64,000 nucleotides of DNA, taken from positions 2,604,001 through 2,668,000 of the forward strand of contig NC_043000.1 in the NCBI RefSeq assembly GCF_006345805.1. The letters are read 5' to 3'. Under the pieces are notes generated by a model. That model saw only the letters and a list, made by a program, of their open reading frames with translations. It did not search any database and was not told where the DNA came from. This DNA is from Octopus sinensis (lineage: Eukaryota). Both the position numbers and the translations under genes were made by a program. Positions 1 through 64,000 of the stretch are shown here, piece after piece. Every line of letters begins with the position of its first letter. Position 1 is the first letter of the stretch.

Positions 1-290
1 GTCCTCAGCCTTTCTTCATAGGACAAATTTTTGAGACCATGAACCATGCGGTTAGCCAGCTTCTGGACTCTTTCGAGATGCTGTATGTCTTTGAGGAGAT
101 AAGGAGAAGAGGCTTGAATCCCATACTCCAATATGGGTCTCACCAGCGTGACATAGAGTGGTAGGAATATGGCTGCTGTGAGCATTCCGAATGACCGTCG
201 AATCAAGAACAGAATTCCGCGTGCTTTGTTGGCAGCATGGACGCACTGGGCCGAAGGTGAAAAGGAGGAATCCACCAAGATACCTATAGG
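1..290 (-). mobile_element. CR1-type LINE fragment (post-RT region)
   Basis: Minus strand translates to LYVTLVRPILEYGIQASSPYLLKDIQHLERVQKLANRMVHGLKNLSYEERLR. Confidence 0.8.
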
Positions 291-984
291 TCCTTTACCT
301 GATCGGTCCTCTCCAGCAGCAGACGACCCGGCTCGAAATCAAGTTGAGTTGCAGGAGGAGAGCCAACAGGCAGATAATGCCAACCACTTCACAGAGTGTG
401 TAACATCAATAGATCCACTTGCCTCAAACACTATGCTGGGACACGCACAATTCTTTTATTCTTTTACTTGTTTCAGTCATTTGACTGCGGCCATGCTGGA
501 GCACTGCCTTTAGTCGAGCAACTCGACCCCAGGACTTATTCTTTGTAAGCCCAGTACTTATTCTGTCGGTCTGTTTTGCCAAACCGCTAAGCTACGGGTA
601 CATAAACACACCAGCATCAGTTGTCAAGCGATGTTGGGGAACAAATAAAGATACACAAACATATACATATATATATATGACAGGCTTCTTTCAGTTTCCA
701 TCTACCAAATCCACTCACAAGGCTATAACAGAAGACACTTGCCCATGGGGCCACACAGTAGGACTGAACCTGGAACCATGTGGTTGGTAAGCAAGCTACT
801 TACCACACAGCCACTCCACAATGATGAGTATTGAAGGAGAGAAATTGTTATACTCTAGCTCAGTCTATCTTACTCACATCCATTGAATATATAAAGGTAA
901 AGACATAGACTGGACAGTTGAGAAAGTACAATGTGATGTGTTTCAATGCATGATCCGCCGATCTATATTAGACCCTGCAATATA

Positions 985-1525
985 CTGTTTAGCTGGAAGA
1001 CCCTACATCTGGCAACAAGACCCTACATCTGGCAACAAGACCCTACATCTGGCAACAAGACCCTACATCTGGCAACAAGACCCTACATCTGGCAACAAAA
1101 CTATGCACCATGCCACACAAGTAGGAGAACCCAGTTATGGCTGTCAGACAATTTCTGCAACCTCATCACCCTTAACATCAGGCCACCTAACTCCCTAGAC
1201 TGCAACCCCCTTGATTATTATGTGTGGGGCACAGTTGAGAGAGACACCAACAAAACTCCTTGTAATACCAAAGATGAACTGAAGGCAAGGATTATGGCAG
1301 CTTAATCACCAACTTAAACAAGGGGACTGTCCAGAAGAGTTGCAGGAGATTTCAAAGTCATCTGGAAGTCGTAGTTGAAGCCAATGGTGTTTATATTGAA
1401 GAAATTTACTCTTTAGTATTTCAAGATATTTTTGTGTAATTTTGGTAAATATATCTGTTAAAATGAGATATCAGTGTTATTTTCATTTTTCTGTAATTTA
1501 GATTGCAGTTTATTCACTGCACCCT
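985..1525 (+). mobile_element. Tc1/mariner (DD37D, maT-like) transposase 3' remnant
   Basis: WQQ(D/N)YAPCHTS...PPNSLDCNPLDYYVW with 37 residues between the catalytic positions; contains five copies of a 20-bp repeat. Confidence 0.8.
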
Positions 1526-1604
1526 TTATATATGTTTGCATGTATACATATATAGACATACACACATATATACACATCTATCTATCTCTCTCTCTCTCTC
1601 TTTC

Positions 1605-1636
<32 letters not shown>

Positions 1637-1708
1637 ATATATATATTTGTGTATGTATATATATTATGTATGTATATATATTTATGTATGTATATATATT
1701 TATGTATG

Positions 1709-1779
<71 letters not shown>

Positions 1780-2019
1780 GTATATTTGAGGGGGCACTGA
1801 AAAGTTCCTGGTTTGAGGTAAAATAAAATACAGGAGGATTAGTTAATTATGATTTTATTTATTTTTATTCAACATCGTCCCCTCTCAGACTTATGGCATT
1901 GGTCCTTTAGTTTTTATGTTCAGTTATAATAAAAACAGTTTTACATCGATCTAATGGGTTACTCCATAATTTTGTAAGATTACAAATTTATTATTCTTAA
2001 ACACAAGAATATTATTGAA

Positions 2020-2061
2020 AGCGACTTCGAAGTTCCAGCCAGCTAAACCATCATCAGACTG
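2020..2061 (-). ncRNA. Degenerate hammerhead motif inside an inverted repeat
   Basis: Minus strand CAGT-CTGATGA-TGGTTTAGCTGGCT-GGAA-CTTCGAAG-TC-GCT. The opposite arm (2074-2101) reads ...GACC-AAAA-CTTCGAAG-TC-ACTG. Confidence 0.55.
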
Positions 2062-3485
2062 CCTTACATCGACTTAGCTGACCAAAACTTCGAAGTCACT
2101 GACAATAATATTCTCGTTGAAGAATATCTGTGTGTGTGCGTGTGTGTATCAGAGGCATATGGTGGTTGTTGTATTGCGATGTGCTGCCACTCCAAATGCC
2201 ACCAGATTTCAAGCAGGAGTATAATAAAAGTTTTCCATTACGATTTGTGATTACATTAATGAGTAAGGTTAATGTTTATAATGAATTTGCCATTTTTCAA
2301 TTGGGTGTGCAGTGCACATGTCTCTGATACATAAATATATATATATATATATATATCCTTCGAAACATAGAGTAGATGAAACCATAGCGACTGAAGAAGG
2401 GGTTTTTTCTTTGTGTTAATTGTCCTGTACTCCAATTTTTGTTGTTTTTAAAAAAATGTCCAGTTCCTTTGGTTTGTGTCTATGTTTTCGTTTCTCTTTG
2501 TGTTCGACGTCCCTTTGGTGTCCTGTACTCATATATGCGTGTATATGTACATGTAGAGGTAGGTACGTACATATATGTTTATATATATGCATATGTTTTA
2601 TTTCATTTATTAATATATATATATATATATATATATATTTTCAATATGTCGTCATCTTTTCAGAATATGGCAAATCTATTATGTGGGAAGCAATCTATTT
2701 TAGCCAGTTGTTATTTGGAAATTCCTCAATGAATATCAATGGAAGTGTCTGTAAAAAGCCACCAATTCCTATCTTTTGTTCGAAATTACAAAAGGCTGTA
2801 ATAGGATGTTTTACTTCTTTGCAAGAGAAAGATCATACCTTTCAGGAACATTACCGTAGGAGCATACATGTTCTGTGAGGGACCAATCAATTTAATAATT
2901 GTTATATTGCCATCTTTTATATTACAGATATATTTGGACAGTGCTGCAGTAATACATCTTTCTGAGTGTCTAAATGTACGTGTATCTGGATGTGTGTGTG
3001 TGTATAAATATATTTATATATGCATGTATATGCTGCAAGGCTAATTTCTTTAAAGGGTTTTGCCATCAAGCATTTAACACTAAAACTACATTAATAGCTA
3101 GCTGCCTTGATTTCATGTTTTTTGTGTATATGATACCGAAGACATAAAAATACCATTTGTTTTTACATGGGAATAGATAAAAATATCACATATTCTATAT
3201 ATGACAGTAGCATACGAAAATGTCTGATGTATTTTTTTTATGTTTTTTCTTGTGCTTTTTGGCAACTAATCAAATTTTGATAACTACTCACATTTCAAAG
3301 TGTTTACAAATGTTTTTGTTTATAAATTGCCATACACCTTCTCTTCTTCAGTCATTCAAAGCAATCAGCAACATAAAACCCAGAATAATTTTCGGAACCT
3401 TCAACTTCTAATAAACTATACACTTTTTATTTTATGTGTAGAGCGCATTCTATCTCTCATATCACTCTGTCTCTGTCTGTCTGTC

Positions 3486-3522
<37 letters not shown>

Positions 3523-4948
3523 TGATATCTCCTTTTTATCTCGCTCTCTCTCTCTCCTACAATCCTCTTTTCCACCCATCATGCCATCAAGCTGTTTCTA
3601 TTTAATCTCCTTATATATTTCTTTATTGCCCACAAGGGGCTAAACACAGAGGGGACAAACAAGGACAGACAAATGAATTAAGTCGATTATATCGACCCCA
3701 GTGCATAACTGGTACTTAATTTATCGACCCCGAAAGGATGAAAGGCAAAGTCGACCTCAGCGGAATTTGAACTCAGAATGTAACGGCAGACGAAATATGG
3801 CTACGCCTTTCGCCCGGTGTGCTAACGTTTCTGCCAGCTCGCTGCCCTTTAATCTCCTTATATAACTCTCTCTCTCTCTTTCTTTCTCTCTCTCTCTCTC
3901 TCTCTGTAGTCTCTCAGCTATCACCCTGTTACTCCACTCACTATGGTTTTCTTACATTACTCTTTTCTCATTCACCCTTTCACTTTCTTCCTCTTTCATC
4001 ACTCTCTCTTTCATTGCTGTCTGCTGGGGACAAAACAACATAAAGCAGAGATGACTCATTAGTCTTGCCGGGGACAAGTCAACCTCACTAGTGCTGGTGC
4101 CATAATAAAATGCTCTTGGTATGTTCTGTAATGTGACTGGTAATAGGAAGTGCATTTAAGCACAGAAACCATGTGAAAAATGGAATGTATAAGTGAGATG
4201 GAGTCATTGACCGATCTATGTGGAGGATAGTAAGAACTAACTCAGACCAGGATGACCAGCAACATGAAGAAGCAAATGTAAAATTGATGCTGATAAAGAT
4301 GATAATGATAATGTTGGTGTTGTTGATGGTGGTGGTGGTGGTGGTATGGATCAGTGGTGCTGATGTTGGTTATGATGGTGATGATGGTGGTGGTTATAAG
4401 GATGATGATGATGTTGTTGTTGGCAGTGACAGTGGCAATTATGGTGGTGGTGATGGTAGTGGCAGTTGTGGTGATGATACCATCACGGCGAGCTGGTAGA
4501 AATGTTAGCACACCAGGCGAAATGCTTAGCGGTATTTCGTCTGCCGTTATGTTCTGAGTTCAAATTCTGCCGAGGTCGACGTTGCCTTTCATCTTTTTGG
4601 GGTCGATAAATTAAGTACCAGTTATGCACTGGAGTCAATGTAATCGACTTAATCCGTTTGTCTGTCCTTATTTGTCCCCTCAATGTTTAGCCCCTTGTGG
4701 GCAATAAAGAAATAAGTGGTGGTGGTGGTGGTGGTGGTGGTGGTGGTGGTGGCAGTGGTGGTGGTGGCAGTGGTTATGGTGGTGGTGGTAGTGGTGACTG
4801 TAAGGATAATAATGATGGTGGTAGTGATGGTGATGATGATGAGGGTGGCAGTGGTGGTGGTTATGATGTTAGTGATGGTTGTTGTGGTAGTGATGATGGC
4901 TACTCTGTGTGGTTACACATCAGTGCAAATGTCTTTCAGATTTTTGTT

Positions 4949-5506
4949 TACATATATTTCATTTTACATATCTGTGTGTGTATGTGTGTGTGTGTGTGTG
5001 TATGTGTGTGTGTGTGTGTGTGTGTTGGTGTGTTTATGTATGAGTATATAGTTTTAAAAAGTCCTATTAAACTGTCCATCAACTTATAATAGGGTATGAA
5101 GAACATATTTTTATGTAGAGATGTATTGTGTGTGTACATGTGTGTGTGCATGTGTCTATGTTTGTGTGTGTGTGTGTGTGTGCATGTTTGTGTGTGTGTG
5201 TGTGTTTTTATGTGTGTGTGCGTGCATGTGTCTGTGTTTGTGGTGTGTGTGTGTGTGTGTGTGTGCATGCATGTGTCTATGTTTGTGTGTGTGTGTGTGC
5301 AGGTCTGTGTATGTGTCTGTGTTTGTGTGTGTGTGCATGCATGTGTCTATGTTTGTGTGTGTGTGTGTGTGTGTGTGTGCATGCATGTGTCTATGTTTGT
5401 GTGTGTGTGTGTGCAGGTCTGTGTATGTGTCTATGTTTGTGTGTGTGTGTTTTTGTGTGTGTGTGCGTGCATGTGTCTGTGTTTGTGTGTGTGCGTGCAT
5501 GTGTCT

Positions 5507-5537
<31 letters not shown>

Positions 5538-5640
5538 CATGCATGTGTCTATGTTTGTGTGTGTGTGTGTGTGTGTGTGCAGGTCTGTGTATGTGCATGC
5601 ATGTGGCTTTTTTTTTGTGTGGGTGTGTGTATGGTAGTGA
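4949..5640. repeat. Compound (GT)n microsatellite/minisatellite
   Basis: (GT)n runs punctuated by recurring gcatgcatgtgtctatgttt and gcaggtctgtgt units. Confidence 0.9.
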
Positions 5641-6103
5641 GGTAATGGTGATGGTGGCGCTCATTCATATTGGCTGAGAGAATGGTTTGGAGGAGGAGAT
5701 GGTAGTGCTGTTGCTGGTGTGGTACTGGCGTTAATGGTGCTGGTGGCATTGATATACTCGGTCTTATTGTAGTGGCAGTAGTATCGGTGGTACTGGTGCT
5801 AGTGAGGTGGTGCCGAACCTGACAAGTAGCTCTTTCTGAAACATCTATACCAGTTTTCATTTTTTTTTTTTTAGTTGAAACAAATGGGTGTGTGTGTGTG
5901 GGGGGGGGGGGTAGTGCAATGATGATGGAGGAATAATGGTTGGAGAGAGAGAGGTGGGTGATACTAAGTTCCTGGTGACTGGTTTTATACATTTAAGTGC
6001 ACAGATATATTGTAAATTTGTATGGGCATACAATTTAGAATGATCATACCATGTGAGGAGAGACTGCATATTTTAATTCAGATATATTATATACATATAT
6101 ATA

Positions 6104-6148
<45 letters not shown>

Positions 6149-6323
6149 TATAATACATATATGTATATATATATATATTATATATATATATATATATATA
6201 CATATATGTATATATATATATATATATACATATATATAATATTAATTAGGGTAGAAATTGATATTTATCAATTAAGACCAGTGGTCTAGCATATTAAAAA
6301 AAATCCGAAGATTAAAATATTTA

Positions 6324-6638
6324 TATATACCAATTAAGGACTGAACACGAAAAGTGGACAGTCAACATGCTAGATATAGACGTCAAATCGCCATTCACCA
6401 CAAACGATTATGTTCTCAGATCAAACTCAGCACAAAACCATAGCAATAAACAAGTGAAAAATATACGAAATAAAATAATTATTTTATTTTATTTCGTATA
6501 TTTTTCACTTGTTTATTGCTATGGTTTTGTGCTGAGTTTGATCTGAGAACATAATCTTTTGTGGTGAATGGCGATTTGACGTCTATATCTAGCATGTTGT
6601 CTGTCCACTTTTCGTGTTCAGTCCTTAATTGGTATATA
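6324..6638. repeat. Near-perfect palindrome, arms about 150 bp
   Basis: caattaaggactgaacacg...aaataaaataat and its reverse complement, with very few mismatches; flanked by (TA)n. Confidence 0.9.
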
Positions 6639-6836
6639 CATATATATGTATGTATATGTATTTACCTGTATGCATATATGTATATATATATTTATAAACA
6701 TCCACATATATTGTAAACTCTCAATAAATAATACACATATGTATTCTAAACTTATACTAATAAATAAACATATGTAACGCATATATACACAAATTCTTGC
6801 ATATATGTGTAGGTATGCACTCATGTTTTATTTGTA

Positions 6837-6887
<51 letters not shown>

Positions 6888-6889
6888 TG

Positions 6890-6930
<41 letters not shown>

Positions 6931-8271
6931 GTATCAATGTTTGTATGCACATCTGTATTAATCTATATGTCTATCTATCTGTCTGCATGTCTCTCTATCT
7001 ATCTATCTTGAGAAAGAGAGAGAGACAGAGAGAGGAAGGGTGCTAGTAGACTATGGTTAAGAAGTTTGTTTCATAACTGCCTGGCTTCCAATTAATCTTA
7101 CTGTGTGACACTTTGGACAAGTGTCTCCTGCTCTAGCCTCAGGTTCACCAATGCTTCGTGAGAGAAACCCATCATAGAGGTATATGCGTCTGCATATATC
7201 TGTGTATGTACGTTTGTCTTTGCTTGTCAGTACATTTTGTGAAGCACTCCATCGGTTATGACAATGAGGGTTCCGGTTCATCCGTATCAACGGAACAGCC
7301 TGCTTGTGAAATTAACATGTAAGTGGCTGAGCACTCCACAGACACGTGTACCCTTAACATAGTTCTCAGGGATATTCAGCGTGACACAGAGAGTGACAAG
7401 GCCAGCCCCTTGAAATACAGGTACAACAGAAACAGGAAGTAAGAGTGAGAGAAAGTTGTGATGAAAGAGTACAGCAGGGATCACCACCATCCCTTGCCGG
7501 AGCCTCGTGGAGCTTTTTTAGGTGTTTTCGCTCAATAAACACTCACAATGCCCGGTCTGGAAATCGAAACCACGATCCTATGACTGCGAGTCCGCTGCCC
7601 TAACCACTGGGCCATTGCGCCTCCACGTGTCAGTACATTGGCACTGCTTGGCCAATGGCTATATTTGTTTAAATGTAACTCGAACTCTGTCAGACACAGT
7701 GATGAGGGTTTCAGTTCATGCCACTTTGAATATACACTGGGAAGAATACCCTCATCTTTGAAGAATACCCTCATCTTTGAAGAATGCCCTCATCTTTGAA
7801 AGCTTATCCAAGAAGCTTCCAAAAGTATGAGACACTATTAGGGAGGGAAAGAGATGCTTAGCAGCATTTCGTTCGTCTTTACATTTTGAGTTCAAATTCA
7901 GCTGAGGTTGACTTTGTCATCATTTCGGGGTTAATAAAATAAGTACCAGTACCAGTAATCAACTATCACCCTTCCCCAAAATTTCAGGGTTTGTGCCTAC
8001 CATAGAAAAAGGAAAAGGGAAAAAAAAGTAGGGAAGACTTATTAGGAAAAGAAAAGCTTGCTTTGCTAAACATTGCTGAAGAAGTAGGGAGCTGGTTGCT
8101 GACATCTTGCTTTGAACCCTTCAAATGTTTGTAATTGCATTGATCAGTCAAGAGATGACACTGAATGTTAACTGGGAGGAAATGGGTGGAGGCTAAGAAT
8201 CAGATCATACAAATGCAAGCAAGCATGATCCAATGAAGATGGTGACATATATATATAAATACACACACTCC

Positions 8272-8317
<46 letters not shown>

Positions 8318-8508
8318 TCTTTTACTTGTTTCAGTCATCTGACTGCAGCCATGCTGGAGCATAACCTTTAGTCGAACAAATTGACCCTGGGACTTATTCT
8401 TTGTAAACCTAGTACTTATTTTATTGGTCTCTTTTGCCAAACCGTTAAACGACGGGGACGGTTGTCAAGCAATGCAAGGGGGACAATCACAGACACACAA
8501 ACATACAC

Positions 8509-8555
<47 letters not shown>

Positions 8556-8728
8556 CAACATATATCGACGGGCTTCTTTCAGTTTCCGTCTACCTATCCA
8601 CATCACAAGGCTTTGGTCGGCATAGAAGACACTTGCCCAAGATGCACACAGTGGGATGAACCCGGAACGATACTGGTAATCAAGCTACTTACCCACACAG
8701 TCGCTTCCTGTGCCACATTTATATTACA

Positions 8729-8770
<42 letters not shown>

Positions 8771-8779
8771 TATTAAATT

Positions 8780-10345
8780 AAATTAACAATTGAGGATAAA
8801 ATCTTAAAAGAAATTATCAGTGTCAGCGTGAAAAACCTCATAAGAGAAAAAATCCGTAAATTCTTCCTCTTGAAAATATTCATTTATATTATATTGAGGG
8901 TACTACTATTCGTAGATACCAACACGCTAAGAGGACCAATGCGGTCAAAACTACTAAAAATAACAAAATTTTACCGAAGCAAAACTTAAAACACATCATT
9001 TTAAAACACATCATTTTAAAAAAGAATTCAGTTACATATCACATGTGATCGCATTAATGCAGAATATGCATTTCATGTTCATCAGGCAACAAACTCAAGA
9101 AATATAAGAAAACATAACATTACAAGCTCGATAGCAACCGTAGAATTCATCGTACATGTACGAATGTTTATTTTACATATCTATGAAATGGCGGGCTTCT
9201 TCGCAATGCATTGCGGTACAAATTGTCTAGTCAGAATAAAAATTCAGTATTGAACTATTCCGGTGAAAAATATAAATTAACAATTGAGGATAAAATCTTA
9301 AAAGAAATTATCAGTAGTCAGCGTGAAAACCTCGTAAGAGAAAAAATCCGTAAATTCTTCCTCATTGAAAATATTCATTTATATTATATTGAGGGTACTA
9401 CTATCGTAGATACCAACACGCTAAGAGGGACCAATGCGGTCAAAACTACTAAAATAAACAAAATTTTTTATCCTCAATGGTTAATTTATATTTTTCACCG
9501 GAATAGTTCAATACTGAATTTTTATTCGACTAGACAATTTGTTACCGAAATGCATTGCGAAGAAGCCCACCTTTCATAGATATGTAAGATAAAATTCGTA
9601 CAAGCTACGATGAATTCTACGGTTGGCTATCGAGCTTTAAGTTATGATTTTTCTTATATTTCTTGAGTTTGTGCACTGCGAACATGAAATGATATTCTGC
9701 ATTAAATGCGAAATCAATGTGATATGTAACTGAATTCTTTTTTAAAATGATGTGTTTTGAAGTTTTGATTCGGTAAAATTTTGTTTATTTTTAGTAGTTT
9801 TGACCGCATTGGTCCCTCTTAGCGTGTTGGTATCTACGAATAGTAGTACCCTCATATAATATAAATGAATATTTTCAATGAGGAAGAATTACGGATTTTT
9901 TCTCTTACGAGGTTTTTCACGCTGACTACTGATAATTTCTTTTAAAGATTTTATCCTCATTGTTAATTTATATTTTTCACCGGAATAGTTCAATACTGAA
10001 TTTTTATTCCGAGTAGGTAATTGGTTACCGAAATGCATTGCGAATAAGCCCGCCATTTTCATAGATATGTAAAGATAAACATTCGTACAAGCTACGATAT
10101 TCTACGGTTGGCTATCAAGTTTGTAATGTTATGATTTTTCTTATATTTCTTGAGTTTGTTGCACTGATGAACATGAAAATGCATTATCTGCATAAATGCG
10201 AAATCACATGTGATATGTAACTGAATTTTTAAATTGATGTCTTTTGAAGTTTTGCATTCAGTAAAATAGTAGTTTTGACCGCATTGGTCCCTCTTAGCGT
10301 GTTGGTATCTACGAATAGTAGTACCCTCAATATAATATAAATAAT
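8780..10345. repeat. Tandem plus inverted array of a ~490-bp hammerhead-bearing unit
   Basis: Unit start recurs at 8781 and 9275; reverse-complement copies run from about 9466 to 10345. Confidence 0.85.
10158..10221 (+). ncRNA. Type I hammerhead ribozyme motif (degenerate sister copies about 9670-9730 + and 9031-9090 -)
   Basis: GTTGCA-CTGATGA-ACAT...ATGC-GAAA-TCACATGTGA-TA-TGTAAC: stem I closes and stem III is palindromic; one mismatch at the base of stem II. Confidence 0.72.
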
Positions 10346-10618
10346 AATATATATATATATATATATATAAATGTAATATATGACAATTATTCCGTAGCCA
10401 TGATAAAACTCCACATGTACATTGGTGTGCGGGAGCGCATGTGTAGGTATGGACATACGTGCTTACGGGAATACTATGAACATTTTTACCCCCCTACCTT
10501 TACTCCCTCCCCTCACTTAGCGGTCATTCAAATAGCTCTTTTGTCTTAATAACAGTCAATCGCACAGTAATTTCCCTTTGTTTAACTGTCATTTTCATAG
10601 GATTTTTTCCGATGGCCG

Positions 10619-10679
10619 GATAACTGAAGAGATGGTGGCGTGGATTTCCACCCCGACATCCGAAACCTGGAGTTGTGTC
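10619..10679 (+). ncRNA. Hammerhead-like motif with long stem II, degenerate
   Basis: GATAA-CTGAAGA-GATG...CCGACATC-C-GAAA-CCTGGAG-TTGTGTC; homologous to 38529-38589. Confidence 0.5.
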
Positions 10680-11250
10680 ATGGCTACCAAATAATTGTCG
10701 CATATTACATTTACAGATAAATTCCTCTATTTATATAATATCAAGGTTTCTTTCTTTCTTTTGTTGTCTTACCATTTCTATCACTATATATATATATATA
10801 TATATAGAAACACTGCCAGATTTGACTGGGCCTGATGAAGCCTTCTGGCTTCACAGACCCCAGTAGAACCGTCCAACCCATGCTAGCATGGAAAACGGAC
10901 GCTAAACGATGATGATGATGATGATGATGATGATATAATATACAGTACATTAAAACACATTAAGCGGCTTTCATCATAGGAATCCTTTACGCTAGCAGAA
11001 CAACTGTGGTCCAGGAATTAGATGGTAAATGTTTTTATTTTTCATTCCCTTCAAGAATTTATCCCTAATTAGTGGTTTGGACTTTAACTGTTCTTTCTAG
11101 TGTAAAGGATTCCTATGATGGAAGCCTCTTAATGTGTTTTAATGTACACAGTATTTTATATGAATAATATATAGTCTATTGACCAATTTTTTTACGCTGG
11201 GCCACTGGTAGTAGAAATTTCTAATATTTTATTACCCTGATATTATTAAT

Positions 11251-11288
<38 letters not shown>

Positions 11289-11627
11289 CTGGTTTCAGCC
11301 AGTGTTGGCCCAGGCCATGACTAACTTAATAGCACCACATGGAGATGGCTTTTAATCATGTTTTATGTTAGAGTCATACTTTCAAAGATGATTAAATGTC
11401 ATCTCCAGGTGGTGCTATTAAATTAGTGTGGCCTAGGCCATATTTCTGGCCAAAACCTAAGACAGATGTGTGTATGTATGTATAAATGTACATATATTAA
11501 TATTACACTCTCACACAGAATTTATTTCATAAGCCCCTTTACCATTTTGATACTCTGTGTGTGTTTTCACTAATATCCTTGTTTTTCTGCCTAATCTTGT
11601 TAGTTCTTGAGAGTTCAGTTGAGAATA

Positions 11628-12006
11628 TCTTTATATATAAAAGTGAAGTTGTGTGTCTGTCTCCTACGATTTAGATTCCTAACTACTCCCACATTTTGCG
11701 GTGCAGTTTAACCAAAACCAGGTATCTTATAGTCGTGATTCATATCGAGCCCTTCTGGGTATTAGCACGCGTCTACAATGATTTTAAAAAAAATTTACCA
11801 TCATTTTTTCCATTTTAATGCATTTTTTTCGCTATTATATAAGGGAAGTAACTCTCTAAAAATGTCTACGATGAGTCAACGATATTTAAAAAAATTTACC
11901 ATCATTTTTTTTCCATTTTTAATGCATTTTTTTGCTATAACTCTCTAAAAATGCTTATATAGTTATTTCCCTTACAAACCCGAGCAACGCCGGGCGATAC
12001 TGCTAG
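11628..12006 (+). mobile_element. Non-autonomous Helitron
   Basis: A|TC start, 3' hairpin cccgagcaacgccggg, CTAG|T end. Confidence 0.75.
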
Positions 12007-12299
12007 TTATAACTATAACTTATTATTGGGATAGCCAGAATATTGATGCCAATTACCTTATTTTTCCATTTAGTTCTGTTTCCAGTATTAATCTAATTCT
12101 TCAGTAATATTTCTTCGTCTTTTCAGTCATTTGTGTGTAAGTTGTGCAATGTCCTGCTCATTGATTCTCGACTATTTTGTATGTCTGCTTTTGACCTACT
12201 TTTCTTATCGTAGTTCCTTTATCTAGCATGATATTAGTATCTTTAATTAATTTTCCTCTCTTCAAAGTTGCTTTGGCACAGTCTTCTATATTATTATTA

Positions 12300-12520
12300 T
12301 TCAGTAGTTTTATTTTTATAGCGTGCTTTCACCTCACTACCGAGCGCAGCTCTGTGTGCCTTGGGTATGTGCTGTGATTTGTTGTGATGCTCTGATGGTT
12401 ATTGTATGGAAAGTGTTCTGCGTAGGATGTGTGCAGTGCCTAGTAGTGCAATTTTCTGTATGTTATATGTGTTTGTAAGTCCTGGTGTTTTTGTTATGTA
12501 TTTGTCTGATTATTTGTCTG
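12300..12520 (-). mobile_element. R4/Dong-like LINE 3' end fragment in (TAA)n
   Basis: Minus strand encodes IQKIALLGTAHILRRTLS. Confidence 0.7.
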
Positions 12521-12521
12521 A

Positions 12522-12575
<54 letters not shown>

Positions 12576-12615
12576 TATTATTATTATCATCATCATCATC
12601 ATTATTTATTATTAA

Positions 12616-12850
12616 GGCAGTAAGCTGGCAGAAACGTTAGCACGCCAGGCGAAATGCTTAGCTGTATTTCGTCTGCCGCTACGTTCTGAGTTCAAATTCC
12701 GCCGAGGTCGACTTTGCCTTTCATCCTTTCGGGGTCCATTAAATAAGTACCAGTTACGCACTGGGGTCGATATAATCGACTTAATCCGTTTGTCTGTCCT
12801 TGTTTGTCCCCTCTGTGTTTAGCTCCTTGTGGGTAGTAAAGAAATAGGTA
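12616..12850 (+). mobile_element. SINE family B, representative copy
   Basis: gagctggcagaaacgttagc...gagttcaaattcc...gcctttcatcctttcgggg. Copies at about 3617-3848, 4487-4714, 28420-28865, 32800-32985 and 43322-43540. Confidence 0.85.
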
Positions 12851-13479
12851 TTTCACTCGTCTCTATGTTCTGAGTTCAAATTCTGATGAGGACAACTTTG
12901 CCTTTCATCCTTTCAGGGTCGATCAATTAAGTGCCAGCCATGTACTGGGGTCAATGTGATTGACTTAGCCTCTACCCACAAAATTTCAGGTCTTGTGTCT
13001 ATAGTAGAGATGATTATTATTACTGCAGCAGGCTGACAGAATCATTTGTACTCTGGACGAAATGCTTAGCAGTATTTTGCCCATCACTGCATTCTGAGTT
13101 CAAATTCCACTGAAGTCAATTTTTCCTTCTATTCTTTTGGGATTGATAAATTAAGTACCAGTGAAATACTGGGGTCGAGGTAATCAACTTTGCCCTCCCC
13201 CAAATTTCAGGCCTTGTAGAAAGAATTATTAAAGCGGTGAGCTGGCAGGATCATTAGCACGCTGGGCAAGATGCTTAGTGATATTTTGTCTGTCTTCACG
13301 TTCCGAGGTCAAATCCTACCAAGGTCATCTTCACTTTTCACCTTTTGGGGTCAATAAATTAAGTACCAGTGAAGCACTGGCCCCCTCCTCCAAAATTTCA
13401 GGCCTTGTGCCTTTAATAGATAGGATTATTATAATAATTATTATTATCATTTTATTTCTCATAATGTTTGGTCTTGTTT

Positions 13480-13741
13480 GTTCTGGTAGATTCTGTAGGT
13501 TCTGGGAGATTCTGTAGGTTCTGGTAGATTCTGTACATTCTGGTAGATTCTGTACGTTCTGGTAGATTCTGTAGATTCTGGTAGATTCTGTACGTTCTGG
13601 TAGATTCTGTAGGTTCTGGTAGATTCTGTACGTTCTGGTAGATTCTGTACATTCTGGTAGATTCTGTACGTTCTGGTAGATTCTGTACATTCTGGTAGAT
13701 CCTGTACGTTCTGGTAGATTCTGTAGGTTCTGGTAGATTCA
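13480..13741. repeat. 19-bp minisatellite (ttctggtagattctgtaNN)
   Basis: About 13-14 tandem units directly abutting an R4-like ORF end. Confidence 0.9.
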
Positions 13742-14370
13742 AGTACCAATCTTAAAATCATAGCTCTCCCCAACAGAGCAGTTTTGGGGTCTTGATCTGC
13801 TCTCATGTCAATTCTGATTTCTTTGACATATGTTTGGAACTTGGTTGTTAGTGCTCTGAGTATCCCTACAACTACTGGAATGACAGACACTCTCCTCATA
13901 GTCCACATTCTTGCAATTTCATCTTTCAGTAGTTTGTACTTTTCAATCTTTTTTAGCTCTTCATCACTTATGCATGATTCTCCAGGTATTGCAATATCTA
14001 TGATCTTGGTTTCTTTTTTTCCTTTATCTACCACAACAAATCTGGTCTCCGAGCCTTGATTAGGGAGTCACATTGGATTGTAAAAGCCAACAGTATCTTA
14101 TGTTCCTCATTCTCAGTGACCCCTTCTGGTTCATATTTATACCATTTCCTTGCTCTGTTCAGGCCGTCCTTTTCACATAGCCTCCAATAGACAAACTTAG
14201 CCACGATATTATGCCTCCTTTTGTAGTGCTTCTAGGCCAGCTTGCTACACTCACTCACAATATGTGAGATTGTTTCGTTTCTTCTGCCATACATCCCACA
14301 AAGGGGCACTTCACTACATTTATCTATTTGGAACTGGTGTAATTAGTTCTCAGAGCTTGTTCCTGGATGC
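13742..14370 (-). mobile_element. R4/Dong-clade LINE remnant (RLE endonuclease region)
   Basis: IIDIAIPG...KIEKYKLLKDEIARMW...VIPVVVG...TALLG. Confidence 0.8.
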
Positions 14371-14519
14371 TATCATCATCATCATCCTCATCATCATTAT
14401 TATTATTATTATTATTATCTTTTTTTTCTTCTTCTTTCAAATTTGCTTCCATTTCTTGCTGAGTGTCTTCCCGACTCCTAGGGCAAAGAAACTCATAGTA
14501 TATATTGGTAGGCCATTAA

Positions 14520-14943
14520 ACTAAACTCACTAGTTCGTTCATTTTTTTTTTTTAAAGTTAAATTAAAATACATGGGTAGTAATAGTTCTCACAGCGACAA
14601 TGCTCTTCTCAATACGTGTGATGTACCAGTTAAGATAATCTTTTTCACTTCTTGCAGAGATGGTAAGCCAGGGATCATTCTCATATAATTTTCGGTTCCC
14701 TTCTTGATCATTCCTAGTGCTCCTACGATCACTGGTATTGTAACCGCCTTGAGATGCCACATTTTCTCAATTTCAATGAGTAGGTCTTTATATTTTCTGA
14801 ACTTGTCAAACTCTTTCGCCGAGATATTATGATCACAGGGGATGCTCATGTCGATCAATAAGCAAACTTTATTGTTTTGGTCTTTCACAACAATATCTGG
14901 TTTATTGGCTTTGATGGTTCGGTCTGTAATGTACTGGAAAGTC

Positions 14944-14945
<2 letters not shown>
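14520..14945 (-). mobile_element. R4/Dong-clade LINE 3' remnant beside a (TAA)n tract
   Basis: KPDIVVKD...CLLIDMSIP...KYKDLLIEIEKMW...IPVIVGALG...GTSHVLRRALSL. Confidence 0.82.
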
Positions 14946-15004
<59 letters not shown>

Positions 15005-15008
15005 GTTA

Positions 15009-15082
<74 letters not shown>

Positions 15083-15929
15083 GATATTACCATTATTATT
15101 ATTAAGGTGGTGAGCTGGCAGAGTTGTTAGAGTGTCAGAAAAAATACTTTGCAAAATTTCTTCTGGCTCTTTATGTTCTGAGTTCAATCACTACCAAGGT
15201 CAACTTTGCCTTTTATCCTTTTGGATCAGTAAAATAAAGTACCAGTTAATTAGTGGGGCCAATGCTATTGACTTTCCCCTTCCTTCAAAATTGTGCCTAG
15301 TGCACAATAATAATATGAAGATGAAGATGAAGAAGAATTTGTTATTAAGTTATTATTACTTCCGCCTTAGCAAAGGCAGAGGTATTGTTTTCAGTTGTGT
15401 TTGTTTGTTTGTTTGCCCGTGGACAAGATATTTCAAGAACCACTGGATGGATTCGGATGAAACTTTCAGGGATCTTTGGTCTCGTGACTGGCACAAACTG
15501 ATTAAATTTTGGGATCGATCCAGTACCAGACAAGGATTTTGGATTATTTGTTATATTTACTTCATGTGAAGTATTACAATCTTACATTGACTTTCAAGTC
15601 TTTCTCTGATTATCTCCCTTGAAAGCATGCTCATGGTTTCCACGTAAGTTATGGCAGTGTTGCTGTTTCCAAAGTGTTATTTTCGTTTCTCTATTATTAA
15701 TTTTACTCATGTCTCTATCTTAGTAGAAACTGATGGATAAAGAAATCAAACTACATAAGCAAATGGCAGCAAAACCATTCAGAAATTAAATAACATTAAC
15801 ATATTCAGTAACAATAAATCTAATTTATCCTCGACAATTTTTAGTTTTACCGATTTTGAATATATTGCTCCTGTTTAAAACCTCTTACCTACTCGACAAT
15901 TGCATTTCAAGCTCTGCTTTGAAGGAAGC

Positions 15930-16110
15930 TTTACTTCTTGGACTCACATTTTTGTACGCAATGACATTGTTAAACCTCTGTTAATAGCACTGTATGCAAA
16001 TCCTTTCCTTTTTCTTTTGTGCACGGATAAATATTTTACTCTCAACCTTAATGGTTGTAAAGACACTATATCAGTGGATAGACTAAAAAAGGCCTTCATA
16101 GAGAAAACTG
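15930..16110 (+). mobile_element. Gypsy LTR retrotransposon integrase C-terminal remnant
   Basis: THIFVRNDIVKP...Y..PF...TDKYFTLNLNGCKDTISVDRLK resembles a degenerate GPY/F module. Confidence 0.7.
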
Positions 16111-16418
16111 TCCCTGTTCCCACTACAGACAACACACACAGAGCCTAGCAAAGACACCCACCTTCACACACCAACGTTCACATTCCATGACTACCATTGG
16201 GCTTGGTCAGGTACTGGACAAAGATTCAGGATTATTTTTCTGTTTTTTTTTTACTTAATTTTTGAGAGCGGTCAGGTTCATTTTTAGGATTCTCGTTTGT
16301 GAGAGAAGTCGAGTTTAATTCAGATATTCTCATTTTAAAAATCATCTCTGGCTAATCGTTGAGAGGCATTGGTGTTGCCTTTGCGGATGTTTGCGCTCAC
16401 TGAGTGCTCTTGTTGTTG

Positions 16419-16450
<32 letters not shown>

Positions 16451-17013
16451 GCCGTAGCCAGTACCGCATCGACTGGCCTCCGTGCTGTGGGCACGTAACA
16501 AACACCATCCGATCGTGGTCGTTCGCCAGCCTCGTCTGGCACCTGTGTCGGTGGCACATAAAATCACCCACTACACTCTCGGAGTGGTTGGCGTTAGGAA
16601 GGGCATCCAGCTGTAGAAACATTGCCAGATCTGACTGGCCTGGTGCAGCCTTCGGGCTCCCCAGACCCCAGTTGAACCATCCAACCCATGCTAGCATGGA
16701 AAGCAGATGTTAAACGATGATGATGATGATGATGATGATTATTATTATTATTAAGGTGGTGAGCTAGCAGAATCTAAGCCCAGTGAAAGAACTCGGAAGG
16801 TTGGGCCCCCAACCAGGCCTTTTGCAATACCCTTAAAGTCAGGAACTTTTCAGCAGCCCCTTGTACATGGGTGCATGTTCTAGTCCTTGTACAACACAGT
16901 GATTTTTACAGCAATGGCAGTTTTAAGTTCTAAGAGTCTGTAGCTTGCAAGCATTTTATAACGAACTGTTGTTGCAACATCCTGTCCCTTGTGATGCAGC
17001 CTGTTGATAGAGA

Positions 17014-17400
17014 GTGGAGGCGCAATGGCCCAGTGGTTAGCGCAGCAGACTCGCGGTCATAGGATCGCGGTTTCGATTCCCAGACCGGGCGTTGTGAGTG
17101 TTTATTGAGCGAAAACACCTAAAATCTCCACGAGGCTCTGGCAGGGGATGGTGGTGATCCCTGCTGTACTCTTTCACCACAACTTTCTCTCACTCATACT
17201 TCCTGTTTCTGTTGTACCTGTATTTCAAAGGGCCGGTCTTGTCACTCTCTTTGTCACGCTGAATATCCCCGAGAACTATGTTAAGGGTGCACGTGTCTGT
17301 GGAGTGCTCAGCCACTTACACGTTAATTTCACGAGCAGGCTGTTCCGTTGATTCGGATCAACTGGAACCCTCGTCGTCGTAACCGACGGAGTGCTTCCAT
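17014..17400 (+). mobile_element. SINE family C (tRNA-derived head), representative copy
   Basis: A box tggcccagtggttag and B box ggtttcgattccc. Relatives at about 7245-7626, 18540-18873, 27582-27880, 61260-61580 and 62992-63340. Confidence 0.85.
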
Positions 17401-17902
17401 CCATGATAGAGAAGGTTTTACTGGCCTCTGCTCTATGAACTACAGCAATCCAGTTTTGCTTGGTTGAATATGCTGTATGAACCACACATGCATGGGTAGA
17501 CATGTATATTGTATGATGCTTCAGGCTTGCACGTTGTAATCAACAGCCTTTCCTTCCATTTGCAGCTTGTTTCATTCTTTTGCATCATACTCCAAGTCTC
17601 TTTGCATCTTTTGTTATTTACTGTGAACCCGTTGTATCCTTAGCTATTAGTAACTATATTTTTGAGCTCTCTCTCTCTCTCTCTCTTTACTCTTTTACTT
17701 GTTTCAGTCATTTGACTGCGGCCATGCTGGAGCACCGCCTTTAATCGAGCAACTCGATCCCGGGACTTATTCTTTTGTAAGCCCAGTACTTATTCTATCG
17801 GTTTCATTTGGCAAACCGCTAAGTAACGGGGACATAAACACACCAGCATCGGTTGTCAAGCAATGCTAGGGGACAAACACAGACACACAAACACACACAC
17901 GC

Positions 17903-17966
<64 letters not shown>

Positions 17967-18206
17967 TACGACGGGCTTCTTTCAGTTTCCGTCTACCAAA
18001 TCCACTCACAAGGCTTCAGTGGGACTGAACCCAGAACCATGTGGTTGGTAGACAAGCTACTTACCACACAGCACCTAGAACGTTACCCTCCCAGGCACAA
18101 GTATTAATTTATCGCACAAAATATACCTGTTAGAAAATTTTTATATATGAACACAAACACAGGCACACACACACTCTTGGTGGCATCGAATGGCTGAGAA
18201 GTTTAA

Positions 18207-19421
18207 CACCTTAGCATTCAGATTATGCTATCAGATAACTTAACTATTTACATTGTTTTGGTTTAATCATACACTGTCTCATTGCTTCTAGATTTTCAAA
18301 TAGGTGCAGGTGTGGCTGTGTGGTAAGAAACTTGCTTCCCAACCACATGGTTCCGGGTTCAGTTGCTTGGGCAAGTGTCTTCTATTATAGCCTTGGGCCA
18401 ACCAAAGCCTTGGAAGTGGATTTGGTACATGGAAACTGAAAGAAGCCCATCATATATATATATATATATGAGTCAATGACACCATTATCTCTTATAACCT
18501 CAACTTCTTGCTATATATATATGTGTGTGTGTGTGTGTGCAGGCACATGGCTCAGTGGTTAGAGCATCAAGCTTATGATCACGAGGTTGTGAGTTCGAAT
18601 CCCAGACCTGGCTGTGTGTTGTGTTCTTGAGCAAGATACTTTATTTCACGTTGCTTCAGTTCACTCAGCTGTAGAAATGAGTTGCGGCGTCACAGGTGCC
18701 AAGCTGTATCGGTCGTTGCCTTTCCCTTGGATAACACTGGTGGCATGGAGAGGGGAGGCCGGTATGCGTGGGTGACTGCTGGTCTTCCATAAACAAACTT
18801 GCCCGGGCTTGTGCCTGAGAGGGTATGGTTCTAGGTGCAATCCCGTGGTCAGTCATGACTGAAGGGGGTCTCAATAGATATACATATATATATATATATA
18901 TGTATAGTTAATCCAAACATGGAAACACAACAACGCGAGGACGTGGAACAAGTATAGTGTTATTGGACACTCAGGAAAGAAGGAAAGAAGGAGGGTTTAA
19001 CGTTTCGAGCGGAGCTCTTCATCAGAAACATAAGAAAAGGTAAATGTATATATCTATATGTGTGTGTTTTTGTCCCCGCCACCACCAGTTGACAACCAGT
19101 GTTGGTGTTTTTGCATCCCCATAACTTAGCTGTTCAGCTAAAGAGACCAATAGAATAAGTTCCAGGCTTAAAATGTAAGTCCTGGTGCCGATTCATTTGA
19201 CTGAAAAATCAAGGCGGTGCCCCAGTATGGCCGCAGTCTTGATAATGACTGAAACAAGTAAAAGATAAAAGATATCTCATTGCTTCTAGATTTTATACAA
19301 AGTGATTATTTATTTTTAGAATAACATTGTAGGATAGGTGTGAGAAGCCAGATCTGGCCAGTTTGGACATAAAACAGGCAGAATATTTGGGCCAGACATG
19401 ACTGGTTTAAATGCCAAAGGG
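18207..19421. mobile_element. piggyBac-type MITE with nested SINEs
   Basis: TTAA at 18203-18206 and 19422-19425; homologous to 46519-46728. Confidence 0.65.
18995..19029 (-). ncRNA. Penelope-type minimal hammerhead motif
   Basis: Minus strand GTTT-CTGATGA-A-GAGC(TCC)GCTC-GAAACGTT-AAAC, within a 140-bp fragment embedded in (TA)n. Confidence 0.65.
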
Positions 19422-20264
19422 TTAATGTCAGAAAAAGAGAATAAAAATTACTGTCAAAGTGTTGTTAATGAAAACTCACTTGATTGAATTTTTAATTGCA
19501 ATTTTCTTTCTTTATTAGATTATCAAAAGAATAGGGCTGGGAGATAGTGAGTCTGGTGTATTGGCATTTTAGGCTGCAGAAGGGAAAACAATAAGAGAAC
19601 ATGGGCTGGGAGAAAATTTCAGAGATATTCAGTTCTGGAGAGGAAAATGAATAGGGTAAAAAAATTGTTTGTTTCGGGGTTTGGGAAAGACTATTCTAAT
19701 GTAAATGAAAACAGAAAAAGAGACAAAAAAAAAAGAACACCCCAGTCCCATGGTTTCAGGTTCCACCCTACAGTGTGGTACCATGGGCAAAGTTCTATAG
19801 TCTTGGGCTGACCAAAGCCTCATGAGTGGATTTGAAAGAAACCTGTCACACACACGCACGCACGCGCGCGCGCACACACACACACACACCATGATGATGA
19901 TGATCACCATCGTTTAACATCCATTTTCCATGCTTGCATGGGTTGGACGGTTCGACTGGGCTCTGGGAAGCCAGGAGGCTGCACCGGATTCCAGTCTGAT
20001 CAGGCAGTGTTTCTACAGCTGGATGCTCTATAACAGGAGTGTAGTGGTTGTTTTTTATGTGTCACCGGCACAGGTGTCAGGGGAGGCTGGCAGTGACTAC
20101 AATCGGTTGGTGTTTTTTATGTGCCACCGGCATGGAAGCCAGTCAGGGTGGCGCTGGCTTCGGCCACGTTCGGATGGTTCTTTTTACGTGCCACCGGTAC
20201 AGGTATTACAACTACAATTTCCATTTGATGTTTATTTTGATGTTGATGTACTTATATATGTACT

Positions 20265-20310
<46 letters not shown>

Positions 20311-20312
<2 letters not shown>

Positions 20313-20473
20313 CGCAGGAGTGGCTGTGTGGTAAGTAGCTTGCTAACCAACCACATGGTTCCGGGTTCAGTCTCACTCCGTGGCATCTTGGGCAAGTGTC
20401 TTCTGCTATAGCCTCGAGCCGACCAATGCCTTGTGAGTGGATTTGGTAGACGGAAACTGAAAGAAGCCTGTCG

Positions 20474-20518
<45 letters not shown>

Positions 20519-20722
20519 CTGTGTTTGTCCCCCTAGCATTGATTGACAACCGATGCTGGTGTGTTTACGTCCCCGTCACTTAGCGGTTCGGCAAAAAGAG
20601 ACCGATAGAATAAGTACTGGGCTTACAAAGAATAAGTCCCGGGGTCGATCAGTTCGACTAAAGGTGGTGCTCCAGCATGGCCACAGTCAAATGACTGAAA
20701 CAAGTAAAAGAGTAAAAGAGTA
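20311..20722 (+). mobile_element. SINE family A (tRNA-like head, internal TA/TG microsatellite, LINE-like tail), representative copy
   Basis: Other copies at about 453-817, 8317-8712, 17685-18070, 18302-19274, 33278-33665, 38650-39033, 39430-39812, 44943-45345, 45981-46340, 47607-48005 and 60419-60799. Confidence 0.9.
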
Positions 20723-21560
20723 ATAGGTAGGCAGGAAATGAGAGATGTGTGTGTGTGTATGGCATGTAACACAGACCAAGGAATTCCTGTTGACTGCGAG
20801 CCTGTGTGTGTGTGTGTCTGTCATTCTCTCCTTGCCTTTACTTTTTGTAGTAGTTGTAAACAAGTGTCACTGTTCATGCAAGCAGTGTCCTTCATTTCCA
20901 ATCTTGCACGAAAACATGTCTGGTCATGGGGAACAGATGAGATTTGGCAACAGAAAGGTTATCTGGCCATGAAAAAAAAAAAAAACACTTCAACAAATTT
21001 CTGCCAGACCTATGAGAGCATGGAAAAGTGAAGGCTAAGACAATGGTGATGATGATAAAGATGGTGTTGAGGGTGTCAGAGTGGATGGGGATATAACCAA
21101 AGCTTTGGAAGTGGATTTGGTACATGGAAACTGAAAGAAAACCATCATATATGTGTGTGTGTGTGTGTGTGTTTTCGTGCCTGTGTTTATTCCCCCCACC
21201 CCACCAGTTGACAACCAGTGTTGGTCCCCATAACTAAACTCTCTCAGAGAAACAGAGACTATTGTAATAGTAATGAAAAATGACAGCAAGAAGAAACAAC
21301 ATATCTATGAGGCAGTGATTGCAGTGTGTTGATAGTTGAATCATCCAAAAACCATTATTTTGGAGATGAGGTGTCTTGAATGTGAGTGCAATATATGGAT
21401 AGTACTCTAGTGTAGCTTAAACTTAACAGAAAATCAATTTACGATGCCTGAAGCATTTCCTGGATCTAATAAGAATCCTTAGTCTTTACAATATTATTTT
21501 CACAGTTTATGAAAAGCCACTCTGAGAGATCATATGAAGCTATGAAACTTAGCATTTGTA

Positions 21561-22198
21561 TTGGGTTGTCCGGAAAGTTTGTGCTGATTTATAGCAGCTT
21601 ACATTTCAACTTATTTTAGAACATGGTTGAGTCCATAAAATAGGATTTGACTGTGTAGTCAAATCCTATTTTATGGACTCAACCATGTTCTAAAAAGATA
21701 GCTTAAACTGTGCTCTAAATGGAGGTGTCTCCATTTAGAGCACAGTTTAAGCTATCTTTTCGTGGAAGAATGTTTATGTTCCTATAACCTGTGTTAATTC
21801 TGTAACCCTTTAAAATGGAAGATAAGAAAGTTCATTTTTGGCCCTTGATGCTTTGGGAACCAGACAAAAATTGCTGCAGCTCGGCTGGGATGTGTTACCC
21901 CACTCTCCATGTTCACCAGATATTGCTCCGTCGGATTTCCACTTATTCAGGTCTCTGCAGAATAGTCTTAATGGTAAAAATTTCAATTCCTTGGATGACG
22001 TAAAAAGATACCTTGATGAATTCTTTGCCATGAAAGCACCTCAATTCTTGGAAGAGGGTATTTTCAAGTTAAAGGAAAGATGGAGACGCATTGTGCAACA
22101 AAATGGTTCGTATTTGGCTGATTAAAAATGTAATGGCAAGTATTTATTGGCCTTTTTCTTTCCTTTAAAAATCAGCACAAACTTTCCAGACAACCCAA
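21561..22198 (+). mobile_element. Internally deleted mariner element
   Basis: TIRs of about 30 bp (ttgggttgtccggaaagtttgtgctgattt), TA duplication, LPHSPCSPDIAPSDFHLF motif. Confidence 0.9.
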
Positions 22199-22699
22199 TA
22201 GTAACTTGTGGAGTTTTAGCTCCATGCTATTCATAACTAGAAAAGGTGGTGTACAAATATCTTATTTCCTTGATGTGTATAATGTGTATAGTCTTTGTGC
22301 TATTGAATGAGACTGCAACCATGTCTGCATTGGAGAATGTTTTGAAGTGTTGTGACATTTACATAAGAATATATATTGTTACAAGTGACTAAGGTATGTT
22401 GAAGTGATTAAAGCGTATTTCAGTGACAAGGATGTGATTCAATGAAGGAGGCAAGGATTTTATGGATTGAAATGTGTTTTAGCAATTAAGGTGTGTGTTT
22501 GAGTGATTGAGATGTGTAATGTGTGTTTCTATAATTGAGGTGATGGGATGTCATCATCATCATCATCATCATTTAGCGTCTGTTCTCCATGCTAGCATGG
22601 AGAACGGACGCTAAATGATGATGTGTGTTGTAATAATTGAGATGCATGTTTTACAATTGAATTGTTTGTTTTGATGATTGAAATGCATGTTTTAACGAT

Positions 22700-23720
22700 T
22701 GAAGTGTGAGTTTTAATGAGTGAAGTGACAGTTTTAGTGAGTGGAGTGTGAGTTTAGAGTGAAGTGTGAATTTTAGGAACTGAAGTGTGTAAATGAAATG
22801 TCAGTTTTAGCGAGTAAAGTGTGAATGTTAGTGAGTGATGTGTGAGTTTCAATGAGTGAAGTGTGTGTTTTAATGAGTGAAGTGTCAGTTTTAGTGAGTG
22901 AAGTGTGAGTTTAGAGTGAAGTGTAAATTTTAGTGACTGAAGTGTGTAAATGAAATGTCAGTTTTAGCGAGTAAAGTGGGAATGTTAGTGAGTGATGTGT
23001 GAGTTTCAATGAGTGAAGTGTGTGTTTTAATGAGTGAAGTGTCAGTTTTAGTGAGTGAAGTGTGAGTTTAGAGTGAAGTGTAAATTTTAGTGACTGAAGT
23101 GTGTGAATGAAATGTCAGTTTTAGCGAGTAAAGTGTGAATGTTAGTGAGTGATGTGTGAGTTTCAATGAGTGAAGTGTGTGTTTTAATGAGTGAAGTGTC
23201 AGTTTTAGTGAGTGAAGTGTGAGTTTAGAGTGAAGTGTAAATTTTAGTGACTGAAGTGTGTGAATGAAATGTAAGTTTTAGCGAGTAAAGTGTGAATGTT
23301 AGTGAGTGATGTGTGAGTTTCAATGAGTGAAGTGTGTGTTTTAATGAGTGAAGTGTCAGTTTTAGTGAGTGAAGTGTAAGTTTAGAGTGAAGTGTAAATT
23401 TTAGTGACTGAAGTGTGTGAATGAAATGTAAGTTTTAGCGAGTAAAGTGTGAGTTTCAATGAGTGAAGTGTGAGTTTTAATGAGTGAAGTGTCAGTTTTA
23501 GCGAGTGAAGTGTGAATGTTAGTGAGTGATGTGTGAGTTTTAGCCTATGAAGTGTGAGTTTCAATGAGTGAAGTGTGAGTTTTAATGAGTGAAGTGTGTG
23601 TTTTAGTGTGAAGTTTGAGTTTTTGTGAGTGATGTGTGTGCTCTGGTGACTGAAAGGCATGTTTTAGTGACTGAAGCGTGTGTTTTAGTGAATGAAGCGT
23701 GAGTGAATTTTGAATTTTAG
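22700..23720. repeat. Minisatellite of ~21-bp monomers with a 157-bp higher-order repeat
   Basis: gaatgttagtgagtgatg recurs at 22823, 22980, 23137 and 23294. Confidence 0.9.
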
Positions 23721-24482
23721 TAAGCGAATTATGTGTTTTAATCATTGAAGTGTGTGTGTATTAGGCATTGAATTGTGATTTAATGCTGAATTGTGTGTGA
23801 TTTAATGACTAAAGTGTATTTTTTAATGATTGATGTGGGGTTTTTTTTCTTTATTGATTGAAGTGTGTATTTTAGTGACTGAGGTGTGTGATTAAATTAT
23901 TGAGGTGTGTGTTTTAATTATTGAGGTATATGTTTTAATGAGACAGGGGTGTATATTTTAATAATTGAAGTGTCTGTCTAAAGGATTGAACACGTATATG
24001 TGTGTCTCTTTATTATGATTGAACACTTGTATGCGCATGTTTTAATGATCTGACACCATTTTTGAAAACATCTAAAATGAATTTCTGTGAAATGCGTTTC
24101 TAATGTCCACTTAATTTACATTTTAAAAATTGTATTTTATTGATTTTCTTCAGTGGTATGGAAACTGTTAAATAATCCCTCCATACAAGCACACATTTTA
24201 GACACACACACATATATACGCATATAAACACATATTAAACACACATATACACACACTCACATTCACATACACAATCTGCACACATTTCTGCTAAAGGGCT
24301 ATTTATTGTGTGTATAACTTCATATTAATTAAAATTCCTGTGTTATGTAAGTACGTATACTTGTATGTGTGCATGTGAGTGTGTGTGTCTAGGTGTGTCT
24401 CTATACGTATGCACATGCAGTATGTATTGGTGTATGTTTGCATGTATAAATGTATACACATGTGTATGTGTGTATATATATC

Positions 24483-24517
<35 letters not shown>

Positions 24518-25224
24518 TGTATATATATTGTATATATATATATATATATATATATCATATATATATATATACATGTATGTGTGTGTATGTGTATAATTAT
24601 ATAGATAGCTAGATAGATAGATAGATTCATTAAAGCATTGGATATAATGGTTTTATATTGTTATTGCGATCTGTACTCTGAGTTCAATTCCAGCCAAGGT
24701 CAAATTTGCCTTTCCTCTTTCAAAGATTGATAATTAAAGCACCAGGCAGCGTTGAAGGCTGGAAGAATTTTTGGAGATTTGAAGTTAACTTGAAGAACTT
24801 AATAGAAATGGGAAACAAAGTTGGGATGTAATTAAATTCTCAATTGCAATCATCATCATCATCGTTTAACGTCCGTTTTCCATGCTAGCATGGGTTGGAC
24901 GGTTCGACCGGGGTTTGGGAACCCAGGATGCTGCGCCAGGCTCCAGTCTGATTTGGCAGTGTTTCTACAGCTGGATGCCCTTCCTAACGCCAACCACTCC
25001 GTGAGTGTAGTGGCTGCTTTTACATGCCACTGGTATAGGGGCCAGCGGAGGCTGGCAAATGGCCACGATCAGTTGGTGCTTTTATGTGTCACTGACACGG
25101 GCATCAGTCAGGTGGCACTGGCATCTGCCACTTTTGGGCAGTGCTTTTTATGTGTCACCGGCACAGGTTTCTAAACTACAATTTCTACAAATATGTATGT
25201 ATTTACATATGTGTATGTGTGTAT

Positions 25225-25590
25225 GGATGTTTGCAAAAGGGACATGAAGGCCTGCAACATCAATATTAGCGGTTGGGAGGCAGTTGCCGGCAACCGTGGA
25301 GAATGGCGACGTACCGTAAAAGAGGGAATACAAAAGAGTGACAGAGAGAGAGAGAGGAGAAATGGAAAGAAAGGAAGAGACGTAAACAAGAGACTATGGC
25401 ATTACAACCAGCCAGGAACAGTCTTCGCTTCATTTGCGGTACCTGCCAGAGGGAGTGTTTGTCCAGGATAGGACTACACAGCCACAGCAGGAAATGTATC
25501 AGGACATGAAATGTAGAAGCCGGACTAGACTACTTTATGCGCAACTCCATTGTCTCCCGAGACAAAAAGGATGCCAACCAACCAACCATG
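25225..25590 (+). mobile_element. RTE-clade LINE 3' fragment
   Basis: DVCKRDMKAC...WRRTVKEG, then a CGTC..SRIGLHSH zinc-finger-like tail. Confidence 0.75.
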
Positions 25591-25998
25591 TGTGTATGGT
25601 ATGTATGCAAGTATATATGTATGTATGTATGTATGCATGTATGTATGCACAAGCATGGTTGTGTAGTTAAAAAGTTTGGTAATATTGTCCTAGATTAATG
25701 AAAATGTTTTGAATGAATCTGATTGATGAAAACTAAAAGAAGGCCATTGTGTATGTGTGTGCATAGTTGCATGCACATATCTGTCTGTGTATTTGTTTAT
25801 ATCTTACTCACTTCTGCAAAAGTTTTTCATATATATGGGCAGTGCTGTTGATGTCAGTTCTCCTGCCCTCAAATAATCCGTTCCTTTTGTGCCTTTGAAA
25901 ATGTGCAGGATAAAAATTTCCTTATTTGAAAAACAGGTAAGTGTTAGTGAAAGGGAAAGCATCCAGCTGTAAAACAATGCCTCAAAAATATTACTTTA

Positions 25999-26382
25999 CT
26001 AGCAGTATCACCCGGCGTTGCTCGGGTTTGTTTTGACCCTTTAGAATTGGAATTTTTGAAAAGTAAAAATTTTGCATTATGTAGCTTGTTATTCTCTTTA
26101 AGTGAACATTTTTCTGGTTGAAATACACCGAAATATGGCGACACAGCAGTAAAATATCGTTAAAAATAGGGATTTTCATAGACAAAAAGCACCTTTTTGA
26201 TGTAAATAATTTTTAGTGTTAACGTGGTCCGATTTGAATTTTTTCTTCTACAGAAGGAAGAGCAAGCCTTCTATTATACTCTCAATTTTGGTCAACTTGC
26301 GCTGCAGGGTCTTGGAGGAGATAGTGTTAGTTGAAGGCTACCAAACCTGCCACACACAGACAACTTCAGCTTTATATAGAGA
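25999..26382 (-). mobile_element. Non-autonomous Helitron
   Basis: Same hairpin and CTAG terminus on the minus strand. Confidence 0.75.
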
Positions 26383-26957
26383 TAATATATTCATCTATCT
26401 GTCTGTCTCTCTGTTTCTCTGTCTGTCTATCTTTCCTTCTTTCTATATTGAATGATTCAGTTATAAAACTTGCATGCAGGACTTCAAGTTTCCGTGTCAA
26501 TGATACAATGATCACTGCTCTTTTTCAGCTTATGCAAGTCAATTACAAACACAAAAGATACCTTTATAGTTCTCTATTTCTGACGATATTGCGGTCTACA
26601 TCTTTTGTCATCACACGTGATTTGTTGATACATACATAAGTGTGTGTATGTGTGTATATTAATGTTTGTTCTTATGTGAAGTTATATTTAAAAGCAATTG
26701 ACAACAAACTGAAGGACCACTCGATATTTTTTAGCCATATACATATTATAAATTTTTATAATGCAAGGTTAACTGAAATTTTAGCTCACCACCCATCATC
26801 AGAAAGCATGATGATGGGTGGTAAGCCAAATCACTGTCAACTTTTTCCTGTGCTATATCATTTCTTTAACTCCATGCTAGTCTTCTCTACAAAATTACCA
26901 ATGTTTTTTTCTTTCTTTCTTTTCTTATCATTTTTTCTTTTTTTTGCTCTATTCCAG

Positions 26958-27060
26958 GACGTTGGGTTACAAAGAAAAAATGATTGAAATTCCCAAAGGT
27001 CATTGTTGGATGGAAGGAGACAATTATCGGAAAAGTATGGACAGTAACTACTTTGGACCA
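26958..27060 (+). CDS. IMMP2L: Mitochondrial inner membrane protease subunit 2, penultimate coding exon
   Basis: ttccAG acceptor and GTAAGT donor. The 103-nt exon encodes (R)TLGYKEKMIEIPKGHCWMEGDNYRKSMDSNYFGP, with the S26 peptidase EGD and DSxxFGP motifs. Absent from the ORF track. Confidence 0.93.
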
Positions 27061-28249
27061 GTAAGTGACACAACCCCCACAATCTAACAATTTCACTCAG
27101 GTTCATGTATGCTTAGAATTTAGAAATAGCATTGCAAAAAATTCCTTCAGATTATTTTCTATAATTAGGGATGCCAGATAGCCATAACCATATGATCAAA
27201 AATTTGCTTCACAGTTCCATAGTCCTGGGTTAGATTGCAAGTGTCTTCTACCATATTTGACTTGTGATGAAAATCAGGTAAATGGAAATTGTGCAGAAGC
27301 CTGCCAGGTGTTCCTGTTTTTATGTAGCAGACTTATACTGTTGCCCAGTTGAACACCAATAACTGACTCTCAAATGTCTTTAGTGGGTGCCATTTTGTTG
27401 TGAGCATTTGGTGAAGATCTCTACTCTGAGTATAACAAAGCATCTTTAAGTACTCCTTCCTGCTGTAACAGCAACCTATAAGAGATATTTCCTTCCCTTC
27501 TTTTCTCCTCACTAGTGTAAGTGGCATAAGAAAAGACAATTAATTAAAGACACATAATTAAGGACACTTAATTCTTGTCCTGTGGAGGCACATGGCCTAC
27601 TGGTTAGAGCAGCAGACTTGTGGTCGAGAGCTTGCAGGTTTGAATTTCAGACTGGGTGATGTGTGTGTTTATGAGTGAAACATCTAAACTCCATGCGACT
27701 CTGGCAGAAAGTAATGGCAAACTTCTAATACTTTCGCCACGACTTACTCTCACTCTTTCCTCCTGCATCTAGCAGCTCACATGTGATGGACTGGCATCCC
27801 GTCAGATGGCAAACCTATATACCAATGAAACCAGGAAACTGGGCCTTATCAGCCAGGCATGGCTCGAGAAGGAACAAACAGCAATTCTTGTACAGCTGTC
27901 TCTCAAATTCAAGAAAGATGGTTTTGCAATTCCTTGCTGAACAACCTGCATTAATTTGTTTAAAAAGCACCTTTTGAGCATGATCATTGCCAGTTCCGCT
28001 GGACTGGCTCCTGTGCAGGTGGCACATAAAAAGCACCATTTGAGTGTGGCCATTGCCAGTACTGCCTGACTGGCCCTTGTGCCGGTGGCACATAAAAGCA
28101 CCTACTGCACTCTCAGAGTGGTTGGCATTAGGAAGGGCATCCAGCTGTAGAAATTCTGCCAGATCAGATTGGAGCCTGGTGCAGCCATCTGGTTTGCCAG
28201 TCTTCTGTCAAATCGTCCAACCCATGCTAGCACGGAAAGCGGACGTTAA

Positions 28250-28281
<32 letters not shown>

Positions 28282-28612
28282 CAAATGAGCATGCTGTATA
28301 CATGACCATTTTGTAGAATTTTGTACTGGTGCCATATAAATTTGAACTCAGAATGTAGAGAATCAGAAAAATACTATAAAGCAGTTTGCTACCTTGCCAG
28401 TTAATAACAATAATAATAACAGTTTCAAATTTTGCCACAAGGGCATCAATTTTGGGCGAGGGGAAGAGTCAATTACATTGACCCCAATGTTCAATTGGTA
28501 CTTATTTTATCAACCCCAAAAGGATGAAAGGCGAAGTCAACCTTGGCGGAATTTGAACTCAGAATGCAGCGACAAGCAAAATACTGCTAAGCATATCATC
28601 CAGCACGCTAAC

Positions 28613-28649
<37 letters not shown>

Positions 28650-29520
28650 CCTTTCTACTATAGGCACAAGGCCTGAAATTTTGGTGGAAGGGGATAAGTA
28701 TATTACATTGAACCCATTACTCAACTGGTACTTAATTTATTGACCCTGAAAGGATGAAAGGCAAAGTCAACCTCGGCGGAATGTGAACTCAGAACATAGC
28801 GACAGGTGAAATACAGCTATGCATTTTGCTTGGCATGCTAACAGTTTTGTCATTTCGCCGCCTTAAGTTAATAATAATAATAATAATAATATAATAATAA
28901 TAATAATAATGACAGTAATAATGATAATGATTTCAAATTTTGTCACAAGAATTTAAATTGAGAATGTAAAGACGAAATGCCACTAAGAATTCTGCCAGCT
29001 CACTTGCTGTCTCTATTACCAGCAATTAAGATACCAAGTTAATTTTGTTGTCTTTTAGTGTGGATTAAGTGTATTTTTATTGTGCCTCAAGGACTTGAAA
29101 GATTTTTCTGTTCAAATTTAAAAGCACTAAAGAGTCTCCTCCACCCTGTATAGAGCTACTGCCCTCCTTCACAGATATCCTGCATCTCTGGGATTTCTAA
29201 AGAGTATGCATATATTCTAATGTTACCTCATAATTCTTTCCAATACTCATAGAGATGGAAGACTTGGTCCATTCTTCTGGCTTAACACTACTACCTGATA
29301 TTTGAGTTCTTTACATACATTTGATTCTGTTGCAAACAACCTAAACAAGTCTTTAGTCTGATCACAACTTACAGTTGTGATGTACGACTTCCTATTGTAA
29401 TAACTCATATTTTGTTCACTTTTCCACCCGTTTCTCCCAACCCCAACCAGTTTTAGTTTTAAACTGTAGAACTATAAAGAATGAAAACCACAACATTACA
29501 TATCACCCGTTTATATTACA

Positions 29521-29973
29521 CTAGCAGTATAGCCCGGCATTGCTCAGGTTTGTTTTTTTAGTTGCGCTTAAAACGGCAGACTTTCATGTCGCGTTAACAA
29601 AGTTTTGACATAGTTTCAATCTTTTTTGAAAAGTAAAAATTTTGCATTATGTAGCTTCTTATTCTCTTCAAGGGAACATTTTTCTGGTTGAAATACACTG
29701 AAAAATGACGACACAGCATTGAAAAAATCGTAAAAAATAGGGATTTTCATAGAAAGAAGCACCTTTTTGATGTAAATAATTTTTGGTCTTAGCATGGTCC
29801 GATTTGAACTTTTTCTTCTACGGAATGAAGAGCAAGCCTTCTTCTATCATACTCTCAATTTTGGTCAACTTGCACTGCAGGGTCTCGGAGGAGATAGTGT
29901 TAGTTGAAGGCAACCAAACCAACCACACACACACACAGACAGACACTGACAACTTCAGCTTTATATGTATAGA
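29521..29973 (-). mobile_element. Non-autonomous Helitron
   Basis: Homologous to 25999-26382 with the same termini. Confidence 0.75.
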
Positions 29974-30170
29974 TTATCCAAAATTTGCTGGCTCTACTCT
30001 GTTCTGGATACAATTACATAAGTGAGACCATTATTTACGGAAGTTGATAAAATGCAGCATCCAGACCTTAGTTCAAAGACCATAACATTTATATCAGTCA
30101 TGCCTCTTGGAGAGGCATGATTATCACAACTCAAATGTTTTATATAAATTTTAATATATTATATTTTCAG

Positions 30171-30302
30171 GTTCCCAAAGGATTAATCACTGCCAAAGTG
30201 TCTCACATTATATGGCCCCCTTATCGTTGGCAATCAATGGAAGTCATTCATACCAACCACAGACGGGTTCGACCACGCAGAAAATCATTACCATCATCAT
30301 AG
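30171..30302 (+). CDS. IMMP2L: IMMP2L last coding exon
   Basis: ttttcAG acceptor, phase 0, in frame with the previous exon: VPKGLITAKVSHIIWPPYRWQSM...LPSS*. WPPxRWQ is typical of Imp2/IMMP2L. Confidence 0.92.
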   Translation, partial: VPKGLITAKVSHIIWPPYRWQSMEVIHTNHRRVRPRRKSLPSS

Positions 30303-30560
30303 CATCTCACACCTGTATCAATTTGATGGTTTATCAGTAGAAGATGTGTGAATGACCTGAGGTAACATTGTAGTAACCTGTCCATGTTGTAAAACAACAT
30401 GTAAACTGTGTTGTAGGGGTTTTTTTTACATCTTTTGGGGAGTAATTCTCTCTCAGTCTCTATCCAATACAAAGAATATCACCACTTCTGCTCATGATGC
30501 TGTTTCATAACTACATGAAATCACATTCTAAAATATCAACAATTACCCAAACTTAGAGGA

Positions 30561-30566
30561 AATAAA
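30561..30566 (+). promoter_or_regulatory. Candidate polyadenylation signal of IMMP2L
   Basis: AATAAA about 260 nt after the stop codon. Confidence 0.5.
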
Positions 30567-31245
30567 ACATTATTCTCGAGCATCTTCACTCATTTTTCTT
30601 GCACTATATTTATAAAATTTCCGTCATGTATTCTGGATATTGTGTGACATATATATCGTTTATCTTTTACTTATTGCAGTCATTGGCACGTAAAAAGGCA
30701 CATAAAAAGCACCCACTACACTCACGGAGTGGTTGGCGTTAGGAAGGGCATCCAGCTGTAGAAACATTGCCAGATAAGACCAGAGCCTGGTGCAGCCTTC
30801 TGGCTTCCCAGATCCCCGGTCGAACCGTCCAACCCATGCTAGCATGGAGAACGGACGTTAAACGATGATGATGATGATGATGATGATGATTGGCCTGTGG
30901 CTATGCTGGGGCACCACCTTGAAGGGTTTGGTCAGACAAATTAACCCTGGTACTTATGTTGTTTTTTTTTAAATCTAGTACTTATTCTATTGATCTCTTT
31001 AAATGAGTTGCTAAGTTATGGGGACATAAACAAACTAACACCAGTTGTCATGCTGTGGGAGGGATGCAAACACCCATACATACACGCACACAATCTAATT
31101 GAGAGAAAATACATGGCTTTGCCTTTTGGCCAACATTGAAGAGGATGAGACCCCACTAGTTTGAAATTACAGTACTTTGTCTGAACTACATGTACCTTTG
31201 AGGGGTTATAACAACAAAACTGTTTTAGAAGAAGGGCCACATATA

Positions 31246-32773
31246 CACTGAGCTGCAAAATAAATGCGATTTTTTCAAATGTCATTTTTATATGTTAAAT
31301 TCTGAAAATTTATTTCGGGGATGTAAGTGTAAATAATCCAAGACATGCTGATTTATGGCTGAGACCCAAATTGCAGGTGACCTTTCAACTTTCCCTGAAA
31401 CAAAACGCCAAAGCGCAGCAGCGTTGAATGCCATGGATGGCAGTCACAAACAATTCTCATGAAAACCGAAATGCACGTGCATCTTGTGGAGTTTATGGGT
31501 ATAAAAATCAACTTGGACCGTGTTCCTGGCATTCGTAATTTGGACGCATCTGGTATGACCTGATTGTCAGCAGTGCAGAGAGAACAAGCTATCGGCCAAT
31601 TGCAGGCAGAGCAGCGTGCCCTGGTTGTTGCAAAAGCTTACAATGTCCATGTCAGCACCATCTGTTGCTTGCAATAGTTATACAACACTGACAGCACTGC
31701 AGACCATGCCTGCAGAGGGCACCCCTAAGTGACCATGCTTAGGCAGGACCACTTCATCCACTTGCAACACCTCTGTAATCACTTCAGGTCAGCCGGTGTG
31801 ACAGCTTGCAAGACCATTGGCATTGGACAGCGACTACACGGTACGACATCGACTGGCCGCCAACAATCTGTGTTGCCATCATCTTGCTTGAGGGCCTGTC
31901 CTCACCACGTGCTACTGTCAGGCACAACTACAGTGGGCTACACAGCACTGACATTGGCGGCATCAACAATGGAGGTCAATAGTCTTCTCTGATGAGAGTC
32001 GGTACTGCGTTTCCACCTTGGCTGGCAGAGTGAGGGTGTGGTGTAGAAGAGGTGAACACTACAGAGATGCATGTGTTATGGAGAGAGACACATGGGGTGG
32101 CCAAAGCATTATGGTTTGGGATGCTATAGAACTGAATCAGAGAATTGGGTCCCATGTGTTCCAATATGTTGGTGCAGGCAGAGGGGAATGGCATCACAGT
32201 GCAGCACTACATTGACCAGATCCCAAGACCTCATATTGTGCCCGTCTTTGCGTGTCACTATAGCCACTTGTTCCAGCAGGGCAATGTTCCCTTCCACATG
32301 GCTAGGGTCACCATGGACTTCCTACGTCAGCACAACATCAGAACCATGCTGTGACCGGCTCTCAGCCCAGATTTGAACCCAATTGATCACCTATGGGATG
32401 AAATCCAGAGGGGGCTGAACCAGGTGGTCCCTAGGCCGACAACTTGTGTGGAAATGGAGGCAGTTTTCTTCAGGGTTTGGGCACAAGTGCCAATGGCTTT
32501 TGTGAACCACCTCATGCACTCCATGTACCTTCAGTGTATGGCTGTTTTAAACACCCAGGGAGGGCATACACAGTATTGTACATACCATGCCCTACAATCG
32601 CGATGTACTGAATCCACCCACTATCAGAACACATGACAATGACCCATTGACTGAGGTCAAAGTGCATCCAAGAAACCGACATGATCAGATTTATCAGAAT
32701 TTATCTCTGATATAATGAAATTAAAACATATTTCACAGTCACACACATCGCATGTTTCTTTTGCAGTTCAGTG
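31246..32773 (+). mobile_element. Full-length degenerate Tc1-like transposon
   Basis: TA-flanked imperfect TIRs (cactgagctgcaaaa / ttttgcagttcagtg); disrupted transposase with FQQGNVP and SPDLNPIDHLWD. Confidence 0.88.
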
Positions 32774-34475
32774 TATTTCCTTATTTAAAACTCAATCTTT
32801 TCTACTCTCGGCACAAGGCCCGAAATTTTGGGGGAGGGGGCCAGTCGATTAGATCAACCCTAGTATGCAACTTGTACTTAATTTATCAACCCCAAAAGGA
32901 TGAAAGGCAAAGTCGACCTTGGCGGAATTTGAACTCAGAAATACCACTAAGCATTTTGTCCAGCATGCTAACATTTCTGCTGCCTTTATTTAGAGCTCAT
33001 TACTTCAAATAATGTGAAGGCATGTGGCTTAGGGACTAGGGTATTCGGCTCATGATCATAAGGTCGTCTGTTCAATTCCTGGTGACATGTCGTGTCCTTC
33101 AGCAAGACACTTTAATTTTACATTGCTCCAGTCCACTCAGCTGGCAAAAATGAGTAGTACCTGTAATCCAAAGGGCCAGCCTTGTCACAATCTGTGTCAC
33201 TCTGAATCTTCCTGAGAACTATGTTAAGGGGACATATGTCTGTGGAGTACTCAGTCACTTGCATGTTAATTTCACGAGCAGGAGTGGCTGTGTGGTAAGT
33301 AGCTTGCTTACCAACCACATGGTTCTGGGTTCAGTCCCACTGCATGGCACCTTGGTTAAGTGTCTTCTACTATAGCCTCGGGCCAACCAAAGCCTTGTGA
33401 GTGGATTTGGTAGACGGAAACTGAAAGAAGCTCGTCGTATATATTTATATATATATGTGTGTGTGTATGTATATGTTTGTGTGTCTGTGTTTGTCCCCCC
33501 AACATCGCTTGACAACCGATGCTGGTGTGTTTACGTCACCCGTAACTTAGCAGTTCAACAAAAGAGACGGATAGAATAAGTCCTGGGGTTGATTTGCTCG
33601 ACTAAAGGCGGTGCCCCAGCATGGCCGCAGTCAAATGACTGAAACAAGTTAAAGAGTAAAAGAGTATGCCTTTGTGTCTGTGTTTGTCTCCTGCTGCCAC
33701 TTGACAACCAGAATTGGTGTGTTTACATCCCCATAACTTAGCAGTTTGGCAAATGAGACCAATAGAATAAGTAACAGGCTTTAAAAAAAATGCAAGTCCT
33801 GGGGTCAATCTATTCAACTCAAAACCCTTCAAGACAGTGCCCGTCATATATATATATGTGTTTGTGTGTCTGTGTTTGTCCCCCAACATCGCTTGACAAC
33901 CGATGTTGGTGTGTTTACGTCCCCGTAACTTAGCGGTTCGGCAAAAGAGACCGATAGAATAAGTACTAGGCTTCCAAAGAATAAGTCCTGGGGTCGATTT
34001 GCTCAACTGAAGGTGGTGCCCCAGCATGGCCACAGTCAAATGACTGTTCCGTTGATCAGGTCAACTGGAATCCTTGCCATCGTTACAAACACAGTTCCAG
34101 TTACTCCAAATACAATACATGTCGTATAATTCCACTTCTAGCAATTCCCCACCAACATCTGTCCTGTATACAGGAAGCAATGTTACTGGTATTATCTTTA
34201 TATGTTTATGCTGCTGGATTTTTACAGGCTATATATAACTATTGTATTAGGGAAGCTATATGTTCTGATTGTTAGCTAGGTGCTGGCATATTTAATTAGG
34301 TAAGCCATGAAATTTTAATTAATTAAAATTAGAGCATCTGTGGTGTGAACAATAATTATCTAAATTGGGCTAAACACTGGCGTGTGTATATGTGTGTGTC
34401 TGTGTATATATAAATATATATGTGCTATGTATATACACGATATATATATATATATATATGCCTTGTATACACATG

Positions 34476-34509
<34 letters not shown>

Positions 34510-34687
34510 ATAGTGTGCTGATATCAAACAGTGAGAATGAGTCCTCCACACAGCGATGGTGGATAAATATCCTTTATTTGTGGATTAATAAAGCAACCAG
34601 TTGTTTCATGTTGAAAATATCTTCACAATTATTCAAGGGATCCACTTGGGAACATTGGTAAATGTCTCCACTTTCAATTATATATAT

Positions 34688-34755
<68 letters not shown>

Positions 34756-34855
34756 TGATTTTTCTGTGCTTGCCTGGGTCAGATAGAATTTCTTGAGACA
34801 GATTTTCTATGGTCAGTTTACCTTCTTGGTGCCCACCCTCACTTGTTTCCATGTA

Positions 34856-35290
34856 AAATATTAAAATTACTAAGTCTCTCTAAAGCGACAGCTTTAGTCT
34901 TATGTTTATAAGACTGCCATATAAGTATGGCGATAAATATTAATTTCAAGTAATACTGCCGTAATCTCCTTTAGAGAGACTTAGCAATTTTAATATTTCT
35001 ATTATTGAAAACAAGTGGATGTATTCCACTGAAACTAGGTAAATAGATTCTTCGAACAGGGACAGTCAGTAGCGACACCTGCTGGGTCTGACTACGCTGC
35101 ATTGATAAAGGGCAAATACCCTGAAACATGTCTGCAGCTGTCTGACTGGCAGGATGAAGCGGCTGACCTCCCCTGTTCGAAGGTTTATAATGGATGCAGG
35201 TTGTGTGTCAAATAGCTAGCTTGAGGCGGTGGCCTCTTGGAGCTAATCAGCGACAGTTTTAGTCTTATATTTATAAGACTGCCATATAAG
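34856..35290 (+). mobile_element. Hammerhead-containing element with a 365-bp direct repeat (pLTR/retrozyme-like), interrupted by a LINE
   Basis: agcgacag..tagtcttat..ataagactgccatataag occurs at 34884 and 35249; the sequence resumes at 38442-38466. Confidence 0.65.
35096..35138 (+). ncRNA. Minimal type I hammerhead ribozyme, U3-A8 core variant
   Basis: GCTGCA-TTGATAA-AGGG(CAAATA)CCCT-GAAA-CATG-TC-TGCAGC: 6-bp stem I, 4-bp stem II, palindromic loop III, GUC cleavage site. Confidence 0.8.
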
Positions 35291-38200
35291 ACTGGCACAA
35301 AAGATTGTACAGCAGCTAACCTGGCTTCATCAAACCCAAGCTCACAGATGGGACTACCCTCAATATACAAGACCACCACAGCAAACAGACCCAAGGTGGA
35401 CACCGTCGGCAACAACATACACCTCACCTCGATGCTCCTACTGAACATCAGAGGACGGCAAACACTCAATAACAGGACAAAAATCCCGTTCTTGAGAGAC
35501 TTTGTTGCATGCAATCAAGCCTTATGCATAGCACTTACGGAAACGCACCTGAAACCGGACATAGCAGATGCAGAATTACACATACCACAGTATGTTGTAC
35601 TACGGACCGACAGAAAAGAAAGGAGTCATGGAGGAGTTGCTATGTACATCCATGAGGACCTCACACCCCAGGTCCTTTTGTCATACTCAAACTCGTGTGT
35701 GACACACTAATTGTACATATAAGGCAACTTGATGTAGTTGTGTGTGTTACATATCGCCCTCCAGATGCCCCAAGCCATGTAGGCAAGTTTGAAGACTGCC
35801 TTATAAAAATAGAAGTTCTGATTACATTAGAACAACACATAAGTGTACTTCTTATGGGAGACTTCAATCTACCCAATGTCAGATGGCCCGAGGGCCTTTC
35901 TCTCCCAGGAATGACAAGATGTGAACGAGGACAGGCGAGGTCCCTCCTGAACCTCATCAACACCCTGTACATGGAGCAAGTAATACTCCAACCAACCAGG
36001 GCAGGTAACACACTGGATCTCTGCTTCACAAATAATATGGATCTCATCCATAATGTGAAAGTGACACCGACACTACTCTCGGATCACAACATGGTAGAGC
36101 TGACCATGTACGGGCCAAAGGAAAGCATGGACATGCAGCCTACAAGAAACCCTCAGAATCTTTCCAGCTTGAACTTCCATAAGGCAAACTGGAAACAAAT
36201 TGAGAAAGAGATCCTCAAACAAAACTGGCCTGAATGCCTCCCCTCGCCAGACATCGACGTGAAACTTCAACAATTCATGTCTGTAATGCAAGCCATATGC
36301 TACAAATGTGTCCCAGAGAGAAAGGCCACTGTACACAAGAACAAAATCCCCAGAGAGAGGAAAATTTTAATGAGACGGCGTACAAAAATTTCAAATCGTA
36401 TAAACAAACAAATTGAAAGCAGTGAAAAGTCCTGCCTGAAATTAAAACTGTTGGAAATTGAAAAATGTCTGCAACTCTCCCATGAAAAGGAAAGAGCAGA
36501 CAAAGAAGCCTGGGCTATAGACAACATAAAATCTAACCCCAGAGCTTTCTACAGGTATGCCAAAGAAACAGCTACGGTGCACTGTAGGATAGGGCCACTC
36601 CTTGTAAAGGATGGCACACTCACAGGAAAACCAATAAGGGTAAGTGAAATACTGAATGAGCAATTCAAGAGTGTTTTCACTCCACCCCTTGGGCATTTCC
36701 AAATCACCAATCCAACTGACTTCTTTACCACTGCAGATATAAAATCAGAGGCGGCGACGATAAATTACATCGATATAAAGGAAGACGATGTAATAAAGGC
36801 TATAGATGAAATGAAAACAGACTCAGCTACTGGCCCCGATGGATTCCCGGCAATCCTCCTAAAAGTATGTAAGAGAGTCCTAGCAAGACCACTGCAGTCT
36901 CTCTTTCAGAGCTTCCTTGCAGCTGGCAAACTTCCAAGAAAACTGAAAGAAGGTAAAATATGCCTTATTCATAAAGGAGGTAGCAGAGTGGAGGCCAAGA
37001 ACTACAGACCTATCTCTCTGACCTCACACATCAGCAAGGTCACGGAATGAATAGTCAGAAGGAAACTGATCACCTTCCTTGAAGAAAATGACTTGCTGCC
37101 TGACACCCAACATGGTTTCCGACCAGGGAGAAGCTGCTTAACTCAGCTCCTACAACACTATGACTGGGTGCTGAAACGACTGCTCAACCACTCTAATGTG
37201 GAAGTGATATATCTTGACTTTGTAAAGGCCTTTGATAAAGTCGATCATGGAATGATATGTCACAAACTGCGTGATCTTAGCATAGTTGGAAAACTGGGAG
37301 AATGGCTTCATGACTTTCTGAAAGATAGAAGTCAGGTGGTAGTAGCCAATGGGGCCACTTCCATTAACACGCAAATAGTGAGCGGTGTTCTGCAGGGCAC
37401 TGTTTTGGGACCACTACTGTTCATAATGGCCCTCTCAGACATGCCCTCAGCCACGCAGAGAGCCACGATCACAAGTTATGCAGATGATACAAAAGTTTCA
37501 CAGGCAATACAGAACCCTAAGGACACTAAACGCCTGCAATGTGAGCTGGACGAAATATACAAGTGGGCTGAAAAGAATAGCATGCAGTTTAATGCTGAAA
37601 AGTTTCAAGCTTTATACTATCAGCATGCAAAACTAAATGCAATACCCAATGAATACACTGGACCGGAGGAATTGCAATCCCAGACCTGGGTATTTACATG
37701 AGTGATGACGCAACCTTTCGTGTACATGTTGCTAAATTGGCAATGAAATATAGACGACTGGCCGGATGGATTCTCAGAACCTTTAGAACAAGAGAACAAG
37801 AAACCATGATGGTCCTCTGGAGGACACTTGTCCTAAGCCACTTTGACTATTGCTCTCAGTTATGGTCACCATCCAGTGTCAAGTTGATCACAGAACTTGA
37901 GGCGATCCAATGTAGCTACACGAAGAAGATAGCCTCTATGCAGAATATAAGCTACTGGGAAAGACTCAAGAGATTAAAACTATATTCCTTGGAGCGTAGG
38001 CGGGAAAGATATGCCATAATATACATCTGGAAGATGTATATTACATCGAGAATTACACAAATGCCAGAACTGGGCGCCACTGTGTGGTGCCTAGGACTAC
38101 AAATTTGCCATCAAGATGTAGGACAAGATACTGTGATAGCCTGGGCTTCCGAGACCCACAGCTCTTCAATATCCTCCCGAAGAACCTAAGAGACCTGCAT

Positions 38201-38441
38201 GGGGTGGATGCAGATGTCTTTAAAATGAAACTGGATCTCTTCCTGTCAGGTATCCCAAATGAACCAACTTCACGGCAGGAGGTGCAGATGAGGGCAGCCG
38301 CATCGAACTCTCTCATGCACCAAATGGCAGTTGCTAAAAAGCATTCGTGAAGTAAAACCATGTAGCAACACCAAATGGCGGTGCCCCAGCATGGCCACAG
38401 CTCATGAGCTGAAACTAGAATCAATCAATCAATCAATCAAT
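35291..38441 (+). mobile_element. CR1-group LINE, ORF2 (APE endonuclease + RT) nearly complete but disrupted
   Basis: ALTETHL, GDFNLP, SDH, YLDFVKAFD and YADD motifs. Frameshift about 35695, stop at 37048, further lesions about 37685 and 38040. 3' stem-loop and (AATC)n tail. Confidence 0.95.
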
Positions 38442-38467
38442 CATATGTATGGCGATAACTATTAATA

Positions 38468-38498
<31 letters not shown>

Positions 38499-38528
38499 CT
38501 GTAAATGTGACAATTATTCGGTAGCCAT

Positions 38529-38589
38529 GATAAAATTCTGAGTTTCAGATGTCGGGGCGGAAACCCGTGCCAGCATCTCTTCAGTTATC
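38529..38589 (-). ncRNA. Hammerhead-like motif, second copy of the 10619 family
   Basis: Minus strand GATAA-CTGAAGA-GATG...CCGACATC-T-GAAA-CTCAGAA-TT-TTATC; stem I is GATAA/TTATC. Confidence 0.5.
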
Positions 38590-39039
38590 GGGCCATTGAA
38601 AAAATGCTATGAAAATGACCGTTTTATATATATATATATATATATATATACTCTGTACTCTTTTACTTGTTTCAGTCATTTGACTGCAGCCATGCTGGAG
38701 CACTGCCTTTAGTCGAGGAAATCGACCCCCAGGACTTATTCTTTGTAAGCCTAGTACTTATTCTATCGGTCTCTTTTGACGAACCGCTAAGTGACGGGGA
38801 CGTAAAAAAACCAGCATCAGTTGTCAAGCGATGTTGGGGGGACAAACACACACACATATATATACATATATACGACGGGCTTCTTTCAGTTTCCGTCTAC
38901 CAAATCCACTCACAAGGCTTTGGTCGGCCTGAGGCTATAGTAGAAGACACTTGCCCAAGGTGCCACGCAGTGGGACTGAACCCGGAACCATGTGGTTGTT
39001 AAGCAAGCTACTTAGCACACAGCCACCCTGCGCCTATAC

Positions 39040-39076
<37 letters not shown>

Positions 39077-40491
39077 GTGGTGCTCCAGTATGACCACGGC
39101 CGCCTGGTTGAAATGCGTGATAATATGTGTATATATAAGGCCTTCTTTTACAACAGTAAAGAGACTACTACAGAGAACATATTTCATGAAATTTTATATT
39201 TATCACAAGAGATAAATTGGATTCTTCCCGTGAAGCGTACTATAATGTAAGGGAGATAATTAACAACCAGAGTACCATATTACTTCCCTGGCATCCGTAG
39301 AGTTGCAAAATTGCTTCGTGAATCACAATTTTTAAATGTTGGCAAGCAAGGAAAGGACGAGGCAATCAGATAAAAGGAAAAGACAGTTTTATTGTTGTGA
39401 TATGTGAAGTTATGTATCGGTATCTCTTTTCTCTTTTACTCGTTTCACTCATTTGACTGCGGCCATGCTGGAGCACCGCCTTTAATCGAGCAAATCGACC
39501 CCGGGACTTATTCTTTTGTAAGCCCAGTACTTATTCTATCGGTCTCTTTTGCCGAACCGCTCAGTAACGGGGACATAAACACACCAGCATCAGTTGTCAA
39601 GCAATGCTAGGGGGACAAACACAGACACACAAACACATACACACATATATATATATATACGACAGGCTTCTTTCAGTTTCCGTCTACCAAATCCACTCAC
39701 AAGGCATTGGTCGGCCCGGGGCTATAGCAGAAGACACTTGCCCAAGATGCCACGCAGTGGGACTGAACCCGGAACCATGTGGTTGGTTAGCAAGCTACTT
39801 ACCACCTGCGCCTATATATACATTTGTGTGCATTTTTATGTGTGTGTAATGTATACAAGTGCATGCATGTCTGAATTTGTACAGAAGTTCCTTTCACAGC
39901 CACATAATTAGTGACATGTTTAATAATTCATGCATTAGAAGAGCTAGTACCTAAGATCAATTATTGGTAGAAATTTAGTGTACATAATCATAATCTATCT
40001 ATCTATCCATCCATCCATCCATACACACACACACACATACTAATATACATACATGCCACTTAACCCTTATACACATATGTACATATATATACACACACAC
40101 ATACATCCGTACATATACAAACATGGTATACACATACATGTGTACACACACACACATATATGCATGTACACACATACATATAAACATGCACATATACAAA
40201 TATATGCATATACATACACACATATATACATCTACACCACATATACACACCTACACAACTGTACTAACATACTCAGATGTACATGCACGTGGATGTATGT
40301 TTACATACTCATACGCACATATATATATACATGTGTGCACAGATATATACATACACCCCAACCACTTACACACACATGTAAACACATAAGAGGGTGTACA
40401 TCTGTATAAACATATTCCTATATTTTATACATACACACATACATACCTGCACACACACATACATGTATATATACACCTATACATACATATG

Positions 40492-41255
40492 CAGTACAGT
40501 GCAAAAGTCTTCGGTCACTTTAAATTATTGTAAATTTCTACTAATTGCCAACTTATGAGTGGCTGTTTTGCATTGTGTTTTTCACAGATGAAATATTAGC
40601 CCTGTTGGTGTCATTTCCATACCTAATCATTATATTTTGTAGTAGGGGTTCAGAACGAAATGGGAAGATGTGAGATGACCACTAAAAATGGCCGTGCAAA
40701 AGTTTTTGGCCACCTCACATAAATCAATCAAGGCCAACCCCGCCTCAAATGGCTTCTGTGCCGGTGGCACATAAAAAGCACCATCCGAACGTGGCCGATG
40801 CCAGCACTGCCTTGACTGGCTTCTGTGCCGGTGGCACATAAAAAAGCACCAACCGATCGTGGCCGATGCCAGACCCCTCTGGCACCTGTGCCGGTGGCAC
40901 GTAAAAAGCACCCACTATACTCGCGGAGTGGTTGGCGTTAGGAAGGGCATCCAGCTGTAGCAGCCCCTGGCTCCCCAGACCCTGGTCGAACCGTCCAACC
41001 CGTGCTAGCGCAGAAAACGGACATTAAACGATGATGATGATAATGACACAGTGTTTTAAAACTGAAAAATGTATGTCATGAAAGTTTATTACATAATGTT
41101 CATTTCAAGAAGTTACTGTACATTGTTAATATTTCATGTGGCTTCCCTTAGCTTGAATAATTGTTTCAATGTGCCTAGGAAGAGATGTGTACAAATCCTT
41201 CACAGGTCTGAGATGAACTTTCTTTGTTGTTTCTCTGGTTGTAAATGTTGCTTCA
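40492..41255 (-). mobile_element. Tc1-like 3' remnant with an inserted repeat
   Basis: DLYTSLPRHIETIIQAKGSHMKY C-terminus and a cagtacagtgcaaaagt TIR-like end. Confidence 0.65.
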
Positions 41256-42110
41256 GTTAAGAGATTTTTTAGGTTGGGTGCTTGACATCTGCTGTATTTT
41301 GAATCTGTTATTAATTTGCTCATTTTTAATGATTGTTGAAGAACTGGGAGATATTTTTTTGCAGTATTGATGATTTTGCGATTTCTTGGGTTGTGGCTGA
41401 AGACAAAAGGAATGCCTATGAGTTCATTTTTATTTTTGTATTTGTTTTCCTCTGAGGTCCGTAGTTGGGGTGTTTTTTGTTTTGGTGTTTACTTTGTCAA
41501 TCTAGTAGGGTACTTTTGTTCTTTTAGAAATATTTTTAATGCTTGTAATCTTTTATCCCTTAATTCTGCATCTATTACTATCATTCATCATCATTGTTCG
41601 ACCGTGGTCAAGACAATGGAATTTACCATGCTACGCTAGACTTTACGGTCCATCATGGCATTACGGAGGTCCTGTTGCTGGATGCCTGTATCCCTGGAGA
41701 TTACATCAGGGTAGGAGAGTGTGCGCCCTCTGGTATTGCGAGTAGATGGCTTCCAGAGGAGAAGAGTAGAAATTACCTCTTTTTCAGCTCTACAACAATG
41801 TCCAGCAAACTGGACTCTCCTACCTTTCACCTATTTCTATAGTGCAAATTCAGTATAGGGTATGTTTCTTTTGGTATGGGAGGAATGAAAGTTCAGATAT
41901 TGCTGTATGTCTGTAGTTTTGTAGAAGAGATCTGTTTTTATGGTGTTATCTTCTTTAATTAGAATTATGTTTAAAAATGGTAATTCCTTTGTGTGTTGTT
42001 CCATAGTGAATTTTATTGAGGTATGTAAATTATTTAAAAGTGAGTGAAAGATTCCGAAGTCTTCTTGGTTTTTGGTCCAAAATATAAAATAGTCATCCAA
42101 ATACTGCTTC
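41255..42110 (-). mobile_element. Penelope-like element RT remnant
   Basis: YLDDYFIFW...NNLHTSIKFTME...LPFLNI...TDLFYKTTDIQQYLNFHSSH.KRNIPY and linker QAPNLKNLL; interrupted at about 41585-41836. Confidence 0.85.
41585..41836 (-). mobile_element. RTE-group LINE 3' fragment nested in the Penelope remnant
   Basis: RRVQFAGHCCR...LLLWKP...RGR...AMMDRKV with a (TGA)n tail. Confidence 0.7.
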
Positions 42111-42472
42111 TTAATTGTCTTTTTACATAATTGGATAAATGTTTCTGTTGGTTAGCAATACAGTTTTGACCTCTGAGAAGCCCGTTACAAGTTCGTATGT
42201 ATTCATTTATAAGTTATTAGATCTGTTTATGAAAACTATACTAGGAAATGTATGAAAATTAGTTTTAAAAAACCGCAAAAGGCAAGCCTGAAATGTAATC
42301 CACTATGAATTCCAATGGGGGTCGAAGTCTGATACAGAAGCATGTAATTTTCCTAAGTGATCTGCAAGAGTTGTTCCCCTTGATGCCAAAATTCTAGTAA
42401 TTTACGATAGCAGCCTCCGTAACAATATGCAACTGTTTCAGGCATGTTATCCATCATATTAGTAATTTTAAT

Positions 42473-42896
42473 GGCGATCTTTCGTCTCTAGTAGACCTTT
42501 CCGTCGATTTCCGTAAAAAAATTTTTTTTTTTACATATGGGCTTGCGGGAACTTTTGAAGTAATATACATACATATACACATACACCGAGTAAAAACTTT
42601 CAGTTATCTCTTTCTTTCACACATTACTCTGTCTCTTCACACACACTAACAGAAGCACTTCACTTACACAACATACTGTCTGTCTCCCACACCCCATCAA
42701 ACACACACACGCACACACGTGTACATCAATGCTTCCCCTAGACGGCAACTTCAAAAGAACTTCCCTCTTCATACAATCGCTTTCTCTTAGTCTCTTTCGC
42801 TCTCATTACTTCAAAAGTTCCCGCAAGCCCATATGTAAAAAAAAAAATTTTTTTACGGAAATCGACGGAAAGGTCTACTAGAGACGAAAGATTGCC
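42473..42896. mobile_element. MITE with ~92-bp TIRs and an 8-bp target duplication
   Basis: GGCGATCTTTCG... / ...CGAAAGATTGCC; ATTTTAAT at 42465-42472 and 42897-42904. Confidence 0.85.
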
Positions 42897-43939
42897 ATTT
42901 TAATTGCTCTTTGAATCTTATCGCTTGATTACATCAACTACACTTCAAAAGTTGATCAAACTACTGAAATCTATTACAAATAATGTAAACAGTACAGTAA
43001 TGAAATTGACCTCGGTACTTGACTAGTATTGCATTATCTTTTAGTAACTCTTTCAGTGTGCAAAGCAAATATATTCACCTAAAATTTCGTTTCTTTTCAC
43101 TGTTGAAAGCAGTTTTATATACCAATCTATATTTTGTCATGTACTGCCTTCTGAGAGACATGCTGGGTTTACTGAAGCAACACGGCTTGCAGAAAATACC
43201 AATTCTATTTTTGGGTAAATATTTAACATCATTACTGGAATAGTCATAAAATTTAATTTCCCAGCAAAAGGATTCATGGCAGGATTTCAACTCAGAATGT
43301 AAAGGAATATTTCTAAATATCTATTTCTTTACTACCCACAAGGGGCTAAACACAGAGGAGACAAACGGATTAAGTCAATTACATCGACCCCAGTGCGTAA
43401 CTGGTACTTAATTTATCGACCCCGAAAGGACGAAAGGCAAAGTCGACCTCGGCGGAATTTAAACTCAGAACGTAACGGCAGACGAAATACGGCTACGCAT
43501 TTCACCCGGCGTGCTAATACTTCTGCCATCTCGCCGCCTTCTAAATATCACAAGGCATTTTGTCTGATATACTTGCTCCCTGACGCCCAGCAAGGCTTCT
43601 GCTCAGGAAGAAGCTGCCTCACACAACTTTTGTAGCATTATGACTGGGTGTTGAACCATCTTACACTGACTATTGTTATGATAACCCTTGCAGTTCTTAT
43701 AAACTCTTCAAACAATTCCTTATTTAACCCACCGCAATTTTTTTAATCCTTAGGTAATGTGTTGACTATTTGATTTTAACTTACTTTATTCTAAATAATA
43801 GACAATTTTACTCAGTATAAACATTAAGTTAAATGTTTTTCTAGTTATTAGTTTTATCTTCTTTCTCAAATAAGGTCTGACCTTTCAACTGATAGATTCT
43901 TTGCAAATAATTAATGGATACTAACATATTTCTGAATAC

Positions 43940-44430
43940 AATCAAAATCAAAATAGAAATCGATCAACATCAATGGAAATTGTAGCTGTGATACCAGTGC
44001 CGGTGGCACGTAAGTGAACCGTTCGAACGTGGCCGTTGCCAGCGCCGCCCCGACGGGCCTCCGTGCCGGTGGCACGTAAAAAGCACCATCCGATTGTGGC
44101 CATTGCCAGCCTCGCCTGGCCCCCCTGCCCGTGGCACGTAAAAGGTACCATCTGATTGTGGCCATTGCCAGCCTCACCTGGCCCCCGTGCCAGTGACACG
44201 TAAAAAGCACTATCCAATCGTGGCTGTTTGCCAGCCTCGTCTGGCACCTGTGCCAGTGGCACGTAAAAAGCACCCATTACACTCACGGAGTGGTTGACGT
44301 TAGGAAGGGCATCCAGCCATAGAAACATTGCCAGATCAGACTGGGCCTGGTGCAGCCTTCTGGCTTCCCAGACCCCAGTTGAACCGTCCAACCCATGCTA
44401 GCATGGAAAGCAGATGCAAAATGATGATAA
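43940..44430 (+). mobile_element. Repeat family D: short retroelement with variable internal ~60-bp tandem units and a (GAT)n tail
   Basis: Copies at about 10808-10930, 16450-16740, 19890-20250, 24850-25180, 27960-28280, 30680-30890, 40715-41045, 45745-45958 and 61700-62080. Confidence 0.85.
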
Positions 44431-46359
44431 ATTTATTAACTGTTACCTTTAAATTAACCTGGTGTATTACACATACAAATTTCATTATTTCATGACACAC
44501 ATTTATTTGTTTATGCTGGTCAGTCTTCCAGTCATCAAGTAAACCAATTCTCTATTTTACTTCTCAGACTTTTTTTTCTAATTTTCCTATTTTTGTCTTT
44601 ATTTTGATAACCCCAAGCTTCCTCTTGGGGTTAAAAATGATGATAATGTCAGTTCCTACAGAACAGCCATGAAGTGGCGATAAACCTTACTTCTCAGTAC
44701 AGTTTCTACTTTCATCTCTTATAAAGATTTTCTAACGAGCTACTTTGCTCTAATTCATTTATCTTACTTGGCTGTATTCTTCCTTTTCCTTTTTCTCCTC
44801 TCCACTTTTATCATGATTAAGTAAAAGAAAAACTAATGCCAACTATAAATTAATATGGTAAATAATTGGGTTATTTTTTTAGGGCATTGTCAGAAACAGC
44901 CTTTGAACTTGTCTCCGTAGGGTTAGATGTTTGCTTGGCACCTACTCTTTACTCTTTTACTCGTTTCAGTCATTTGACTGCGGCCATGCTGGAGCACCGC
45001 CTTTTAATCGAGCAAATCGACCCCGGGACTTATTCTTTTGTAAGCCCAGTACTTATTCTATTGGTCTCTTTTGCCGGACCGCTAGGTAACGGGGACATAA
45101 ACACACCAGCATCGGTTGTCAAGCAATGCTAGGGGGACAAACACAGACACACAAACACTCGCATGCATATATATATGTACATATATACAACAGGCTTCTT
45201 TCAGTTTCCGTCTACCAAATCCACTCACAAGGCTTTGGTCGGCCCGAGGCTATAGTAGAAGACAACTGCTCAAGGTGCCATGCAGCGGGACTGAAACCGG
45301 AACCATGTGGTTGGTAAACAAGCTACTTACCACACAGCCACTCCCTGTTATATTTGGATAAGTTCTACCTCTATTGGCCTTTGTTAGAAGCAGTTGCTAA
45401 ATTTAACGATTTCTGTAGATCTGAATACTTCTGTCTTTATATTTATGACCTTATTCCCCTCTTGATCAGCTTGTTGACACATCCACCTTAAATTTCTTAA
45501 AATGTTGGTATTCTTATTAGAAATTGCACTTGTTGAGACCACTTCATTTGTGAAGCTCCAAGGAAGCTATAAGGTAATGTACAAACACTCAACTATGATT
45601 ACATCAAATGCTTTTACTATATATCCTCGTTCTTATCAGCTTGATAAATAGGAAACTAAATTAATATTTTTGCCAGGAAACCTATGGTAGCTGTTTTTTT
45701 ACAGGATATTTTTGTAGTTTTTATTATAATTATATATATATATATATGCCGATGCCAGACCCCTCTGGCACCTGTGCAGGTGGCACGTAAAAAGCACCCA
45801 CTACACTCGTGGAGTGGTTGGTGTTAGGAAGGGCATCCAGCTGTAGAAACACTGCCAGATCAGACTGGAGCCTGGAGCAGCCCCTGGCTCCCCAGACCCC
45901 GGTTGAACCGTCCAACCCGTGCTAGCGCGGAAAACGGACGTTAAACGATGATGATGATATATATATATATATATATATTTAGGCACAGGAGTGGCTGTGT
46001 GCTACGTAGCTTGCTTACTAACCACATGATTCCAGATTAGTTCCCACTGCATGGCACCTTGGGCAAGTGTCTTCTACCATAGCCTCAGGCCGACCAAAGC
46101 CTTGTGAGTGGATTTGGTAGACGGAAATTTATATATGTATGTATGTCTGTGTTTGTCCCCCAACATCACTTGACAACTGATGGCGGTGTGTTTACATCCC
46201 TGTAACTGAGCGGTTTGGCAAAAGAGACCGATAGAATAAGTACTAGGCTTACAAAGAATAAGTCCTGGGGTTGCTTTGCTCAACTAAAGGCGGTGCTCCA
46301 GTATGGCCACAGTCAAATGACTGAAACAAGTAAAAGAGTATATGTATGTGTGTGTGTGT

Positions 46360-47460
46360 GCATTACTTTTGATTACAAAAAGGCCTTTGATAGCATTGAG
46401 ACAAAAGCAGCGTTGTAATCCCTGGAAATGCAAGGTGTCAAGGCACAATACATCAAACTGCTCAGAAATCCGAACTCTGGATGCATAACAGATACGACTC
46501 TACTACCACCACCATTAACCCTTTAGTGTTTAAACCGGCCCTATCCGGCCAAAATATTCTACCTATTTTATGTCAGATATGGTCATTCATAGCTACCTTA
46601 TTGTGTCATTTTAAAAATAAACAATCACATCATTGAAATCTCAAAGCCATGAAATGATGCAAGATTAATTTTACATGGTGTGAATACATAAGCTTTACAT
46701 TTGACAGAATAATCTGAATGCTAAAGGGTTAAGGGTTCCAGTTGGGAAGGATGTCGAGCAAAGAGATGCCATCTCTCCAAAGCTCTTTACCACATGTCTA
46801 GAAATTGTTAGCAAGGACATCAACTGGACATCAATGGTGTGAACATCAATGGTGAACAACAAGCACACCTCTGATTCGCACCTGACGTTGTACTCATCAT
46901 TAAAACCACAGGCTAAAGGGCAGGATGAAAGGTGTTTACGTCAATAAAGGACATGCTTAAAAACTAAGCCAGACAAGACCATATGTGCCAGAGTCTTCAG
47001 TAGCACTGTGCTACCTACGCTCTTAGATGCAAGTGTGATGTGGACTTCTTTCCTCAAAGAGGATAGAACATCAATTGGTTACAACACAATAGGCCACGGA
47101 AAGATTCAGGTTAGAAGTATCATTATGACAGCATATTTGAAATGGGATAATTCGAGAATGGAGCAAAGTGAATGATATAATAATAATAATAATAATAATA
47201 ATAAACATTGTGTACAGTGCTCAGGTGCACTACAACTCATCTAAAGTGCATATATAATCAGGTGTAGTAATCCTGAAAGCCAAATACAAATTCCACTGGA
47301 CATGTCAGAAGGCTTGCAGACAACAGGTGGATCCACAAAGTTGCTGAAATAGTGTCTAAGAGACAAGATTTAGAGGTCAAGATGGAAAATGACACAATCA
47401 AGACAGAATCGGAGGCACATTGTGACCAGCGGTATACAGTAGCATCTGATGGTCAGGTTG
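46360..47460 (+). mobile_element. Old RTE/BovB-like LINE remnant with nested insertions
   Basis: FDYKKAFDSIE, DAISPKLF, decayed HL*FA.DV and WTCQK/DNRW-like segments. Confidence 0.7.
46519..46728. mobile_element. piggyBac-type MITE
   Basis: TTAA|CCCTTTAG...CTAAAGGG|TTAA. Confidence 0.85.
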
Positions 47461-47463
47461 ATG

Positions 47464-47512
<49 letters not shown>

Positions 47513-47765
47513 ATGTGTAGATTATATTTAAAATTAGTTTAGATAGGAGACTTTAAAATGTAGCATCCAAACCTAGTAGTGTGTCTTGAGAGCAAGTTCC
47601 ATTTTATGGCTGTGTGGTAAGTAGCTTTCTTACCAACCACATGGTTCCAGGTTCAGTCCCACTGCGTGGCACCTTGCGCAAGTGCCTTCTACTATAGCCT
47701 CGGGCCAACCAAAGCCTTGTGAGTGGATTTGGTAGACGGAAACTGAAAGAAGCCTGTCATATGTA

Positions 47766-47804
<39 letters not shown>

Positions 47805-48099
47805 TTGTGTGTCTGTGTTTGTCCCCTCAACATCGCTTGACAATTGATGCTGGTGTGTTTATGTCCCCGTAACTTAGCAGTTTGGCAAAAGAGACCGATA
47901 GAATAAGTACTAGGCTTACAAAGAATAAGTCCTGGGGTCGATTTGCTTGACTACATGCAGTGCTCCAGCATGGCCACAGTCAAATTACTGAAACAAGTAG
48001 AGTAAAAAAAAGTGTGTATATATATATATATATATATACATACTTGGAAATGGATGCGTGGCATTCCATCATATAATAACAAAATAATAAATAAACCAT

Positions 48100-48407
48100 A
48101 TGCATATATACATACATATATGTACGTACCTGCATCTATATGTATATATACATGCATATATGGGTACAGGACACCAAAAAAACGTCGAACACAATGAGAA
48201 ACGAAAACATAAACACAAAACCAAGGAAAATTCCCCTTCTTCAGCTGCTTCTGTTTCGTCTACTCCGTGTTATGTCCATTTCCTTGGTTTTGTGTTTATG
48301 TTTTCGTTTCTCATTGTGTTCGACGTTTTTTTGGTGTCCTGTACCCATAAATGCATGTATATATATACATGTAGAGGTAGGTACGTACATATATGTATAT
48401 ATGCATA
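48100..48407. repeat. Palindromic element in (TA)n; single-arm relative at about 2355-2595
   Basis: Arms of about 130 bp (gggtacaggacacc...accaaggaaa and reverse complement). Confidence 0.85.
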
Positions 48408-48457
48408 TATATATATACACATACATATATATATATACACATACATATATATATATA

Positions 48458-49040
48458 ACCTGTAAGTTCTACCTGTGGGGCAAATGTTGGCATGGTGAGG
48501 ACTGCAAAAGCTGCCGGTTTGCCCACCCGACACCCCGCCAGAATTTCAGGGGACTCAAAGAGAAAAACTTTACCGAGGGAACACAAGAAATGTCTCCCAG
48601 GAAAACTTTCAAAAATGAAGTGCGCTCCTCAGATGTTCTGCGCAACGCAGCAGCTGAGCAAGAGTCTTTTTTATGCATGGCGGAAAGAATTGTCCGGCAG
48701 CTAACTTGGCTACACCAAGCACAGAGAAGGAACCCTGCCCACCACTATGCAAGGCCATCACAGTCAACAGACACGGGATGGCCTCCCCTAACGCCTGCAC
48801 AGCCATCACCCCAATACTTTTACTAAATATTGGGGGCCTGTTGCATCAAAATAGAAACAAGATTTCTTTCCTGAGAGGTCTTACTGCATGCAATCAAGCC
48901 CTATGCATAGCACTTGTGGAAACTCACCTCAACCTTGATATAGAGGACGCAGAAGTACACATATTAAACTGCCATACTGCGAACAGACAGAAGGAAAAGG
49001 AGCCATGGTGGAGTTGCTGTATACATCCGAGATGACCTCA
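48458..49040 (+). mobile_element. CR1-group LINE 5' fragment (ORF1 end with CCCH finger, start of endonuclease)
   Basis: [23 protein letters not shown], then LLNIGGL...ALVETHL. Confidence 0.7.
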
Positions 49041-52000
49041 AAACCAGAACAAATACAAGCTGCCCCAGAAATATGCAGACATAGTGCGTAATGCCCCAAC
49101 AAGGAGAAGGCGCACATTTGCAGAGGAAATGCAGACGGCGGCAGCAGAACAAAGAAATTTTGTGGAAATGGCAGAGAAAATTGTGGGACAACTGGCCTGG
49201 ATACATCGTCTTCAGAGCCAGGGGCACTCACAACAGCACTCAAGACCACCACAATCAAGGGACCCAGGTGGCCACCGCTGACGCCGGCCCAGGTGCCACA
49301 CCGTCAGCCTTTATTGACACCCCGGGTGTCTCACCAGTGCTCTGCTGAATGTCAGAGGTCTGGTGAAACCCACTAATATGGGTAAAATTCCTTACCTTAG
49401 GGACTTGAGCACAAGCAACCATGCAATATGCATAGCGCTGACTGAAACGCACCTGTCAAGCAGTATAGCAGATGCAGAAATACACATACCGAAGTATACT
49501 GTTTTTCGGTCGGACAGGAAGGAAAGAACTCATGGTGGGGTTGCCCTGTACGTCCGTGAAGATGTCACACCCATAGTACTGTTGACACACTCAAACTCAG
49601 TCTGTGACACTGATAGTACACATGAAACAACCGAAAATAGTAATATGTGTCACATATCGGCCACCAGAACACCCCTAGTCTGAAGGAGTGTTTGAAGATA
49701 GCCTCAGAAGAATAGAAGAAGTCCTGGACAAACTGGACCAGGGTAACACCATTCTACTGCTGGGAGATTTTAACCTTCCGAAAGTCAAATGGCCAGATGG
49801 CCATCTCCTCCCTGGAATGACATCACTTGAACAGAGACAGACAGAGTCCTTGTTGGCTCTCACACGCAAGTTTTTCATGGAGCAAGCAGTGCTTTGGCCA
49901 ACAAGAGGTGAGAATGTCTTGGACCTCTGTTTCACAAGCAACCCGATGCTCATCCACACATAATGGTAACACCAACAATTCTCTCAGATCACAACTTAGT
50001 AGAGGTAATGATATATGGTATGAGAGAGTTAGTTGACGCAGCCATTAGAAAATACCACAGGCCTATCCAGTCTAAACTTCCATAAGGCAAACTGGAAGAA
50101 GATCAACGAAGAGATCCGAAAACATGACTGGAGTGACTTCATCACCACACAAGACACCAACACACATTTCCAACATTTCATGACAACAATACAGAACATA
50201 TGCCATAAGTTTGTCCCGGAGAAAAAGCCAGCAGGCATAGGAACGTTATTCCCAGAGACAGGAAAAACTTATGAGGCGAAGAGCTAAGCTCTCGAAGCAA
50301 CTGAATGCACGGCAGAGAAACAATGAGGGACTCCACCTGAAACTTTTTGAAACGGAAACTGCACTCAAACTTTCCTATGAGAGGAGAGGGCAGAGAGAGA
50401 AGCCAGGGCCATAGAGAATATTAAAAACAAACCCTAAAGCCTTCTTTAAATTTGCGAAAGAAACCACCTCGGTACACTGCAAGATTGGCCCACTCTTTGA
50501 TAAAAAGGGCTCTCTAACTGAGGACCCCCAAGGGATAAGTGAAATACTAAAGGAACAGTATAAAAGTGTGTTCACATCCCCTCTGGGGCACATGCAAATC
50601 ACAAACCCAGAAGTTTTCTTTGATGCCACAACACTCCAAAACCAAACAACAACCATCGACCACATAGACATAACAGAGAGGGATGTAATATCTGCCATAG
50701 AAGAAATGAGAATAACTCAGCTGCTGGACCAGATGGATTCCCAGCAGTCCTCCTAAAAACTGCAGGCATGCCCTAGCGGGACCACTGAAGAAGCCTTCAG
50801 TGGTTCCTTGGCTAACGGTAAACTGCCCAGGGCGCTAAAAGAAGGCACCATATGCCCTATCCACAAAGGAGGGAGTAGAGCAGAGGCCAAAAACTACAGG
50901 CCAGTCTCCCTGACGTCACACATAAGTAAGGTCATGGAACGAATCATCAGAAAAAAACTGATCACGTTCCTCGAAGAAACTAACCGTCTCACTGACACAC
51001 AGCATGGCTTTCGCCCAGTAAGAAGCTGCCTTACGCAGCTGTTACAACACTACGACTGGGTACTGAAACAACTACTGGATCGCTCACAGGTGGATGTGTA
51101 TATCTCGACTTTGCGAAGGCCTTTGACAAAGTCGACCACGGAGTGATATGTCACAAATTACTCAGACTCGGCATAACAGGAAAAGTAGGTGAGTGGATAC
51201 ATGACTTCCTGAAGGACAGAAGCCAGATGGTTGCAGCCAATGGAGCCCTCTCGGGAAAGACACCAATAGCAAGCGGGGTGCCACAGGGCACAGTCTTGGG
51301 ACCCTTGCTGTTTTGGTGGCGCTCTCTGACATGCCCTTGGTAGCACAAACAACATCCCTCACTAGCTATGCTGATGACACAAAGGTAGCACAGGCAATCA
51401 AAAACCCAGCTGATGCTGACCTTTTACAACAAGATCTGGATGCCATATACAAATGGGCTGAAGACAACAACATGCAATTTAATGCTGGTAAATTTCAAGC
51501 CTTACAATATCAAGCTGTAAACACATATACATTACAACACCACTATACTGGTCCAGGGGATCGAAATCCCAGTATCGAAATCAATACGGGAGCTGGGGAT
51601 AGACATGAGTGACGATGCATCTTTTTCTTCACACATCGCGAAGGTGGCGACAATGTGCAGACGACTCACTGGCTGGATCCTGAGGACATTCCGGACAAGA
51701 GACTGCGAGACCATGTGACACTATGGAGGACATTTGTCCTAAGCCGCCTGGACTACTGCTCCCAACTGTGGTCGCCGCATAGTGTCAAACTAACCACAGA
51801 GCTTGAGACAATCCAAAGACATTTCACCAAGAGGATTTCCACCATGAAAGAAAAGAACTATTGGGAGAGGCTTAGGGAACTCAATTTGTACTCCTTGGAA
51901 CGAAGACGAGAGAGATATGCAGTGATATACATATGGAAAATCCTGGAGGGACTAGCACCAAATTTTGGAATTGAGAGCTGTTCCAATCCCCGTACAGGAC

Positions 52001-52350
52001 GTCACTGTGTGGTGCCAAAGGTCCCGTCTTCCACATCCAGGGTAAGGAGCAGATACTGTAATAGCCTGGGGTTCAGGGGCCCTCAGCTTTTCAACAAACT
52101 GCCAAGAAAACTAAGAGATCTACATGATGCGGATGTGGACATTTTCAAAAAACATCTAGACAAGCTGCTTTCCGGGATCCCAGATGAACCCACTGCAAGG
52201 TACGAAGGTAACCTAAGGGCAGCAGCTACAAACTCTCTCTTAGATCAGTGGCCAGCCACGGCAAACTGGACTTAGAGAGGTAGCAACAAGGGCGGGTGCC
52301 CAGCATGGCCTCAGCCGGATGGCTGAAACAAGTAAAAGAGTAAAAGAGTA
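49040..52350 (+). mobile_element. CR1-group LINE, frameshifted ORF2, related to 35291-38441
   Basis: ALTETHL, GDFNLP, NYRPVSLTSH, GVPQGTVLGP and YADD motifs; 3' stem-loop and (GTAAAAGA)n tail. Confidence 0.93.
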
Positions 52351-52457
52351 TATACATATATATATATATACATATATATATACGTATATACATATATATA
52401 TATATACATATATATACGTATATACATATATATATATACATATATATACGTATATAC

Positions 52458-52488
<31 letters not shown>

Positions 52489-53135
52489 CGTATATACATA
52501 TATATATATATATACATATATATATACACATATATATATACATATATATATATACACATATATATATACACATATATATAAGAGAATTTAAGGCATATTG
52601 TAAACACGGTTCATTGAATACTAACTACCCTTGCAATCGGTAGTAATATGATGGAATAGAAATACTATCACATGTATTTTGATTACTATGTTGTGAACAA
52701 CCGCTATAGGAAATTCACCATTCCTCCTATCAAGTACCCTCAGACACGCGCAAAGAATTGAATGTGTTTGGTAACATGCCAAGAAAAACGAAGCGAATGA
52801 ATTGTGCATCTAAAGAACTTCGTCTGAATTTCACGGCTGTGTGGTAAGTAGCCTGCTTACGAACCACGTGGTTCCGGGTTCAGTCAAACTGCGTGGCACC
52901 TTGGACAAGTGTCTTCTACTATAGCCTCAGGCCGACCAAAGCCTTGTCAGTGGATTTGGTAGACGGAAACTGAAAGAAGCCCGTCGTATATATGTATAAA
53001 TGGCGGTGCCCCAGCATGGCCACAGCTCGTGAGCTGAAACTAGAATCAATCATATATACACACATATATATATCATATACATACGTATTTATACATATCA
53101 TATACATACATATATATACATACACATATATATAC

Positions 53136-53169
<34 letters not shown>

Positions 53170-54935
53170 ATATACATATATATACACACACATATATATA
53201 CACACACACACATATATATATACACACACACATATATATATATATACATATACACACATATATATATACATATATATACACACATATATATACACACACA
53301 TATATATATAATATATACACACACATATATATATATACACACACACACACATATATATATATACACACACACATATATATATATACACACACATATATAT
53401 ATACACACATATATATACACACACATATATATATACACATATATATATATACACACACATATATATACACATATATATACACATATATATACATACATAT
53501 ATATACACATATATATACACATATATATACATACATATATATACACATATATATACATACATATATATATACACATATATACATACACATATATATATAC
53601 ATATATATATACATATACACATATATACACATATATATATACATATACACATATATATATACATATACACATACATATATATATACATATATATATATAT
53701 ACATACATATACATACATATATATATATACATACATATATATATATACATACATATATATATATACATACATATATATATACATACATATACATACATAT
53801 ATATATATACATACATATATATACACATATACATACATATATATACACATATATATATACACATATATATATACACATATATATATACATACATATATAT
53901 ATACACATATATATATACATATATATATATATACACATATATATATACATATATATATATATACACATATATATATACATATATATATACATACACATAT
54001 ATATATACATATATATATACACATATATATATATATACACACACATATATATATACACACACACATATATATATATACACACACATATTATATACACACA
54101 CATATATAACACACACACATATATATACATATATATATATACACACATATAAACATATACATATACACATATAAACATATATATCCACATATATATACAT
54201 ATATATACACACATTTATATACATGCATACATATACATTTATATACATGCATACATATACATACATATATATACACATATATATATATACATATATATAT
54301 ATACACATACATATATATATATATATATACACATACATATATATGCACATACATATATATATACATACATATATATATATACACACATATATATATACAC
54401 ATATATATATACACATACATATATATATATACACACATACAATATATATATATACACATACATATATACACACATACATATATATATATATATTATACAC
54501 ACATATATATATATATACACATACTATTATATATACACATACACATACATATTATATAACATACATATATATATATACACATACATATATATACACATAC
54601 ATATATATATATACACTACAATATATATATACACTACATATATATATACACATACAATATATTATATACACATACATATATATATATATATACATATATA
54701 TATATTATACACATACATATATATATATATAACATACATATAGTATATATATACACATACCATATATATATATAAACGCATATATATATATATACACACA
54801 TATATATATATACACATACATATATATACACATAATATATATACACACATACATATATAATTACACACACAAATATATATATGTACACACATACATATAT
54901 ATCTATATATATATATATATACACATACATGTATA
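52350..54935. repeat. Long (TA)/(CA) low-complexity tract with small inserts
   Basis: Direct inspection; source of the long IY/VC pseudo-ORFs. Confidence 0.95.
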
Positions 54936-55035
54936 TGCTATCATTTCTGTATGGTTAAGAATTTTTCTTTGTAACCTTGTGGTTCCAGGTTCAGTCCTAC
55001 TGTGCAGCACAATGAGCAAGTGTCTTCTTCCATCA

Positions 55036-55438
55036 GACACCTACCATATTCTGAGCGCCTTGTTTCCCTGGGCATGGATTCACTGAAGCTCCGGCGTCTG
55101 ACTTGGTAAACACCCACAAAGTTGTCAACCACCTCACCAACAACAACACTGAACACCTTTTTGATCTCCATGTGTCCAACACACGTGGACATGCCTACAA
55201 AGTCAGAAAACAACACAGCTCCCATGACTTTCGGAAACATTTCTTCACGCTCAGAGTTGCTGAAGCATGGAATAAACTGCCTGCGTCAGTTGTTGACTGC
55301 CATGACACTGCATCCAAGGCCCTCATGCTTTCCGAAATCCGCCAAAACTACACCTGATTATATATAACTTTAGATGAGTTGTAGTGCACCTGAGCACTGT
55401 ACACAATATTATTATTATTATTATTATTATATTATTAT
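55036..55438 (+). mobile_element. CR1 LINE 3' end (short copy on minus strand about 47180-47270)
   Basis: TRGHAYKV...RKHFFTLRVAEAWNKLPASVV with an (ATT)n tail. Confidence 0.85.
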
Positions 55439-55870
55439 TTACACAACTGATGCGTTATGAGTGTAGTTAGTAGATAAAAAACTGTTCAAAGTCCATTTTG
55501 TGCGTGTGTGTATGTGTGCAGGCGCTTGTGTGTCTGCCAGCATGTTTACATCCTGTCATTGCCAGCTTCCATTGGTGTTCGTTATGATTCCTCAGTCAAC
55601 AGGTCCTCTAAATCTGCATTTTCAACGTCAAGTACAATGAGAAAATTCCCTGCTCGAATGGGCCTTGGTACCCAAATCCAGGAACAGCATCTAGCTGTAA
55701 AACAATGCTTCAACAATCTGCACTCATCAAATACATGCTAGCATAGGAAAATAGACATAAAAACCAAAATATGTGTGTGTGTGTGTGTATATATAATCAT
55801 ATGCGAGCATAAAATATCCCTTACGGTGGGCAGTGATTGGCCCTTAATATATATATATATATATATATTG

Positions 55871-58870
55871 TTTAATAACAGTTTGATTTGGTTTTGATGC
55901 AGCTTCAAGTTTTAAAGGCTTGTGAAATGACCCTAATTCTTCAGGCATGTAGAACTGAATTAAGAGGGGACAAAGATGGCTCTGGATATTGAGCTGCTGC
56001 TGCTGCTGGTCAGCACAGGTCACATGGTGGTATTAATTTCACAGCAATATATATATACATGGCATAATGTTAATATTCCAGGCAAGTCAAGGTATATGGA
56101 AAAAAATATTATGAAGAAATATGTTTTTCCTTCTATATTGCAGTTGATTCCAAAGTATATTATTACAGCCAAAGCTCATAATTACAAAAATACATCAATG
56201 TACATAATTTTTGTAATTAATTCATTACAATATAAAAGGGAAAATGCATTTTATATTTCTATATATACATATATATATATATATATATTATATTAAATTA
56301 GAGATAAAACCACTATTAGGCAAATCCTACAATGAAAAACTTAGCCAATACATAAGATTATTTAATTTATATTATTTAAATATATAACAAAATTATTAAA
56401 AAAATATAATTAATATAACACTACGATCATTTCATGGCTGTTAATTTCTTTAAATTTTCGAGTTACAGTCATTCATCGTAGTGTTATGTTAATTATATTT
56501 TTTTAATAATTTTGTTATATATTTAAATAATATAAATTAAATAATCTTATGTATTGGCTTAAGTTTTTCATTGTATGATTTGCCTAATGGTGGTTTTATA
56601 TATACACACACACACAGTTGTATGATGATGAAATCTCTTTGCGTAACATAGAATTAAAAAAAGAAACCAAAAGAAAAAAAAAAAAAAGGAAATGTTCCTT
56701 ACTGAATAATTTAATACAATTTTGATCTTATCAGTGAGGAATGGTAGCTTCAGTACAAGGGCAGCTGTAATGAAGCCAGCACTAAAGGGAAGCACAGCCA
56801 GCATATAACAGCTTACCCCTTCACTTTGTTTCATAGCCGACCTACATACAGAGTTCTTCTTGGTAGTGCTGAGGCTGCCTAGTAGTAGCAGTTCACAACA
56901 CTCATACAGAACATAGTCTGCAGTCTCTCTCTCTCTCTCTCGCTCGCTCTCTCTCTCTCTCTTTCTCTCTCTACACACGCACATTGATATTACACACAGA
57001 CACAATGTATTTAGAGAGGGAGTGAAGAATGGCTAGATATAGTGTTGGTGAAATCCTTATAAATATTGATCACTCGACTGAGTGATATCAACAATGTTAG
57101 CAGTGAGATATTTCAGACATAGCTAGAGCTCAACTGAAACAAGAGTGATGGTGGTATTACTAGGAGTGTGACAATTATCAATAGTAATATTAGTAGTAGT
57201 AGTAGTCATCACATAGTGTGGGATGATTTACAAAGATTAATAATAATCAGCAGTGATCATGAGGTTAGGGCTTCCCCCCTTCTGCTGGTTACTAAAACTA
57301 ATACATTGTCACAAATAACTTTCAATAGTAAATTCTGTGTTGAAGTGTGACATGCTAAAAAAAATGGACCAAAATAACTATGTATCGACGAAATGTTGAC
57401 TATAAAGCTTCACTGACAGCAATACATGCCAGAGGGTAGAGCAGAGACATCCAATCCAGCAATGACCCTCAATTAGCAACACAACTGGATATGTATTGCC
57501 ACAGTAGACAATGCACAACTATTCAAGCTGGCCAGAACCAGGAAACCTTCCAATTGTCATTTAAAACAATGTGAAACTATGTAGTTTAACATTGTTTACA
57601 CAATATAAAATCAACAAAAATGTTTCTTTTTTATCAAAAATTACATAAAAGCAACAACAAAAGAGAGAACCTGAGTAAAAAGTGTGAGTAGTGTGTTTCA
57701 TCAGAGTGACCAAGGAATTCTTGGCCATTGGATATATGCCGAATCTCACACTAATGCAAGCCAGATTAAATTTTACTGGCTCCAACACATTACATACATG
57801 CAATGGAAGGAAGTACTGCTGTGTTTGAAGCCTGGGAGGTTCTTTTGTTTGTTTTGTTTGTTTTTTTACCCCTCCCGATAAACAAGGGACACAACCCAGT
57901 GTGTTAGAAAATATAAACCTACCACCACTGGTCGAAGTCAAAAAGCTGACACACTAAAGACCATGAAAACAGTTGTGTGAATAGAGATAATCATTATCAA
58001 GTTAAAAACAGGTATGGTGGCTGCTGGATAGTAAAGATAGACAGAAAAGTGGGGGGGGGGTTTACTCTTCAAAAAAGCTATCTAGAAGAAATGAGTAATG
58101 TTCAAACTGAACCAAAAATCTTCAGACATACAGACACACCACACACATACACACACACAATAAACTGTAAAGCCAACCTAGACAATAGCATGCTGTGGCA
58201 TGATTACATATATAATATGCATTGCTTACACAACATAATGGCCTCAACTGCAGCATTTGTTATAGAATTACAAAATGGTTTTAGGGTGGGGGGTCATGTC
58301 TAGGTGTGAAGAGACCAACAAGTAGGAGGTAATGAATGAAGCTGACCCCTGAGAATAAGAGCCAAAAGTTCACTATACGTTCTTGAACCGTATGCAAGCA
58401 GCATGGAAAGTCTCTTGTGTAACCCTAGTGGACGGTTAGCAAAAAAGATAGGGCTGTCTTGGACAGAGCAGTGTTTGTGAGGTACAAGCCTTATTGCAGG
58501 GTTTGCAAGAGATGAAAAGGGTTACTTCTAAAGGTTCCAACCACACTAGAGTAACAAAAGATCTGTCACAGACTAGGACAGGTCTTTGAAGAGAAAGAGA
58601 AATAGAATAGGAAAAGTTGAGATAGTTAGAGGCTGGTAGCTAGAAGTTTTTAAAACAAAAGACATCGTTGTATGCACCCTGTGCTCTGTTCACAGTCTGG
58701 GTCAGTCTCACTTCTTTGCTTCAGTTTTCACGATAGCTTCCCCTGCTGCACTGCAGCTGGCTATCTCCTGCGGTTCTTTGGCCTTCTTCATCTCGTAGCT
58801 CTTTGTAGACCAACAAAGCAGAATCGAGGAGTTGAGAAGTGGACATGTAGTTACACTGCAAGTATTCCAG
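55871..58870 (-). other. Probable long 3' UTR of ING3 (end uncertain)
   Basis: About 3 kb of transposon-poor sequence after the stop. Minus-strand ATTAAA candidates at 56710-56715 and 55871-55876. Confidence 0.4.
56304..56599. repeat. Long inverted repeat (arms about 125 bp) with a hammerhead remnant at the centre
   Basis: ataaaaccactattaggcaaatc...cactacgat and its reverse complement. Confidence 0.85.
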
Positions 58871-58981
58871 TCACCTCCTGCCTCTGCGCTTCATTGCCAG
58901 TGTACATTGTTGACAGAACCATTTACCTTTCGGAGCTTGAGTAAGTCCTACACAACCATAATGGAACCACTCCATTGGACA
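58871..58981 (-). CDS. ING3: ING3 last coding exon (second half of PHD finger)
   Basis: ttttttcAG acceptor; CPMEWFHYGCVGLTQAPKGKWFCQQCTLAMKRRGRR*. The WFHYGCVGL and AMKRRG tail match the ING3 subfamily. Confidence 0.95.
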   Translation of the reverse strand, partial: CPMEWFHYGCVGLTQAPKGKWFCQQCTLAMKRRGRR

Positions 58982-59516
58982 CTGAAAAAAAAAACAAAAA
59001 CAAAACATAAGGATATGGTCAGTGAAAGTAGTGAGATGATGATGGTTGACAGACATGGGTAGTTATGGTGGTGTAAGGATACAGACAGACAAGAGATGGT
59101 CCTTTATAGTTGAGTGGATGGTGGTATTGTGAAGATATGGACAAGCAGAGACTTAGTCGTTTGCAGTGGTGGGGGGATATCCTCCGAGAGGTAGAATTAT
59201 CAGTTGTGGTGGTGGTGGTCGTCGTTATGAGGGTGTCATGATATGGACAAAAGAGTTTCAGTTGTCGATATGTAGCCCCAAATCAGCTGAATGACAAGGC
59301 CCATCCCATAGATCCACCGTTTCAGTAATACTATATCAGTGTAGGGCCGAGGACCATCCGGACAGTCTGGACTGGTCACACTTTTTCCACTGTCCAGTCT
59401 AGTGGTTCTTAACAGGGGTCCAATACAAGATTTTGCTGTTAAAATTTATGCTCAATAAATCGGTTATACTTCTACAATGCAAGAAATATTTTAACAATCA
59501 ATAAGGTTTCTTTTAA

Positions 59517-59726
59517 CCCTTTCGTTACTGTATTTATTTTGAGATACTCTGTGTTTCTTTCAGTTATTTTAAATATAACAAAGAATTTAGTAAAATAACT
59601 TCGTTATCGTTAAGCTAGTGTTAGGAACGTAAATTGTGACTAAGGCTTGGTGAAATATTTTAATTAAAAACTTATGGAAACAAGACATTTTACCACAGAG
59701 CCAGAGCCGGGTTGGTAACAAAAGGG
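59517..59726. mobile_element. piggyBac-type MITE in the ING3 last intron
   Basis: TTAA|CCCTTTCGTTAC...GTAACAAAAGGG|TTAA. Confidence 0.8.
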
Positions 59727-60315
59727 TTAAACATCAAATGGCTACTGGGGTTCACCCAAATAAAATAGGAATCGAAGAGATCCATAGATAAAAAATGTGT
59801 GCATTTCTTTCAAGAGTTGTCATGGCTGTAGAAGGGTCGGCTTCAATCAAGCATCTGAGTCTTGTGTTCTCTTGTATCAGTCTTTCCTTCTTCTTTAAAT
59901 TGTCTATACACATAATAAGCTGTTGCTTTTGGAAGTTCCGTCAAGTGTGCCCAGCGCATGCCAAAACAACAATAGCAGAACAATTCTGGTGTTCCATGAC
60001 TTTCTTTTTGCCGAATCAGTTTGCTATTTACCTCAAAAATTAAGAAGAGGATTAGATTTTCAAGCAAAGTTTTTTTCATAAATTGAAATGTTAAATTCAC
60101 TTTGTCAACTGCTTAAAATTAGTCTCAATTTATCTGAAAGACCCTGTACGTATATTATATGAGAGAAAGAAATAGGTGACAAATATATGAAGTGATGCCG
60201 TGTGACAACAAATGGCACACTTCATCAAAGTAACTTCCCCTTAAACTTTCTTAATATCTCTCTTGATTAATAAAGTGTTCACACACCACAGCTTATGAGT
60301 CACCTCTCCCTAGAT

Positions 60316-60589
60316 CAGTGGTTTTCAACCAGGGTTCCACCAGTACAGTCCAGGGGTTCCGCAAGAAGTTACAAAACTGCTAAAATCGGCAGTAATTTTT
60401 AATTCTCCTGTGCAGATTTACTCTTTTACTTGTTTCAGTCATTTGACTGCGGCCATGCTGGAGCACCACCTTTAGTCGAGCAAATCAACTTTGTAAGCCC
60501 AGTACTTATTCCATCGATCTCTTGCCGAACCGCTAAGTGACGGGGACGTAAACACCAGCATCGGTTGTCAAGCAATGCTAGGGGGACAA

Positions 60590-60637
<48 letters not shown>

Positions 60638-60900
60638 GACAGGCTTCTTTCAGTTTCCGTCTACCAAATCCACTCACAAGGCATTGGTCAGCCCGGGGCT
60701 ATAGCAGAAGACACTTGCCCAAGATGCCACGCAGTGGGACTGAATCCAGAACCATGTGGTTGGTTAGCAAGCTACTTACCACACAGCCACTCCTGCGCCT
60801 AATGTGTGCATAAGACTATTAAATTATTGCACAGGGGTTCCTCGAGCCAGTGGAATGTTTCCTTGGGGTTCCGCTCCAGCAAAAAGTTTGAAAAGCACTG
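60316..60900. mobile_element. hAT (Charlie-like) MITE with a nested SINE
   Basis: CAGTGGTTTTCAA / TTGAAAAGCACTG TIRs; 8-bp duplication CCCTAGAT/CTCTAGAT. Confidence 0.85.
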
Positions 60901-62047
60901 CTCTAGATCAACACTGTCAACTTCGCAACTAAAACTCTCAAGTCACATCCAACCATTTTTAAAAATGACATGTTGAATAATGTGCACCTGATTCTTATAA
61001 ATAAAAGGCAAGATGGCTATGGTTGGAACTCCTTTGATCACAGGTCTGCTTACTGAGGGGGCAATCTGGAGATAAACAGTATCAAACTCTCTTTAGATTA
61101 ACATATTACTGACTGACCACCACTTAAGGCCTGTTGATTGACCATTTAATACTCATTGCGTTATTGTTGTGGTAGGTATTTCATGCCAACTGATCATTAA
61201 TCTGGGAGTGATGTGTCTACATGATAAGGGGTCAGTTAAAATTGAAACAGTTTTCATTTGACCCCCTTCGGTCATGAATGACCATGGGATTGCACCTAGA
61301 AAGTTACCCTCCTAGACACAAGTCCGGGCAAGGTTGTTTATGGAAGACCAGCAGTCGCCCATGCATACCGGCCTCCCCTCTCCATGCCACCAGTGTTATC
61401 CAAGGGAAAGGCAAGGGCTGATACAGCTTGGCACCAGTGACGTCGAAACTCATTTCTACAGCTGAGTGAACTGGAGCAACGTCAAATAAAATGCTTTGCT
61501 CAAGAACACAACACGCAGCCCGGTCCGGGATTCGAGCTCACAACCTCACGATCGTAAGCTCGACACTCTAACCACTGAGCCTATTTTATAACATCAACAA
61601 AGAGAATTGGAGGGGAAAACTGTACAAGCTGAATATCAAGTAATTTTAGACAGATGGCCATAGCTGCCTTTGGTTATTACGATTCCTGTAAATTGAAAGT
61701 GTCGGTGGCATGTAAGAGAACCTTCCGTTTCGCGACCGTTGCCAGCGCCGCCCCGACTGGCCTCGTGCTGGTGGCACGTAAAAAGCTCCATCCGTTCGTG
61801 TCCGTTGCCAGCCTCACCTGGCACATAAAAAGCACCATCCGTTCGTGGCCGTTTGCCAGCTCTGTCTGGCACCTGTGCGGGTGGCACGTAAAAAGCACCC
61901 ACTACACTCACGGAGTGGTTGGCGTTAGGAAGGGCATCCAGCCGTAGAAACACTGCCAGATTTGACTGGGCCTGATGAAGCCTTCTGGCTTCACAGACCC
62001 CAGTTGAACCGTCCAACCCATGCTAGCAAGGAAAACGGACACTAAAC

Positions 62048-62083
<36 letters not shown>

Positions 62084-62125
62084 AGGGAAAGGGTGAGAAG
62101 CAATAAAAGTAAACAAGGAACTCAC

Positions 62126-62403
62126 ATCATCGTTATCACAGCCAACCATATCTCCATAGGAAACATTATTACATATACAGTAACGGGGTTCGTTCGGGTC
62201 TTGCCAATCAACAGGCTGACCATTCTCATCAACTATCTGAAGTTCATTAGAATATTCCTCGGCCCCTATCTGCGGTGAGGAGATGGTTGTATTTGAACTA
62301 CTACCCACCACTAGATGGGCAGGTTGAATCTGTGCTGGTTGTGTCTGCTGCTGCTGCTGCGGCTGCGGCTGCTGCTGTGGCTGCGGCAGTGGTGGTGGTG
62401 GTG

Positions 62404-62440
<37 letters not shown>

Positions 62441-62523
62441 CTGAGATGGTGGTGGTAGTGGTTGTTGTTGCTGCTGTTGCTGTTGTTGCTGCTGTTGCTG
62501 CTGCTGCTGTTGTTGTTGTTGCT

Positions 62524-62555
<32 letters not shown>

Positions 62556-62663
62556 TGCTGCTGTTGCTGCTGAGCAGCCTGTTGGGCCACCACTGCTGCT
62601 TGTTGGTGCTGGTTGGCAGCAGCAACAGCAGCAGCTGCCGCCGCCGCTGCTGCTTTTGACTGT
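62126..62663 (-). CDS. ING3: Inhibitor of growth 3, penultimate coding exon (polyA/polyQ/polyP linker and first half of PHD finger)
   Basis: Pyrimidine tract plus CAG acceptor (62664-62666) and GTGAG donor (62121-62125). Encodes QSKAAAA...Q37...[28 protein letters not shown]. Confidence 0.9.
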
Positions 62664-64000
62664 CTGTTGAAGAGAAAGAAAACAAGACACGGTTACAATG
62701 CAGTACAGCAGAAATATGGTGGAGAAAATGTCATCTCATAACAGCCAATCTCCTTACAGTCACTACAAAATATTAGCCAGAAAACCAGGACGTTATCTTA
62801 AAAACTGTTGTAAAACTTCACAAAATATTACCTACACTGGCAGTGCCCCAGCATGGCCACAGCTCGTGAGCTGAAACTAGTATCTATCTACACTCCAGGA
62901 CAGAATTTCAAAACTGGTCCTTTCTATACTTAAGTGCTACAGCTAACAGACTATTCAAAAAGAATTATCAGGGTATACTCTATGTTACTAAGTGAAGACA
63001 CATGGCTCAGTGGTTAGAGCATTGAGCTTACGATCGTGAGGTTGTGAGTTTGATTCCCAGACCAGGCTGCGTGTTGTGTTCTTGAGCAAGACACTTTATT
63101 TCACATTGCTCCAGTCCACTCAGCTGTAGAAACAAGTTACAACATCACTCGTGCCAAGCTGTATCAGCCCCTTTGCTTTTCCCTTGGGTAACATCGGTGG
63201 CATGGAGAAGGGAGGGTATGTATGGGCGACTGCTGGTCTTCCATAAAAACAATCCTAGGTGGTGCGTTCGCCGGTGAGGCGACTTTCCACCTAGACTTGT
63301 ACCCCAGAGGAGAACCTCTTAGGTGCACACATGGTCATTCATGGACCTACGGAGTCGAGTTTATTCTACATTACTTGTATATCTCTAGATTTTGTAACAG
63401 CTAAAATCTAAACCCTGTAACCCTGACCTAACCACAGCAGATCCCAGATATTTATAGCTCTAAATGTGAGAAAACAAATGAAGTTCACATATTTTTATAA
63501 GCCTGCATGCCATAAGGAGATGACAACTGACTTGTTTCTCTCTGCAAACCAGTATGATCACTCCATCATTTTACAAGCACACTTTATCAAAGATAACATA
63601 AGCCAAGATACCCTTTCTCCTTGAAGATGATATGAATGAAATTTGCCTGCTGTTTCTAGGATGCTAAGCAAATGCATAAAGGATCTTTGTAGTTTCTCTG
63701 AGCTTTGGTTTATATTTATCATAAGAAAACATAGGGATCTTTTTATCTTTGAGAGAAAACAGTTTATCAGAGGTTTGTCACAAACCTCAAAGTGTTTAGC
63801 AGTCTATTATTACCATACTAAGTTTCTACAAAATAGCCTGTTTCCCAACCATATCACTCAGTCAGAGACAAAATGGGATAGCAGAAAGTGAAAATAAAAT
63901 ACTTAAGTGAGTTCAATAAACAGTCTGTAGAAATCTAGAACAACAGGTTTACCACAAGTACTATCATGAATACAGTACAAACATTCTAACACATATATAC

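What the first reader, a model, noticed from the sequence alone, without database searches (positions are those of the whole stretch)
8780..10345. 1.6-kb fold-back array with one hammerhead per ~490-bp unit
Seen: about 1.4 units in one orientation joined to about 1.8 units inverted, with hammerhead motifs at about 9031-9090 (-), 9670-9730 (+) and 10158-10221 (+). Two tandem ribozymes about 490 nt apart on + are the geometry needed to excise and circularise a monomer. They lie in the sense direction of the presumed IMMP2L intron. Copies differ largely by 1-nt indels, so unpolished long-read error may hide intact copies.
Basis: partly seen in the sequence, partly recalled or inferred. Interest (0 to 1): 0.75.

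Follow-up and report, generated by a model that had tools for sequence, protein, structure and literature searches.

The report
Two-armed hammerhead retrozyme, Penelope-type insertion
This is one error-ridden assembled copy of an abundant, protein-free 490-base repeat that carries a predicted self-cutting RNA motif and was likely pasted into a TA tract as two head-to-head arms by a Penelope-type jumping-gene enzyme; it is a known kind of element, and this copy's own mirror-image arm is predicted to hinder RNA-circle release from a read-through transcript.

Summary
The array is real as described: a 689-bp antisense arm (1.4 units) joined head-to-head to an 882-bp sense arm (1.8 units) of a 492-bp non-coding unit, inside (TA)n, with one type I hammerhead per unit. 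Only the copy at 10158-10221 has an intact core as assembled. The array's indel-to-substitution ratio is 1.56 against 0.11 in other repeats of the window, and short-read contigs from other studies carry letters missing here, so the damage is mostly unpolished read error. Those contigs show a multi-copy family, an intact core, a recurrent end beside (TA)n where the antisense arm ends, and weakly supported head-to-head joints elsewhere; none listed bridges this junction. Best reading: an animal non-LTR retrozyme copied by a Penelope-like reverse transcriptase that primed from both strands of a TA-rich cut at two start sites about 105 nt apart, on a circular or multimeric RNA. Cleavage, circles and expression are untested. 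The scan already reported this architecture many times in this genome. New member of a known kind.

The parts
8720..8778 (.). (TA)n-rich tract, left half of the likely target site
8779..9467 (-). Antisense arm, 689 bp, 1.4 units; runs from unit position 51 (inner end) through one cleavage site to about position 248 (outer end); positions counted from the predicted cut
8987..9021 (.). Local 14-15-nt duplication private to the antisense arm
9031..9090 (-). Hammerhead copy; as assembled lacks one helix I letter and two A of GAAA; contigs restore the helix I letter at 9085
9461..9467 (.). Head-to-head (5'-5') junction in a shared T-run; joins unit position 51 to about 226; not a mirror point; no listed contig bridges it
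9461..10342 (+). Sense arm, 882 bp, 1.8 units; from unit position about 226 through two predicted cleavage sites to about position 143 (outer end)
9670..9730 (+). Hammerhead copy; core broken as assembled; predicted cut after 9724; contigs restore the helix III letter at 9716
10158..10221 (+). Type I hammerhead with intact core: helix I 6 bp, CUGAUGA, long helix II with an A-C apposition at its base, GAAA, 12-nt palindromic helix III, predicted cut after 10215
10343..10380 (.). (TA)n-rich tract, right half of the likely target site; shared with the end of a second, unrelated element

Best explanation
This is one insertion of a multi-copy, non-coding 492-bp repeat with one predicted self-cleaving type I hammerhead per unit (an animal non-LTR retrozyme), likely copied into a (TA)n tract by the enzyme of a Penelope-like element. 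Shown: two head-to-head arms, each longer than one unit, no protein-coding remnant recognised, TA-rich flanks, arms ending at unit positions about 143 and 248, a family with an intact hammerhead core in independent data. Inferred: the family is transcribed from other loci, cut to monomers and circularised; a borrowed RT-GIY-YIG protein nicks both strands of AT-rich DNA and starts cDNA at two internal sites about 105 nt apart; each cDNA runs past one unit length (around a circle, or along an uncut multimer of at least 3.2 units); the two cDNAs join by their growing ends at a short T-run, which gives the fold-back. The stretch was left unpolished in the assembly, so the true copy is probably near-intact. 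A host read-through transcript would fold back on itself and is predicted to be a poor source of circles.
For: Architecture. Hammerhead far beyond chance. Core unchanged in four runs: on 10158-10221 the listed differences are at 10179, 10185, 10186 and 10192 only, all in helix II; a diverged contig (run X17, record 15, 11 differences over 10075-10174) has no listed difference in 10152-10174 and keeps GAAA in its loose end. Family: 865 contigs of X1 and 547 of X2 lie on one 525-nt unit, and overlapping pieces cover it all the way round, with the wrap joint in 4 of 4 runs. Recurrent end: two X17 contigs stop at 9966 (unit position 244) and go on in (AT)n, one X2 contig also stops at 9966; the window's antisense arm ends at 248. 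Inversions elsewhere: 4 of the 15 joints shown (of 88) join antisense to sense arm head-to-head at other positions, 2 of them in both X1 and X3; the 30 letters printed before 10075 in X17 match the antisense of 9770-9804 by eye (28 of 30, one gap). Flanks are not mirror images over 5 kb. Circular monomer folds better than shuffles (z -2.6, 60 shuffles; antisense also -2.6). Literature: partial tandem plus inverted 5'-truncated copy and (TA)n targets are Penelope-type; a purified PLE protein cuts and extends both strands of AT-rich DNA from two internal RNA sites (PMC11167929); retrozymes derive from pLTRs.
Against: No listed contig bridges the 9461-9467 junction (8 pieces shown per run). The four head-to-head joints have only 23-27 letters on the shorter side, below the tool's 31-letter standard, and one search listed no opposite-strand joint on the single unit. 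No independent copy was seen ending at position 143 (repeat-skipped; not among the 24 of 137 loose ends shown). The offset of 105 nt is longer than the published 30-40-bp tail. The base of helix II is A-C, not the conserved G10.1-C11.1 (PMC4209133), the active fold is 2.8 kcal/mol above the minimum, and 8 of 9 predicted Xenopus retrozymes did not cleave in vitro. In the purified PLE system uncut RNA was the main template, so a circle is not required. No autonomous partner was found.
Confidence: 0.74

Rival explanations
1. The unit is only the pseudo-LTR of an autonomous Penelope-like element and this is a heavily 5'-truncated insertion of it, not an independently replicating retrozyme.
For: Retrozymes are homologous to pLTRs; dual hammerheads 100-700 bp apart on opposite strands were ascribed to truncated PLEs; a decayed PLE-like RT lies at 41129-42151 of this window (label recalled, no Pfam match).
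Against: Both arms run past one unit with no coding body between units, and contigs close the unit on itself. The PLE-like remnant shares no DNA similarity with the unit.
Confidence: 0.11
2. The inversion is an artefact: a chimeric or fold-back long read, or a misassembly of separate copies, left unpolished.
For: The array is clearly unpolished; no listed contig bridges this junction; a 35-nt AT-rich mirror lies at 8720-8754 and 10347-10380.
Against: The junction is out of register by about 175 nt, the arms differ in length and end at different unit positions, and the mirror does not extend into the flanks. The antisense arm ends where independent copies end. Head-to-head joints occur in short-read contigs (weak).
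Confidence: 0.07
3. One reading: host-intron transcription releases and circularises a 490-nt monomer from this locus.
For: Two sense ribozymes 491 nt apart, probably both intact in the real genome; a coding exon on the same strand 16.6 kb downstream; co-transcriptionally the downstream ribozyme is briefly free of the antisense arm (transcript to 10230).
Against: The antisense arm pairs with 58 of 63 nt of the first ribozyme as soon as it is made, and with 57 of 64 nt of the second in the full-length fold; the upstream core is broken as assembled; the intron is presumed.
Confidence: 0.04
4. A DNA-level event: a small satellite array that gained an inversion by template switching during replication or repair, with no RNA step at this locus.
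For: T-run microhomology at the junction; tandem retrozymes may expand by unequal crossover.
Against: Only 3.2 units in all, both outer ends in (TA)n, one of them at a position reused by other copies; head-to-head polarity as in PLE insertions.
Confidence: 0.04

Closest known systems
Metazoan non-LTR retrozymes (Cervera and de la Pena 2020, PMC7229834: coral, mussel, axolotl; read: Results section and passages)
   Same: Non-coding, low-GC tandem unit with one type I hammerhead; short palindromic helix III; self-paired predicted circle; multi-copy.
   Different: Unit 492 nt against 170-400 nt there; long helix II with A-C at its base; inverted arm (the word 'inverted' does not occur in that main text); cleavage and circles not shown here.
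Vertebrate non-LTR retrozymes as PLE derivatives (Li, Clavereau, Pollet 2026, 10.64898/2026.07.22.740005; read: parts 1-3 of 5; supplements closed)
   Same: Unit length within their 51-972 bp range; few units per locus; about 43% of Xenopus copies are intronic, so an intronic site is ordinary.
   Different: They sampled no mollusc; here no pLTR partner could be sought; as assembled this copy misses their two-complete-motif rule.
Insertion architecture of endonuclease-bearing Penelope-like elements (Craig et al. 2021, PMC8557442 and preprint, passages; Frangieh et al. 2024, PMC11167929, parts 1-2 of 4)
   Same: Partial tandem, inverted 5'-truncated copy at the 5' side, (TA)n or AT-rich target, ends of unequal position, hammerhead in the repeat; Octopus Naiad and Hydra families with (TA)n preference are listed.
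   Different: No RT or GIY-YIG frame; end offset about 105 nt, not 30-40; both arms exceed one unit.
LINE-1 twin priming
   Same: Head-to-head inversion with the inverted arm's outer end close to the inner start of the other arm (22-nt overlap here).
   Different: Template is a repeated unit without poly(A); the second start appears to be a fixed site.

Membership tests
Animal non-LTR retrozyme | Head-to-tail units of a few hundred bp, GC below 50% | tested here: met
   492 nt, 31% GC; unit closed on itself by contigs
Animal non-LTR retrozyme | One type I hammerhead per unit | tested here: met
   Motif at the same unit position in 3 of 3 copies; core intact in the majority and in 4 of 4 runs
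Animal non-LTR retrozyme | Two consecutive units with complete motifs (Li et al. rule for an active copy) | tested here: inconclusive
   1 of 2 sense copies complete as assembled; differences look like read error
Animal non-LTR retrozyme | No protein-coding capacity | tested here: met
   Only one stop-free stretch of 100 aa or more overlaps the array (9187-9576, crosses the junction) and it has no significant Pfam match; no tRNA gene
Animal non-LTR retrozyme | Dispersed multi-copy family | tested here: met
   865 and 547 contigs on one unit in two DNA-like runs, with varied flanks; no copy number can be given
Animal non-LTR retrozyme | Self-cleavage of the transcript | not testable with these tools
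   Needs run-off transcription
Animal non-LTR retrozyme | Accumulation of monomeric circular RNA | not testable with these tools
   Only contigs were served; they cannot tell circle from tandem
Canonical type I hammerhead | Core CUGANGA, GAAA, UH with three helices | tested here: met
   10158-10221
Canonical type I hammerhead | G10.1-C11.1 pair at the base of helix II | tested here: not met
   A-C in 3 of 3 window copies and no other letter listed in 4 runs
Canonical type I hammerhead | Match to an Rfam hammerhead model | tested here: not met
   No match at gathering score or at E up to 10
Canonical type I hammerhead | Loop 1-loop 2 tertiary contacts | not tested
   Helix II is longer than canonical; contacts not assessed
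Autonomous Penelope-like element | ORF with RT and GIY-YIG endonuclease | tested here: not met
   None in the array
Penelope-type insertion (works like) | Partial tandem plus inverted 5'-truncated copy, in (TA)n | tested here: met
Penelope-type insertion (works like) | 30-40-bp tail between two RT start sites | tested here: inconclusive
   Ends differ by about 105 nt; the 244-248 end recurs in 3 contigs of 2 runs, the 143 end seen only here
Penelope-type insertion (works like) | Homology of the unit to the pLTR of a coding PLE in the same genome | not testable with these tools
   No whole genome held; four short unit strings absent from the one held supplement of PMC8557442, which may hold no sequences

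The most novel reading that the evidence does not exclude
One RNA circle is copied at once by both active sites of a Penelope-type RT dimer, primed from the two strands of one cut at two fixed sites 105 nt apart, each rolling past a full turn, and the two cDNAs are then fused head to head. This would be a rolling-circle, twin-primed route that explains the long-unexplained tandem-plus-inverted Penelope footprint, and it builds into each new copy an antisense arm that silences its own ribozyme.
Probability: 0.3. Interest if true: 0.62.

Novelty: new member of a known kind. Interest (0 to 1): 0.3.

Why it matters
How Penelope-like elements make tandem and inverted copies is stated to be open, and who mobilises animal retrozymes is inferred, not shown. 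A short, ORF-less, young family whose insertions record two start sites and more-than-unit arms is a clean substrate for testing circle against uncut multimer as template. My paper searches listed no paper that describes cephalopod retrozymes, but I read only parts of seven texts and the library lacks most subscription papers. This single locus adds little beyond the many like it that the scan already reported in this genome, and it is a useful caution: tandem ribozymes inside a fold-back are not a ready circle source.

Tried and rejected
No whole genome is held, so copy number, partner element and empty sites could not be examined. Rfam: no match in the window at gathering score; five chance-level non-hammerhead matches in 8700-10420. 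Free folding of the three hammerhead copies is no better than shuffles (z -0.65 to 0.11). No RNA holder listed on record; X6 and X17 are RNA by guess only and no silent control stretch was laid, so they were used as sequence data, not as evidence of expression. Best share was 0.24, so the window's own sample was probably not among them. Exact-pattern scans: 0 in viral contigs, 0 in two scans of metagenome contigs. Supplement term searches: 0 for four unit strings in PMC8557442 (Octopus rows found) and 0 for all terms in PMC13282606 (one small file). Closeness of the sense arm's inner start to the second start site: window -22; five other junctions +26, +11, +85, +103, -215; 2 of 5 within 30 nt has P 0.12, so it is not counted as support. 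Summed contig depth peaks upstream of both ends were not used; the tool says depth is no copy number. Simple fold-back read rejected because flanks are not mirrored. First automatic alignments misplaced gaps and inflated substitutions; one search replaces them. Look-ups of earlier findings by sequence or relatives returned nothing. No promoter test was made.

Full report
Observation. The window holds a head-to-head pair of arms made of one repeat unit. The antisense arm is 8779-9467 (689 bp) and the sense arm about 9461-10342 (882 bp). Both outer ends run into (TA)n. Counting from the predicted cut, the sense arm starts at about 226, passes two cut sites (9724, 10215) and ends at about 143; the antisense arm starts at 51, passes one cut site and ends at about 248. 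The junction is a shared T-run and is not a mirror point.

The ribozyme. A type I descriptor finds 10158-10221 with a 6-bp helix I, CUGAUGA, GAAA, a 12-nt palindromic helix III and a UA cut site; it finds one other motif in the 64 kb, and 200 shuffles give 0.005 hits per window. Helix II is long (about 9 pairs around an internal loop) and begins with A opposite C, where PMC4209133 calls G10.1-C11.1 highly conserved. Rfam has no hammerhead match, free folding does not beat shuffles, and the active fold of the majority motif is -8.7 against a minimum of -11.5 kcal/mol. Activity is therefore predicted only. The copies at 9670-9730 and 9031-9090 have broken cores as assembled.

Error or decay. Against the majority the copies show 25 substitutions, 25 deletion events and 7 insertion events in 1528 nt. 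Gap openings per mismatch are 1.56 in the 4 array alignments and 0.11 in 185 other repeat alignments of the same window (0.08 in the 96 at 85% identity or more). Contigs of public runs put back letters missing at 9085, 9716, 9767, 9853 and 10098, in most or all of the depth in several runs (not all rows shown). At 3.7% differences per base, one or no intact 13-nt core among three has probability 0.34. The array is best read as a young insertion left unpolished.

The family in independent data. No genome is held, so I used coded public runs. The best share of words was 0.24; I laid 5 of 24 listed runs. On one 525-nt unit, 865 contigs of X1, 547 of X2, 57 of X6 and 12 of X17 were laid, and the joint behind the hammerhead is present in 4 of 4 runs; an X17 contig of 288 nt crosses most of the hammerhead and goes on for 178 nt. 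Listed differences in 10158-10221 are confined to helix II. A diverged X17 contig has 11 differences over 10075-10174, none listed in 10152-10174, and its loose end keeps GAAA: weak evidence that the core is conserved. Two X17 contigs end at 9966 (position 244) and continue in (AT)n, and one X2 contig also ends at 9966; this is within 4 nt of the window's antisense outer end. No independent end at 143 was seen; that region was skipped as repeat, and only 24 of 137 loose ends were shown. X6 and X17 are RNA by guess only, so nothing here shows expression.

Is the inversion real? No listed contig bridges 9461-9467. For: 4 of the 15 joints shown (of 88) join the antisense arm to the sense arm in the same head-to-head polarity at other positions, two of them in two studies, but with 23-27 letters on the short side, and one search listed no opposite-strand joint. 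The letters printed before 10075 in an X17 loose end match the antisense of 9770-9804 by eye. A fold-back read should mirror the flanks; 5 kb on each side share only simple repeats and a 35-nt AT-rich mirror next to the array. The arms are out of register and one ends where real copies end. I leave 0.07 for artefact.

Mechanism. Published PLE insertions are partial tandems with an inverted 5'-truncated copy, often in (TA)n, with a 30-40-bp tail at one end. A purified PLE protein is predicted to be a dimer, cuts and extends both strands of AT-rich DNA, and starts at two internal RNA sites that define the tail. Animal retrozymes are non-coding tandem units with type I hammerheads that give circular RNA and are related to pLTRs. 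The array fits the sum: each outer end is an RT start (143 and about 248), each arm is a cDNA primed from one strand of the cut, and the growing ends were fused at a T-run. Arms longer than one unit need a circle with strand displacement or an uncut multimer of at least 3.2 units. A circle was proposed in PMC4209133; in the purified system uncut RNA was the main template. My data cannot separate the two. The sense arm starts 22 nt from the second start site, as in twin priming (recalled), but five other junctions do not establish this as a rule (P 0.12). The two-fixed-sites reading came from earlier scan notes; I tested it only for the 244-248 site.

One exon of a signal-peptidase S26 gene lies on + at 26958-27060; no upstream exon motif was found in the window, so the intron and the name IMMP2L are presumed. 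A + transcript makes the antisense arm first. Folding of growing transcripts pairs 58 of 63 nt of the first sense ribozyme with 9029-9091; the full array switches register and pairs 57 of 64 nt of the second. One of the two is always predicted to be blocked, and a 500-590-bp duplex would more likely be edited or degraded (inference). A promoter inside the sense arm could avoid this; I did not test for one. The circular monomer folds at z -2.6 against 60 shuffles, the antisense strand equally.

Comparison and novelty. It meets the sequence-level features of a non-LTR retrozyme, fails those of an autonomous PLE, and works like a PLE-made insertion; cleavage, circles and partner are untested. The octopus label comes from earlier scan notes and my recall, not from a call. 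Searches listed no paper on cephalopod retrozymes; a 2026 Octopus vulgaris repeat annotation lists Penelope-like families and has no occurrence of ribozyme or hammerhead in its main text. Papers seen: 10.64898/2026.07.22.740005 parts 1-3 of 5; PMC7229834 Results and passages; PMC4209133 parts 1-2 of 4; PMC11167929 parts 1-2 of 4; PMC8557442 and its preprint, passages and a supplement term search; PMC13282606 passages and a supplement term search. The scan has reported 474-602-nt families with the same two-armed layout in this genome; whether any is this very family could not be told (empty).

Verdict. Observation confirmed; interpretation partly supported; new member of a known kind; interest 0.3. 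The boldest reading not excluded, twin-primed rolling-circle copying of one RNA circle from two fixed sites, I put at 0.3 with interest 0.62.

Noticed in passing
window 10347-10777: A second, unrelated hammerhead-like element shares the right (TA)n tract: a 67-bp inverted arm (10347-10413), a CUGAAGA...GAAA motif at 10624 (+), and ends that differ by a short tail. Very many contigs lie on it, with opposite-strand joints at varied positions.
   Followed up: partly
window 38500-38620 (-): Second copy of that element's hammerhead region between (TA)n tracts; folds at z -2.1; both copies have an extra letter before GAAA and a weak helix III.
   Followed up: partly
window 18995-19030 (-): Minimal type I hammerhead (helix I 4 bp, extra A after the core, palindromic 1-bp helix III) of the kind described for PLE pseudo-LTRs; passes the descriptor.
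   Followed up: partly
window 41129-42151 (-), with 42460-42950: Decayed reverse-transcriptase-like frames that resemble a Penelope-like element (label recalled; no Pfam match), interrupted by other repeats, preceded by a head-to-head inverted repeat of about 100 bp arms. No DNA similarity to the 492-bp unit.
   Followed up: partly
window 26958-27060 (+): Single exon of a Peptidase_S26 gene (IMMP2L-like by recall) with clean splice sites; no neighbouring exon motif found in the 64 kb.
   Followed up: partly
window 35225-38186 and 48658-52272 (+): Two decayed LINE copies with endonuclease and RT-like frames up to 464 aa; the long open frames show that the window is well polished outside the array.
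   Followed up: no
window 22689-23540: 157-bp tandem array (5.4 copies, 95% matches) built on a 21-bp sub-repeat, strongly G-skewed.
   Followed up: no
window 62045-62692 (-): 216-aa stop-free frame rich in poly-Ala and poly-Gln over a (CTG)76 tract; may be an exon of an antisense gene or a microsatellite.
   Followed up: no
window 53052-54936: 1.9-kb (AT)n/(AC)n microsatellite.
   Followed up: no

Follow-up and report, generated by a model that had tools for sequence, protein, structure and literature searches.

Non-LTR retrozymes have already been described in animals, together with the proposal that Penelope-like elements mobilise them (Cervera and de la Peña 2020, PMC7229834); their units measure 350-390 bp in the mussel and 330/350 bp in the axolotl. 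In the papers cited here, the enzyme that mobilises animal retrozymes, whether from circles or not, is still a proposal (PMC7229834; bioRxiv 10.64898/2026.07.22.740005), and eight of nine Xenopus retrozyme dimers did not cleave (bioRxiv 10.64898/2026.07.22.740005). Penelope-like elements are described as carrying tails and inverted 5′ copies, as starting at either of two internal sites and as inserting into AT-rich targets (PMC8557442, PMC11167929), and ribozyme mutants of one such element were unaffected in their insertion in vitro (PMC11167929). The hammerhead core, for its part, has a known natural covariation in which U3-A8 takes the place of C3-G8, reported to be active in vitro (Perreault 2011, PMC3088659); in Schistosoma, the Cercyon minimal hammerhead with U3-A8 has about 1,300 matches (Cervera 2014, PMC4209133). 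A U3-A8 core is thus not new, being already known in nature.

Here we describe a hammerhead-bearing locus within a window of 64,000 nt from the genome of Octopus sinensis, which is 2.72 Gb in size and rich in microsatellites. Like the animal non-LTR retrozymes (PMC7229834), the family represented at this locus has a non-coding unit of similar size with a GC content below 50% and a tandem period, a canonical type I hammerhead with a weak palindromic helix III, a strongly folded monomer and co-resident Penelope-like elements. It differs from them in its core, which combines U3-A8 with A10.1-U11.1; unlike the long arrays of published retrozymes, it consists mostly of dispersed arms of 0.2-1.9 units and of head-to-head inversions. 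With the U3-A8 hammerheads of PMC3088659 and PMC4209133 it shares the identical 3-8 covariation, but the scaffold is a canonical one of 6 bp and 4 bp in a unit lacking an ORF, and its sister families carry C3-G8, U3·G8 and C3·A8.

The family also resembles Poseidon PAc of Anolis (PMC11167929) and the elements of the Craig 2021 survey (PMC8557442) in having two internal 3′ ends that define a tail. As in these Penelope-like elements, the tail is present at one end only, the 5′ copy is inverted and truncated, the surroundings are AT-rich or (TA)n, and the hammerhead lies upstream of the 3′ ends; unlike them, the family has no ORF and its tail is about 60 nt long rather than 30-40. The Xenopus retrozymes, likewise proposed to be non-autonomous Penelope-like derivatives, share with it the many dispersed monomeric copies (bioRxiv 10.64898/2026.07.22.740005). 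The Xenopus work argues from co-occurrence and from homology to the Penelope-like terminal repeats (pLTRs), whereas the link in the octopus is the insertion signature, pLTR homology not having been found for two Penelope-like families. Within a literature covered in part and without Repbase, and in which supplements of the retrozyme papers may list similar elements, our searches turned up neither a description of this family nor a count of one-short-one-long pairing in retrozymes.

The hammerhead and the unit that carries it

The hammerhead originally predicted from the sequence is present on the forward strand (Table 1), with a predicted cut after C35132 (C17). Sequence inspection bears out its stems I and II and its GUC site, the core that departs from CUGAUGA, and the outward extension of stem I, whose named outer pairings all form within the 133-nt hairpin; none of 200 shuffled sequences was as stable as this hairpin. 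The core elements of a type I hammerhead are present: a Watson-Crick 3-8 pair, G5, A6 and A9, G12, A13 and A14 (with GAAA in the core), the A15.1-U16.1 pair and an NUH site. A second departure in the core, the A-U identity of the 10.1-11.1 pair, had been overlooked. The motif had also been called minimal, which is the wrong class. Minimal hammerheads of Schistosoma are described as having a helix II of 7-8 bp, a helix I of 4-5 bp and a bulge preceding stem II (PMC4209133), whereas here helix I is 6 bp, helix II is 4 bp, and helix III is short and palindromic; by the description given in that paper, this is a canonical animal type I hammerhead. At the level of bases, loop 2 (CAAAUA) is the one known from Schistosoma, and loop 1 has the 5′ U and the 3′ pyrimidine of a putative loop 1-loop 2 contact (PMC2632901). 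Rfam returned neither a hammerhead nor any other credible match at gathering score across the whole window, and no hammerhead match over 34700-35500 at E up to 10, an absence that may come from the variant core.

Table 1. Features of the locus, in positions of the window
Feature	Position	Strand	Remark
Inverted 5′ arm	34856-34885	-	unit positions 86-115; outer end near the family 'long' 3′ end
Full 365-bp unit, non-coding	34884-35248	+	7/365 positions differ from subfamily column majority
Small hairpin preceding short end	34916-34931	+	predicted in four-family alignment
Family 'short' 3′ end position	34940-34946	+	unit 57-63; ~177 nt beyond cut site
Family 'long' 3′ end position	35001-35005	+	unit 118-122; ~238 nt beyond cut site
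Long imperfect hairpin extending stem I	35050-35182	+	133 nt, z = -6.8
Loop-1 flanking bases of hammerhead	U35139 and C35095	+	
Type I hammerhead	35096-35138	+	U3 = 35102, A8 = 35107, A10.1-U11.1
Stem I GCUGCA/UGCAGC	35096-35101/35133-35138	+	
Hammerhead core UUGAUAA	35102-35108	+	
Stem II AGGG/CCCU, loop 2 CAAAUA	loop 35113-35118	+	
Palindrome ACAUGU (loop 3)	35126-35131	+	GUC site ends at 35132
Hairpin with compensatory changes in four related families	35213-35245	+	candidate protein-recognition site
Second unit, start only (42 bp)	35249-35290	+	runs to LINE insertion point
Broken endonuclease-RT LINE, (AATC)n tail	35291-38442	+	later insertion, foreign to element
Element remainder, 19 bases	38448-38466	+	reaches short 3′ end
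(AT)n run adjoining element 3′ end	38467-38498	.	as in most copies

The locus is one copy of a family of 365-bp non-coding units, split by a LINE. The predicted 30-bp inverted copy at its left end holds, matching 34969-34998 at 29 of 30 positions and sharing a 2-nt overlap (34884-34885) with the forward arm; an older host repeat extends up to 34856, and an apparent continuation of the inverted arm to 34840 was rejected as part of that repeat. None of the seven departures from the subfamily majority falls in the long hairpin, and the 60 nt lying between the short and long 3′ ends constitute the 'tail'. The 365-bp repeat stood in part: the period is confirmed in other copies, but only about 41-58 bp recur at this spacing in the window, which therefore contains a single ribozyme. 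Nor does the copy end at 35290, as had been supposed, since this is where the LINE inserted and the last 19 bases lie beyond it.

The LINE, which carries Exo_endo_phos_2 and RVT_1 domains and which from its motifs we take to be CR1-like, is flanked by an imperfect duplication (ATATAAG at 35284-35290 and ATATG at 38443-38447). We considered it as the element's own ORF and rejected this, because the element ends beyond the LINE and a close LINE copy lies near only one of 29 other loci (L020), at another position. The copy obeys the two-end rule set out below: its left arm is of the long type, and on the right it stops at the short end. Interrupted by a LINE and holding a single ribozyme, it has probably reached a dead end. 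Elsewhere in the window lie a large, GT-skewed minisatellite (22465-23990; periods 21 and 157 bp) and nested copies of a short interspersed repeat (33496-34046 and 38620-39000), a common one that many of the sampled loci also have in their flanks. Degraded fragments of a Penelope-like RT occur on the reverse strand (41126-42151); a search with them led to the intact family described below.

The family, its core variants and the ribozyme fold

Copies of the family number in the hundreds and are dispersed genome-wide. Exact core patterns for two subfamilies matched 138 and 188 places in a genome search, a looser core pattern matched 631 and a 31-mer from outside the ribozyme matched 499, all with no control matches. 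Whether other copies keep U3-A8 had been proposed as a check, and U3-A8 is the family state. Among 100 matches listed for each exact-core subfamily, 97 and 100 have it, the exceptions being two A3·A8 and one U3·G8; the 100 listed for the looser pattern comprise 96 U-A, 2 C·A and 2 C-G, the two C-G places being more distant relatives. A C3-G8 pattern in the family's own context had no match in the genome, and U3-A8 is thus not independent decay; other C3-G8 hammerhead-like motifs in the genome number 577, against 12 in controls. L107 and L108, both older copies with A at position 3 (A3·A8), possibly form a small broken-core lineage.

Three related families align with the locus family (family 1) over the stretch between a point about 60 nt beyond the cut site and the long end. 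Counted over aligned rows, from which seven known duplicates were dropped and in which a few places may appear twice, the 3-8 pair is U-A in 147 of 152 rows of family 1, U·G in 15 of 16 rows of family 2, C·A in 14 and U-A in 13 of the 27 rows of family 3, and C-G in 23 of 28 rows of family 4. Both family 3, in which A·A occupies the base of stem II (10.1-11.1), and family 2, with its GUU site and its C·A mismatch in stem I, were amplified nonetheless, which speaks against activity being strictly required. Family 2 (L152, L161-L172) is young, with 165 exact core matches, U3·G8 and the same two-end design. The order of the 3-8 changes is not given by a tree of 62 copies built with no outgroup and with the trait columns retained.

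Tandem ribozymes occur in L007, L016 and L201; most copies carry one or none. The majority lie dispersed, and the longest of those sampled reach 3-4 units. The tandem of about 3.5 units in L201 (1050-2330) has private variants in common, and its inverted arm is another variant; this mix hints at two RNA templates in one insertion, or at later duplication. None of the sequencing runs listed is registered as RNA. Contigs from four presumed-RNA runs span the unit and contain variants of the family, such contigs being blind to ends, strand and circles.

The double change of C3-G8 to U3-A8 had been taken to argue for selected activity. Selection is supported by the relatives of the locus copy, but U3-A8 alone is weak evidence for it, because all copies inherit this pair from the source element and because it is a published natural variant. 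In 12 copies picked by hand to span the lineages, both partners vary in 11 of the 14 pairs, and 94.6% of cells are paired at the true register compared with 27-50% when the register is slid, in a control that ignores relatedness. Stem I occurs as GCUGCA/UGCAGC, GCUACA/UGUAGC, UCUGCA/UGCAGA and UCUGUG/CACAGA, all compensatory; stem II is AGAG/CUCU in one family 4 lineage; and the centre of loop 3 is AU, GC, UA or CG as lineage states, which are all four self-complementary dinucleotides. On these alignments, the compensatory changes that distinguish subfamilies and sister families are better evidence of selection than U3-A8. A lower rate of core mutation was rejected as evidence of selection, as one count was biased by the choice of copies and another by CpG content.

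When the unit is folded as a circle, stems I and II have pair probabilities of 0.85-1.0 and A15.1-U16.1 has 0.0; the circular monomer fold (z = -6.0 against 40 shuffles) is that of a stable, self-paired monomer. In the natural tandem of L007, secondary-structure prediction gives a cost of +0.4 kcal/mol for the dimeric active fold and of +13.5 for two monomeric folds, in agreement with the dimer behaviour published for hammerheads with a weak helix III, as described in PMC4209133, PMC7229834 and PMC3088659. The hammerhead of this family is thus predicted to cut as a dimer, and the single-ribozyme copy at the locus would, on the same folding models, cut poorly alone.

Insertion ends and co-resident Penelope-like elements

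Insertions were mapped at 74 loci, which include 97 of the first 100 places listed among the 499 that the 31-mer matched. Two fixed internal sites account for the ends of 114 of 131 arms, with 57 at unit 52-72 and 57 at 112-134, mostly at 57-63 and 118-122; the other 17 end elsewhere. Two-arm head-to-head structures make up 48 of 79 insertions, their junctions mostly overlapping by 0-7 bases, and in every one of the 39 with both ends intact a short end is combined with a long one (p = 4e-12). (TA)n adjoins 80 of the 114 arm ends. The copies thus combine two fixed 3′ ends, 5′ truncation, an inverted 5′ copy and AT-rich flanks, the traits associated with Penelope mobilisation. Of these 114 arms, 61 cross the cut site and 21 are longer than one unit, the extension being the unit again; a pile-up of 5′ ends just past the cut site was not significant (11/72 vs 10/138, p = 0.09). 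Arms differ from one another at 486 of 10,210 sites, and repeats within an arm do so at 428 of 7,727. These similar figures, meant to separate circle from multimer templates and one from two RNAs per inverted insertion, are confounded by gap placement and recurrent CpG changes.

In the single-arm insertions of L032-L104, (TA)n is found at the 3′ end in 21 of 26 and at the 5′ end in only 4 of 26, and in L089 the 3′ flank repeats the element's own last bases; stuttering of the reverse transcriptase, later expansion or loss of the 5′ target could each produce such patterns.

The same genome contains a young Penelope-like family, presumably Neptune-like from its motifs. It has a unit of about 4.26 kb and open RT + GIY-YIG frames of 775-777 aa, in which GIY-YIG scores above the cut-off and RVT_1 just below, and most sampled copies are 98-99% identical. 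At 30 loci it shows two 3′ ends up to 47 nt apart with (TA)n flanks, and a short end paired with a long one in four of four inverted pairs. From this shared insertion signature we infer that the class of enzyme acting on the retrozyme is Penelope-like. A BLAST comparison of the retrozyme unit with the terminal repeats of two Penelope-like families found no similarity. The end motif TATTAAT, common to the retrozyme and the intact element, was rejected as a mark of partnership because the sister families end otherwise.

Other observations concern the Penelope-like copies themselves. In L144 (5920-5985) and other copies of the intact family, the terminal repeat contains a hammerhead-like motif, located 139 nt ahead of the short end, whose position 4 is C (CCGAAGA); U·U occupies the base of its stem II, and its site is CUA. 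In L141, L142 and L144 the RT-GIY-YIG frame of this family is preceded and overlapped by a second open frame, which is about 450 aa long and has no Pfam match. Retrozyme copies adjoin Penelope-like copies across (TA)n-rich runs in L150, L151, L152 and L262, and family 1 was found in two of 20 long Penelope-like loci; such adjacency probably comes from a shared target preference.

Competing explanations and meaning

In our judgement the locus is probably a copy of a non-LTR retrozyme whose U3-A8 type I hammerhead is predicted to cleave in dimeric form and whose RNA is likely copied into the genome by a Penelope-like RT-endonuclease. A 365-bp non-coding unit, a type I hammerhead and tandem repeats in some copies fit the size and structure of such an element, for which units of 150-450 bp are expected. 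The original prediction of a 'retrozyme monomer or pLTR' was right in kind, and its first half is favoured. That the copies are instead truncated pLTRs of an autonomous Penelope-like element outside the sampled set is improbable. The tail, inversion and (TA)n signature are the same as in autonomous elements, U3-A8 in animals was first seen in Penelope-like terminal repeats (PMC4209133), and the sampled loci are only part of the family. However, the 21 over-unit arms run into another unit and not into coding sequence, and no ORF is attached to any copy among 127 loci of the several hundred. Penelope-like protein matches occur in only four of these 127, at differing places; the 5′ flanks of 29 single arms have nearly nothing in common (two pairwise matches), and the ribozyme has the canonical architecture of the retrozyme type. 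A foldback or satellite repeat at the DNA level with a chance hammerhead-like motif would agree with the missing Rfam match and the many inverted repeats, but we regard it as scarcely credible given the fixed, strand-specific 3′ ends with variable 5′ truncation, the covariation that fits hammerhead geometry and a homologous family with the canonical C3-G8.

A more serious challenge, although still unlikely, is that Penelope-like enzymes do mobilise the family while its hammerhead has become weak or can be dispensed with; the family would spread from uncut read-through of tandems, and U3-A8 would be tolerated drift. The comparison of families speaks against the preferred reading here, as sister lineages with apparently damaged cores were amplified (C3·A8 with A·A in 14 of 27 rows, U3·G8 with a stem I mismatch in 15 of 16); so do the arms that cross the cut site without a significant stop and, in published work, the normal insertion of ribozyme mutants in vitro (PMC11167929) and the inactive Xenopus dimers (bioRxiv 10.64898/2026.07.22.740005). 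Set against this are compensatory changes that recur in stems I and II, a palindrome that persists with four different centres, the retained loop contact bases and the in vitro activity reported for U3-A8 ribozymes (PMC3088659).

Under the retrozyme reading, copies with at least two tandem ribozymes would be transcribed, and the palindromic stem III of two ribozymes, as folding and covariation suggest, would pair and allow cutting after GUC to give 365-nt monomers. A lone ribozyme would be unable to close stem III, so that released monomers would be protected, and circles may then be closed by a host ligase, as in published retrozymes. The putative Penelope-like enzyme would nick AT-rich DNA and start reverse transcription at either of the two sites 60 nt apart; where both target strands prime, each would use a different site, which would yield head-to-head arms with a few-base microhomology joint. 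Copies are 5′-truncated and often extend across the cut site and beyond one unit, which means a template that was a circle or an uncut multimer. We suggest only tentatively, and with considerable doubt, that the Penelope-like RT-endonuclease acts as a dimer on retrozyme circles, with two internal starts that are both obligatory and non-equivalent, one per nicked strand, and that it may itself add the (TA)n at the 3′ ends by telomerase-like stuttering.

What this family adds is a clean insertion signature common to a retrozyme and an intact co-resident element, together with a natural series of core variants. Because the retrozyme insertions obey the two-end rule of the young, intact Penelope-like element, the question of mobilisation becomes testable by an existing assay, described in PMC11167929; if the two-start reading is true, this genome offers a matched retrozyme and intact enzyme for its proof. 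Within one clade, the hammerhead 3-8 pair occurs as C-G, U-A, U·G and C·A, and the four related families are thereby a natural test of how much change a hammerhead core tolerates and of how important cleavage is for spread.
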